64,000 nucleotides of DNA from Psilocybe cubensis (Eukaryota), in NCBI GenBank assembly GCA_017499595.2, contig CM039003.1:2046001-2110000 (forward strand). The letters are read 5' to 3'. The notes beneath the pieces were generated by a model. That model did not search any database. It worked only from the letters and a program-made list of their open reading frames with translations, and was not told where the DNA came from. Position 1 is the stretch's first letter. The number at the start of each line of letters is the position of its first letter. Both the position numbers and the translations under genes were made by a program. Below, piece after piece: positions 1-64,000 of the stretch.

Positions 1-104
1 CCCACTGTGGACGATTGCTCTGGTTTGGACCCATTGCTCCCTTTAGCCTGTAAGGTACTGGGCGCCGGGACAGTTTCCGTCGCATTCCTGCGTCGCACAG
101 CCAT
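1..104 (-). CDS. Probable 5' end of a gene running off the left edge (MAVRRRNATETVPAPSTLQAKGSNGSKPEQSSTV...)
   Basis: ATG at 104 on the minus strand, open to the window edge. Too short to assign a function. Confidence 0.4.
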   Translation of the reverse strand, partial: MAVRRRNATETVPAPSTLQAKGSNGSKPEQSSTV

Positions 105-800
105 GCCAGTAGCGATTCACGAAACTTGGTGTAAGAAAGAAAGGTAGGAAATACTACGTGACCCAAGAATACCACATTCCACGAACCCAACCAGAGTTCA
201 CGTCGGAGAGGCTGTGGTGCGAAACTTCGAAAGAGCTATGGATGTCGTTGACATCACATGTGCTAGCGGCTGCTCAGTGCTCACGGTGTCGGTAGCGTGG
301 AAAGCTTTTGTAGGGTATTTCATTTGCCAGTCGGCTGTCGGCGGCAACATTTGATCCCAACCACAACAACCAAATAATTCGTCCTATATTCATACTCTTC
401 TTCCTTGTACCCATACACCGCGACGCGTTGTTGACGTGATTACTGCAGCTTCATTTTATCCTTTGCTCATTTCTGGACAATAAATCTAGAAAGTCGCGTC
501 GATGTATCGTCAGCGACCATCGGAAATGCTTTGGTAGGCACCTCGGGTATGGTACCTTCAATGGCCGAGCATGGCCTCACAGTCGACTCTACTCAAACTC
601 TTCCGACGGATTTCCTTTCCAAAGCGACTGCATATTACGATGATCTTGTACTAGCTTTACTATTCTTACAAACGCTATAGCTTCTTCCGAACGGATACAT
701 CGGAGGTAGAAGGAGGAAATACTGATTCGCAACCTCGGGCGCATGACTATTGACTGGATCCAATATCTGACTGCCAAATCTGCACTGGCTTTCGACTCGG

Positions 801-1825
801 TCATTGATTCAGCATCTCATCTGGCTTCAGGACAGCAGTGAATCGAAGTCGGGTGTACATCATCGCCCACTTGCCGCTGGCATCCCGACAGTCCCCGCGG
901 CATCTATCCTCGACATCCCTCATGATCTCGCGTGCTTCCTCGTCCGTGAAGTCTCGCAGAAAAGAGTTGCGAGCGAACAGATCGAGCCAGTCGTACAGCC
1001 CTGTGGGCAGCGGGGTGATTCGCGGAGTCAGAGATATGTGGGTCGGTTCAAAGCCTGCTGTGACTAGGAGCTGTATTTTGTTCATGTCAGTTTTGTTACT
1101 TGTTAAAATATCTCGGTGTGGAAAAGACAGACCTTGACATAGTCTTCCATGGATGGGAAATACCAGGGATCTAACTCTTCAGGATCCCGACCCTTTGATC
1201 GTACAACATCATGCAATGCGGATCTCACGCCTTGGAGAATTATGAGCAAGCGGTGATGAAATCCGGAAAAGAGATACTTACCTATCGCGTTCATAAAACC
1301 CCCCATCTCGACGGCAACTCTACCCCCGGGTTTGAGAACCTTGCGAATACCGGTGAGGACACCAAGCGGATCTCTCTTACACCAATGCAAAGCCGCGTTG
1401 CTGAACACCGCGTCAAACTTTTCTGGAAACCCAGGCTCGTCTCGTGGATATTCCAAATCTTGTGCGTCTGCAATAAACGCATGCTTGATGCCGTTTTCCT
1501 TCGCTTTCGTGATCTAAACCGTACCAACCGCAATCAATGCCAACACTTATTTACAGGTTATCTGAATCACCATGCTTTCGCTGAGATCAGTGCCCACTAC
1601 AACACCTCCATCGCCTCGTTCGACGACTTCCTGGATGATCTTTGTTACCTCTCCACTGCCGCACCCAACGTCCAGAATTCGTTCCCCTGGCTGAGCCGCC
1701 AAGAGTTCGAGAACAGGGGTGGTGAACGCTAATGAGTAGACAAACGATGCTGTTTTGTTGTAGTGCGAAGCCGACCACCCAGAGGCATCACGTCTATTTG
1801 TCTGGTCGTTCGCTGTTGAAGCCAT
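801..1825 (-). CDS. Class I SAM-dependent methyltransferase (trans-aconitate/Methyltransf_11-25-like), multi-exon
   Basis: Motif I ERILDVGCGSG, GTDLSESM, FDAVFSNAALHW, LKPGGR and C-terminal YTRLRF, spread over ORF pieces joined by short GT-AG introns. Confidence 0.9.
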
Positions 1826-2488
1826 GCTTTGTGGCACTCGAGGAATGTATGTGAGTGTTCAGCAACCAAACAGTATAGTATACTTATATATGTTATCCTA
1901 ACTCAAGTATATGCTGTAATAGCTGTCGACGTTAAACCTGGCCACACCTTCGGCCGACGTACAAAAATCCAGTCGGGTTAATGGTTGGAAACTTGTTCAC
2001 AGCACATACCCAGTCATGACCGTCCTCAGTGACGATATCAAGTTTGTCTTCGGCCGACAACCCAATTTCATCCCCTGCTCAGATAAACTTAGATGACACC
2101 ATCCAAACGTATAGCGGAGCTTAGGGTACTAATTTCTCCCAGTGCCATGGCCCATGATAAGATAGAAGGCAGAAAATCTACGAGATAAATAGACATTTTG
2201 GAAATTTAATCACGAATTGATGTTGATACTTCTTTGATTTGTCGAAGGGAAGGCCTTGGCAATTAGTGATGAATGTCTATAGACAGAGGTTTTGCCGACG
2301 ATTGAAGAGGAATCAAGACGTAAAGAGTTCAAGTGAAGTGCCTTCAATTACTAGAACAACGAAGTCCCACATAATTTCGTAATTTAAACATTTACAACGT
2401 TAAAAGGATACAAATGACTTCATGGATATCTGACACACTTCTGTACTCGATTAGCCATGCTCCTTGGGGTCTAACGCATTGCTTACAA

Positions 2489-3587
2489 TCAATTAACGAC
2501 GGGAGTAGAATGGGCCTTGGAATCGGAGCCAGCAGCAGATGCTGCCTGAGCTTTCTCTTGATCGGCAATCCGGCGAGCTTCTTCATGGATATCGAGAACT
2601 TGTTTTGACGTTTGGGTATAAAAGGCTTTGACCTTCTGGCCAAAGGGCGACGTTATGGCTCTTTGGTAGTACTGTGAAAAATAGACTTGGTCGGCTATGA
2701 TGTAATTTAATGACGAGAAAGGATCATACGTCATGGGCGGCTTTGGAGATTCCCCTCTGCTCGTCAACAGCTCTTGCCTGCTGAGCAGCACTGTCAACAG
2801 TTGCTTGAAGCTTGGCTGTTACAGTTTGATCTGGGCCTAATGCGCGTTCGCCAACCGACTTGTCCAAAGAATGGAAGTAATTTAAGAAGTTGGACGAAAT
2901 GCCTTGCTTCTCTGAGAAAGGTAGGTGAGTGGAAAGAGTAGAATAAGTATATAAAATTAGATACCGTCGATTTCAATAGCTCGTTGGAGAATATGGTCAG
3001 ATAGTTTATATCCCCTTGCAAGATACTCAGCGGCAACTAGGAAGATTGATTAGCATATATCAAATGAAAAGAAGAGTATTTGGAACGTACTGCCGGCACG
3101 AGGTTTGTCTGATTGTTCGACGTGGGGGCCAGAAGATGTGTGATCTTCATCATGGTGGGCCACATCGGAAGTAACGGTCAGAGTAGCGCCATCGAGGGCA
3201 CCTCCGTTGAGCTGGATGGGTTAGATTAGTCACGATAGACATATTTGATGTAGAAAAAGTACCATCAAGGCCGTTTTAGCAGCATTGGGCTTCTCGAACG
3301 AGATTATGGCAGTATTCCCCTTTTCTTCATAGTCAATTGAACTAATCCTATAAACCAGAGTTAAAGCGACAGCTAGGCGCAGATTCAGAAGGTTGCCTAC
3401 TTTCCACAGAAGCTGCGGAAGATATCTCAGTATTCGAGGATGGAGTGATATGGTTGGAAATGCCTACGTGAAGAAGTCGTTTAACTGAGCCTTGGTTGTG
3501 GTGGGAGCGATGCCGGAGACCTAGGAAAGTTAGTTTCGTCCCGATATGAAAAAAAGGACTACGAACATTGACAGAGGATGGAGACAT
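2489..3587 (-). CDS. RRM-domain protein, Vip1-like, multi-exon
   Basis: Manual splicing gives MSPSSVNV..QLNDFFTFCGK..FEKPNAAKTALMLNGGALDG..EQSDKPRAGIAAEYLARGYKLSD..VLDIHEEARRIA, typical of fungal Vip1-type RRM proteins. Confidence 0.8.
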
Positions 3588-4535
3588 GGTGGTGTTGAAG
3601 AGAAGAGGGAATTTGTAAATAGGGACTGCTTATGTCCAAGTGGGTTGGGAATGATGTCATCAACGCCCCTAATCGAGCACTGCATTTCAAATTGTAATCA
3701 TACTGCCTCGACAGAGCCCAGACCAAATCAATTCGGAAATCTGACTTCTTTTTGCAGTCTTGTGCATTGTCCTCCGTGTACCTTCAACGATGGTCTTTGA
3801 GACTTGTCTTCAATCAGTCTGACTGACCTCAAAATACTCTCGTGAGCCTTTTCTTTTTTACAGCCAATTAGCAAAAACCATGCACCAGCACCGCATCAGT
3901 CAAACCGGAATAAGGAAGAAACTGGCAGAAACGGCCAGAGTCTTGGCCCATTCAAGTTCACCGGAGCTCCGGAGCACGTGATCTGCGGGGCAAATTGAAA
4001 CGGAATTAAATTTCATTTCCATTTATAGTGCATACTAGCGATGCCTTTGTCTATCTTTCGTTTCTTCCTCTTCCTCGTCCTTTACTCCCCCCCGCTCTCT
4101 TAATTCTCCTCCAAGCTCTCACAATCTCCGTATCGTCTCTCAATACCCCTCTCGTATTGGCGAGATTTCCCTTAGTCGCTCCATTGTCCAGCCTTCTGGC
4201 CGCAGCTCTTTCTACCCCAGGTTTCTACCACTGAGCCGCTAGACCTTCAATTCAAGCATCATCAAACTTGTGAAAATTTTACAGGACTAGCCCATGACCA
4301 GTATGTTTACTTGTTCTATCACTTTATCCTTTTCTCAGACCGATTTTTCTGTTTTTTCAAGCCCAGTAAGGTGCATTACACCTCGATTGAATTGAAGGAG
4401 CTACTTTGAGTAGTACAAGACAGTAGTTTGTAAAGTTGTGGGAGTTTAGGGTCTCTGCAGTCGATGAATGATGGTTAGTTTCCTGTAATCCGTCTCAAGT
4501 GTCGAATCGAGCATGTTGCCTCCTAGACTCGTTTC

Positions 4536-5249
4536 ATGTCCCAAAGTCCAGAACGTATCTCTCATCATCTGCGTTCCAAGCCTTCGACACCCATAGAGAT
4601 TCCTAAAAGGTCCAGGACTTCTCGTTCGCATAAAGCTTTCGGAGACCAACTTTCCTCGCCCGACCTTCTGTTTGAAATGTCTCCTTGTTCTGCTGAACAA
4701 CCATCGGCGTCCAAGGGACCTCCATCCCCATCTTCTTCCAGTCGCGAGAGTGATCCTTTTATGTATCGCGCAGCACCTTTTCCGATTCATTCTCCTGTGG
4801 TTAATCGCCAGCTGCGGTCAAAAATGTCTTGTCAACGTCTTACGCCGACAAGTAAGCCGAGTCTCGTTCAGGTCGGATCCGAATTCCAAAATTTCGCCCA
4901 AGCGGACTCATCATTATCTGACGGCCCACAAGCACTCAGTACTAACAACGTCCACATTGGCAGGAAGACTAAAACTACCACAAAAGTTACGGGCTTCATT
5001 CCCATAATCGAACATCAGCCTATGGGTGATGATAACCTCGTTCCCAAGAAGTTAGTTTTGCCGCCGCCGCCGCGCCGATCTTCATACTCTTCTTCCCCGT
5101 GGATTTTACCTGGAAGAGGTGATCATCGTGAAGAGGATATTTCATACTCCCAAACCGATCCTAGCATGTTCGAATTCCACAATCATTTACTCCAGCGACT
5201 TGAAAATCGGGATTCATCGCGACTCAAGCCACAGCATACCTGTCTTTAA
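4536..5249 (+). CDS. Hypothetical Ser/Pro-rich protein (237 aa)
   Basis: Single ATG-initiated ORF with a pyrimidine-rich leader upstream. No recognisable domain. Confidence 0.6.
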   Translation: MSQSPERISHHLRSKPSTPIEIPKRSRTSRSHKAFGDQLSSPDLLFEMSPCSAEQPSASKGPPSPSSSSRESDPFMYRAAPFPIHSPVVNRQLRSKMSCQRLTPTSKPSLVQVGSEFQNFAQADSSLSDGPQALSTNNVHIGRKTKTTTKVTGFIPIIEHQPMGDDNLVPKKLVLPPPPRRSSYSSSPWILPGRGDHREEDISYSQTDPSMFEFHNHLLQRLENRDSSRLKPQHTCL

Positions 5250-8200
5250 CGTATTTACATCATTTCATGCATAAACATTCTTCGGTTCGTGTCAGTTTCT
5301 GCTCCTACTCGCTGTGCCGTTTAATCAAAATCTACCAGGTGCCCGTGGCTCCGTTATGACCCCTTTTCCAACATGGACGACCTCAAAATTATCTTAAATG
5401 TTCATTATCTTAATATTTGAACCTTCTGTTCTCATACGATATGCCAGCTGTGCATCTTTATCCTCAATTTCCTAACATCTGGAGTCATGACCTTTTCATA
5501 GATACAATTAGCATACCATTCTGTTCGATCCACCCATACACATTCGTACATATTAACTAGACAATACAACCTTCCGTGCATTTCATACATACATATTTTC
5601 ACCCACCATTTCTGCCCTGTTCTCACTGAGAAGAACTCCGTGCATCTTAAGTTACAATGAAAATAGATTTGAAGAATCAATGACTTTCCAAAGTTCCGCG
5701 GCCTAGTACAGTCATGAAGGACCCGTTGTCGGTTTCGAATTTGACAAGATAAAGGGGTTGAGCGTGGTGCTTACCGTTGACCGACTTGACAAGTGGTGCG
5801 AAATAAATATAAAATAGGATCGATTCTTCTTCACATCATGATGAAACGAATTCAGTGTAAGTAGCCATAGGCTTTTACTCCTTGTTTTCATGGGTTCATG
5901 GGAAAGCCAGCTCGGCGATGTGGTATTCTTAGGACTTTACTGCTGTTTAATTTATGGTTAGGAACGTATTGACGATCAGTCACTAATGTAGACTTGGATG
6001 TCACCCCTTTAGAAAAAATGCCATTGTTGTATCATGATCATCAATTACTTCGGCGGATCAATGACACATCCTATTGAACGAATTGTCGTCGCAAATGGGA
6101 GAAATTGGTGCGTCCTTGTGGGTCGTTTCAACGCCGGCACTTTAGAGAGTTACCGGGGTGATCACAGCCTTGAATCGGCGCCTGAGTGTAGGTCCTCATC
6201 ATAAGGAGTGACTCTCCAGTGGAGTCATGATACGTCGCAATAATTTGTTAGATACATATAGTAATAGTCGGGAGCGCCATACTTGGAAACCGCGACTTTG
6301 GTGCTTTCAAAAGTAAAATTAGGGTGGCTGTTGACGATAATAGGAAACTTTACACACCCAATTGATCCTTCGTGTTTGGGATTAGCTTTGAGCCAGCGTT
6401 ATGCATCTGTTGTAATCGCCGTTCGAGGCCCGCAATAGATTGTCTATGATGAGTACTATGGGCCAGATTAATAGCATGCATGTACTAAGGGGGACCAACA
6501 AAATGGCAATGATAATCACTGAGTGTGAATTTTGGGGGTGCCGGATGATCTACTTGAACGAGTCCATGTGGAACATCCTGTCGATACAAGCCATAAATTC
6601 CCATCTATCCGACTCCCAAGTTCCTTCAGATATGTTGCACGCATGTCTTCCAGACTCCAAATGAATCATGAGTGTAACCACTATGTCATGAGCATTATTG
6701 ACTGCAAGATCCTGGAGCTTCGAGCTTTAGGACTTGTTTTCGCAGATCGCTAGGGGCTATGCTTAGGTCTCCTAGCTAACCATCATCCAAAGTGCCAGCT
6801 TCTTGATGGGAGTGGCTATTAAAGGCATCTCTCGAGGCAGAATGCGTAAATCAACGCCCACAATCTATATTGCAAAGGCAAAACCATCACACTTCTTAGA
6901 CAGGGCTGTGCCCGTCTAGCTGTCTAGCTGTTGTCTTGACTGCAAAGACCTTGATTACTGTAAGCTTGTAAAAAGAGATGGTGGTGTTCACATGAGCTTC
7001 GCGATGAAACTGTTCGACCGTCATTGATTCCTACTCCAAATTATTACGATGGAAAGGATGACTATGAGCTTATTATCTTTTCAAACGATGATGATGATAG
7101 ATTACTGAGATTTTAACCAGTAAGTCCATAGATAGAAGTGAACCACCCAGTATTCCGTCTAGGTACCAGATTTTACAAAGTCGACCGGTCCTTTAAGGCG
7201 CATGTTCCTGGCATAAAGTACATTGACATCGCTAAGAAGCAATAGCAGATAAGAATAGCCTCGCTGTGATCCAGAGTTCAGAAGAACTATGAAAGTGTTC
7301 TCACAAACATCCAGAGGTTGGGCTCAGAAGATAAGATTTAAGGTCCAAGAAGAAGGTCGGTACCTTTTCACTGGATAGTGGGAAAGAATGAGCAAAGTCG
7401 ACAGAAGATGACATTCGAGGAGCAGAGCTGACGATGTATGATACAGGAGAAACCGCTTGTTCCCGGGAAAACCTTTCTACTGGCGCACTGAATGATGGAT
7501 TATGGCGAGGAAAAAGTCATCTCAAAGGCCAGACCAGTTCGTACCGATACCAGATGTTCCGGAAAAGAGCGCCTGAGTAGAAGTGGCACAGAGCGGGTAG
7601 GATCACTAAAAAAACATTGCAAAGATAATGAATTTTGATGCCACGGTCTGCAGAGCGAGATCCAATAATCGAAAACTAGGCGGGGGAGGAGATTAATGAA
7701 TATTGATGCCGCCCAGTATATAGCACTTTAGAATTTGACGGAGGAGATTGCATTGGCGTGAGTTGCTGCGAAGTGTACGGTGAGCGGCAAAGTTAAATTT
7801 ATGCGCCTTTGTCAGTTAGGCAGAAAGACTATCCATAGTGCGGTTCGACACATAGTAGGTTTGGCTGGCAGAAAAAGCCATGCTGCTGTAAGGACATGAT
7901 GTATATCGGCATTGAGAATGAAGTCTCTAGACCTGATGTATAGCGTCGCAGATACGAGGTGATAAAGATATAGATAGCGGTTCATATATCAGTTGACCTC
8001 CGAGTTTTAGAGTCATGAGGAGAACAAGTTGATGACTATCTGGAGAAGTTGGACGAAGCGAGCAAAAGAAACCGATACGTAGGAAATCAGGTACTGCGAG
8101 ATGTCGACAGTTGGGCCTTGAGAAATGAATATCGTAACTTGGAGCACAAGCATCGGCATAACCGCAGCATCATAATTAAAAATTGGGTGTATGGGGAATA

Positions 8201-8597
8201 CGACGCCGTTGAAGATGGTGGATTGCCAGGGCGCTTTGAATTTGTAAAAAGCGAACAATGATCAGCTGTCAACGACTTTATCTTTCGGCTACAAAGATCG
8301 GCGGTGGTATATGTAGATGTGGTTCAAGTTATCCCAGTTAAAAGCGTTGGGACGAACGACTCGTTGGGAGGGTGTCAAATGCGGACCTCGGTGAACGGCG
8401 CGGCTCTGTCACTGGAGCGCACCAGCTCGGATCCCCATGTTTGTTGATGCTCTGATTGCCAAATAGTAAATGTCTCACGACCTGCGCGGTCACATGATTC
8501 CGCTACTTGTTCAACAACGATCAACAACGAATGCCTCGAACCGGAGGCGTGCCATTAACGGCGAATTCTCAACAAACGCGCGTCTCTGCTGTTAACC

Positions 8598-11500
8598 ATG
8601 TCCAATCCTGTCCCTGCATGGCAGACCGAAGAGCTCCAGGACGAGTGGCCCGAGGAAGAGGAAGGCGCAGAAGAGGAAGAGAATAATTTGTCCTATGGCA
8701 GCCGATCCGTATCTCTTACTGTACCCCTTAGCACCCACATCCATACCACTGCCGATTTTGAACCCGACGTCACACCCTCTGGAAGTGGCCGGGCACCAGC
8801 TGGCACTTTTGTGGTGCGAGAAGAAGTTGCGCATGCTCCTTTACTACCCAAGACACCAGGTCGGAACAAGAAGAACGCAATTAAGGATTTCTTTACACCA
8901 CTGCCACTCGAAAGAATGTTCGAACCTCCATCACCACCAGTCCAGGATGGACACGCTTCAAGAGCATCTAATCCAAGTCCATTATCACATGTGTCAAATG
9001 CTCAGACTGTGGAGGAAGTAGAGCAAGCTGAGGAAGAGGAAGAGGAGGATGAAATTATGGAGACGGACATGCCGAACATGAATTCTTTTCACGGTCGAAA
9101 AGCCACTCAGGGGTGTCAATTCACGTTTGCCATGCCTCGGAGCGGGCCTTCTCGACCAAGTCCTCTTCCGCAAGCGCAGAGCACACCAAATCCACCGACA
9201 GTTGCGAACAACGTTGCTCCTCTCACAGATCCCCGACTAAGGCTCTTTCAATTTCAATACGACACTTACACCCGTGAACATCTGTCTGCACTGGTGGATT
9301 CAATTGCCATTAACACCCCCTCTGGCACTGGAACTGGCACAACTGCCACTCCGACGAGCTTCAACAATGGGTTGTCTCGTGTTTCTGAAGTGACTGGTAC
9401 AGCTGCCAACATGTCTCACATGCGCAGTACGAAGCGTATTAAACTCAGCCCTTCTAGCGACCTCTATGGCGGTAGCCCTCCCCAAGCGACCATCGCGCGT
9501 CCGAAAATCTATGGTAAAGATTATGTCGGAGAATCTCTCTCCCTCATGCAAAAAATCAAGCAAGCCCGCGACTATTCGACAATCTCTACGGTCGCGAGTA
9601 CTCAGACGAATTCGCCTTCCGTCGTAGAGGAAGAGTCCGCGAAAAAGAAATCGGACCGCTATCTGAACTTGAAACAACAACAACAACCTTCTGGTAAATT
9701 TGTTTTATATGAATCTTGAGAAACTTGACTGACAGAAAACCTAGGATCCCAACGAAAACCTTCATTTCTTGCTGTGCCGGAACAAACTAGCAGTAATCCA
9801 TCATCGTCTGGAACAGCTTCTCAATCTACTTCTTATTCATCATCATCATACCGCCAGAAAGCTGCAGCTCTCATGGACCAAATTAAGAGCGATGTAAAGC
9901 GGCAGAAACGCATCTTTTCAGGGGACACAGAAACCTCGCATGTTACCACACATGTGGAAGACAGTGATACTTCTATTATGGCGAGCGTCAAGAGCGTAAG
10001 CGATATTAAGGAAAACTCTCGCCATTCACACCGGCGAACGTCCTCTCTGAAAAAGAATTTAATCTCGCGGGCGAGTCCACGTAAACAAGGAAAACAAAAC
10101 ATAGAAGATACCGATATAGCGCATAATCTTTCCCGTTTATCTATTCAACAGCAACAACCACAACAACAGCATCCCATTGTCAACGTCACTCTAATACCAG
10201 CATCGCAATCTGTATTACCATCTAATATACCTCACGAAATTGGCCAAGATGGCCAACAACGCGCACCGCCTCCATCGAGTTTGGCACCACCCTCATATCC
10301 CTCAAATTCAGTTCGATTATCAACCAATGAAGACATGAATAGATTTGTATCATCAAGCACTACCGCGTCGGGCACGACTATTACCGCGGGTAGCGCGCCA
10401 TCATTTGTGAAGCACGCTGGACCTGCTCACATCCGCACCATCGCGCCAACTGACTTGCCATCACTCCCAGAGAGATTTGGTGATATGTTGTTTGACAAGG
10501 TCATGATGCGATGGGTCAAAAACACGGCTCAGGCAACGATGGATCCCGAGAAAGCAATAAATCAGACAGAAGAGCTTAGTGACGATCCGTTTGGTGACAT
10601 TGAGAGTTTGCGCGATGATTCGAGGCCGGCGGAGGGAAATACGCAACCTGCTGCGTCTCCCAGCCCAGAGCCACAGCAAGAGGAAGAACAATTTGAGCAC
10701 GCAGAAGAAGAAGAAGGGGCTAACGAGGACGAAGGTCCTGTGGTGGTCAGCGCTGGCGCAGGGGTTGGTGAAATGAGCAGGATCTCAGAACACTCTGAGG
10801 TGGAAGATGCAGAGGAACTGGAACTGTCCAACTTTTCGACAGATGCGTCTGTGCAATCTGCGCATATAGTGCATTTGATGACAGGCGTGGACACGGCTGA
10901 GTATGAGGATGAGACGTCAGACTCGGAAGACGACCATGATCTGCATACGGCGACGCAGAGAGCAGAGATCAATGATGCGGAATTTGACTCGGAATATGAG
11001 GATTCGCCGTCGCGGAACAATCGTACTGTTGATGTATTGTCGCCGCCGCGTAGAGTGCCTTCCGTGTCCGCCCCCGCCTCCGCTTCGGTACCCGGCCCGC
11101 TTCATCCAGAGCAGCAGCAGCAACAGCAGCAACAATTCCTCACTGTACAGACAGTGCAGGTGCATGCGGTGACGTCGTTCAGTACGCCGAGCCGTGGGCA
11201 TTCCAGCCTGATGGCGGGCACACCGGTCATAAAATCTGCGATGAAGAGCAACAGCGTGACGCCAACTTCTGCACTGAAGAATGGATCGTATCGGCATAAC
11301 TATCAAACTCCAGATCACAAGAAGGCGCACCACAGGTCAGTTAGCTTTTCTGACGGAAAACGGGAAGGTCCAATTCAAGGTAGGTTGTTTTTTTGGTGGA
11401 ATGAATCTCATAAACTAATCGAAATTTTTTTGCTTCTTTCTTTGGTGCGTTTAGGCATTGGTGCTTCTGGTGGAGGGCCCCAGTCAGTCCGGTCAAAGCG

Positions 11501-13837
11501 CATAGCCGACTTGATGGACGCGTTAGAGTACTCTGGTATGAACTACGCCTTCTCTGTCCTGGTTCAGTTTGGCCGCAGTCTTAATTTTACAATTTTTTGA
11601 AATTAGATTTGGACGAGGAGGATTCGCCTTCAAAAGTGAGCAGCTCTGGGCGACCAGAAGAGCTCCAGCCGTTAGGCTCTCGACAGCAGCGCGCTAGCGC
11701 GACATCGGGCAGCATTTCGCCTGCTAGTAATGTGGGTGGAGCGACGTCTCCACGGCGTGCGTTTTCGAGGACGTACAGCAACGCCAGCAGCAGCAGTAAT
11801 AAACAGCGTGCACAATCGTCGCCTGGAAGGCAGCAGAGCTTCGCGAAGGCGAATGGGACATTCCTGACAGAATGCTCGTTTGGTGTCGCGCATGATAGGC
11901 TGGTAGAGGTGATTACTGACGTGCAGCCGTTCGAACCTCATTGGGAGGAACTCGCGTCAATAGACTTGTCAGGCGCCAAACTGGAGAGTGTCGCACGGCT
12001 AAAGGAGTTCCTGCCCCGCCTTGACGCGCTTAGCCTGTATGTGTCCAATATAGATTCTGCCATTCAGAATGATGTCGAAGCGCAGCTTATTGATTCCCTG
12101 ATATGTTTTTTGTGGTTTACAGGAATAATAATGAGTTGGCTTGGCTGAGTGGGATTCCGGGGACTGTTAGGACGTTATCTGTCGCTCATAATTTGTATGT
12201 CTTCTGATTTGTGAAATGGAGACTAACCCTGACTTTAAATTATTCTCTGAAAAGCCTTACAGGGATTACCTCGTATAGTCACCTGCTCAATCTGGAGAAT
12301 CTTGACATTAGCAATAATGAAGTGGAATCCCTGCGTCGTAAGCATTTAGTATCATTTTTCTCATTGCACGCGAGTCTCAAGCACTCTGCATGCCAGAGTT
12401 GGAATGTTTGCGGCACCTGCGCGAGCTCCGGGCCGATGGAAATAAGATAACGAGCGCGGATGGGTTACAACGCATGGATGGGCTAGTGAAGCTTAGCCTT
12501 CAAGGGAATGTGATCGAGCGTATTGATTTTGGGCAGTATCGATGGTTCGTAGGATCCGATGTTGTTTCGCGAAAGGTTAATCATGATTAAACTTTTTTTT
12601 TTCTTTTCTTTCATAGGAGCCGACTGGAGATGCTGAACATCAGTCACAATTGCCTTGATAGGATGCAAGGACTATCATCATTGCAATCGCTGATTGCATT
12701 AAACGCAGGTGAGCGTGACGTGGAAGATGATTCTCGGATTGTTGATTTTTGGATGAGATATGAACAAGCTGGGTGAACTAGAAGTGAGCGGGACGATGGG
12801 ACGACTTAGGATTCTTCGCGTTAGTGGGAATCGGCTGAAAAATCTGGATGTTGGGAGGATGATGAACCTTCGCACGCTCTATGCGGATAACAACGGGCTT
12901 GCGGGTCTCGTAAAAGTGGATCGCCTGACTAAACTGGAGAACTTGAGTGTGCGGAATCAGAGTGGACGAGGACTGTGAGTTTCCTGTTCCCGGGATGAGA
13001 CGATCTTGATAGAGTGCTAATGCCGGGTGGGGTGTTGTTGGTAGGAGTCTATTGACCCGCGAAGTTCGCGATGCAAAGCGCCTGTACCTCTCTGGTAAGA
13101 GTTGATGCCAAATTTGGGGAGCATTTTGACTGTCTAGAGGGTGGGTGTGGAAACATTAGTACTGACGCGATATTTTTTTTTTCTGTTTGCTGCACAGGTA
13201 ATCCGCTGAAATCTGATTTCATGGTGGAACCGTGCTACAATTTGGTCTATTTGGAGCTTGCAGGCTGCAGACTGACCGCGCTGCCCGAGGGGATGGCGAG
13301 ACTGCTGCCTAATCTAAGGGTGCTGAATCTGAACTACAACTTCCTGGAAGATGTTCGGGCCCTGGAAGGACTCACGAGGCTGAAGAAACTGACGATAATT
13401 GGGTCCCGATTGAAGAACAGCAAGCCTCTGATCCGTCTGGCACAGAAGATGCCGGAGGCGGAGATGCTAGACTTTCGGTGAGTGAAACTGGGGAGAGAGA
13501 GAAGCAGTGCTGACGGAAATACAGGATGAACCCATGTACACTGGGATGGTACCTTCCTGTGCTGATGTCGGAGGGCGGGGGGGCAGTGTCGGAGGGCGGG
13601 AGGGGAGGGGCGGGATGGCAGGAACTGGACAGCGCATTCCGACGGGATCTGCCGGATGGAGCATATATCGGGCGGCTCGCGTACCGAGGGCTGATTATGG
13701 AATCGTGCGCTGGTTTGGTTCAGCTGGACGGAGTGCGGGTGAGCTGGAAAGAGCGGCGAAAGGCAGGACAGCTATTGGAGGGTATTCTTGGACGGAAACG
13801 AACTGGGTCAGTGCAATCTAGCCATTTTGGGCAATGA
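8598..13837 (+). CDS. Large LRR protein, SIN/MEN scaffold Cdc11/Nud1-like, multi-exon
   Basis: Long low-complexity N-terminus, then FLTECSFGVAHDRLVEVITDVQPFEPHWEEL followed by many LxxLxLxxN repeats and a C-terminal MNPCTLGWY...RLAYRGL cap. Confidence 0.8.
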
Positions 13838-13969
13838 GATCTGGTCGCGATTGTATGTATGTAGGGATGTTCCTAGATGGACGATCTTATTCGCAAGACT
13901 ATTTTTGCTTATGCAGTTAAATAGCGCAATGCGCCCACTCCGTTTGCAGCAGCCCCCGCCCCTGTCTAG

Positions 13970-15900
13970 ATGCCGACAGCAGACCAACTCCCGCAGCCCC
14001 AACTCAACAGCTACAACGTCGCCCAGTTGCAGTTTGCCCTGTTAGTATTTAGTCATCCGTGTCAACTGTCACTTATCCTCGAACAGCGCCAAAGACTCTG
14101 AGTTTATAACTGACATTTCGCCCTCCGTCACTCCGCCCATCCTGTAAGTCCCAGTCTCCAGACTCCTACTCTTGCTTACAACCGCCCCGCCTCCCAGGCC
14201 CGACTCGCTCGACTACGACTCGCGCCGCATGTCCAGCTCGGCCGCGTCGACCGCGGACACCGACAGCAGCAGCATCCTCTCCCGCCCAGAAAAGCGCTCA
14301 CTCACTCCCGCCGACGACCCCCAGCCAAAGAAACAGCGCGCGTCGGGCGATCCTCCAGCATGGGACATCGATTCCGCATCGAGCACCCATTCCTATGAAA
14401 AACACTCCCCCGACGCCGCCCTCGACCATGCCAAGGTCCAGCTGCCGTCCATCTCCACCACCTTTGAGGACTCGTACCGCCACGATGTCCGCCGCGCGTC
14501 TCTCCCCACTCTCCGCCATGCCCCGTATCCCCCAACCAGTCTCCGCCAAAACTACACCCACGCGCCAGGCACCCAGTCCAGTCTCTCCTCCTACACCTTC
14601 CCCGCACCCGCAGACGACCACCAGGACCGTCGTCCCCGCGTCTCTACAGACGTGCCATTTGGCGGAAGCGCGTCTTATGACCAGTATCCCAGCTCCGGGT
14701 TGTCTACAGGCACAACGCCGTCGAGCTCGTTTTCGCACTTTAACGAGGTGCGCACGCCAGGGCTCTCTCCGTATTCCGAGTCGGAGAGCTGGAATCCCTC
14801 GCCGTCGGGCATTGTACGGCCCAGCTCTACTCCAGGACAGCTATCAAGTCCGGCCGTAAAATATGATGACGGGTTACGCCATGCCTCGTTTAGCGCGCCC
14901 ATGTCCCAGGCACACATGTTTGGTTCGGCTCGCATATCGGGTCAGCACGATCGTAGGTCCATGTCTGGCATAAAGGGCGACTGGTCTTTCCCAAACCAAG
15001 ACTTTGTTCTCCCCTCTGGAAATCAGCAATACTCTCCCTCACTTGGTCCTGCTGCTCCCAACATCTCCGTATCCTCTCCATCTCGCTCACCGCCCTCAAT
15101 GCCCTCCTCTGCCCTCGTCGACCGCCCCACCCGCAAGCGCGGCAAGCTCCCCAAGGAGACCACCGACTATCTCAAGGCCTGGCTCCATCGCCACTCTGAC
15201 CACCCTTACCCCAGCGAGGAGGAGAAAAAACAGCTCTGCCATGCCACTGGCCTCAGCATGAGCCAAGTTTCCAACTGGATGATCAACGTCAGTCTCTTGT
15301 CTATTTCTTTGTGCTCGTGTATCTAATTTATTATTTCAGGCTCGTCGTCGCATCCTTGCCCCTGCTCACCGTGCAGCATCTGGGCCCACTACCACCGCGC
15401 CATTTCCCCCCTCGGGACGTAGCGCTTCTCTCTCTGGGCTCCTCGACCCCATGGGTCGCCGGGCGTCTATGCCTGCCGCTGACGCCCTCCAGCTCTACCA
15501 CCCCATGACTCTTCAGTCTATGCCCAATAGCCCCAACGGCCACCACCACTCTTCTGACTACAGCTCGCGCCACATGATGGGCATGTCCTCTTCCAGGTCT
15601 ACCCACCATCTCGGCGGCGGTGGCGGCATGTACGACTCCCATAGCAGCAGCCGCCATATGGGGCTGTACAGCCAGGGCGGCTCCCATAGCTCAGGCGGCG
15701 CTCACACGCAGTCGTCAGGGTATGGCATGTCCTCGGACGTCCCTCTCTCGGCGCCACCGTCACTGTCGGGCAACCCCTTCTCGTCGCACGGCGGCTCCCA
15801 TGGCTCTTCAGGCCAGGGCATGTACCCTTCTCTCCTCCCTAGCCCCCGCTCTTCCAGCCAGCAGCAGTACTTCAACGACGCACCCTCCCACTCGGGATGA
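13970..15900 (+). CDS. TALE-class (KN/TGIF/Cup9-like) homeodomain transcription factor; exons 13970-14040, 14087-14143, 14198-15287, 15340-15900
   Basis: RKRGKLPKETTDYLKAWLHRHSDHPYPSEEEKKQLCHATGLSMSQVSNWMIN|ARRRIL, with the PYP loop and Ile50. All three introns are GT-AG and keep the frame. The two small 5' exons are less certain; the alternative start is ATG 14229. Confidence 0.9.
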
Positions 15901-15959
15901 TGCCCTTCGCACCCCTACTCACGATGATGATCATGATTTGTGGTCCATTGATTGAAACG

Positions 15960-16650
15960 AACAGCAACGTTTTAACGACGGACATCTATATATTCTTTCC
16001 TTTTCTCTCACTCTCTCTCGATAATCTCTCTCTCTCGTTGTGATTTTTGATATCCTCTCGTCGTAATTATTGCTTCTCGTCTCCTCATCATCATCTCTTT
16101 GTATAATCCATAACGCTACGCTCGATGGACTGGCGCGCGGACTGTTGTGTTATAACGTATATCCCTCCCTTGGCATTGACGACTTCGAACCGAAATACCA
16201 TGATATCCCCCTCCCCAACTTGTCTATCTATTACGCCGTAACGTCTGGTATGCTTGGCTCTACTTTCATTTATATCTTCGGCTCGGGTTGGGGACATTCA
16301 CTCTCGTTGTTTTAGTTTCCTCTCCTTTTTTTTGTGTGTTTTTGCTGAATACCTTTCGCTGTCGTATACTAACATGTCCACGGACGCCGTCTATCTTGTC
16401 TCTTTGCCCCTCCCTCCTCTCCTGCTTGCTGCTCTGTAGAACTCTATCAACTCTATCTCTTGTTCCCACAAAATCCGCTTCCCACCCCTTGCTGTCCCTC
16501 ACCCTCCATTTTCTCTCTTACTCTTTCTTTTTCATCCTTGCTCCGGTCTTCTTTTGTTCTTTCTTTTCTCCCACAAAACCTTGAAATTAATCTAGTAGTT
16601 GTCGACAATTAATATGTACTGTTCCTGTCGTATTATTCCTTTTTTTGGGG
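15960..16650 (+). repeat. CT/T-rich low-complexity tract, probable long 3' UTR of the homeobox gene
   Basis: Runs such as ctctctctcg and ttttctctcttactctttcttttt directly after the stop codon, with no credible ORF. Confidence 0.5.
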
Positions 16651-17592
16651 AAAATATCTTTTTTATCCCTCACAGGCTGTGTGACCGTGCAAATGAATTG
16701 GATTTCGAGTAGTGTGAAAAAATGCGCATGCAATCCTCCCACTGCCTCCACCCCCCCGCAACGTTATAGCGCCGGTACCGATATTAAAAATAAAAATAAA
16801 TATGCTATGTGCTCTCGTACATTGCAGCAACACGCAAAACTGTTAGTCGTACAGGGTGCGTGTGTGTGATGGTTGTATTTTTTAAATTTCTTACACACAC
16901 AGTGCATAGTTTACCTTGTTGTTTCTTAATTTGTGCGTTTGGAGGACTGATTAGGCAGCAGGCTAGGCTGGGGTATGTACCCGTATAATTGTATTGCCCC
17001 CCTTCCTCCCCCCTCCCCCCTCCTTGTTTGCGTGTGCCGTAAGGATGTGCGATATCTGGTGATATTCGCTCTTGTTCCTCTCACTTTCTTTCTTTTTTCT
17101 CTCCATCAGTCTCCGTTCTCGTTCTCACGTTCGGGTGCGAGGACGGATAATACCAAGGTCACTTGAACGCTGCGGGTGAGAACGCAATAAACTTTCATAT
17201 CATACCACCACCCCCGCATTGTCATTTACTTTTAATTATGATATAGAATAGAGTATAATACTTTACATTGTTCGGTATGTGTGTGTGTGAAAAATAAAGC
17301 CAAAGCGTTATGGAGCGGACTTTATTTTGACACTTTGTGCAAAGGAGTTGTGTTGCATTGGCTGTGGTGTGCCTTGCATGACCCGCGACGCAGAGTTATC
17401 GGGGAGAGCGTCTATTTTTAGACGCCGCATCGGTATTATTATTTTTTTGGATACCTTTGAAGGCGATAATGCTTGCAAATGTAATGATTGAATGCATTCA
17501 CATTCACATTCACTTTCGAGTTGCGGAGATTCGATTCGATGTGATGCACATTGCACAAGAAATTCCCAATGCCGTATACGATAAACTGCGCT

Positions 17593-17616
17593 CCCCCCCT
17601 TCCCCCTACCCTCCCC
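17593..17616 (-). other. G-quadruplex-forming motif
   Basis: Minus strand reads GGGG A GGG TA GGGGG AA GGGGGGG. A similar C-run cluster lies at 16997-17020. Confidence 0.5.
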
Positions 17617-19274
17617 TTACTAGACCATTTTCGGAGCACGTCAGGAATTGGAACTTTTTTTTTGGAACCCGGAGGTCTAGGGGGCGGAGAGGGTGTGCTT
17701 TTTTTCTTTTCAGGGCTGGGAATTGCGAGATTGTTGAATGGGACTAAAGGGACTAGGGGGAGACATAATGCATCAAACGGACGGAGCGGCAGCCCTGAGC
17801 GCGAGAGCGAGAAAGAAGGTCGGGTTGGGGGCGGAATTGGCAGGGTATATTGCCATTACTGGCGATAGTACGTGATGTGATTCCACCGGCTCTTCCTCTT
17901 CGTCCCTTGAACTTCGAAAAGTTCGGTGACGATAGACGATGTGATCTGTCTGTGCGTTTCGTACGTGAGTCATTCCGACTCCCGAGCCCCAGTTCAAGTT
18001 GTTTCTCAACGGCTTTGATTTTTTTATTTCGTCGCACCTCGCACCTGATTCATGAAAAACTCAATTCCAACAGGAGGTTATACAAATCTTACAACGCACT
18101 ATTCCAAGTATACCAACAGCCTTTTTGTTTTGTTGTTGCATGCACTGATTGAATGGAATGGAATGATCCATTAGCACAATCATCTTCAATTCCGACTACC
18201 ACTAATAGCAGCAATACAATCATTTTGCGCATCGTCGATCCCGATCAAAAAGAGAGAGAAAATGGCTGCAGCTGCCACCACTGCAAGCAGTACGGTTGCC
18301 GCCTCAAACATGGTCTACATAAGGCAACTGTTCCGCTATCAGGAAGCGGTGGATGGGGGTCCTGGCACTGCGTTACTTTCCTGTTTGTCACGTCAGGTAG
18401 AACTGCTGTTCAGACCCTCTATGTGTGACTGTGGTTGGCCGGCTCGGGGGAAGTCGGAGTTTCAAGTTTCAACCTCTGTCCCGGAGCCTCGAGGTGCTTC
18501 TCCGAAATGTCCTTACCCCACCTCCTCGTTCTCTAATAAATTGGCATACAGCTGTACAACTCCCTCAAGTCACCACTTATTATACCTGCCTTGCCGTCGG
18601 CTACCCTCCAACCTTGAGACAGGCATGCCGCCATGTCCCCGTTTAGATGGAGCATTTTGTGTGTTTGTTTAAGTTGGTGGTGTACAACGCCGTCTTCCAG
18701 CGTATTCCTACGCTGTAAAATTTGGCCCGTATTCTACACAGCTTACAAGTAGATTAATTAGGTTGTATTATATATTTCTCATAAATTGGACTATGAGAAA
18801 TGTCATTTTTCACAGTATATAACAGTGCTTTACCGGAAAGTGTGAATGTGACTCAGAAATTGGACATAGGATACAAGCAACATGGAAACCCAATCACCCT
18901 TCAATTTAAGTTTTTGCTTGTCTCTGCCTCGTGTTCTAATAAACTCGGGGGTTCGTTTCCATTTCTATTGTCAGGTTCGAACCGCTGAGGCAACGAAAAA
19001 AAAAAGAATAAAAACATTGAAACCTTGACATGTTGTTGAACGATGAAAAAGAGGAAACCTTGGACTCGTACACGGAATATTTAATTTTGAGTCTTAACAA
19101 ACGGAAGTGAGTGTTGATAACGCCTTAGCAGCATGAGCCAGGACTACTAATTTGTCAATTCACTTGTAACCTCTGCAACTGAAAAGCAGACTTGTTATCC
19201 AATATGGCAAAACACAGCCATACTAACAGCCCAGTGGCTTCTTTCAATTGGACATTGTAACTTATTGTATTCAT

Positions 19275-19409
19275 AGATGCAGAATTGTTGAAGCGCGTCC
19301 GGAGCCGCTTCAACGATTCAGAGGCGAGTCAGCGATGATTCCGATTGAGAGGCGATTCTGCGTCTTCCCACGCTTCTGATGAGCAGAATCACCTCTGCGT
19401 CTGAATCGT
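19275..19409. repeat. Nested inverted-repeat element (several overlapping 12-14 bp stems)
   Basis: 19282-19295 pairs with 19306-19319; 19348-19361 with 19383-19396; 19313-19325 with 19397-19409; 19275-19286 with 19354-19365. Each stem has at most two wobbles or mismatches. Confidence 0.6.
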
Positions 19410-22400
19410 CTACTCTGACCTCCCATAATGTAATTGTATATAATACAAATTTAGCTCTACATATTAAATTGATAGAATAATCTGATACTCAAACTTCAAC
19501 TTCAATTTTGTTCAGGCTCATGTGCCAGCAGCCAGTAACACTTTGGTAATGGCACTAGCAAATGATTTAGCCTCGGCGGTCGGCAGAACATTGACTGTAC
19601 AGTGTCGGAGATTGTAAAGCTACAAAAGGTGTCACAGAGGTAACGGAGAGTTATGCTACGAGGAAGGGACCCCGATTAACAAAAACGGACTCAGATTCGA
19701 CGATCTGCAAGAAAGTTAGACCATGTTTGAGGCGGCAACCGTAAAGCAGTCCACTTCCGGCCAGCCGTTTCTTTACTATACTTACTCAAGCCACTTACTT
19801 ACAAAGGTCAATTCCGATTCAAAAAAAAGATGCATGCAGCGAAGAACGCGAAAGAAGTGCTTCCGAGTCCGAGTACTTCCTTGATTGAATTCACAGCCGT
19901 TGTACGTTAGCCCCGGTGATGGTCGTTTTCGTTCGTGAGCGAGTTGGTGAGGCTAGGTCTAGGCCCTTTTGTGAGTGAGGGCATGGTGCAGTGGTTTGCA
20001 CAGCCCAACTGGCCTTTGCAATCGGGTTTTCCGAGGGGTGGAGTTGGCTGTTGCGGTGGGCGCTTTCGTAAATACAATAAGCAAGTGATGGGATCCCAGT
20101 ACGCATCGCAACCGCACTGGAAACTAAACACTGAGACGCGGCGCGGAAGGAAAGGGCGGTTTGGTGTTTGGTGTTTTGGAGAGCTGAAATGAACGCGACA
20201 CCGAAACTAGAGGCGTATTATGGAACATCATGATGTACTTTCTTTTTCGACTCCGGTTAGACGGTGATGGTGACGGTGGTGGTGGTGATGGGCCACTACT
20301 ATGCTTAGATTTAGAATCATCAGAGGTGTGTGTTTTAATTATTGACCCTCGAATTCAAGGTTACCAAACCATGCCCTCCCAAGGGCCAGTCGAGGCCTCA
20401 AGGAGGGGGACGGTGTTCTTGAAGCCCGATATTGGGCAGTAATGAACCCAACCACGGTGAATCTCTTCGCGCTTTACTCTCTTGCTGCTTCACGCGCCCC
20501 GGCCAGGCATGAGAGAAAGCTTATAATCTACATGCACCCCGGAGCTCTATTAACAGAATGCATATCGCTTTTTTGTTTTAGCTTAATTGAAACGATCCGC
20601 CCGCTGCCAGGTACTTCGCGTCCCCTCGTCAGCCGTGTAATTAGAAACTTATGCGTATATTTGATAGTTTAACCTATTTTTTTTCTCCTTCGTCGTGTGT
20701 GTGGTACGTTTTCTTAATTAGCCACCCTTTGGAGCCAATGCATGCACCGCCCTTCCGTTGCTAGTCGCTTTTTTGCCTTTCCTCGCTTGCGCGATCGGTG
20801 AACCACCTAAGTATCAGGCCTAGAGGTTCGGTGAGCCACGGCGACTCGAAGAAAGTGAATTAATGGCCATAGCAGCAAGGATTTTGGGGACTCGTCGGAC
20901 AGGAAGCTTGAAGCCGACCGATCGACCCGACCGAGTCGAACTGAGAGGGGGCTTGTTTCTTCGAATTCCAAAGTAGTGTAAATTCGCTCTTCCCGATTCG
21001 AAGCGGGTATGGACCATATGGGTCCCTATTGTACGTCGCGCCTAAGAGCATCCCGCTAATTAAATGAAAGAGAAAGGACGCGCCGGCGTGGTGCGTCCCA
21101 CTCAACATCATGCCAATGGATCCAAATTACTATTCCCCGCCGCCACCTCTAAATTGGATTGGACCGTGACCGCACTGCACACATGCCACACACATAGAAC
21201 AACCTCTCTCAAGTGCGGCGGCGGTCGATCTACTTCAATTTTATGCATTGTGCTGTAGCACACCTGCCCATCGCACTGGCGTTGACCATATACAGTAAGC
21301 ACGTAAAAAGCGGGCGGACAGAAACCTGCAAGCCAGCTGTACTAAGCTTTGCAAGAGCAAGTTGGACGGGCGCGGACCACGTCTGTTATTGAGCCACCAG
21401 TCATACTTGTCCCAAGAAGGCGCAAAAAAGGGGGTTCTCCTCAATGAAGAGCGATGGGGCCCATGCCCGCACCCGAGATACACAGTTATGGATAGATTGC
21501 GATGGCGGAAATTGCACCCAGCAGCAAGCAACAAGCCCAATTGAAGAACGCGGTGCCTTCCTTCTTGTGTCTCTTTCTTTCCCTTCAATAAAGCAAAGTA
21601 TAATGATAATCGTGATGCTCTGGCTTTGCAAAATTCGTCGTACTATTACGCAATAGAGTCTTGCTTCTCCCCGATATTAGGACTTGAATCTGGCTAAAAG
21701 TAGTAAGAAAGGCGTACTCTTGAAGAGTATTCTTGAGAGTAATTCAGGACCAAAGAAGACGAAGGAAGGAATTTCAGAAGAAAGCCTACTCCTTTCCCTC
21801 GGCATTCAAGGTCGAATACCACTCCCATTACCTAGGCCAAAAGATTTCCCGGAATTGTGATAATACAACTCCTGCTATCTATTTCTACTCGTCTTTTTGT
21901 TTGAATGGCCACCAATTGTATTGTTACAACCAACGCCTATAGTATATATATCACTACTAGTACTAGCGCCATCTGATCAGGGAATACACTAAGATGGAAC
22001 ACTCTTCTAACGTTCCTTGAATGCATTCTAACTTGTTGATTTCTCCAGATCTGACTGTACTGCGGTAAGCATAATCTATTTATATTATTACCGAGCTCGA
22101 ACCGCCGTGTACGACATCAGCGGAATGCAAGTAAATAATTATCTAAGTAGGAGGGCGCCTTACTGATTAAGATAGGAGAAGATTAACTATACAATTCAAG
22201 TGCGGATAGCAATCTATGCAAACCGCTAGGTACTAGATGAAGATAAATCAAAGCGCCCATGGCGAGGAGTGTGTGATAGTTTTGTAGCATATAAAATAGG
22301 GCGGTGTCTATGTCCAAACCAATAGACGCCCGCACTGGATGGGTATGATAAGGTAATCGTAAGCGAGCCAGTATTTCCAATTGGTCGGGTAATCTTCCCA

Positions 22401-22587
22401 GACTCTACACCGAGTACCTCGGATCATGAGAGTGGGTGAGAGGGTATCATATAGTTGTGTGCAGAACAAGGGGATGATAACAAGGAGGCGGTCACGGTGT
22501 CTGAAGACACCATGATGTACATGGTCTACGTGGAGGAAAACATCAGATATCGGTAGAATCAGAGTCGGTGGTATACTATGCCCTTTG

Positions 22588-25500
22588 CTATACTGGCAAT
22601 GAAAAGGAAGGCGGGGATATTGTGGGAGTTTCAGAGGAGCGTCCCAAAGGATACAACACCGATGCCGAACTGTAACTTGAAGCTCGTGATATATTCAAAG
22701 GCATTTGGTTTCCTAAATGTGGCTCCGATTTCACGAAGGGCCGTGTGACCACACTGAGAGGATGAACGTTAGTTAATTACTTTACAATGGAATAGTGATA
22801 CGGGAAAAAGGAAAGTATAGCGGAGAAATAGGACAATATTGGCTTTCGGCACGGACCGCGAGTGTGAGTAGGGAATTCAACAATCTCTCGCATAGATTGC
22901 AATCACAAGTTGAGCTGCAATGATATGCTGGAAAACGAATGACGGAATATGACCATGGGGCGCGTATAGACGCCGAAATGAAATAAACACTTTGTTCAAT
23001 TGAAATACTCACTTGACTTTCTTTTCGATGACCATCGTGGGGTCAATCGAGAAATCCAGGTCCTTCACCAATACATAGAGAAAGATTTTTATCCTAGAGC
23101 CTCGGAATTAGCAACCATTCACAAACGCAATTCCCAGAAAGTAGCAATAAGGCACCAATTCAACCACCGCCCTGATAGTTTTAGCAATCAGGGTGGTGCT
23201 CGCATTAGGGAGGTTTGGATAGAAAACATCAAAAAGAAACACAAGTGCGAAGAAGTTTATTGGCTCCGAAGATCATATTGAAATATCGGAGATGAGATAA
23301 CGGGATGGGAATGCGATCGGAGGCCTTGATTCCAACTCCGCGAGCACTGATCATCAGACAAGCCGTCCACAGCTAAATCAGGCTGAGCCTTGCAAGAAAT
23401 TGGAGTCTTTGGCCAGGGTAGAATACGATTCGCAAAATCTCCAACATGGGCATAGCCATGTAAGTATATGAACTCTGGCCCGCATCCAGGATAGTATCCA
23501 TAGACCATTCATCTCTCTGGTCACATAGCAATGCTAAATCGCAGCTGAAATCCAGAGCGACCCCATGTACATGAATGCTGAGCATCATGCGCGCCTACAT
23601 ATGGCTTGCATGGGACGCCGACGACGCTATTCCCTAAATAAGGCAAAAAGGCGCATCCGTCGCAATCAAGGACATACAATAATCGATGCGCCTCGATCGC
23701 TCATTTCAAACTGAACCGGGGCGGGCTGCGATCTACCCCGCCAAGCAGTCATCCAAACTAGCCACGCGCCATCGTAGATGGCGGAAGCAAATTGTTCCCC
23801 AAGTTGGGGAATGTCTGCCGCATTGGGCAAATTCCACTAAACATCAATAGTGGACAATGCGCAATGTGCAATGCAGCGCACTGTGCCACTGTGTGCTTGC
23901 GAAGCAAATCAAAGCCCAAAATAAACATAAGCAAATGGAAGATTGAGGAACAAAGACAGATAACAAGGACTAGGAACTGGGTGGGAAGAAATCATCCCAG
24001 TTTCTCCTGAAGACATGATGTATTGCTGCTGAGCGAACAGATGCGCAATACTTCATCGGCCTTCACCTTTCCTCACTTGCCCTGATGAGAAAACTAGGAG
24101 AACAGATATTGGGTCTCTGTATCTCCGCAATAATTTCGCACATACCAGAACGTGCGTAATGAAAGCAAAAGTCCGCAGAAAGGCCCCATGCGCACAATTG
24201 CACAACTAGGCAATCCGAAACCCGCCTGTTGTAGCCCCACTCGATACAAGAGAATGAAAGATGATATCATGCTGAATGAAAGTATGAAAGACGTGAAGAT
24301 TAAGGCAAAAAACCATATCACGTCATGAAGCCAAAGAAACAAAATAGATGAAAGAAGGAAAGCAAAACTGAAGTAGAAAAAAAAGCGAGTAAAAGATGAC
24401 TCACTCAATCAGAGCGAATTTGTAGCCAATGCAAGACCTATTCCCACCGAGTGGATTACCATTCAGGAACGTCAACGTATTGGAGTAGAGTCCCGGAATT
24501 GCACGAGCTTCTTGGGGGGGTGAAGCCCAGCGTTCTGGTCTGCGGTGAGACAAGCAGAAGAACAAAAGTTAGTTAATTCATCAGATGATGCAGTAATACG
24601 ATATCAGAAACACGATAACGGCAGGAAAGAAAAACACAGGAAAGGTTGAAGTGGTGTGTAAAAATGAATAGCCTATGGTGAGATAGATCTGAATGAAATA
24701 ATACAAATGACCTAAGCCCGAAAGAAGGACTTCAAGAAGGTTTAATAACGGGTAGAGTGGATGAGGGGTGAGAGAAGTTGGATGGGCTGATAAGACGCTT
24801 TTTTCCAGTTCGGGCTGCTTGCTCCAGAGTGACTAGCGGCATGCCCTTGTTGTTAGGTGATCATACTGCTATGCAGTCAACGGCACAGCAATATGTTACC
24901 ACATGATGATGAGGCTAAATTGTTGTTCGGAAATAGAGCACCGCGGTGAATCGAAGTGGTACAATCACAATTGTTTCTATCACTCCGACGATACCAAGCA
25001 GCACGAAAAGGGAAATCTCTCCCTTAAAACTAGCACCGTTTCATCTCCGTTGGAGAAAGCCACTAAGTGAAGTGAAAAATGGAATGGTAAAAGCAAGATA
25101 GAGAGAAAGGTTGTTACCACTGATACAGTGGTAAAGATAGCCAAGAGGAATATGGAGAAATTAAAACCAGAGTGCCAAGTGATATATGGGCTCAATTGAT
25201 TTCATATTCCGTTCGCCATTCTCCAGGAAACGAAACAACTCGCTCGTGAACCGACCGACGGTCGGATTCTATTGAGTCAATTCATTAAGCTATGGCATGA
25301 CAGAATCAAACCATCAGCCCATGTAATTTGCGATGACATATTTGACGCGCGCAAATCACCTGTCCCCGCGTCGCGTCGCAGCACCACCACACACTACACA
25401 AGCAACCCATACACACGCACCACATATATCAAGCACTTGGAGCAAAAAAAAGAGAACGAAAGACGAACGGAAAGAAAAATAAAACACCACAAAAAAGGAG

Positions 25501-28500
25501 AAAAAAGGCATAAATAAACGCGAATAGACTTACCTAAAGAGCTTCGCATCTTCGCCCCAGAACGCCTCGCTCTTGTTGATCGCTTGGATCGGCACACTGA
25601 TTATGTCCCACTTGCGTACGGAAATGGTAGACCTTCTATTCCCATGGATATCCACATTCTGGTCCATGGTGGTGCGACCCCGGTCATCAATAGCGTCGAC
25701 CTGTGCGTTTGACTTGCGAGGTAGCACTGCCTGGACAGGGATTTCGTCCTCGTCGCGCATGCACACTCGCATCGTGTTTGTAACCGGTGCGTGTACTCTG
25801 AGAGACTCACGAACGACCCAGTCCAGATAGCCGCATCGAGCAATCCGCTCTGTGAGATCCTCGTGATCGCTCTTCGGAGGTGGAGACTGCTGCGTCCGAT
25901 CGGCAGCATCAAGTTTTCTCAACTCGACTCGTAGCTTTTCTTGCGCTGGCCGATTATTAGCGAGCGCATATAGACACCATGTTAGGGCCGAAGACGTTGT
26001 TTCGTGGCCAGCAGCTAGGAACGTAGATATTTGGCTTAGAACCTCATCTTCCGACATTTGTTGCGACGCGTCCGATGATAAATTGGATTGGACTGAATGC
26101 AAGTGTGAAAAAAGTTGTTTGAGTCAGATCCGGTAGTGTAAATTTTACCAAACCAACTCACTGAGAACACTCAGCAGGTCTCTTCCACGCAGCTCTTTAG
26201 GACCTTGTGACCGCGCTGTGGATTGATCCTGCAAAGGGCCGATCTTTGCCGGTTCGTGTAAGTATGAGTCTCGCTCATGCTGGATTGCCTTGCGTTTTTC
26301 ATCTATCAGTTCAAGGCCGATTCGGCGCATCGTCGCCTTGGCTTGCGCCATCGCAGCATTATTTCGTCTCTACGAAAAGGAAAGGAAACAATGTGGTCAG
26401 TAAATGCCGTTATGCCTTTAAACATAAAGAGGTTTGGAAAAAGTTCAGAACAATAACCCGAAATGATTGAATTACCAAAAGGTTGGCAGTGATGTGGCAT
26501 AATCAGAAAATCAAAAGTAACAATTTGACCGTAAATGCAAGTATCCACATGTCAAAGATAACCGCCAGTGCCTAATGAAATGATATAAAAAGAAAGCAAC
26601 ACAACAAAACCCGACAACTCTCCACTAACGCCGCGAAGCCAAGAAGATATTCCCGTAATAAGCGCCTCGTGCTGTTTCGCGCCGCAGGCGGCGTGTGCGT
26701 CTGTGGCATCAAACAAGGGAAACACCCGTTGAAATCGCCAAAGCATGCCCAGCTTGAGAATGAACACTCTAAAATAACATAAAAAACGAAGGGAAAAGCG
26801 AAGGGAAAAATCATGAATCACAGATCATGGATTCACAATCACCAACACACGATGATGTAAAAAAGTTCCATAGAGTCCCAGAAGCTGATTGATGTGAAGC
26901 CATCTTAACCAACCAAAAGCCTGCCCGCCAACACGACAGTCTGACCCATCATGGAGATTTTGATTCGTCATCTTTCGGGATTGGGGAGCCAAACAAACTC
27001 GGGAGAAGACAAGGCGTAAAACACAGAAAGAAAAATCAAAACCGAACCAGGCTCGTTCAGCTAGAATTGGATTATTTGGATTTCCAAAATTTGGCATCAA
27101 ATCAAAGTGATCTGTTTTTGGCATCCGATCTATGGAACGGAGCCCACATCGCAGAGATAAGAATATAAGAAATATAGAACTCTGGAGCGAGGTAGGGCAT
27201 GGGTTGCATAGTATTTTTGATGTTCTCCAATCCAGTCCCATGTCCAACTTTGTCAGAATCAATCAAAATCGAGCCCAAAAAAGAGTTAATGCTCTGAAGG
27301 TATAAACCCACATGAAAAATAGAGAAGAAAGAAAAGAAAGTATACATCAGAACACACACTCATGAAGATGCGAAAATCAGATCAAGACCAAGATTTAGAG
27401 GATCGAAAATAAAATCAGGCTAACGACCTGGTTTGCTATGACCCTATCAACCATCTTGTGGTCTCAATCAAAACAGAAAGTGTGTATGAAGAAATCCGGA
27501 GTTGAAAAGAGATTCGTCGATCAAGAGTCAAGACATGACGGAATCTGTGCTCTGCAACTCGTTTTCTGCGCACGAGAATGAAAGAAGCGGTCACTTGTGA
27601 ACCAAAAAAACGCGCAAGGCCAAAAAGAAAAAAAAAAAAAAGTAAAATGCATGCTGCGCATCGAGTGAAGAATATTACTTGAAGAGCGTAGAACTTCAAA
27701 GCAGGAACAAAGGATCGAGTCGTTCCTTCAACGCAGGTTGAGGTTGAGATTGCCTAAAAATAGACGCAACGGAAGCAAAATGCACGGGCCTTGGCAATGT
27801 AATTGGACCGAGGTTTGCCGATGAAAATGATTGGATGGCAAGTCCAAACTCCACAACGGGGCCAGCAACGGTGAGCCACCGCATCAGAAACAAGACTCCG
27901 CGGCGTATACAAAGCTGCGACAGGCATACGACAGACGAAAGAGCGCGACGTGATAAGAACAAAAATATAAATGGCCTTTGCGCAAAGCAAAGAAGTCGCA
28001 AAGGTGAAGAAAAAGGAAGGAATGGAAAAAATAACGGTCAACTCACAAATCGTCGTAGGAACGGAAACCAAGCTTGGAGGATCGTCATGACACGAAACTT
28101 GCGGGCGGTGGAGAAGATGACGCTGAAGGCGCGTGCGAGTTCATTGGAATCATCTGTCAGCGCGTTGAATGCGTAGCCAAAACCTAGTATATTTTGATAT
28201 GATTATATTGGAGGTCTATTAAAGTACAAGTAAAAAAAGAATACGAACCTGCAAGGCCTATTACATCAAGAGTTGCGCGGCCTAGCCAAACGAGGACGTC
28301 GATACGGGTGATAGAGTTTTCGCGGCCTGGATCAAACGAAGCTGAATCAACCTCGGTAAGCCAAATGTCGCGTAGCTAATGAGGGCGAATAAGCCGTGCT
28401 CATTTACGAAAAGACATTGGGAGGTTACCTCGGTAGCTTTGTCCCAGAAGATGGGAGACAAGGATTTGATATGCCCAGCGGAGAACGCTGGAGCCTGAAA

Positions 28501-29027
28501 TGGGTTGAAAGTCACGTTGTGGGAAAATGATGATAAGATAAAAATACAAGGGGAACAACAGCCTGCCACTAACCAAGATCTTGCGCTGGAATATGTCAAA
28601 AAATGGGACATAGTCATGGTAATTGGAGCAGACCTACCTGGCGTCTGTGATCAGCGCCCTCGACCACGAGGAGGCCGTCGTGACCTGCAGCCATACTAGC
28701 GAGACTTTCCCTGACGAAGTCTGGTTTGGGGTAGTGATACGCGTTGCCGAGGATATGTGCAATGGCGACGGGGTCGGTGGTCATAAGACGACAGCCGCCA
28801 ATGAAGCCGCGATAGACGAAGGTGGTGCCGTAGGAGTTGACCCAGTTTGCGATGAGATTATTGTTTTCCATGTCGTGCATCTGCTCGAGATTGCCCATGA
28901 AGAAGGAGGGCGAAGGAGGGCCGGGAAGACGACGGAGGGGCGAGCATAGCTGGCGGAAGAGGAGGAGGAGAAAGTCGCGGAGAAGGGCGAGGGCGACGAG
29001 GAGGACAAGGAAGACGAAGAGATACAT
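22588..29027 (-). CDS. Cytochrome P450, 10 exons (29027-28638, 28585-28574, 28494-28429, 28375-28249, 28183-28047, 26369-26162, 26092-25534, 24539-24405, 23093-23013, 22753-22588), 626 aa
   Basis: N-terminal TM helix plus LPGPPSPS hinge, I-helix AAGHETT, ESLR (ExxR), FRPERW and heme Cys in GNRSCIG. All nine introns are GT-AG, and the exons sum to 1881 nt in one frame. Confidence 0.92.
23094..24404 (-). other. Giant spliceosomal intron 8 of the P450 (1311 nt)
   Basis: GTGAGT donor, GCTAAT branch site and TAG acceptor. Splicing restores [14 protein letters not shown] (L helix). Confidence 0.85.
24540..25533 (-). other. Giant spliceosomal intron 7 of the P450 (994 nt)
   Basis: GTAAGT donor, ACTAAC branch site and CAG acceptor. 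Splicing restores FR|PERW. Confidence 0.88.
26370..28046 (-). other. Giant spliceosomal intron 5 of the P450 (1677 nt)
   Basis: GTGAGT donor, CTGAC branch site (26396-26400), polypyrimidine tract and TAG acceptor. Joins [16 protein letters not shown] in phase 0. Confidence 0.85.
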
Positions 29028-29096
29028 TCGGCTATTCAAAAACACAAGTGGACGGATTCATATACAAACTTGTTCCGAGCAGACCGATCAACTGAC

Positions 29097-30789
29097 ATGT
29101 CTGCTGTCCCCGACGAGTCCGACTCGCTGCTCACACTCCCTCTCACAGAACAACTCCTTGCCACTCATCCAAATGCCCTACAAACACCCGTTACCCACGT
29201 TCGCCCCATAGATCTTGTCCACGCCTACTGCACCGGCTCCAGTCTCGCCCTCCCTCGCCATATCCGCACCTTCGTCCACGCCGTTCGCACCCAACAGCTC
29301 CCCCGCGAGCCACTCAACTCCTTCCATGTCCGTCCCTTGCCTTTCTCCCAGGGGATGTCGCCGAAAAAGGCCCATGAGGTCTCGCGCATGGCGTCCTATA
29401 TTCTCCGTCTCGTCCGCCATCTAGATCAACATGCTCTACACATCGTCGACATCGGCGCAGGCCAGGGCTACCTCACCCGTGCCCTCAAAGCATATCTCCC
29501 CCATGCGCACATCCTCGCCCTAGATGCTGACAACGAACAAACTCTCGGCGCACAGCGATGGGAAAATCGCGTTCTTCTAAACGCAAATCCGTCGATCGAT
29601 CACAAAGTAATTTTTATATCGCCGGAGTCCCTTCTGAAAGCGCTTGATGATTGGGTTGGCCCCCGTCCAAATCCTGTACCAGTCCTGTTTGTCGCACTCC
29701 ATGCCTGTGGATCGCTGACACCCGATATCTTGCGCGCATATATCCATGCAACTCACAATCCAAATACAAATTGGCGCACAGCAGGCCTCGTTGCTGTCGG
29801 TTGCTGCTACAATCTTATGAACCCATCAGGTAATAAACTGATCGCTTCACTTGTATTTTGGATAACTCACAAAGTTGGCCTCAGATTTCCCAGTCGCAAC
29901 TCGACACCTCCCAATAGCCGCGTACCATCTCGCCGCCCAGATACCGTCTCAATGGCTGACATCGATAGATCCTCCTACCTTCGACCCTTCTGTAGAGCTT
30001 TCAATTCGTAAAGTGACTTGGCGTGCTCTCCTAGGAAAAGCACTTCAACGTGCCGTTCCAGATCCCAACTATCGGGAAAGTGCCAACGACGCCGCGATAA
30101 AATCAGCGACTGTTCCAGCACGATGGTCCCGCCGTCCAGAAATGACTGAAGAAACCCTGTCCACGTTGGAACCTCAGCTAAAATTTGACGCCCCAGAATC
30201 GGGAACTGGACTCACAGAGCCATTACTCCGTCTAGGACGCCTTCGCGACTCCGCGTATGTCTCTTGGAACACTTTTCTGCGTGCTGCTGAGCAACGCATG
30301 GGTGTTCTGTTCCACCCCGATGACTTTGAGGCAGAAGGCAAAGGCGAAAAGGCCGAGATACGCGATGGAGATAATGTCAATGAAAGGGGGAAGGGTGGCA
30401 GCGATGATCTGCGCCCAGGCCGAGACACCACCCTCGAGAACGACCTCGCTGCCCACCACGTTCTCCGCTGTCTCTTGGGCCCCGTGATAGAATCTGCCAT
30501 TCTGCGGGATCGTTTGACTTGGGTTCGACGCGGCCTCTGTAATCGCGTACAGAGCGATCTCGATCATTCAACTCGAAGACCAATTCAAACCCTTCAACAA
30601 GCTGGGGCCACAGAACCGACAGAACAGGGATCAGACGCGTACGCGGAAAGAGATTGTGGGGACGCACAAAGAGCAGAACTCGTCAATCTGTTCGACCAGG
30701 CAACAGGTAGCGGGCGTAATGTTGCGATTGTCGTAGCACCGGTTCGATATTTTCCCTCGACGAGTGCCGAAGATGGAGTCGAGAGTTGA
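29097..30789 (+). CDS. METTL25/RRNAD1-like methyltransferase (Methyltransf_32); intron 29830-29884
   Basis: MSPKKAHEV, IVDIGAGQGYL, LHACGSLT, VGCCYN and LFDQATGSGRNVAIV motifs. Confidence 0.85.
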
Positions 30790-33199
30790 GAATGGTGAAC
30801 ATTGAAATCTCAATTTTTATGGTGAGGAGAGGTGGCGGTGGCGGTGGCGCATGCCTCGTCGAATTTCGATTGCGTTTATGGGTTTGAATTTTGGGCACTT
30901 CGGGGACTCGGTATCCAAAGGCGTTCTCTTGCAGGCATGGTCCATTTGGTTGGTGCTTCCAAGTTTCAACTTGGTTGAAGGTCTGAGAGATATCTTGAAG
31001 ACGGAGTACGCACTGCAATACCTCGTTATAACTTCCTTCACCTCGAGGCTACATGTTTTCTTGTCTTCCAGAGCATTTAGAACCTCTCCTGGCAGAGAAA
31101 TTCGCCATTATGCAATGCTAAAGTTTTTATAGGGATTCCAGGAATTTAATAGCAAGGGGGAAGATTGAGCAAATGAAATGTATTACTCGCCTCTGCAAAT
31201 TCGTTCAAAGGCGGTTTTCAACACGCATACAGCCGTAGAAGATCGTGTTTACTATATGTTTTGGAGCAGTGGCCGTCGCGCCGTCGCGCGCCTAATTCGG
31301 ACTTGCACCGATCATGTGACCTTGAGTAGGTGTGTTCGCGCCTTGAAGCTTGAACGTTGAACGTAACCGCCATCTCCGTATGAACGTTGAAAGATTCAAC
31401 TTTGCACCTTGACTCAAAACTTCTGCCTCCACACCTTGACTGGTGCACGAATTCTGCCAAAATCTGGCTCCACAAAACTTCATAACCTAGCTCCTGGGAA
31501 AGTTTCAAGAACGAAGACGCGGTTTAGATGGCTTTAACCAAACTGAGCTCGACAAAGATCCCACCTGTGGGAGGACCTGTGGCCGACTTATCAAAGGAAA
31601 GCTGCCCAGCCACTACAACAATCTTACCTTGCTGCTAGTATCAATATCGTTTTTCCTTCAACTGAAAGCGCATCACATGCGAACTAAAGAATCGTATATC
31701 TCATGGAACTTTTGGATTCGGCACCGTCATCGATTGATGTCGGTCGTATGAGGTTCAAAGATTGACTAGGTGCCTCGTATGTGCCTTGTACCACTGGACG
31801 CAATGCGGGGGGTTGCCATCGTTTCACTCAATGTTTTCCTCGCGACCTCGGACATGCGAACGTGCAGGAAGTCAGCAAACGTGAGCAGACATGAGCATGA
31901 CCGGAGAAATAGACCTTGACATGCAACCTCGAAGAACAACGGCGCTTCGTTCTGGCCGGTGCGACTGTTTTTGTCTGGGCGACAATGACTTTGTGAAAAC
32001 TCACACACCCATATTATTATCAGCCTTTCTGGCCAAACTAGGGAGCTTGCGGTGGCTTTTCTGAACATCTGCGCTAAACTCGAAATTGCAGGGATTCTTC
32101 TGGGAGGACTTTTGAGCTGCGTTTTCCATTCTCATAAAACAATTTGAAATACATTCGCTGTCCGCCACCTTCACGTCGACGGTCCAGATTTTGAAGGCGG
32201 CACTTGACTGGGAAGTTAGCAAACTAACAAATGGGTTCATGTGTCTGTTTTCCGTGGTTGGGGTATGACAAGCTAGAATGGTTTCTGTCAAATGCCCTGG
32301 CAGAGATTGAACTGCGCCTGCCAGCCTGAAAATCGTGAATCGGTCTTAGAGTGCAATGATCATTGGTCTCGAGGGGGAATTGCGCGGTAATCAACTTTAA
32401 CCCTTGTCTTCTCACTCGATCGTTGACCCCACTGCTACCCACGTAGACGGGACCGCAACATCCACGAGGGTACTAACGCAAAACTAAAGCGATGCCCTAC
32501 TAGAACACGATTTGAATAGGGGCCTTTTGTCATTGGTTTGTAAGTCTCATTTTCGTTCACTTCTAACCGCTTCTCGAAATGGTGTTATTGAGCATCTTTG
32601 GGGATGGTTTATTTCAAGAAAAAAATAACGAAACCACTGGGTTGCTGTTTCTTTCTTTGCATATTTTAGTTTATCCGTGACGTTCGTAGACTCGCGTTCC
32701 GCCAAAGCACCAGCCATCGGAACACGCTACTTTTCGCCAAAGCTCTTTACACCATTGATAAAGTCTAGACTGGAAGACACGATGAATAGAATTAGATGGA
32801 ATACGCGCTTTTCCCAAAGCCCTTTTGCCCAAATGTTGCCGCAATCGTGGCTTTTTTGGCTCGCGATGATGCTCGGTGTCATGGAAATAATGGGGCACAG
32901 AAGCGACGACCAAGCATGTCTGAAGCCGTCCTTATTTTTGCTCGACTTGTGTGGGGCATTTTTCCTTCAAACATATCTGATTAGCAGCTAGCTGCTTCTT
33001 TGGCTTGACATAAAGCTACTAGTCCCGAAAGGGAAATGACCATATTCGCTTGGTGATGAAGCATCGGAATCCGGCTCGCCCTTGATCACGGTTATGTCAT
33101 TTATGTGTCGCGTTCTTTCAATTTTTGCTTATATCCGTTCAAGTGATCAATTCAGGGTTGCCAAACGAGGTCGGAATGGCTTATTCGTCATAATGAAAA

Positions 33200-33960
33200 A
33201 CGTCAACAATGTCATAAAATGGAGGCGGGCTTCTTCACTTCTCAGCAATCGTACCTCTTGGTTCTGAGTGAATTACCATCTCTCGAAAGTGTTGAGCTCT
33301 ATGGGGTTGCAATTGACTTCTTTCTCCAATCCACCCGTTCTGTTGTCCGTCGCGCCACTGTAAACTCTCAGTACTCTTGGATGCGTTTTACAATCTTGAA
33401 ATACACTGGTTCGTTTTATTAATTCTTTTTTCAGGCAATGAAGTAGAACTGCGGGCTTCAAGTAGCTAGTCGACGCCAGATTCTTTTTGAATCCTAGGTA
33501 GCGTACGAACTGGAATCTGAACGCTCTCATTTTGATCCATGGTTTTTAGAAATGCGGGACGACCCGCCTGGTCACTAGATTGGTAAATCAGAACATTTGT
33601 ATTGCTTATTCCAGGATTTTGCGACGGATGATGATATTTGCTTTCGGCACATATCTCTTGGCCAGACATTTTCAAAGTAGTGCTCCTTATTATTCGATGG
33701 AACGGAGGATTTTGAAGAGAAGGAATTATCGTCTATCAAGGCGTCATGTTAAGCGCCTCATATCGTTGATTATTTCAAAACCATTTGTGCCAGTAGCTCG
33801 CTAATTTACTTGGTAAGAGAGGCTGTTGCATGGCAGAACTCGTATGCTATGCCTGCTACTACAATAACCTCTCACTGCTTGATATTTTAGATTTAGAGAT
33901 CGAATCTATCCCTGAAAATGAATCACATATGTGGATTGGAACTGCAAGCATACTAGCGAT
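33200..33960 (+). pseudogene. Possible decayed LRR/F-box-like coding remnant
   Basis: Short peptide-like fragments (VLSELPSLESVELYGVAI; NNLSLLDILDLEI) interrupted by stops and frameshifts. No continuous model could be built. Confidence 0.2.
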
Positions 33961-36900
33961 TTCACTCTGAACATTCCCACTGTATGATTGAATGATTTAT
34001 GGAAGTTCAATGCGTCAGTCCCTCCTTCCTCAGTATGATGTGGTGGTGAAATAAATTTAAACGCCATACAGTCTCGTATCACAGTTGTATTTTTCACCGC
34101 CGATGGCTGTGAGAAGTTAAAATGGGGTCCAACTGCGAATAGTGTGAGTGCGTACCTCTACAGTACCGCGGAGTACTGTCAGTGCTCGTCCTACTACCCA
34201 TGTCACATTGGCACTAGATATTCCCCCGCTTGAGTGAAACTGTTTAGAAGCCTGGACATGTTTTCACTGCGATACGGGCTTCGATATACTAGTGGCAAGT
34301 GTGGTTGCCGTAGGTGGAATGGTCAACGCCACCTTATTCTGGTATACTAAACTCGTTTTCGCAATTTTGAAACAGACAAGTTAACTCGGGCATTGGTTTT
34401 CGAAAAAAAATAGAACGAGTTGTCGAGGACTCAGTCGGGTTGTCGGAGGCGCTTCATGATTTTTGAATTCGAGAAGTTGTATGGTAATTCTACCCCCAAA
34501 CGTACTACTACACCAAATTAAAAGCATGAACTTGAAGAAGCAAAGAATTTACTCTTCAAGCTTTGAATGGCAGAATTATCAATACTCGGGCTCCAGTAGA
34601 TTCAGGATGAATCAACGTCCCTCAAAATCCCTCACTACCCGTTGAAATAATCAAGCCTGTGTCCTCGCACCTAAACTTCAAATTTCAAATTAGACGCCAC
34701 AAATCCTTTTTTTCAGAAAGCTTGCATGATATAGGAGTAAACGTATTATCAAACTTATGTTTCCAGTCTGATTGATCAAGTTTGGCGTAAAGGAAGTAAT
34801 TTTATCTGCAACAGGGTTGACATAGAGAATGAATGTTAAGCTATTCCAGTACCATCCTTGGGATCGGCTGACCGCCCTTTGAAAAGGGCGAAAGGACTAT
34901 CATTCAATACCATCAAAAAGGATTTCAGAGCTTTTCCGCATCATCTCCTTCCTCCCTAAATCTTTGTTCATAGTAGCCGTACCTATTTATAGGTTTACCA
35001 AATAATACCATTGAGCCTGTGTTTGAATGCGGAAACCAACCCTGAAAATCGAAAGACCCTCCCACCCGGGTTTATCGATTCAGAAGGGACCAAAATCAGG
35101 AAAACTGCTGGTTGATGATGTACGAAAGGTCGCCCTTTGAGCTCTCTAACGCTCGTAGCCAGAATATACATCCATTACTAAATTCCCACTTGAAATAAAG
35201 TGATTTGATGAATGGATAGGATATTTTGTTGATCGGGAGAAATTCTCAGTACTTACTACTGATTTATTAACGTGCATCGTCACTAGGTAGAAAGTTCGCA
35301 CTTTTTGCAGCGATTGTGAGCGTGACGATGAAGCTTTAAGATCGTGTTGCAGGTTAACCTGGGTAGGACTCCTCGACAAATTGATCGTCTTGAGTTGCCG
35401 TTTGAGGTTTTGAACTGGTTCTTTGATCATAATACCACCTCCAAGTTCCGATCAGTCGAACTCAAATGCCTTTGGTTGGAAATAGGTATACAGTGCCTGT
35501 AGAAGAAGGGGATTGAGGAGGAAACACTGTACATAGATGCTCTTTGGGCGTGCGCGTGGAGATTCTCGGGTTGCTGGACGTAGTGAGAACTATGTAATTT
35601 CTGAGTCGGGAGCACTACGGTTCCATCGTCAGCACAATTATAGGTTACCGATCAATTAGAGCGTACATAAGTCCAGGTCATTACCTAGTACATGATATCA
35701 ATTGCACCATCAAGATGGGAGTAGCATTTAAAGGGGGCACAGCCTGTATGGGAATGATCAAGGAAAGATACAGCGTACATGAGTGAAGACGGTGAGATGA
35801 CTACCACTGCCAGCCTTGCTAGAATTAATTTAAATCTTGTTTATCAAATGTCCTGTGAGTTCGCAGCGGGAAGGACATGCTTATGGTGGAATGTGAATTG
35901 AGAAAGAGGAGAGGATTCAAGCATGAGGGGGAAAGTTGGGTGTGATTGAAAATTAACCCTGCCGGTTGTTCCAGATAGTGACAGCCTATAGATCTTTAAG
36001 CCTTCGGCAGAAGATCTGGGGGCAATCAAGGTTGACAGAATGTTTTGCTTTAGGTGGGATTGGCACATTGTCAAAGGGTGAGAGTGCTATCAGGCACAAG
36101 ATCCCAAAAGCGAAAGATGGGGACGGCGGGAAAGCGCGCGACATGACTTAGCAAACCGGTTCGGATAGAGCTGGATCGGCAATAAACTGGTTCTATTAAT
36201 GGGAACTACACATTGAGGCGAGAATTCCATTAGGGATAGCACAAGGGGAAGAAGTAGAGAAGTTGATGTGTGTGTAAACTTGGATGCCCAATTCCAACAG
36301 CACGGAATCAAACAAAATTCGGCTACCAAATTAAGTCATCTTGGGCAGGAACCACTGCATGAGATACCTGTGCACTTTCGTCGAAATCGGTGCATCGGGG
36401 TCAGGCCGGACCGTCTAAAATGTCTTCAATATGATATGAAAGTCCAGTCGATGCCTCCATTGCTAAGCATGCTCGAAAGCGTCGATCGAAATAATTAAGA
36501 CGTTAAATCCGTTGTTTTGTGAGTGACCGATCTACTCATGACTCCTGGATCAATCACGGTGATTTGACCTGTAGCTGTCGAACAACAGACAAACTTTACC
36601 CGACTCTGCAAGAGATATTCCAAACCATCTAGACCTCCGTAATTGGGAGCATTGTATCACAGACAGACGGGAGTTTGTGGTCCTTCAAGAATGTTCGGAT
36701 CAGTTTCCTAATCTCGTCGATATTTTCAGATGCAGCAAAATGAAGCCAAATGTATCCAGGCCTTCAAATCATATTTACCGATGGACTTAGAGTGCCAGGC
36801 CCTGGGAATCTTTTAATTGAAAGAGTTCTGGAGGACATAATGTCTATGCAGGGTGTAATCAACATCCATTCTCTAATATGAACACAGAAAGGCAGTAGCG

Positions 36901-37331
36901 CAATAACTCACCATGCGAGAGCATCTGAATGCAAATGCTGCGTGTGAATTGCTTATCCGTTAACGAGTAATGACTAGCAAAATCTTCAATAGCAGGCTAT
37001 CAAGATAGAGGCAGATTGCGACAGACACTGGTCAATGCTCGAGGACATCGTCAGATGATATGTTATGACAAAACTCTCGTGCTCGGAAATGACCTCAATT
37101 CATATGGTGACTTGATTTTGCTTCGGGTTGAAAACATCAACATCGGTAGTTGTGCGGGACAAGCTGGTGAAGAGTGTCAAATGGGAATGATATCGGAGGC
37201 CCATCAGAAGAAGGGAAGTTAAGTCCCGTTGTGATAGCATGTAATACTCCTGACGGAGGGAGAATCGTAATTATAAGTCTCACCGGAGACTTTGAATTTT
37301 TTTAATATTGCGCCAGTCTCCAGGGTTCCTA

Positions 37332-38389
37332 TCACGGTCCAATCAAAGTCCAGGTCGAAATATCTTTTCCGATTTTAAGAGTAACAGCGTTGGCTTCAAA
37401 AGCTCCTACGTTGGGGGATGAAATCTGTGAGGCGTAGCGCTCGTTGAGAGTTATCACAGTTTCGGGTGGTAAACATTTGATGGAAGGGAAATCCTCATTT
37501 AGAGAAGCGTTAGTCTCTGGGAAAGAACTAACATTCGAGACAGAGGGGATTGCTCGATGTCCTTCGGCGTGATCTGAGCTACACAGAAGTGCCCAAGCGA
37601 TGGAGGCGTGAAATCTAGGTTTGACGTAATATGTTTGCTGGCGAATAGCTTCCAGTGTGGGAGCAATTGCATCCGTTAAAGAACGTAGCTATTTAGATTG
37701 TTGGTCAAAGTATTCAAATGATGATTGTGTTAGACTCACCTCGTGATGTCCAGCTCCTACTTCCATGGTCAAGAATGTCCTGGTTTTCTCATCGTTGATC
37801 AGCTCCGATAATATCGCGAACGATACAGTAAACCTAGAGGCATTTCGAGATATGAGAATGGAGAAAGTTGTGCAATGTGATCAGGACACACGCTCTATGC
37901 CTATTTGCAACTTTTTTCACAGCCCTTTTCAAGTCCTCTCTCTGGTGAGCTCGGAGGAAGATGGGCCGCGACAAAGAAATATGGAGTTCAGGGCGTTGTT
38001 GAGAAGTCCATATCTCGTGCAGAGCTGGTATAGCTTTCTTGGCATCGTAAAGAATAGCTTGAACAACCTTGTACAGCATTGAATTGCGACCTAGGGGTAA
38101 TGAGACGTACACATGTGCAGCAAATTGCCCCTCTACATGTGGTGTTGTCCGTATTCGGCCCTGATGAAGAGCCGGGTTGTCCACTGGGGATGGAATAGTA
38201 ATTGTGGAGGACGGAGGTGGTAATTTCTTTCTACAAAGTATGCACAATGAACATGAAAGTGGGATAGCTTTGAAATATGTACCTTTTTTTGGGAGGAGGA
38301 TCCGGGCAGGTTCCTTTAGGTTGGACGACACAAGGACTTTCTTCATCTGAGGATGCGTAGGCTACGAGAGCCGATAGTGCTCGTTTCAT
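37332..38389 (-). CDS. USB1: U6 snRNA phosphodiesterase (2H family), multi-exon
   Basis: LVAYASSDEE N-terminus, HQGRIRTTPHVEGQFAAHVY, and two HxS motifs (LHISLSR, FHASIAW). Confidence 0.92.
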
Positions 38390-38560
38390 CACGAGCAGGG
38401 TCACTGAGTTGAACGCTAGTTGAACGTTTTGAACGTCGTATTCAAGATGCATCGGTTATTAGACCAACCCTAACCTTGAGTGCAGTCGGCAAGTGCCATA
38501 CACCTGATTAGATTATAGCATTCAAGCCGATAAGATCACCCACCTCTCTCTAACCTCAAA

Positions 38561-39592
38561 ATGAACGTCCAGTTTATCAATAACTTGTCTAACGAGGCAG
38601 AGAATAATGTCGACCATGTCAGCCATGATCATACCCATGGATCTCATACCCATGGCGGACCTGGAGACCATGGACATACCCACGAACACATGGAAAATGC
38701 AGGGAAATATTCAGAACGCGACCTCCCTGACTATTCTTCTCGGAACTTTGAAGAAAGAGGCTTCACGGTTGGAATTGGAGGGTGAGTGTCGGTGTTGATA
38801 TAAACATCTAATACTGAGAAGCAAAATACAAGGCCTGTAGGCTCAGGAAAAACAGCATTGACACTCGAACTTTGCCGGAGACTCAGGAAGGAGTTTAACA
38901 TCGGTAATGGCGAAGCGTCGATATTTGCCTTTATATCTGATTCCTATTCGATAAGCCACGGTCACTAACGATATTTTTACTCGGGAGGATCAAGAGTTTT
39001 TGATCAAGAATAAGGCCCTCCCAACGGAACGCATCTTGGCTATTGAGACAGGAGGGTGTCCTCACGCAGCCATCAGAGAAGATATCAGTGCAAACATGGG
39101 CGCATTGGAGACCCTTCAAGCCAAATTCGAATGTCAGCTGCTTTTTGTGGAGAGTGGGGGCGACAATTTAGCTGCAAATTATTCACGCGAATTGGCCGAT
39201 TATATTATCTATGTGATTGATGTCGCTGTAAGTTTCTCTACACACACGATTCAAGAGAGCGCTAAACCAGGTAATCAGGGAGGTGATAAAATTCCTCGCA
39301 AAGGTGGTCCTGGAATTTCTCAATCCGATCTGCTCGTGATCAATAAGGTATCTAAGCATTTAATTTCTGAAGACTAGGAAAAACTAATGCCTGGAAGATT
39401 GACCTAGCTCCTCATGTCGGCGCATCTCTTGATGTTATGGACAGAGACGCGAAGCTGATGCGAGGTGATGGCCCGACAGTATTTACATCTGTCAGACAAG
39501 GTCAAGGGGTTGAAGATGTCGTGGCGCTAATTCTTGCTGCCTGGCGTCAAGCTGGGAGTCCCGGAAAAAATGTAGCTGTCGGAGAGCTCTAA
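38561..39592 (+). CDS. ureG: Urease accessory GTPase with His-rich N-terminus, multi-exon
   Basis: GIGGPVGSGKT P-loop, [33 protein letters not shown] and INKIDL. Confidence 0.97.
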
Positions 39593-39798
39593 GGTGAGAA
39601 TTAATTTTATGGAATAAATGCTATTTGTATCACAACAATCATTGGAACTGAGATAAACCTTTGTTGTCCAAGAAGAAATACATTGTAGCCAATCAGGGCA
39701 CAGCATGAAAATGATTGTACAAGTTAATGAAAATTGAAGTCCTATTGTGTCCACTATATTGAGGTCGACATGAAAATAAAATGTAGGAACCTTGATCA

Positions 39799-41705
39799 TC
39801 ACTGTTGGAAAATTTGTGAAATTTTTTTGCGAACTGCTTTAACAATTTTACGGGAGATTCCAATGAAAAGCTGCATCGTAGTACCCCTTTTCTGCAACAC
39901 CGCCGAGGCATTGCCATTATTGTTCGGGGATGTAGTACCGGCGCTTAATAGGGATATGGCAAGTTGTTCCTCAAATGACCACGTGGCTCCTAGCTCGCTG
40001 GTGCAATGTTTATGTTGTGTGGGATTGTTAATTTGTGGCTTCATGTTTCCCTTTGAATGTGAATAGTGATCCAGCCGTGTATACAATTGCAAGTCAGTCT
40101 CTTTACTGGGCCCCAATGTCTTCGGGAAGGTTTCCAATGGAAGGTGCAGACCTGAGTCATTGAAATCCCCTTCAACTTTCCCAGATCCTGTTTCGAATTC
40201 CATATCGCCAAAATCAGTCTGTGGATATCTTTTGGTACCATCGTTGCATATGCGCGCAGGAGATGCTGTGTACAGCCAGGGTTTGGCGCTACATATGCTG
40301 TGTCCTTCGCCAATAGATTGATTTATTGCATTGGGTACAAGAAAAGAATCCAGCAAATTTCTTTGTTCAATGGCACCAAAGTCATTGCCACAATTCAAGT
40401 GGTCGGGTTCAGATGAATTGTTGAGGACATTCTCGAATGGTCTGTGCAAACCCCATGCTGAAGAAATGTGGGGAGACGTCATGTTTTTGTGTGTTTCAGA
40501 GGCGTCAGACCACGTCTCGGCGTTTGGAATTTCTTGGTATATGGTGACGTTCCCGAATTCATATGAGTTTGGTAATTCGAAATCATTGGAGGAGGGTGTC
40601 TGTCCGGCTGAATAGAAATGGGCTAACTTAGGTGGGTGAGGACATGGAGGTGTATGTCGCAAAGATTCGATATTTCCCCATATTCCAATTAAGGGATCAA
40701 AGAAGGGATGTAATTTGACCTGTTTTCCGCACATTCGGAGTTCTGGGTCGCGAACGAGGAGCTTAGAAAATATGTTCTATCAAGCACATGCCAAATGTAA
40801 AAACCTGCAGAAAAGTACTTACTAGACCCAGAAAATCCCAGAACCCATTGCCATTTTGTTTCCTGTGATCAGACTGTTCTCCGAGAAGTTCTTCGATACA
40901 TGCTGGCAAGTTATCCTCTTTTTCAAAGAATAATTGACCTGTGGCAATCGCGTAAAGGGTGACGCCCAGGCTCCACCAATCAACACGTTCATCGTATTCT
41001 AACGATGCGTCAAGTCTTGTTTTCATAAGCTCTGGAGCGGCGTAGATAGGTGTCAAGTTAATGACTGTGTCCAACATTTTGATTTTACCGAAGGTTCTTT
41101 TCATTTTGGTAGGTGAAGACAAATCCCGTAATTCAACAACAGGGAGCATCCTCGCAGTTGCAAAGTTGCTGAGAACTATATGGCCATCCCTGGAGACCAT
41201 AAGGTTCTCAGGCTTTACGTCCTGATGGACTATTCCAAACCGATGTATGAAAGAAATTCCAAGGTAGATTTCAGCTGCTAGGATCCGTAACGCCTGGATT
41301 ATTGTCTCTGTAATATTGTTTAACATATTCGGATCTGTAATCAGCTTCGTGTTGAAAGGGCGAATTGATAGGGGCAGACCTGATTGCAAATTTTGCCTTA
41401 GACAAAGAGTGCTGTACACTTCTGGATTCATGAGACTGGTTGGGTGATTATCCTGGATGAAATGAGCGCGATATTAGACGGTTGGATGATTTATGTCTCA
41501 CCAAAACTATACGAGGTTCAACGTAGTCCTTGAAACATTCCATTATCACTCTCTGGACAAACGGGGAGGGGTTCTTAGTAGAAGAAGTGATCTTGTAGAT
41601 TTGTATTTCTCTCGAGAATCGTGCGTCATCTACCAGCGACCTCATCGCAAAGACACGGGGATTCGATTCAATGAATCCGTGCACCTCGTAGTCTAAAGGA
41701 AACAT
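39799..41705 (-). CDS. Protein kinase-like protein (AGC-like fold) with degenerate catalytic motifs; 5' end unresolved
   Basis: HQDVKPENL, YAAPE, VDWWSLGV and LLVRDPELR..KLHPFF are present, but VAIK reads FAMR and DFG reads NFA. Confidence 0.75.
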
Positions 41706-42440
41706 TCTTCAAAAACGGATTGGTAAACGTTTAGAATATGCAGAGGTAAGATTTGATAACGCACCGCTTATACATATGCGTTGTAGAGAACATATCCTCC
41801 ATAAAAGATGATAGAATGTATGTTAACCACCAAACCCAAACGTTGCACTTAGAGAAGGATAACACTGAGGAATCAGATAAAGGGGCGGTTTTGAGAGTAT
41901 CGGTCAAATAATGCAACGGGGCAGTATCACTCCATCGAGAAATGATCTGACGTTATAGAGCCTGGGCACGGGTTCATAGGGCAATAAGACGGCGAAGTTC
42001 GTCGATAGGAGGTTTCGGGAGTCCAATATACAATTTCGAAGCACCCACTTTGCACCCACTGGTCACAGCTGAATGACCAGGCCATTGAAGCATGTCCCAT
42101 GCGAATGACATTTGAATTGCACATTCAATCATCATCGAGTTGGATTACATTGATAATTAGGGTTGCCAAACTTGAGCCCTCAATAGAGACTTGCGGTTGC
42201 ATGCCAAGATATAACTACTTAGACGCTCAGTGACGGTGAGTTGGTGACACCACGACCCTGAAAGTGGCAGTGCATTTATTCGGTATCTTGACCCTTGAAC
42301 TCGGGCACGTGACGTCATAATTGAATGTGCCACTGTAGTGTGGCCTTGGACAAGTCTTGAAACCCAGTCTTAACCATCGCGTTGGTGTTAACACCTCTAC
42401 TTTGTCAGACATATTGAAGCGCACATACAATCAAGGCGGG

Positions 42441-43808
42441 ATGCAAGTCATCGACGTCCCCACTTCGACTTTACAGGCTCCCCCTATGGCGACACCGTCC
42501 ATTGGTCCTGACGCCAAATCATACACTATTATTCGTATCAAAAGAAAGAGGAATGAAGAACCACTGGATGCATTAGGTTAATACACCCTTAAAACATTCC
42601 TTATGGTTCTGATCATATATCTACAGTTGTTGAATCGCGAGTCCGGCGGAAAAAGTCTCGAGGTGGCATAGGTGTCTTCCAATACGCCCAAACAGTTGAG
42701 GACGATGTTTGGGATGATATGAACAGGAGAAAAGACATACAGGTTCGATGTCCTGCATCATTCCTCCGCATAACCTTCCCAACCACCTTTGTAGGAAAAT
42801 ATATCAAATCTAGCTCGCGAAACCGCGGCAAAACTGGAATCGAATGCCACATTACCGTCTATCACTGAAGTTCCACCGTCCCCTATTTCACGGAAAACTC
42901 AAGAAGAAGTTGCTCGTAGATATACTATCGTTGATCAGGCAGATCCGATCCAGGCTGCCAGACGCTTGCCAGCAGCCCCGTATGTTTTGCAGCGCGCTTC
43001 TATCAGTTGAATCTAATCCGATGGATTAACATCCCAGGCCGAAAGTTTTATCTTCTAAGGAGGTTGCAAAAAACAAAGCATTGGCCGACTTTAAGATGTA
43101 CGACGCCATTCCAACTGACCAGCAGCCAGCAATCATGGAAGAGCCTTCAGAGATGGATAAATTTCTCCCGATGTTAAATGATTATTTGAAAAGTAGGTAC
43201 TTCCTATCCATTATACAACAACTTAACACTTAATCCACCAGTTCATAACTTGAACTCGACTGCCGACAAAGCTTTGTCGCCTCTCACTAGTTCGAAGTTA
43301 AATGAAACAAAGAGCAATTCACAGACATCATCGGACGATGATTATGTTTGGGATGTTTTCTATCATCGACCAGCAACTTTGAGTGAATGGAATGAGGTTT
43401 CAAATATTGCTTCTGTGCACGTATATTGGTTTTATATGTCGGCATTTCTCTTACACCATGATTTGTAGTACTGGACTTCCACCATCCTTCGGAGATGGCT
43501 ATGACTCCGACGAAGAATCCGATGAAGAGGTAGATGAGGCAGATGAAGACTCAAATGGTTGGTTATTTTTATTTCCGATTTGCGTGAACAATCTTCCCCT
43601 GACTAAAAAGTGCAGCCGAGGAGTATTATAAAAATGATTACCCCGAAGACGAAGACGAAGACGAGAGCGACAGTGGTAAAATCTCACATGCCCTGCAAAT
43701 TGTGAAGCAAATTTAATTGATATTGTCCCAGGGGACGAATTCCATGATGACTCTGATTACGATGACATGATGGACTATCGAAATAGCGCAGAGCAATTCA
43801 ACTTTTGA
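42441..43808 (+). CDS. IWR1: RNA polymerase II nuclear import factor Iwr1-like, multi-exon
   Basis: IIRIKRKRNEEPLDAL N-terminus, DDYVWDVFY, and acidic DEDSNAEEYYKNDYPED. Confidence 0.85.
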
Positions 43809-44043
43809 AGGCTCTCCCTTTCATTCTGCGGAAGTCTGTTACATATGAGCACACAACGACTATATACCACTTTAATCAACATGTACATTGCCCACATTCA
43901 CATCCAATCTCCGATCAATTCATGTTTTCATCTCTTTATACAAACATTCGGACCGGTCCTGTGATATGTTTTGCTGCTTAATTATCGGATTCGACAAGCT
44001 AGTCGAAATCGCATTAACTACTGTAAACCACAACTGGATAACG

Positions 44044-45888
44044 TTATTTGCTTACGGTGGACTTGAGGAGCTTCGAACTTTTATGTTTGCCGAAATTCAG
44101 CAGGCCAAAGAAAGAAAGTAGAGTCAAGAAGATTAGCATAAGCGTTAGACTGACTGTTGCCCCGATAAAGCCAGCGGCGACAGGATTGACAGGGTCGCGA
44201 TGGGTGATGGAGGAGCTGCTAGCATTTGCAACGGCTACGTAATTTGCGCAACCTCTATCCTGATGGTTATTGCATACGGTGCACCAAGTAGGAATGTCAG
44301 ACAATGCAACGGACTGCAAGGCTATGTAATCAACAGTGGCGAACAAAGAAGCATAGAAACTGACCTGCATGGTGTTGATGAAAGTAGAGACAGGAACATC
44401 AGTGGTAGCATTCATGAAAACATATGTATTAAACTGGTCGTTGGTGCCGTTTTTGAATTTGAATCGAATGACAGGTTCACCCCCTTCGGTTGGTTGCCTG
44501 ACCTCGAATGCAGCCGCGGAAGCGTAATCCACTTGTAATGCGAGATGATCAGTTTTGGTTTTTCTTATTCACAAAAGTGATACACACCAATTCCTGCGAT
44601 CTGAGGATTTTGCCGGGCAATTCCAGTCATGTTAAAGAGAGAAAGAAATGGTTTATATGAAATAGCCTCGAGCACAAATTTGAGAGGGCTGGTTGGATTT
44701 ATGATATTTTTGAAGCCATCGATGATGGAGGGAAGGATAGTTTGGCCCGCAACTAATCAGCAATGGATAGGTCAATCTTTCAAAATCCATTTTAATGCAC
44801 ACTATAACAATGACCTACTATTCCCAATACCATTTAGTTGAGGAGAGGTGAAAACACCTTGTTCGTGAAAATTTGCAAGGGCTCTAACCTGTTCGAGTAA
44901 CCCCTCCGGAAGTTGCTTGGCAAAAGTACTATTGTGGATAAGTTGAACATTAATGAAGTCGAAGATCTAGTCAAGCATGTCAATGACTTGAAGGGAATGA
45001 ACGGTCGAATAGGCCAATCCAAAAAAATATATTCACATTCCACTATGATTTATGAGTTAATACTTTTCACGACAAAAGGAGTGCACGAACTATATCCGTC
45101 AAGGTCGCGGGTCTGTTGTCCAAATATTGTGGAAGTGATTTTATGAAATTAGCATAGGCTGCCTCGGTTTCTTTAAATATAGGGGAGTTGTAAAATGCGT
45201 TCGTGGCTTCTATGAACGTCTAATGAGTGAAGTTGAGGTTAACTGAACAACTTATCAGAATGTTAAAAGGAAGAACACACTCCGCAATCGGCCCATCCCT
45301 CCAAAGAAATGTCATTATCAGGCTCGACAGACTCAACTTCAGGTGGAGTCAAAATTTCGTATGACAACAGGCTGGCGGATTCACCTACTTGGCACGGTTT
45401 GATACCCACCCAAAGGTGCCACAACAACTGTACCATTTGCGAGAGTACTGTTGTAATTTGGAGTCGGAGGGAAGAGACCCTGAAGGAGAGACACCGCAGA
45501 ATTGAAAATGACACCACGTTCACCTCCACCATCCGCGCGAATGTGGATCTGGGAATCTTGAACTAGATCTGGGTCGATCGATGAGATAAACGAAGGCGAG
45601 GAGGGACTAAGGTATATGCTCCTAATCAGTTCACCGAGTTCAAATGATTGCAACTAGCACTGAAGTTCAGTATATACAAGTCGCAAAGATCTGCATAAAG
45701 GCGGGGACTTACATTTCCGAGAGCAGTAATGCCAGTGTTGGAAGAACTATAATCAATTGGATCTTGATAAAAACCTATCCGTAACACTATAGATCAATAC
45801 TTAAGGAATTAATATCAGCAGTACCTTGTCTATCTCCGTGACGGATAAGAATGACAACACCAAGAACCTTGCTATCTGATGTCGCCAT
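44044..45888 (-). CDS. Histidine acid phosphatase family (branch 2) protein with C-terminal TM helix, multi-exon
   Basis: VLGVVILIRHGDR signature, conserved Cys residues and a hydrophobic AGFIGATVSLTLMLIFLTLLSFFG tail. Confidence 0.88.
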
Positions 45889-46315
45889 GGTTGGAAAAGG
45901 ATCGTCTTGGAGGAGTAGAGAATCAAAGAAGCGATACTAGAGAAGAAACGCTAAAGACTGCGCTTATAACCTAGGTCTTTCCTCCAATAGGAACGACAAT
46001 GCATGTGTGCACGGCGATGTTATATATATAGATATTGTGAGGTTGTGGTTATTTTAGTAGTTCACGAAGGAAGGCGGAGGTTCCGCGCGTGTCCTACTTC
46101 TGACTATCTTAGTCATTAAGGAAAGCGTATGTAGACAAATCCTTCATGGTCTATTTTGCGTAGATAGCCAATATGAATCAGTCAATATAAAAGCAAAATC
46201 AGTTTGCATGCAAATTTTGAAGAAATGGATACATGTTGGATCCACTCTGTGTATACCGTTTGACCGATGATGACCGTCTGCCGTGCGGAGCGGCACCTTT
46301 TAGACCAAAATATGT

Positions 46316-48525
46316 TCAAAGAGTCCCACCAACAGAAGCCATGGTCTAATAATAATGTCACATGAGTATGTCAAGTTGGAATTGCCCTGATGGAGAGGAC
46401 TAACAAAAGATTCACTTACAAAGGGTGATGCGGTGGGACCATCAAGAATAGCCAATTCCTCTCTACTGAAAGGTAATTTGGGAATCATGAATGTGCGAAT
46501 GGGCAGGAGGAGCATGATGATGACTGGAAATCCAATGGCGGCTGCGAAGTAATAATATCAGTGCAGGTACATTGGAGCGGTCATAAATTCATCACCGATT
46601 GTTTGTGTGACAGCAAATGTTGCCCCGAAGCCTACTAATTGGACTCCTATGAAGAGGATTATCCTCGATTTACGGACTCTACGGAGTGGCTCATGTGTGG
46701 ACGTAAGTGCTTTGTCTTGAAAGAGATATAGGATTTTTTGTGTTATTCCATTCGCACGTAGCGCCGCAGCCCCCATGTACCAACTTGACGTGCCATTAGA
46801 ATGGTTTAATATGTAATAAATCGATCCACTCACAACAAGCCGGCAAGAACTCCGCGAGGAATCAGGTGCAGCAGATGAAGAAATGGACCTGTAAGTAGTA
46901 CAAGACACAGACTACCTTGTGCAAGGTTTGAGAGTCTCTGCTCAACGACACTCACAGGTACCTCACGCCTATGTCCACTAGGTGGGTCAGAAGGGTGCTG
47001 TGAGAACTGTTCATTGATCGAAGATTGTCTCTGAGATTGTATATCTGACTGAGTTCGTGTGCGAGAACTTGTAGTCCCTTGACCTTCCTCATCTTTTAGG
47101 CTTGGACCCATCACCGTCAAAGAGGTAGTATGGATAGGTGCCTGGGGTATAAGTCCATTGGGAGCTGGGAGCCCCAAGATTCCAGCCAGAAAGGTTGTGA
47201 TACCAAGCAAGAAAAAATCATAGTGGAATCCTGGAGGTTTTCGCAGAGGAAATTCCGATCCTTGAGCCATCAGGGACTAGCGTTGGAATAAGCATCAAGT
47301 ATTTGCCAATACATGGTTTGAAATGTACCCACAGAAACATTGTGGTCAAAGAAAAAGAGGACCCAAAGAATGAATCCAAACGGAAATGCGATTCCAACCC
47401 ATTTTCCATCCAGCTCCCAAAACTTTACAAGCCAGCCTCTGCCGCCCGCAGCCTGGAATGCATGACCAGTTGGGAGAGTCAGTGGGTTTGCTGCATTGAA
47501 GCGACCCCAGTACGCCATTGCCGAAGATGCGATGAGAGATATTGGCATACCGTAGTCTGCCAAGAATCGGCGTATATGCCTATGGAAATACTGTGTCTGT
47601 GACAAAGAATCAAACAAAAATGCCGTGACCAGCATAAGAATGGCGAGTATTATAGAAACTAGGGCCCCTTGCTCTTCTATCGAATCTTGTATTGTGGGTC
47701 CAAATTGGCGTGTGAGGACTTGAATGCCATATTGAAGGTATACCCATGAAACATAGAATCCAAAAGTGTCACATGAGAAGAGGGTGACATATTTGAGGAA
47801 GTTGCAGACTGTTGGCTCGTTAAGAATTGTAGCTAAATTGGACGAGGATAGAATTCTATATTTACTCACAATTAAGTAGTGCGGTTATCCAATGGAGAAT
47901 CGCCGCCCATAGATACACCCACCCTATGAAGTGAAGGTAAACTGGTGGTTTCGGTTCTCGCGAAAGAATATCAAATATGGTTTTGTTGAATACAGTTATG
48001 GGACCTTAAGGGCGAGAATGAGTTTATCGATAGTTTAAAAACTTGATTTGGTATACCTGTTACTCCTGCAATTGTCAGTGGTTGTGCACCAAAAATTGAA
48101 AACACGAAGGCAGCCATAAATGACGACATTAAGACTTCGGAAACCCCATATTGTTCGGTGGTTTCTATCAGGTCCAAAGAGAAGGCTATACCAGGAAGAA
48201 CGCTGTACGCGACGGTTTAATAAATGGCAAAGAACGGCATGTAAACATACTTTGCAAAGAAAATCAAAGCGGTTGCGGGTATCACTCTATAATTCCATGC
48301 ATCCTTCCAATCGCTCATGTACCATGGAGCCCTAGCACGTATGTCGAGTATGATGCCTGAGCCGATTTGTCTAAACCATGATAATCGGTTTCGGTTGATT
48401 CGAAGTGTCGCGTATGGTGTATTAGGATCATGTAGGTTCTTTGGCTCAGATTCTAACAGTGTAGATGTATTTTGTGATGCAACTTGGATGGGACTGGAAT
48501 TTGAAGTGATTTCCTCTAATGTCAT
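46316..48525 (-). CDS. BOR1: SLC4/HCO3- cotransporter family borate transporter, multi-exon
   Basis: RAPWYMSDW, GAQPLTIAGVTGP, FFFDHNVS, KPPGFHYDF, NGLIPQAPIHT and EQRLSNLAQG. Confidence 0.93.
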
Positions 48526-48812
48526 TGTGAGGTCTAGACTTTCAGGTTCTCCTTTTGTCCAGAATGATTGGAAGGGTACAAACTCCAGAGAAAACTTTAA
48601 ATCTAGAGTCAACCGAATGATAGTGATGGTATGTTCAGAAAAGATGAGGAGAAAGCAGATTTCTACATGCCCATCATAATATGTGCACACTGCAAAGTAG
48701 ACCAACAGGCCTTGCAGCAGTTTGCAGGAGTCGACACGCTGGCATCCGACTTATGTAAGCGTCGAGTGTGCCAAATGTTCAAAGTTCTCAACCTTCTTTA
48801 TCTGGGAATACC

Positions 48813-50258
48813 ATGGCTGTTCATTTTTATTTCAAGTTTCAGAAATTCCTTGTTATATTCGGTGGACTATATCTATCACTTGTTTTACTCCTATGCATCC
48901 CCTATTTTCAATCCCAGTAATCGCTGTGTTCTATCACTGCGTATGCAATGATTCTGACTTACTGAATTGACCCTTGGACTGCAGTGCTCTATATCTTAAC
49001 GCAGTCAAGTTACCGCTATTTGCTGACTTCGATACACCTGAAAAATATGGCTTGGCTCGTGAGTCGATGATTTTTCTAACCAAGTTGCAAGTTTAGTTCT
49101 CACCTCGGATGTAAAATATAGCAAATAGGACTCTCAATTTCAAGATAATAACCCCTGACAATGAATCTATTGGCGCTTGGTTCATTTTGTCTGATAAATA
49201 TTACCAAAGTCTTCCTTCCATACCCTCCGTTGTTGAGGATCATATTGCTCCTGCACTCAAACAACACCCAGTAATACTCTTTTTGCATGGCAACGCAGCA
49301 ACTAGGGCCTTTAGTGCACGTATACAGCATTATCAAGCCTTCTCAACAAGATTGGGAGCCAATGTGTTGGCTATTGACTATCGAGGATTTGCAGATAGCA
49401 CCGGCAAGCCCTCCGAATCAGGGCTTGTAACTGATGCAGCTTCTGCTTTCCAGTGGCTTATTACCCAGGGAAAGAATCCAGAAGATATCTTAATCGTGGG
49501 TCATAGTTTAGGTACTGGCGTCTCAGGACAACTCGGTGCAAGGCTATCAAATAATGGAGTCAAGTGCAAGGGTATCGTACTTCTGTCTGTGAGTTTTCCT
49601 ATAACTTTTTCCATTATTCGATGACGATCGCTATTTTACCAGCCATTCTCAAGTATACAAGACGTCTTACAAACTTATAATTTGTTTGGGATTATACCGT
49701 TAATCAAGCCCATCGCTGTAATTCCTGGAGCGGCACGTAAGTTCTAAACAGCATCAACCTAATAATCGCTCATACATCTCGGTGGTTTACCCAGAAATCG
49801 TTAAAATGGCTGTTGTCCATCGCTTTGATACTCTCAAAGCAGTACCAGTAAGCGCATTCTCGCTTGATATTCTAATTGATATTATTCAAAATTACTAGAA
49901 CATCACTTCTTCCATCCTCATCGCGCATGCTGAAAATGATTGGGACATTCCGCACACACATTCCGACATTCTCTTCCAGGCCTTTCTGGAGCCCCATCTT
50001 CCGGCTGTAGATATGCCTACCGACCCACTTACGATAAGCCAAGAAGTGTGGGATATTATTTCAAAGCAAAGTGAAGCCAGACGTTTTAAACGGAACCAAA
50101 TTCTCTCTAGCAAGACGATCCCAAACTTTGGCACGATAGATCAGTTTGTTGACGGGCCAAGGAAGGTGGCGTTAGTCAAAACTCTTGCAGGAGGGCATGA
50201 CTACCTTGGTGTGCAAGAAGGGCTCATTGATATCATTGCCAGGAACTTTGAGTTATAA
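48813..50258 (+). CDS. ABHD12/ABHD13-like alpha/beta hydrolase with N-terminal TM anchor, multi-exon
   Basis: LFLHGNA, IDYRGFADSTG, GHSLGTG nucleophile elbow, HAENDWDIP and GGHD. Confidence 0.9.
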
Positions 50259-50455
50259 AGGCCAACGATGATTGTGAATATATGTATAATTGAATACAGT
50301 CCATTAGGCTCAGCCAATGGTTAATGTAGTGATGAATCTTACTTGAACTAAAAGTAGACCTCCAGCGCGCGTCATATGTTTAAAAAGGCCCAGAAACACG
50401 TGCATGTCGTCATTGATATTTAACCACCGTGTAGGATCCGCGTTCCTTTTCACTG

Positions 50456-53400
50456 ATGGACAACAACGCCCCAGACCGAAAAATACAATCGCAACCACCA
50501 CGCCTTTCATCTACTTCCTACGTATATCCTGTAAAATCCCTTTTGGAAGGCCGGATACAGCCAGCACTACCAGAGTCTAGCGTTTCATCCAGACCCAAAT
50601 TCAGCACGTCACAATCCTCCGATGCTATAGTTGATCTTCCAAATGAACACCGCGATCGTTCTGCCAGGATTGGGGCCGAAAAATCAGCTATCTGGGCCAG
50701 AGACGTACACAGGAGTTTTGGGGACCGAACATCTGCTACATCTGACATTGCAGTGGATGAATTCACCGAAGTTGATCAAGCTTTGTTGATGAAGAGGGAC
50801 AAGGACAAAAGTAACCGACCGAGATCTAACAGCACCTCAAGTATACCTTCTCCAGCACGTTCGATCGAGAAAGGAAAGTTGAAAGAGGTTACAACAGCAA
50901 ATGTGGGCCAAGATAAACTTCGCAAAAGTCCGGAAAGATATAGTTACACTCTGCAGGAAGACAGCCCATACTTTCCTCGCACATTCTCCAGTCTGAATAT
51001 TCCAATACAACACACAGATATACAGGATGCATCTGCGTTTGTCAACTTGGAATCTTCTATGATTTCCACCGCTCACGTACTTGGTCATCGAGCACCTGAA
51101 AGACATTCGCCTCGTTCCATAACGACATCTTCGATCAATTCACCTCCTCGTGTCCATCAAAATTGGAATCCAAGAGATATCTCTACGCCAACGGACAAAA
51201 TGTCTTTCAACACGCAAAGGTTCAATGCAGAGGACAATGTCACCGAAGCAGTCTCCACTGATCCTCATCATATTCAGCCAAGTGTATCGGAGGATTCAAT
51301 CTCTCATGAGACTTGTAACTACGATCAATTGGACACGCCAGTCACCTTACATCCAGCCTCAACACGGCCAGAACAAATAGTAAATGACGAGGCGAGCACC
51401 TTGACATTTAATCCTTCTTTATTCGGCATTGTACATTTGCCCCCTCTCCCTTCGTCCAGCTCCCCCAGTGGACGAGGCTCATTCTCGTCCTCGCCTGCAA
51501 AATCAGGTAGTCGAGGATTAGATTTTGGACTTGTGAATAATGCCTTACGAAGCTCAGGTCGATCAGTTAATGGTTCGAACAGCACGCTATCGCACAGCGG
51601 CAAAGAGCCTTCTCATACAATGGAGTCTGCAAATATTTCCAGCAACCCATCCATACAGGATACAGATTTTCATTCTAGCCTCGAAACAAAAAGTACTACT
51701 CACTCAGAAGATCCGCATGTTTCTGTCAGGTTTCGAACTATGCAAGATGAACACGGAAATCATGTAGTGATAGGCAGAGAAGGAAACGTTACTCGATGCG
51801 AAGATGAGGTGAATTTTGTCAATTTCTTTCATGCTTTCTTGTTATTTATCTATTCACATTTTCAGCCCATCCACACACCCGGAGCTGTGCAAGCATTTGG
51901 TGTTCTTATTGCTTTAGATGAGGTAGAAGATACTCTCGTTGTTCGCCAGGTCTCAGAGGTGCAAGATTTTTATTTCAAGCTGGTAATAGTCTCTGTCCGA
52001 ATGTATCTGACTTTTTTTTTTTTCAATGCAGAATTCAACTGAATTGCTTGGGCTACCCCCCAAATTTCTCTTCGACCTGGAATGTTTCACTGATACCTTG
52101 CCGGACACCCAAGCAGGCGTTCTTTGGGATAATATCGATTTTTTAAACGATCCCAGTTTGAGATCGGACGATGATGAATGCAGCCCCCAAGTTTTCCAGC
52201 TCAGGGGCTGGGGAGCGCCAGGATCAGGTCATTCTCAGGAATTCGAGACTGAAGACGGCAAGAGGTTATGGACCTGTTGGTGTGCCATCCATCGTAGTGC
52301 AGCCACTCAATCTTCAGACAAAAGCACTGGGTTGATAGTGATAGAGTTTGAACTTGAGAAAGATGTTCTGAACCCCCTTTATCCTCCTATCTCATTGCCT
52401 CCGTCTTCGGCGAGTGATTCTCCACAACCCAGCTCTCAAACCGGTTCGGAGAGTATCCGGGGCGAACATATGTCTCCCGACCCAGAATCTGATCAATCCA
52501 CTGCAGGTCAACCATCCAGCAAGTATGCGAGCAGTACACCTTCAATGCTATCTACGTACTTGGAATCAGGACGAGACCCGACACTGCCTCAATCGTTGCA
52601 TGGATTAAACGGGGATGACGAATGGATGCCTAGTGCAGAAGACATTATCAGGAGCACAACGAGCCAGTCTCGGCCTTTGCCAGCCCTCGAACGTCTTCGT
52701 CGCATGACCCGTAGTGCTGTGTCGTTTGGCAATTCTGTTCACGGCAATCCCCCGAAAAGAAGACGCGGGACCAAATCCCGAGGCGGATCGTCTGCAGGCG
52801 TGATGGATGTATTTGCCGTCATGTCACAAATTAATGAACAACTCGGAGCCGCGCCTGATCTAAACACCTTCCTAAACGTCGTTGTTGGTGTCATCAAGGA
52901 TCTTACACAATTCCATAGAGTGATGATATACCAATTTGATGAGCTGTGGAATGGTCAGGTTGTTGCGGAATTGGTGGATTGGGCTCAATCTCATGATCTT
53001 TTCCGTGGTTTACATTTCCCTGCCAGCGACATTCCGGCACAGGTGAACGCATTTCCTTTTTTATGGCCTTGCTGAGCGTTAAAACAGAAATGACAGGCTC
53101 GAAAGTTATATGCAATAAGTAAATCTTGGGTGCTACAGGTTTTATCTGAAAGCCAATCTGACATCTTCTGTCATCAGACAAAGTACGTCTATTGTATGAT
53201 TGCGCCCAACATACGGCAAGGATCGTTGCCCGCGACCAAGCTGATATAGACAATCCTCTCGTACGTTTATAAAAATATTATGAACCACATCTACTCATGT
53301 CCAGCTAGGACATGACGCATTGCTACTTACGTGCAATGAGCCCGATCCATATAACGTGTCAGTTCCTTGACTAAAATATTCCTTCTTACGCCGTCTCACA

Positions 53401-56400
53401 CCTCAATGACATGAATGAAGATCTTCAAAACATGGGCGTTCGCGCGTCCATGTCAATAGTACGCAAGCTATATACTATCGTTTTTGACCTACTGATTGTG
53501 TTTTATAAGTCTCTCATGGCATTTGGGCAGTTGTGGGGTTTGGTAACGTGTCATTCGTATGGATCCAGTGGAATGCGAGTATCCTTCCCCGTCCGTCAGA
53601 TGCTTCGTCTTTTAAGCCAGTCAATCTCAAAAAATATTGAACGATTGAGCTATGCCCAACGTCTCCACACAAGAAAACTTGTTGGTTTGATCCAGATATC
53701 TCAAGTTATTGTGGCTTATCTCCTCTGCTTCTATACCAGATCAACACCGTATCTTCTCCTAATCATCCGGTTGGTTCCCTCGTTATGATGTATATTTGAA
53801 CGCCAATGGAAATCCTTCAGACAGGCTATATCGTCAGCAATGCGGATGACCTCCTGGCTCTTTTTGATGCAGATTTTGGAATCTTAGTGATTGGCGAAGG
53901 CGCCAAGCTCCTAGGGCCCAATCAGCATGGGCAGGAAATTTTGATCATGGCGGAATATCTGCGATTGAAACAATTTGAGTATGCCTATTGAACTTATTTT
54001 TTTGTTATTGAACAACCTGATTTATGCCCCATAATCAGGACCATCCAAGCCTCTCAAGCTGTTGTAGCGGATTACCCAGATTTGGAACTAACAACTGGTA
54101 TTTTTTAATTGTCTATTATCGTGACCCACTTGTGAAATATTTGTAATAGGATTCGAAGTTATTGCAGGTCTACTATATGTACCTCTCTCTAGTGGCGGCA
54201 AAGACTTCATCGCTCTTCTCCGAAAGGGCCAACCTCGACAGGTTCACTGGGCCGGAAAACCTTTTAAAGAAGGCGAGGGTGGTAGCACATCTTTGGAACC
54301 AAGGAAATCATTTAAGATTTGGTCTGAAACCATCGCTGGCAGAAGTAAAGCATGGACAGACGACCAACTGGATACAGCGGGAGTGCTGGCTTTGGTATAC
54401 GGAAAGGTTTGTTGATTTGTTTCTTGATAGTAATTTTCCAATTGCAAGCATTCATATCACTAGTTCATTGAAGTTTGGCGTGAAAAAGAGAACGCCGTGA
54501 ATGCAACGAAACTCACAAACTTGTTACTCACCAATGCAAGTCATGAAGGTCTGTTTTATTCTTTCACTTTAACATTGCACTTCTGACTTTGAACACACCA
54601 GTACGAACACCACTCAACCATATTATAAAGTAAGCATGAAATTAAATTTTACCCATCAAAATGTAATCGTTTTATGTAGCTACCTAGAAATGGCCATGAA
54701 TAGTCCTTTGGACAAAGAAACCCACGACAACCTTCAAAAATCTCATGCCGCTTCCAAGGTAAATTTGACACTTGCACTCTGAAGCTTCAGTTAATTAAGT
54801 TTATTCAGAGTTTGCTATTTACTATCAATGATTTACTTGTGCGTTGGTGGACTCGGCAATGTTAAAAGGTCATAGGGCTTACCTTCTTTTTTGTGATAGG
54901 ATCTAACGAGGCTGGAGAGCGGTACTGAGACTTCTTTCAATGAGGCATTTGACCTACGTACTGCAATCCAAGAAGCCACTTTGATTTATCGCAAGGAAGC
55001 AAAACGACGAAACCTTCAATTTATCCTTGATTTAGCGGAAAGCCCAACAATGGTCATTGGTGATATTAAGAAAATACGCACTGTGGTTCAAAACTTAACT
55101 GCAAATGCACGTAAGTTCCTCTTAATCGGGTCCACTTCTGTTGTGCTCAATTTAATTTCAAATAGTAAAATTTACCACGGAGGGTTGTATCACTGTCTCT
55201 TGCAAAACATTTGGTGAACCTGAAGGGCTAAGAAATGTTGATCAAATAGCAGTTGAAATACTAGTATCGGATACAGGTTGTGGTATCTCTGCGAGCAGAT
55301 TGGAAAGCATTTTCCGACAATTCGAACATGTAGAACCGTCCCAGCCTAAATCTAATGGGGATCCTGGGGTCGGTAAGTCGGTTATTTTTCTTTTCTGTGC
55401 ACACTATAATGTTAAAGCGCTTACTCCAGGACTAGGACTCGCGGTAGTCTCCAGAATTGTTGAACAGTTAGGCGGACAACTGCGTGTTGACTCTGAAGCG
55501 GGAATTGGAAGTAAATTCTCCTTCCTCATTCCATTGTCCCTGTCAACGGGGGGTCAATCAATGGCATCCTCGAAATCAGATGGTACATCACGGTCGTCTA
55601 ACTCCCTGAAGATATCGCCTGTGGGGTCGCGTTCTGGCAGCTTGTTCACCGAATCAGCAGGTCGCGATATCGAGTTTATGGTGAATGCTCTCTCTTCAAA
55701 TCATATGACATCTCCTAGAGGAACATCAGCCAATTCGCTTGACGACCGAGAAAACAGCGAACAACTCCAGAGACCTGGGTTGGGACGCCGAAACTCATCC
55801 CAGGTTATTTTTACGCTCTCGGGCCCCCGTTCTCCTTCCCTACTTCCCCCAGCGGGAAATGTCGAATACGATCGAAAAACTGTTGAAGTTATATCGCCAC
55901 TACCTACCCCACGCGGCGACGATACACCCAGTTCAAGCACAACTGATGTGGCCTCCCCACCGTTGCCTCTCCACCATCGCCTCGAACATGTGAGCCTCAA
56001 GGTGTTGATCGTTGAGGTTGGTCCCTTTCAGTCTGTATTGCAATCATTTTTTCAGATCAGCTGCTTGTAGGACAACGATATAAATCGAATTATATTGGCA
56101 AAAAGGCTTTCACTAAGCGGGCATAAAGTCATTAATTCCACTGACGGACGAGAAGGCCTGAACAAAGTTATATCTGATCCAACATTCGACCTTGTTCTTA
56201 TGGACATCCAGTATGTTAACAGATTAAGGTTACCTTCTCGTTGACTGACTCCTATTGTATAGAATGCCAATCATGAACGGATTTGAATCGACAGCTTCTA
56301 TACGTAAATTTGAACAAGAGATCAATCTTGCTCAAACTACTCAATGTCAATCCCAGATTCTCAACGGAAGGATACCTATATTCGCTGTATCAGCTTCCTT

Positions 56401-56584
56401 GCGTGAACAGCAGCGCGAAGAGCTCTTACATCATGGCATGGACGGCTGGATCCTCAAACCAATTGACTTCGCCAGGCTAAACGAAATTCTCAAAGGAATC
56501 ACCGATCCAAATCAGCGTCATAAAGACGTTTACAAACCAGGTTGTAGTTGGGAATCCGGTGGTTGGCTAAAACGACACTCATAG
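50456..56584 (+). CDS. fphA: Fungal phytochrome (PAS-GAF-PHY-HisKA-HATPase-REC hybrid histidine kinase), many exons
   Basis: TRCEDEPIHTPG (bilin-binding Cys), HRVMIYQFD, GLHFPASDIPAQAR, MSPIH, LEPRKSF, NASHEVRTPLN, DTGCGI, GLGL, and receiver FDLVLMDIQMP..ILKP. Confidence 0.96.
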
Positions 56585-57028
56585 GAAATCCAAGGGAGGT
56601 TGAATTTCCGTCAAATCATTGGCATTGATTTTATTTTCTGCGAACATATAAATATATACACACGAACATTTCTAACCACACACTAACCTTGATTGCAATA
56701 TAATCTATGTAGTAGATTGCTTAAGACATTTTCTGATACATTTTAAACACAATTTCCTTCTGTAGACGTTAGGATGTACTTCGTTGGCATGTACTATAGT
56801 TATCGATCGTCAACAAAACTAAACAGATTGTTTTTAAGTTCATACCGTTCGTTCAGGCTGAGCAATAACACGTCAAAGTAGTATTACGAGGTATATAAAT
56901 TACTTTCACTGTACATTGTATCAGCGTCGAATGATATAGAGGCATAAATATTATAAAGAGCGTATAGTGTCCCATCCCGGGTTGCCTTTTGCAGGTGCAT
57001 GTAATTCAAGTTAGATTGAAATCTACAA

Positions 57029-58745
57029 TTAATCGTCCACTTCTTCGTTCAAAGATAACCGCTCAAGACATAGGCGCGCTACAACCTCGCCGTTGATTGG
57101 AATAGCGTTGCCTTGAAAACCATCCACGTATCTGGGAGTGGGTATACCAGGACTAGTGAAGTACCTAAAAAATAGGGGCATTAACAAATGTTGCCGTGGA
57201 AAAAAACCTGCAAATACGAACTGCGAATCCCAGAATCCGTAATGCACCATACCCAGGGCGCGAGTCGTATACTCATAATCATGCGCAAAACCTTCCGGGA
57301 AGAAGAATTCCATGACTGTTGCACGGGGGCTGGGTTTCATCCAGACAAGCGAAGTCAAACCATTTCCATGAACACCCATCATGATCTAGGCAAATATGAG
57401 ATAACATTCAGAATTAATAAAATGCGAATAAAACATACCGTGGTACGAGCAGCAAGTTGAATTTGCTCCAAACGAGACATGTTCTCAGCCTCTACTACAT
57501 TTACCTCGTAGCCGTATGTATCACGAAGTTTGTACAACTCGCTGACAAGTTTGTCGTGGTGCTCTGGAATTAACATACGGCGACCCCACTTCTGACGCGA
57601 GATATAGGTGATCACTGGGTTGCTTGTGGTTCCACCGCCAATCTCAGGGTCCAAACCGGCGAATCCGATGACATTATTTCTGATAGGTTGCCACCAATTC
57701 ATACTCCCAGGCAAGGCAAAAGCAGCCGCAGCTGTACGCTGATATCGCTGATAGTTGTAAGACAGCATGGCAGCAGAACGATCGGCAACCAAGACGCGCT
57801 CAAAGACGAAAGCTTTTCCCAATTCTGCGCGATCGCGCCAGTCGTCTATGAATTCCATAGTTACTGAAGGGAAGGATGCCCGGACGACCCATTGATTCAT
57901 GGAGGCATAATCACGCCAATGGAAGTTGTCAAGGCGGTTGAACAGAATTCGGCGGGCAGGAGGTAGTGCGGTCTTGCCTTCTGCAGTTATAGTGGGGTCG
58001 AGGGATGAATATGCTCTCCAGAAGCCAAACCATAACTCGGCAGACCAATGGTAGTAGTGGGTGATGCTTGAAGGCAGAATTGTCAGACAATCAAGTCACT
58101 TATCAGCGTGTGTATATTTGAGACGCTTACAATTGGGGCGGGTCGTTAACTAGTAACTAGAGAAATCGCACATAAGAGTGTGGAACGAGTTAAGAGATAA
58201 AAATGTACACACAGTTACGCCATCTATTATCTGGGCGTTTGTGCCAAACATCGCTTTGGCCTCCTTTGTGCTGATGATTCGAATCTGCTCCTCCGTGGGT
58301 AGGCGCGATAGCTCGGCTTCCTGTCCTGGCTCAATGAAGATACCTTTGGAGTAAATAAACTGGATGTCCGGAACCGTCACAGGTCTGTCTGAGACTATGT
58401 AAACAGTGCCATTGAGGATATATAGTTTGTCGAAGAGTGTCCAACCTGGAGAGGTAGACAACTTGAGCCTGGGATATAACACGTAAAAGACACTGGCTTA
58501 CCAGGGACATGGGAAACAATGGTGGACTCTGGAGGCAAGGTTGAACCCCAGTTGAGCAAAGACTCTGCTGGCCTTTGTAAATGAGATATGGGGCGCGAGG
58601 TATGGTTCGTTGAATGATCTTGAGGACGCTCTACGAGTACGGTGTTGATGGTTGAGAGGGAGCTTGAACTGGAGAAAAAGACAAACAGGGCGAGGAGAGC
58701 GACAACGATGAGTATCTCCCGGCGAGTAGGCGGTGGTGTGGACAT
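57029..58745 (-). CDS. Type II membrane glycosyltransferase, GT61/DUF563-like, multi-exon
   Basis: N-terminal TM helix, HYYHW, ITYISRQ..RR, EQIQLAARTT and MMGVHGNGLT. Confidence 0.8.
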
Positions 58746-58915
58746 GGCGGTGGTCGTGGACAGGAGACAAGACTGGCGCAACAGTCATTTGCCCGACTTG
58801 GGAACACGCCAAGACTTTGCCTCTTTCAAATTGGCCTTCCGCTATTTTTAGGTGGTCACTGCACAACATCGTTATAAATATATAATGAAGTCTACAATAC
58901 AGATCCCGTAATACA

Positions 58916-61837
58916 TTAGAGCATCCCAGTCCAATCGAATTTTGTGTACTTTTTCTTAAATTCTGCTACCCGCTCATTATTTCGCCGCAAATCAATTCGC
59001 CTGGGCCGACGCCACCGTCGTGCCTCTAACTCAAGGACGTTTCCGATGATCTCACCCGCAAAGTACCTGAAACCATGCTTGGTAAATTTATTTTACGCTG
59101 AAGGAGACGCACTTACCATGGGAATTCTCCACCACCTTTTTCTCCTTCTTCCAAGCCGTCTTCATCTTGAGCGTCTGCTGCCCCTTCAATAACGTGGCCG
59201 TAGCCTTTCTCTCCCTTGTGATCAAACTGCACCATGAAGTAAGGGAGGTTTGGGACCAGCGCGCGCCTGAACCCTCCCGGTCTTGCACTGAAATCGATCA
59301 ATTTTTTGTGCTGTGACCATTCTGCCTCTGAGGCAAGGATCGATTCCTGTTGTGGTTCGTAAATATAGACTTGAAGTATAACGAAGATGAATATACCTTG
59401 AAATAGCCCGGCAGCAAGTCGAATTGCTCCCAAGGAACAGGTACACATTCAATGTATGTGTGTTTTTGCTTTCGTAAGGATAGTACTGTTTCGAAAAAAA
59501 CAACACCTTTATCTTCTTCGGCGTACATGCGCATGAGGCACTTCATAAAATTCTGCAAATACAAATATATCATGCGGTCGGGATGTAGATCAGAAAATAA
59601 GCTTACTCGAGTTTCGTCCCAAACATCATCATCGCCTTCCAACATATTCAGATGATGCTGGATAGGCACTATCAAGCAATGACCATCGACAAGCTCATCT
59701 GTTAGTGTACAAGATAGATATACCCGAGTCCCAGTGGCGATAATAGGGGCTTTAGGCAGAGAATCATCTTCCCCGTAGCAAAAATTGCAGGATGCGAGCA
59801 CCTTTTGAGTGCGTTTATAATCTATATAGTTGAGTGATTGAGACACGGTAAGCCATCGAGGACAAAAAATGTGCCCGTACCATTAATTGCAAATTGACGT
59901 TTCATTCCATCAGACCGCATCTTCTGACGACCGAGTTTTTCTGCATTGTCATCGATGTAATCAAGGTCATTCTGTAGGTATGATTAGGATCACTTGCTGA
60001 CATTATTGGGAAGAGCTCATTACCTCGAATTTGCCGTCTCCCATGACGGCGCGTGCGTATTGCGCATCAAGGTCTTTCTGATCTGACATACCCGCTCCCA
60101 TTCGCTCTTGACGTAGCATTTCTCCTAGCGTCATTGTATCATCGTCGGGATTGATACGCAGCACTTCTCCAGTTTTTCTGTCACGGGTCTCGAACTGAAT
60201 TTTTTAGAATTAGCAAAGGATAGAAAGTGGACAATGAATGGAACTTGCATGTTCTTTTTTCTTTCGATTTCCAGGTGCTAACCTATCATCCTCTTTTCCG
60301 TGACCGACATCGTACATTCTGCCTCTTGCATCAAGAGTTGGAAGAACCTCTACCTTCTTCTTAACACCGCCATCGTCCGTTCCTTGTGCCTTGCGCGCCT
60401 CAACTTCGTATTCTTGTTCAAGTCTAGCAGCATCAGGAGAATCCATGAGCTTGGCGCGTATAACCTTGGCTTGTAATTTATTCAGTGAAGATGGTGACAG
60501 TGGCCTCGACTTTGATCCAGATGCCATTGGTGGTGGAGTCATCACCGTTGGGATTGGTGTGTGTGCCTGAGCCAATGGTGAACTAGCTTGTGAAGGGAGC
60601 CTCAGAGAATCGAGACGGCGATTAGTCGGGGGCCTAGCGACACCTGTGGGCGGGGAAGGTGTAGATGGTACACTATCGGTTACACCACCGGGACGGCGGA
60701 ATGAAGAGCTTCGACTGGAACCGCCACTTCCACCTACATCTGAAAACATCAACCTCTTTTCACCGTCCCTGCTATAGTGGGTTGGCCGCTCTGATGTTCT
60801 ACCGCGAGCTTCAGAGCGTTTACCTTCCCGTTCGTCTAAGATGCGCCGTTCCTGCTTCGCTTCTTCGAATGCCTGCAAAGATCCGAAGCGTTCGATCCCT
60901 AATTGTTCGACTGGCACTCCATCTTCTTCGGCGTTCTCATATACTCGACGAAGGCGCATCATTCTCCACTGGGAACCTGGACCACCTGGAGTAATGGAGG
61001 GCGGGGGCGGGGGCGGTTCATCAAAATCAATGGGTCTACCTTCTTTGATATCTTGGTTAAGTTCTTTATAATGAACTTTGGGCTGCGAATAAACTTGAAT
61101 ATAATAACGTAAAGACATGATAAAAGCTGACTTTATCTGGGTCGGGTCGGTCCGGCCTAGAAGGTTTCTTCTTCTCCGTACCCAGACTCGAAAAGAAGTC
61201 AACTCCACCACCAACTGGTCGCGAGTTACCAGAGAGCTCTCCATAACCATCATCGAGGCTTTCCTCTCCAATTTCCACGGAATAATCTATGCGAGATAAC
61301 TGAGGACGGGCTCCCACAGGCAAGACAGGCGTTGAGGGTTCGGCCATCATCCAATCGTCCCGCTTGAGAGTGGATTCTATTCTGGTGGGATGAGGAAGTG
61401 GTACCGACGAGTTAGTAGCATCTGCAGAGGAGGTCAACTTGAGACTCTCAGAAGTAGGAATATCGGAAGCCAATATCTATGCGCAAAGGAGTATATCAAT
61501 TTGAAAAGTAGCACAAGGTCCCTATTTCATGACTTACGCGCTCCCCTCCCATGTCGATATCCTTTTCAACCCATAGATTGTCGTCACTGGGGTTGTCGTC
61601 GACAATTTCCATTTTACTTTCTCCACTTCTACCTCTTTTATTTTCTCTGTCCCTCTTGTGATGTTTGTGCCTTCGATGACCGCCATCTTCTTCGCCATCA
61701 TCTTCGTGTTTGCGTCTCTTCTTGTGTTTCCTGTCTGAATCGTCCTTGTGTTTCTTATGCTTTTCACGCTTGTCTCGTTTATCGTCCTTGGAGTTATGTT
61801 TGGTTATGTGCTCTTTGCTGGATACCTCAGTGCCCAT
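58916..61837 (-). CDS. cwf19: Spliceosome-associated Cwf19/CWF19L2-like protein (CwfJ C-terminal domains), multi-exon
   Basis: GGPGSQWRMMRLRRVYE, CNFC, GHCLIVPIQHH, HTYIECVPVP, EWSQHKK, GYGHVIE and FDWTGML*. Confidence 0.92.
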
Positions 61838-62037
61838 CTTGCTGATACTGACGGGATGCAGAGCAACAGAAGTAAGTAGTTCTGGTCAGAGTTTTGGCTG
61901 TGCTTGGCGCATCTTCGTCACTTGTCGCTTTTTGCACGTGACCAATAAGGAGCTTACGGACCCCGGACCCGCTGTAAGCTGTCAAAAGTGAATGAGTTTT
62001 ACGCGAAATCTTATCAATCCCGACGTCGACCAACAAA

Positions 62038-64000
62038 ATGGAGGTTCCCGATGCTGCCAATGTTCGTATAATTACCACTCTTGGACACGTTGATCATGGC
62101 AAGACTACACTTATGGACGCCTTGCTCGCCGCGAACAACATCATTTCTCCACGAATGGCGGGTAAGATGAGGTATCTGGACAGTCGAGAAGATGAGCAAG
62201 AACGTGGAATCACTATGGAAAGCAGTGCGGTCTCGCTCAAATTTCAGGTTATGGAAAGGTCTACAGATGGCGGTGCGTACATCTTCGCATAGAAAACTTA
62301 TTATGCTATTGATGGTAAACTGTCCAGGTATAAAACCCCGAACGTACGTGGTCAATATGATTGACACACCCGGACATGTCGACTTTTCCAGTGAAGTATC
62401 TACCGCCTCGAGGTTATGCGATGGAGCACTCGTCTTGGTTGACGTGGTGGAGGGAGTTTGTACGCAAGTCAGTGTGTTCTAGATTATACTTCAATTGGTT
62501 ATGCTGAGCAACCCATTGTTTGTAGACTGTTGCCGTCCTTAGGCAGGCATGGCACGATCGCCTGCGCCCAATCCTTGTAATAAACAAGTTCGATCGGCTC
62601 ATTACAGAGCTGAAGTTGTCGCCTATAGAGGCATACCATCACCTTGCTCGATTAATCGAACAGGTCAACGTCGTTATGGGCAATTTCTTTGCATCCGAGA
62701 GGATGGAAGACGACCAACGGTGGCATGAAGAACGGGAGAGACGCCTGGCGGAGAAGAAGGACGCAATTGCTGACGAAGCCGATGCAACTGTCAACGATAC
62801 TGAAGAATTCCAAGAAAAAGATGATGAAGACATTTATTTCGCCCCGGAGAAAGGCAACGTAATTTTTGCTTCTGCTCTTGATGGATGGGGATTTCGTGTG
62901 GGCAAATTTGCCCAGTTGTATGCTAAGAAGCTAGGCATCAAGGAGGCCAATTTACGTAGAGTCCTATGGGGCGACTTTTTCCTTGACCCAAAAACCAAAC
63001 GAGTTATCAGCTATAAACACCTTCGAGGAAGAGCCCTCAAACCTCTTTTTGTCCAGTTTGTGCTTGACAATATCTGGGCTATCTATGATGCGGTCGTGGT
63101 GAACCCGTTCGTTCAATCCCTTTGTGTCATGAATATCTTTCTAACAGACATATTAGCAATCCAGATAAGGTTGCAAAAATTGTGACTACCCTCGAACTCA
63201 AAATTCCACCTCGCGATCTTAAATCCAAGGATACACGACACTTACTCTCCCTCATTTGCACCCAGTGGCTCTCCCTGTCGACATGCATCATCCAAGCTGC
63301 CATTGACATCGTTCCTACTCCACCAGTAGCTCAAGCCACCAGAATACCCAAAATGCTATATCCTTATCTATACGAGGCCACACTTCAACCCAGAAATAAA
63401 TTGGAAGAAGATCTTTTTACATCAAAATCGGGATCCAAAGCTTGTGTTGTCGCGTATGTCAGCAAAATGTTTGCGGTATCTTCTAAAGATTTGCCAGAGA
63501 ACAAGAAGAAGCCTTTGACTGCGGAAGAAATGAGAGAAAGAGCAAGAGAAGCAAGGGCAGCACGATCAGCGGAAGCAAAGGAGGAACAAAAGCCTACTCC
63601 TCAGGAAAATATTCCTATTTCAGAAGCCAAACAACTGGAGGTGGAAGAAGACTCCAAGAAAACCGATGGCGAGGTCGTACTTGGTTTTGCACGATTGTAC
63701 TCCGGTACAATCCGTGTAGATACTTCTGTATATGCTCTACTTCCAAAGTATAACACAGAGCTGGCGCCGACACATCCCAACAACGTTAGATACCTACTCA
63801 CTGCAAAAGTTGAAAGTTTATATGTTATGATGGGTCGCGAGCTTGTGCCTGTGACCGAGGTACATGCTGGAAATATCTTCGCCATCAAAGGGCTTGAATC
63901 CAAAGTATGGAGAAGCGCCACCTTATGTAGCCCGGACGACGCTGGAATAGTAGATGGACGGGCATCGGAAGACAAGGACTGCTTGATTAATTTAGGGGCA
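62038..64000 (+). CDS. EFL1: EF-2-like ribosome biogenesis GTPase, truncated at the window end
   Basis: [56 protein letters not shown] and [20 protein letters not shown]. Confidence 0.93.

What the first reader, a model, noticed from the sequence alone, without database searches (positions are those of the whole stretch)
22588..29027. Cytochrome P450 split by three giant introns (1677, 994, 1311 nt) in a genome of ~55-nt introns
Every other intron I traced in the other genes is about 45-110 nt. Here three introns are roughly 20-30 times the typical length and a fourth is 259 nt, yet all have clean donor, branch and acceptor signals and the 626-aa frame is intact. They are pyrimidine-rich on the sense strand and show no transposase/RT ORF or terminal repeats. 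The heme-Cys exon (135 nt) is isolated between two of them. Fungal splicing mainly relies on intron definition, so these introns may need special handling such as structure-assisted or recursive splicing. They might also host ncRNAs or gate enzyme production through retention or intronic polyadenylation. Gene predictors would probably truncate this gene.
Basis: partly seen in the sequence, partly recalled or inferred. Interest (0 to 1): 0.75.

Follow-up and report, generated by a model that had tools for sequence, protein, structure and literature searches.

The report
Ancient long introns in mushroom P450
A cytochrome P450 gene of the mushroom Psilocybe cubensis really is split by three introns of 1 to 1.7 kb that are cleanly spliced out, and related mushrooms have long introns at exactly the same three places, so this is an old, inherited gene layout and not an error or a transposon scar.

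Summary
The minus-strand gene 29027..22588 has 10 exons and 9 GT..AG introns of 52, 79, 53, 65, 1677, 69, 994, 1311 and 259 nt. It encodes an intact 626-aa P450. That protein is 100% identical over aa 1-499 to a truncated 501-aa P. cubensis database model and collinear with the 630-aa P. cyanescens orthologue.

Contigs of two runs guessed to be RNA join exons across all three giant introns. An independent strain's DNA contig carries the introns.

The main new result comes from 22 metagenome loci of related Agaricales-like fungi. At the same three codon positions their introns are 235-1323, 489-1128 and 783-1220 nt. The neighbouring introns stay at 48-67 nt in most loci.

I found no transposon domains, repeats, Rfam families, conserved ORFs, recursive sites or 5'-3' zipper complementarity.

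Interiors of the first two giant introns evolve about as fast as fourfold-degenerate sites. The 1311-nt intron is more conserved and holds short islands shared by five lineages, including a near-invariant 17-mer, although synonymous sites are saturated.

Best reading: ordinary spliceosomal introns that are anciently long, with embedded cis-elements of unknown role.

The parts
22588..29027 (-). Cytochrome P450 coding region (start codon to stop codon): 10 exons, 626 aa
   Evidence: Spliced translation. tblastn of the orthologue P0002. Pfam PF00067 on exon 7, E 8.1e-21.
28638..29027 (-). Exon 1 (390 nt)
28574..28585 (-). 12-nt micro-exon (RKIL), flanked by introns of 52 and 79 nt
   Evidence: The X11 contig joins 28495 to 28638 with 11 letters in between. 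The residues are present in P0001 and P0002. Frame confirmed.
28429..28494 (-). Exon 3 (66 nt)
28249..28375 (-). Exon 4 (127 nt)
28047..28183 (-). Exon 5 (137 nt)
26370..28046 (-). Giant intron A, 1677 nt, phase 0, after aa 244
   Evidence: X10 contig joint 'skips 1677', side 134; X11 loose ends agree. GTGAGT..TAG. Long at the same position in relatives.
26162..26369 (-). Exon 6 (208 nt)
25534..26092 (-). Exon 7 (559 nt; I-helix AGHETT, ESLR)
24540..25533 (-). Giant intron B, 994 nt, phase 2, after aa 499
   Evidence: X11 contig joint 'skips 994', side 31. GTAAGT..CAG. Long in relatives.
24405..24539 (-). Exon 8, 135 nt, heme-binding loop ([19 protein letters not shown]). Both flanking introns are phase 2, so skipping the exon would keep the frame.
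23094..24404 (-). Giant intron C, 1311 nt, phase 2, after aa 544
   Evidence: X10 contig joint 'skips 1311', side 48. GTGAGT..TAG. Long in relatives.
23013..23093 (-). Exon 9 (81 nt)
22754..23012 (-). Intron D, 259 nt, phase 2; 229-384 nt in relatives
22588..22753 (-). Exon 10, coding part (166 nt including the stop). Transcript contigs run on to about 22255.
23208..23381 (-). Conserved module in intron C, the only intron interior of the window alignable to relatives
   Evidence: blastn of the window's intron C, positions 1024-1197, against L003, L002 and L009; alignment A2.
23216..23232 (-). 17-mer TTGATGTTTTCYATCCA. All positions are identical in 5 lineage groups except the one Y (C/T) position. 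It lies 89-148 nt before the 3' splice site.
   Evidence: It occurs once in the window and once in each of the 6 loci that hold intron C, always inside intron C.
23334..23344 (-). Island TCGCGGAGTTG, complementary to the branch-site-proximal TAATTCCG
   Evidence: The complementarity is not beyond shuffled controls.
23783..23792 (-). Island TTTGCTTCCG in intron C
27770..27779 (-). Second copy of TTTGCTTCCG, in intron A
   Evidence: Found in 6 of 19 intron units, against at most 3 in shuffles.
23094..23113 (-). Conserved 3' end of intron C (GCTAATTCCG..YAG: branch site plus TCCG)
24728..24881 (.). 154-nt contig of run X10 lying inside intron B (depth 5.4); unexplained
   Evidence: record 2. No fold signal on either strand. 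No Rfam match.

Best explanation
These are genuine U2-type spliceosomal introns of an intact P450 gene in Psilocybe cubensis, and they are removed in the ordinary way. Each has a consensus donor (GTGAGT or GTAAGT), a CTRAY-type branch site 20-35 nt before a YAG acceptor, and a T-rich sense strand with few AG|GT decoys.

Their length is not a recent accident. Long introns at exactly these three codon positions and phases were already present in the common ancestor of several Agaricales lineages and have stayed long while their sequence turned over.

Most of introns A and B behaves like neutral filler. Intron C carries short sequence islands under purifying selection. I infer that these islands are cis-acting elements for this gene and that they set a floor on how far the intron can shrink. 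They may act at the DNA level (regulatory sites) or at the RNA level (splicing control around the isolated heme exon).

Shown: splicing, intactness, positional conservation, lack of transposon or ncRNA signatures, and island conservation. Inferred: that the islands are regulatory, and that they or some need for length are why the introns stay long.
For: Gene model:
- The spliced CDS is 1881 nt, 626 aa, one stop, with all 9 introns GT..AG.
- The P0002 orthologue is fully accounted for by the exons, with nothing missing at the junctions.

Splicing and presence in DNA:
- Contigs of X10 and X11 hold 0.25 and 0.23 of the words, matching the exon fraction. They join across 1677, 994, 1311 and 259 nt, and across 69, 65, 53 and the 142-nt pair of introns around the micro-exon. 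All joints have CT..AC ends on the + strand.
- One 79-kb contig of X7 spans the whole stretch, and its 4 listed indels all lie in giant introns.

Relatives; the loci were picked by exon peptide patterns, not by intron size:
- Intron A is 235-1323 nt in 9 loci (7 distinct sequences). It is more than 1319-2208 nt in 5 further loci and more than 343 nt in a sixth.
- Intron B is 489-1128 nt in 8 loci.
- Intron C is 783-1220 nt in 6 loci.
- None of these is under 235 nt.
- The short-intron positions are 48-67 nt in 8, 9 and 13 loci.
- The intron boundaries sit at identical codon positions.

Sequence constraint:
- Window against relatives: fourfold sites are only 0.36-0.40 identical, i.e. saturated. 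Yet 11-mers shared by 3 or more lineage groups number 11 in intron A and 11 in intron C, against 0-0.1 in shuffles.
- In three closer pairs, intron C identity is 0.939, 0.835 and 0.818 against fourfold sites at 0.881, 0.719 and 0.731. Introns A and B are roughly equal to fourfold sites.

Decoy sites and database models:
- AGGT on the sense strand occurs 4 times against 12.6 expected. GTRAGT occurs 0 times against 2.1 expected.
- Of 120 database homologues, 10 end at the B or C position and 4 start at the first Met after A.
Against: - X10 and X11 are only guessed to be RNA, and they are assembled contigs. No single contig covers the whole mRNA, and minor isoforms would not be seen.
- The intron A islands shared by other lineages are absent from the window, with 0 matches allowing up to 3 mismatches. 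For P. cubensis, only intron C has demonstrable constraint.
- Intron lengths vary up to about five-fold between lineages, so length itself is not tightly conserved. Neutral persistence of an ancestrally long state is not excluded.
- Identity over aligned intron columns from a global alignment is somewhat inflated relative to codon sites.
- L017-L022 deviate. Their 'short' positions measure 166-272 nt, and they never reach exon 6.
- The relatives are unnamed metagenome contigs. Their taxonomy is only inferred from best protein matches of 58-76% identity.
- The function of the islands is untested.
Confidence: 0.6

Rival explanations
1. The introns are purely neutral relics. The ancestor happened to have long introns here, and weak deletion pressure has not yet shrunk them. 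The conserved islands are only extended splicing signals or chance survivals and regulate nothing.
For: - Introns A and B evolve at about the fourfold-site rate.
- Lengths vary widely between lineages: A 235 to more than 2208 nt, B 489-1128 nt, C 783-1220 nt.
- No structure, ORF or known RNA was found.
Against: - The 17-mer is identical across 5 lineage groups (apart from its one C/T position) although synonymous sites are saturated.
- Intron C is more conserved than fourfold sites in 3 of 3 close pairs.
- None of the complete orthologous introns at the three positions has fallen below 235 nt, while the neighbouring introns stay near 55 nt.
Confidence: 0.2
2. The architecture is a splicing switch. 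The 135-nt heme exon, isolated between long phase-2 introns, is included or skipped (or the flanking introns are retained) under regulation. The intron C islands act on the pre-mRNA, for example by pairing with or masking the branch-site region. This would gate production of active enzyme.
For: - Exon 8 is symmetric (phase 2 on both sides, 135 nt), so skipping it keeps the frame but removes the heme cysteine.
- The island TCGCGGAGTTG is complementary to the conserved branch-proximal TAATTCCG. It ranks 1st-3rd of about 940-1240 windows as partner of the intron tail in the window, L002, L003 and L005. L004 and L009 have other complements that fit their own changed tails.
Against: - The best duplex energy is no better than with shuffled tails in 4 of 5 intron C sequences (z +0.2, +0.7, -0.9, -0.9). 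Only L009 stands out, at z -2.8.
- RNAalifold gives -3.1 kcal/mol with a positive covariation term, and no compensatory pair in that helix.
- The contigs laid show only the fully spliced joints.
Confidence: 0.1
3. One or more of the introns hosts a non-coding RNA (a snoRNA-like or other stable intron-derived RNA), and that is what is conserved.
For: - Intronic snoRNAs are common in fungi (from general knowledge, recalled).
- The 17-mer contains UGAUGU, which resembles a C box (my reading).
- A 154-nt contig of X10 lies inside intron B.
Against: - 0 Rfam matches at E<=1 in the gene region and in 10 related loci, and 0 at gathering score in the whole window.
- By eye I found no conserved D box or terminal stem downstream of the 17-mer.
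- Folding z-scores are +0.66, +0.92 and -0.83.
- The 154-nt piece lies in a part of intron B with no cross-lineage conservation.
Confidence: 0.07
4. The long introns are decayed transposable-element insertions or an assembly artefact.
For: No call gave evidence for this. It is listed only as a common cause of outsized introns (from general knowledge, recalled).
Against: - No repeats of 40 nt or more in the 64 kb window.
- No terminal repeats at the intron ends.
- 0 of 79 intronic ORFs reach a Pfam cut-off.
- Relatives have long introns at the same positions.
- The sense strand is uniformly T-rich in all lineages.
- Nine runs from 3 studies hold more than 0.8 of the words, and an independent contig spans the locus.
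Confidence: 0.02

Closest known systems
Ordinary U2-type GT-AG spliceosomal introns of Agaricomycete genes
   Same: Same donor, branch and acceptor signals. They are removed in transcripts. Position and phase are conserved among orthologues.
   Different: They are 13-32 times longer than the other five introns of the same gene (52-79 nt). They have stayed long at the same three sites in several lineages.
Conserved non-coding elements and intronic regulatory modules of animal and plant genes (general knowledge, recalled)
   Same: Short islands of near-perfect identity sit in otherwise freely evolving intron sequence, in collinear order.
   Different: Here they occur in a compact fungal genome and in a metabolic P450 gene. 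No binding factor or activity is known, and I cannot tell whether they act as DNA or as RNA.
Recursive splicing of long introns in Drosophila and vertebrates (PMC6110457; abstract seen in the search listing only)
   Same: Both concern long introns in a gene whose other introns are short.
   Different: There are no juxtaposed AG|GTRAGT ratchet sites, 0 in the three introns. AGGT is depleted, not enriched.
Stem-assisted ('zipper') splicing of long yeast introns (recalled, not read here)
   Same: Both are long introns in a fungus thought to rely on intron definition (PMC2397502, passages read).
   Different: There is no excess complementarity between the 5' 200 nt and the 3' 250 nt in 20 long introns (17 from related loci, 3 from the window); z ranges from -1.5 to +1.9.
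Intron-encoded snoRNAs of fungi (recalled)
   Same: Both involve a conserved short element within an intron, about 100 nt upstream of the 3' splice site.
   Different: No Rfam match, no conserved D box or terminal stem, and no fold signal.

Membership tests
Cytochrome P450 (Pfam PF00067) | Significant match to the P450 profile | tested here: met
   Exon 7 alone scores E 8.1e-21, 74.8 bits against a cut-off of 22.8. All listed homologues carry PF00067.
Cytochrome P450 (Pfam PF00067) | Heme-thiolate loop F..G.R.C.G, ExxR, PERF/W and the I-helix AGxxTT (motif definitions recalled) | tested here: met
   AGHETT at aa 341, ESLR at 409, PERW at 501 and [15 protein letters not shown] at 524. The loop is 5 residues longer than the classic spacing. 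The same form is seen in the four full-length orthologues read (P0002, P0004, P0005, P0015).
U2-type spliceosomal intron | GT..AG ends with a branch motif upstream of the acceptor | tested here: met
   All 9 introns are GT..AG. The giant ones have GTGAGT or GTAAGT donors and CTGAC, CTAAC or CTAAT 20-35 nt before the acceptor.
U2-type spliceosomal intron | Precise removal in transcripts | tested here: met
   Joints skipping 1677, 994, 1311 and 259 nt in X10 and X11 contigs. Caveat: the RNA nature of these runs is a guess, and these are contigs, not reads.
U2-type spliceosomal intron | Position and phase shared with orthologues | tested here: met
   The same junction residues and GT..AG ends appear in up to 9 loci per intron.
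Transposable-element insertion | Terminal repeats or target duplications, TE protein domains, other copies | tested here: not met
   Copy number in the whole genome could not be tested, because no genome is held.
Transposable-element insertion | Absent from orthologous sites of relatives | tested here: not met
   Relatives have long introns at the same sites.
Recursively spliced intron | Internal AG|GTRAGT ratchet site | tested here: not met
   0 sites in each of the three introns.
Recursively spliced intron | Splicing intermediates or a saw-tooth read profile | not testable with these tools
   Only assembled contigs were available.
Intronic snoRNA host | Covariance-model match, or C/D or H/ACA boxes with a terminal stem | tested here: not met
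   0 Rfam hits. No conserved D box or stem seen by eye. Basidiomycete snoRNAs may be poorly covered by Rfam (my caveat).
Intronic snoRNA host | Discrete stable RNA from the intron | tested here: inconclusive
   One 154-nt contig lies in intron B in one run. Its strand and ends are unknown.

The most novel reading that the evidence does not exclude
The four long introns around the heme-binding exon form an ancient regulatory module of this Agaricales P450. The conserved intronic islands are the 17-mer, the TCGCGGAGTTG element complementary to the branch-site region, and the repeated TTTGCTTCCG. In this reading they control whether the heme exon is spliced in, or how much mRNA is made. Selection for these elements, or for splicing delay, has kept the introns 10-30 times longer than the genomic norm for roughly the age of the Agaricales. 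The age is my estimate and was not computed here.
Probability: 0.2. Interest if true: 0.65.

Novelty: new variant of a known kind. Interest (0 to 1): 0.45.

Why it matters
Fungal introns are usually treated as short, fast-evolving spacers recognised by intron definition. Here one gene keeps three kilobase-scale introns at fixed positions across several mushroom lineages, and at least one of them holds strongly constrained non-coding islands.

This gives a concrete, testable case for two questions: how a short-intron fungus handles long introns, and whether fungal introns can carry conserved regulatory elements.

There is also a practical consequence. The layout systematically breaks automatic gene models:
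- The P. cubensis database entry lacks the heme-binding C-terminus.
- 14 of the 120 listed homologues are cut at these sites.
- 30 of the 120 lack the 12-nt micro-exon; 10 of those 30 also lack the flanking exons 1 and/or 3, i.e. they are N-terminally truncated.

P450 inventories of mushrooms will therefore miscount or mis-call this family.

Tried and rejected
- Whole genome for repeat counting: none is held.
- RNA runs: no listed holder is on record as RNA. X10 and X11 are guessed RNA.
- Parts of the introns without cover in X10 and X11, including the intron C module, are no evidence either way. The same holds for the depth differences along the gene.
- Rfam: 0 matches at E<=1 on 22000-29600, 0 on 10 related loci (57 kb), and 0 at gathering score on the whole window.
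- Pfam on 79 intronic ORFs: only sub-threshold chance hits.
- tblastx between orthologous introns: nothing better than E 0.012 in a tiny database, and no conserved frame.
- Reading the 17-mer as a start codon or micro-exon: the downstream frames are not conserved (by eye).
- 5'-3' zipper complementarity: no signal. This was a crude whole-segment duplex test.
- Pairing of the conserved island with the branch-site region: attractive by rank but not beyond shuffled-tail controls. No covariation.
- Folds of the 154-nt intron B piece and of the intron C module: z +0.66, +0.92 and -0.83.
- The intron A islands of other lineages (GACACTCCCGCCGGCCGAC and CTGATCGACGG.GCTA.CGG) are not in the window.
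- X12, a relative whose exons align at 72-88% identity: one 2135-nt contig holds exon 8 and exon 9 plus 1906 nt that does not align. This implies at least one long intron there too. The table was cut, so the split between the two introns is unknown.
- Literature: four searches found no paper on conserved long introns in Agaricomycete nuclear genes or in this P450. I read only passages of 10.1101/374199 and PMC2397502. For the other papers I saw the search listing only.
- My first two frame-joining scripts were faulty. They were corrected.
Full report
**What is there.** The window region 22588-29027 holds a minus-strand cytochrome P450 gene.
- A search with its largest exon returned 195 proteins at E<=0.001, of which 120 are listed.
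- The best hit, P0001, is a 501-aa UniRef entry named Psilocybe cubensis. The next, P0002, is a 630-aa P. cyanescens protein.
- tblastn of P0002 on the window accounts for every part of the orthologue in ten exon blocks. No residues are missing at the three large gaps.
- Joining the exons by coordinate gives 1881 nt, 626 aa and a single terminal stop.
- The product has AGHETT, ESLR, PERW and the heme loop [15 protein letters not shown]. It is 100% identical to P0001 over aa 1-499 and 82.8% identical to P0002 over aa 28-626.
- The nine introns are 52, 79, 53, 65, 1677, 69, 994, 1311 and 259 nt. All are GT..AG, with consensus donors and CTRAY-type branch motifs.

**Are the introns removed?** No run is on record as RNA.
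- Two runs, X10 and X11, hold 0.25 and 0.23 of the sampled words of the 7-kb stretch. That is about the exon fraction.
- Their contigs join exons across the 1677-nt gap (X10, 134 nt on the shorter side; X11 loose ends agree).
- They also join across the 994-nt gap (X11, 31 nt), the 1311-nt gap (X10, 48 nt) and the 259-nt gap.
- The short introns are joined too, including a joint that carries the micro-exon letters. All joints have CT..AC ends on the + strand.
- These are assembled contigs, so minor isoforms, strand and levels cannot be read.
- On the DNA side, nine runs from three studies hold more than 0.8 of the words.
- One 79-kb contig of X7 spans the whole stretch. Its four listed indels (1, 10, 2 and 9 nt) all lie in giant introns.
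- The introns are therefore real genomic sequence in more than one isolate.

**Annotation.** P0001 stops two residues after the exon 7 boundary, at the 994-nt intron.
- Among the 120 listed homologues, 5 end at this position and 5 end at the next long-intron position. Another 4 begin at the first methionine after the first long-intron position.
- No other C-terminal truncation point was seen.
- 30 of the 120 lack the micro-exon residues. Ten of those 30 also lack the flanking exons 1 and/or 3, so they are N-terminally truncated models and not micro-exon annotation misses.

**Relatives.** A scan of metagenome contigs used two exon peptide patterns, so it was blind to intron size.
- It gave 116 pattern matches. 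Of these, 25 encode a relative, in 22 distinct loci.
- By best protein match, the loci resemble Galerina/Flammula-like, Phlegmacium-like and Mycena-like fungi at 58-76% identity (names).

Exon-wise tblastn gave the following intron lengths:

| Position | Window | Relatives |
|---|---|---|
| After aa 244 (intron A) | 1677 nt | 641, 558, 1323, 588 (twice), 408 (twice), 235, 372 nt in 9 loci |
| After aa 505 of P0002 (intron B) | 994 nt | 489, 519, 780, 588, 598 (twice), about 1120, 1128 nt in 8 loci |
| After aa 550 (intron C) | 1311 nt | 1125, 1026, 783, 1220, 1213, 1217 nt in 6 loci |
| Last intron (D) | 259 nt | 229-384 nt in 6 loci |
| Three short-intron positions | 53, 65, 69 nt | 48-57 nt (8 loci), 48-57 nt (9 loci), 53-67 nt (13 loci) |

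- For intron A, five further loci (L017-L021) run 1319-2208 nt past exon 5 without reaching exon 6. A sixth, L022, runs 343 nt past it.
- L017-L022 deviate at two of the short positions, with 223-272 and 166-181 nt.
- L001 is intronless across the last three junctions. It is presumably transcript-derived.
- The boundaries are GT..AG at the same codon positions. The one exception is the 5' end of L011's intron B, which my script set wrongly.
- Synteny with the divergent upstream gene is also kept.
- A relative in run X12 has exon 8 and exon 9 on one 2135-nt contig, together with 1906 nt that does not align.
The long state is ancestral.

**How the introns evolve.** Between the window and the relatives, fourfold-degenerate sites are only 0.36-0.40 identical. 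Neutral sequence should therefore be unalignable, and most intron interior is.
- In closer pairs (L002/L003, L002/L005, L003/L005), fourfold identity is 0.881, 0.719 and 0.731.
- Intron A identity in the same pairs is 0.885, 0.786 and 0.724.
- Intron B identity is 0.922, 0.727 and 0.712.
- Intron C identity is 0.939, 0.835 and 0.818.
- A and B are thus roughly neutral and C is constrained. Identity over aligned columns of a global alignment is somewhat generous.
- 11-mers shared by three or more lineage groups number 11 in A, 0 in B, 11 in C and 0 in D. Shuffles give 0-0.1.
- In the window only intron C shares islands with relatives. They lie in a module at 23208-23381.
- The first island is the 17-mer TTGATGTTTTCYATCCA at 23216-23232. 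It is identical in five lineage groups except at its one C/T position, and lies 89-148 nt before the 3' splice site. It occurs only in intron C across 187 kb of held sequence.
- The second island is TCGCGGAGTTG at 23334-23344.
- The third is TTTGCTTCCG at 23783-23792. It recurs in intron A at 27770-27779 and in intron A of another lineage. It is found in 6 of 19 intron units, against at most 3 in shuffles.
- The 3' end of intron C (GCTAATTCCG..YAG) is also conserved.
- The intron A islands of other lineages are absent from the window.

**Tests of special explanations.**
- *Transposon relic:* no repeats of 40 nt or more in 64 kb, no terminal repeats, and 0 of 79 intronic ORFs at a Pfam cut-off. 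The sense strand is uniformly T-rich (T 0.30-0.40, A 0.15-0.24) in every lineage.
- *Hidden coding sequence:* tblastx found no conserved frame.
- *Known RNA families:* none.
- *Recursive splicing:* 0 AG|GTRAGT sites. AGGT occurs 4 times against 12.6 expected and GTRAGT 0 times against 2.1 expected. This looks like decoy avoidance, not ratchet sites.
- *Zipper stems:* duplex z-scores run from -1.5 to +1.9 in 20 long introns.
- *A helix between TCGCGGAGTTG and the branch-site region:* RNAalifold proposed it. It ranks 1st-3rd among about 940-1240 windows in four sequences.
- *Control for that helix:* its energy is not better than with shuffled tails in 4 of 5 sequences, and there is no covariation. 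I therefore report it as inconclusive.
- *The 154-nt X10 contig inside intron B (24728-24881):* it has no fold or family signal and remains unexplained.

**Interpretation.** The introns are ordinary spliceosomal introns with strong signals. Nothing in the sequence calls for an unusual splicing mechanism.
- What is unusual is their history. Three positions (four, counting the 229-384-nt last intron) have stayed long in several Agaricales-like lineages, while the neighbouring introns of the same gene stayed near 55 nt.
- Intron C also contains elements under clear purifying selection.
- I infer that these elements are cis-acting for this gene and help to keep the intron from collapsing.
- Whether they work as DNA sites or on the pre-mRNA is open.
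- Whether the isolation of the in-frame, 135-nt heme exon between long phase-2 introns is used for regulation is also open.
- Neutral persistence of introns A and B is a serious alternative.

**Comparison and novelty.** The gene is a regular member of the P450 family, and the introns are regular U2-type introns.
- They do not meet the tested criteria for transposon insertions, recursive introns or snoRNA hosts.
- The nearest analogy for the islands is the conserved non-coding elements of animal and plant introns (recalled).
- Four literature searches found no description of position-conserved long introns in Agaricomycete nuclear genes. I read only passages of two papers.
- I rate this as a new variant of a known kind and of moderate interest. 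It is useful as a test case and as a warning for P450 annotation, but it is not a new mechanism on present evidence.

**Limits.**
- No whole genome was available.
- The relatives are unnamed contigs.
- The RNA nature of X10 and X11 is a guess.
- Only contigs were laid, not reads.
- Short introns elsewhere in the window were checked only by five unverified frame-joining candidates of 50-79 nt.
- The typical Agaricomycete intron length of about 55 nt is from general knowledge.

Noticed in passing
window 28574-28585 (-): A 12-nt micro-exon (RKIL) sits between introns of 52 and 79 nt and is supported by a transcript contig. 30 of the 120 listed homologues lack these residues, including Galerina (P0005) and Gymnopilus dilepis (P0015); 10 of those 30 also lack the flanking exons 1 and/or 3 and are simply N-truncated. 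Where the rest of the protein is complete, a missing micro-exon is probably an annotation error.
   Followed up: partly
L009:3353-3454, L015:695-771, L017:3762-3786 (intron A of relatives): Two islands are shared by distant lineages in intron A: a 19-25-nt GACACTCCCGCCGGCCGAC and CTGATCGACGG.GCTA.CGG. They are partly inverted repeats of each other (my reading). Both are absent from the P. cubensis window.
   Followed up: partly
window 24728-24881: A 154-nt contig of run X10 lies wholly inside the 994-nt intron. It has no Rfam match, no fold signal and no cross-lineage conservation.
   Followed up: partly
window 22091-22611: Transcript contigs cover the 3' UTR region down to about 22255, and another covers 22091-22242. 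In X11 a separate 350-nt contig (22262-22611) stops just inside the coding part. This may be a second, overlapping transcript downstream of the P450.
   Followed up: no
window 28638-29800: One transcript contig in each of X10 and X11 runs from P450 exon 1 through the 70-nt spacer into the divergent upstream gene (ORF from about 29098, + strand). This suggests overlapping 5' ends or a shared promoter region. The neighbour is syntenic in relatives.
   Followed up: no
L017-L022: A group of six related metagenome loci has exons 1-5 of this gene, followed by 1.3-2.2 kb (0.34 kb in L022) without exon 6. It also has longer gaps (166-272 nt) at two normally short intron positions. Either the introns are even larger there or the gene is decaying.
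   Followed up: no
L001: A 1559-nt metagenome contig encodes aa 315-604 of a relative with no introns at the last three junctions. It is presumably transcript-derived sequence in a metagenome collection.
   Followed up: no
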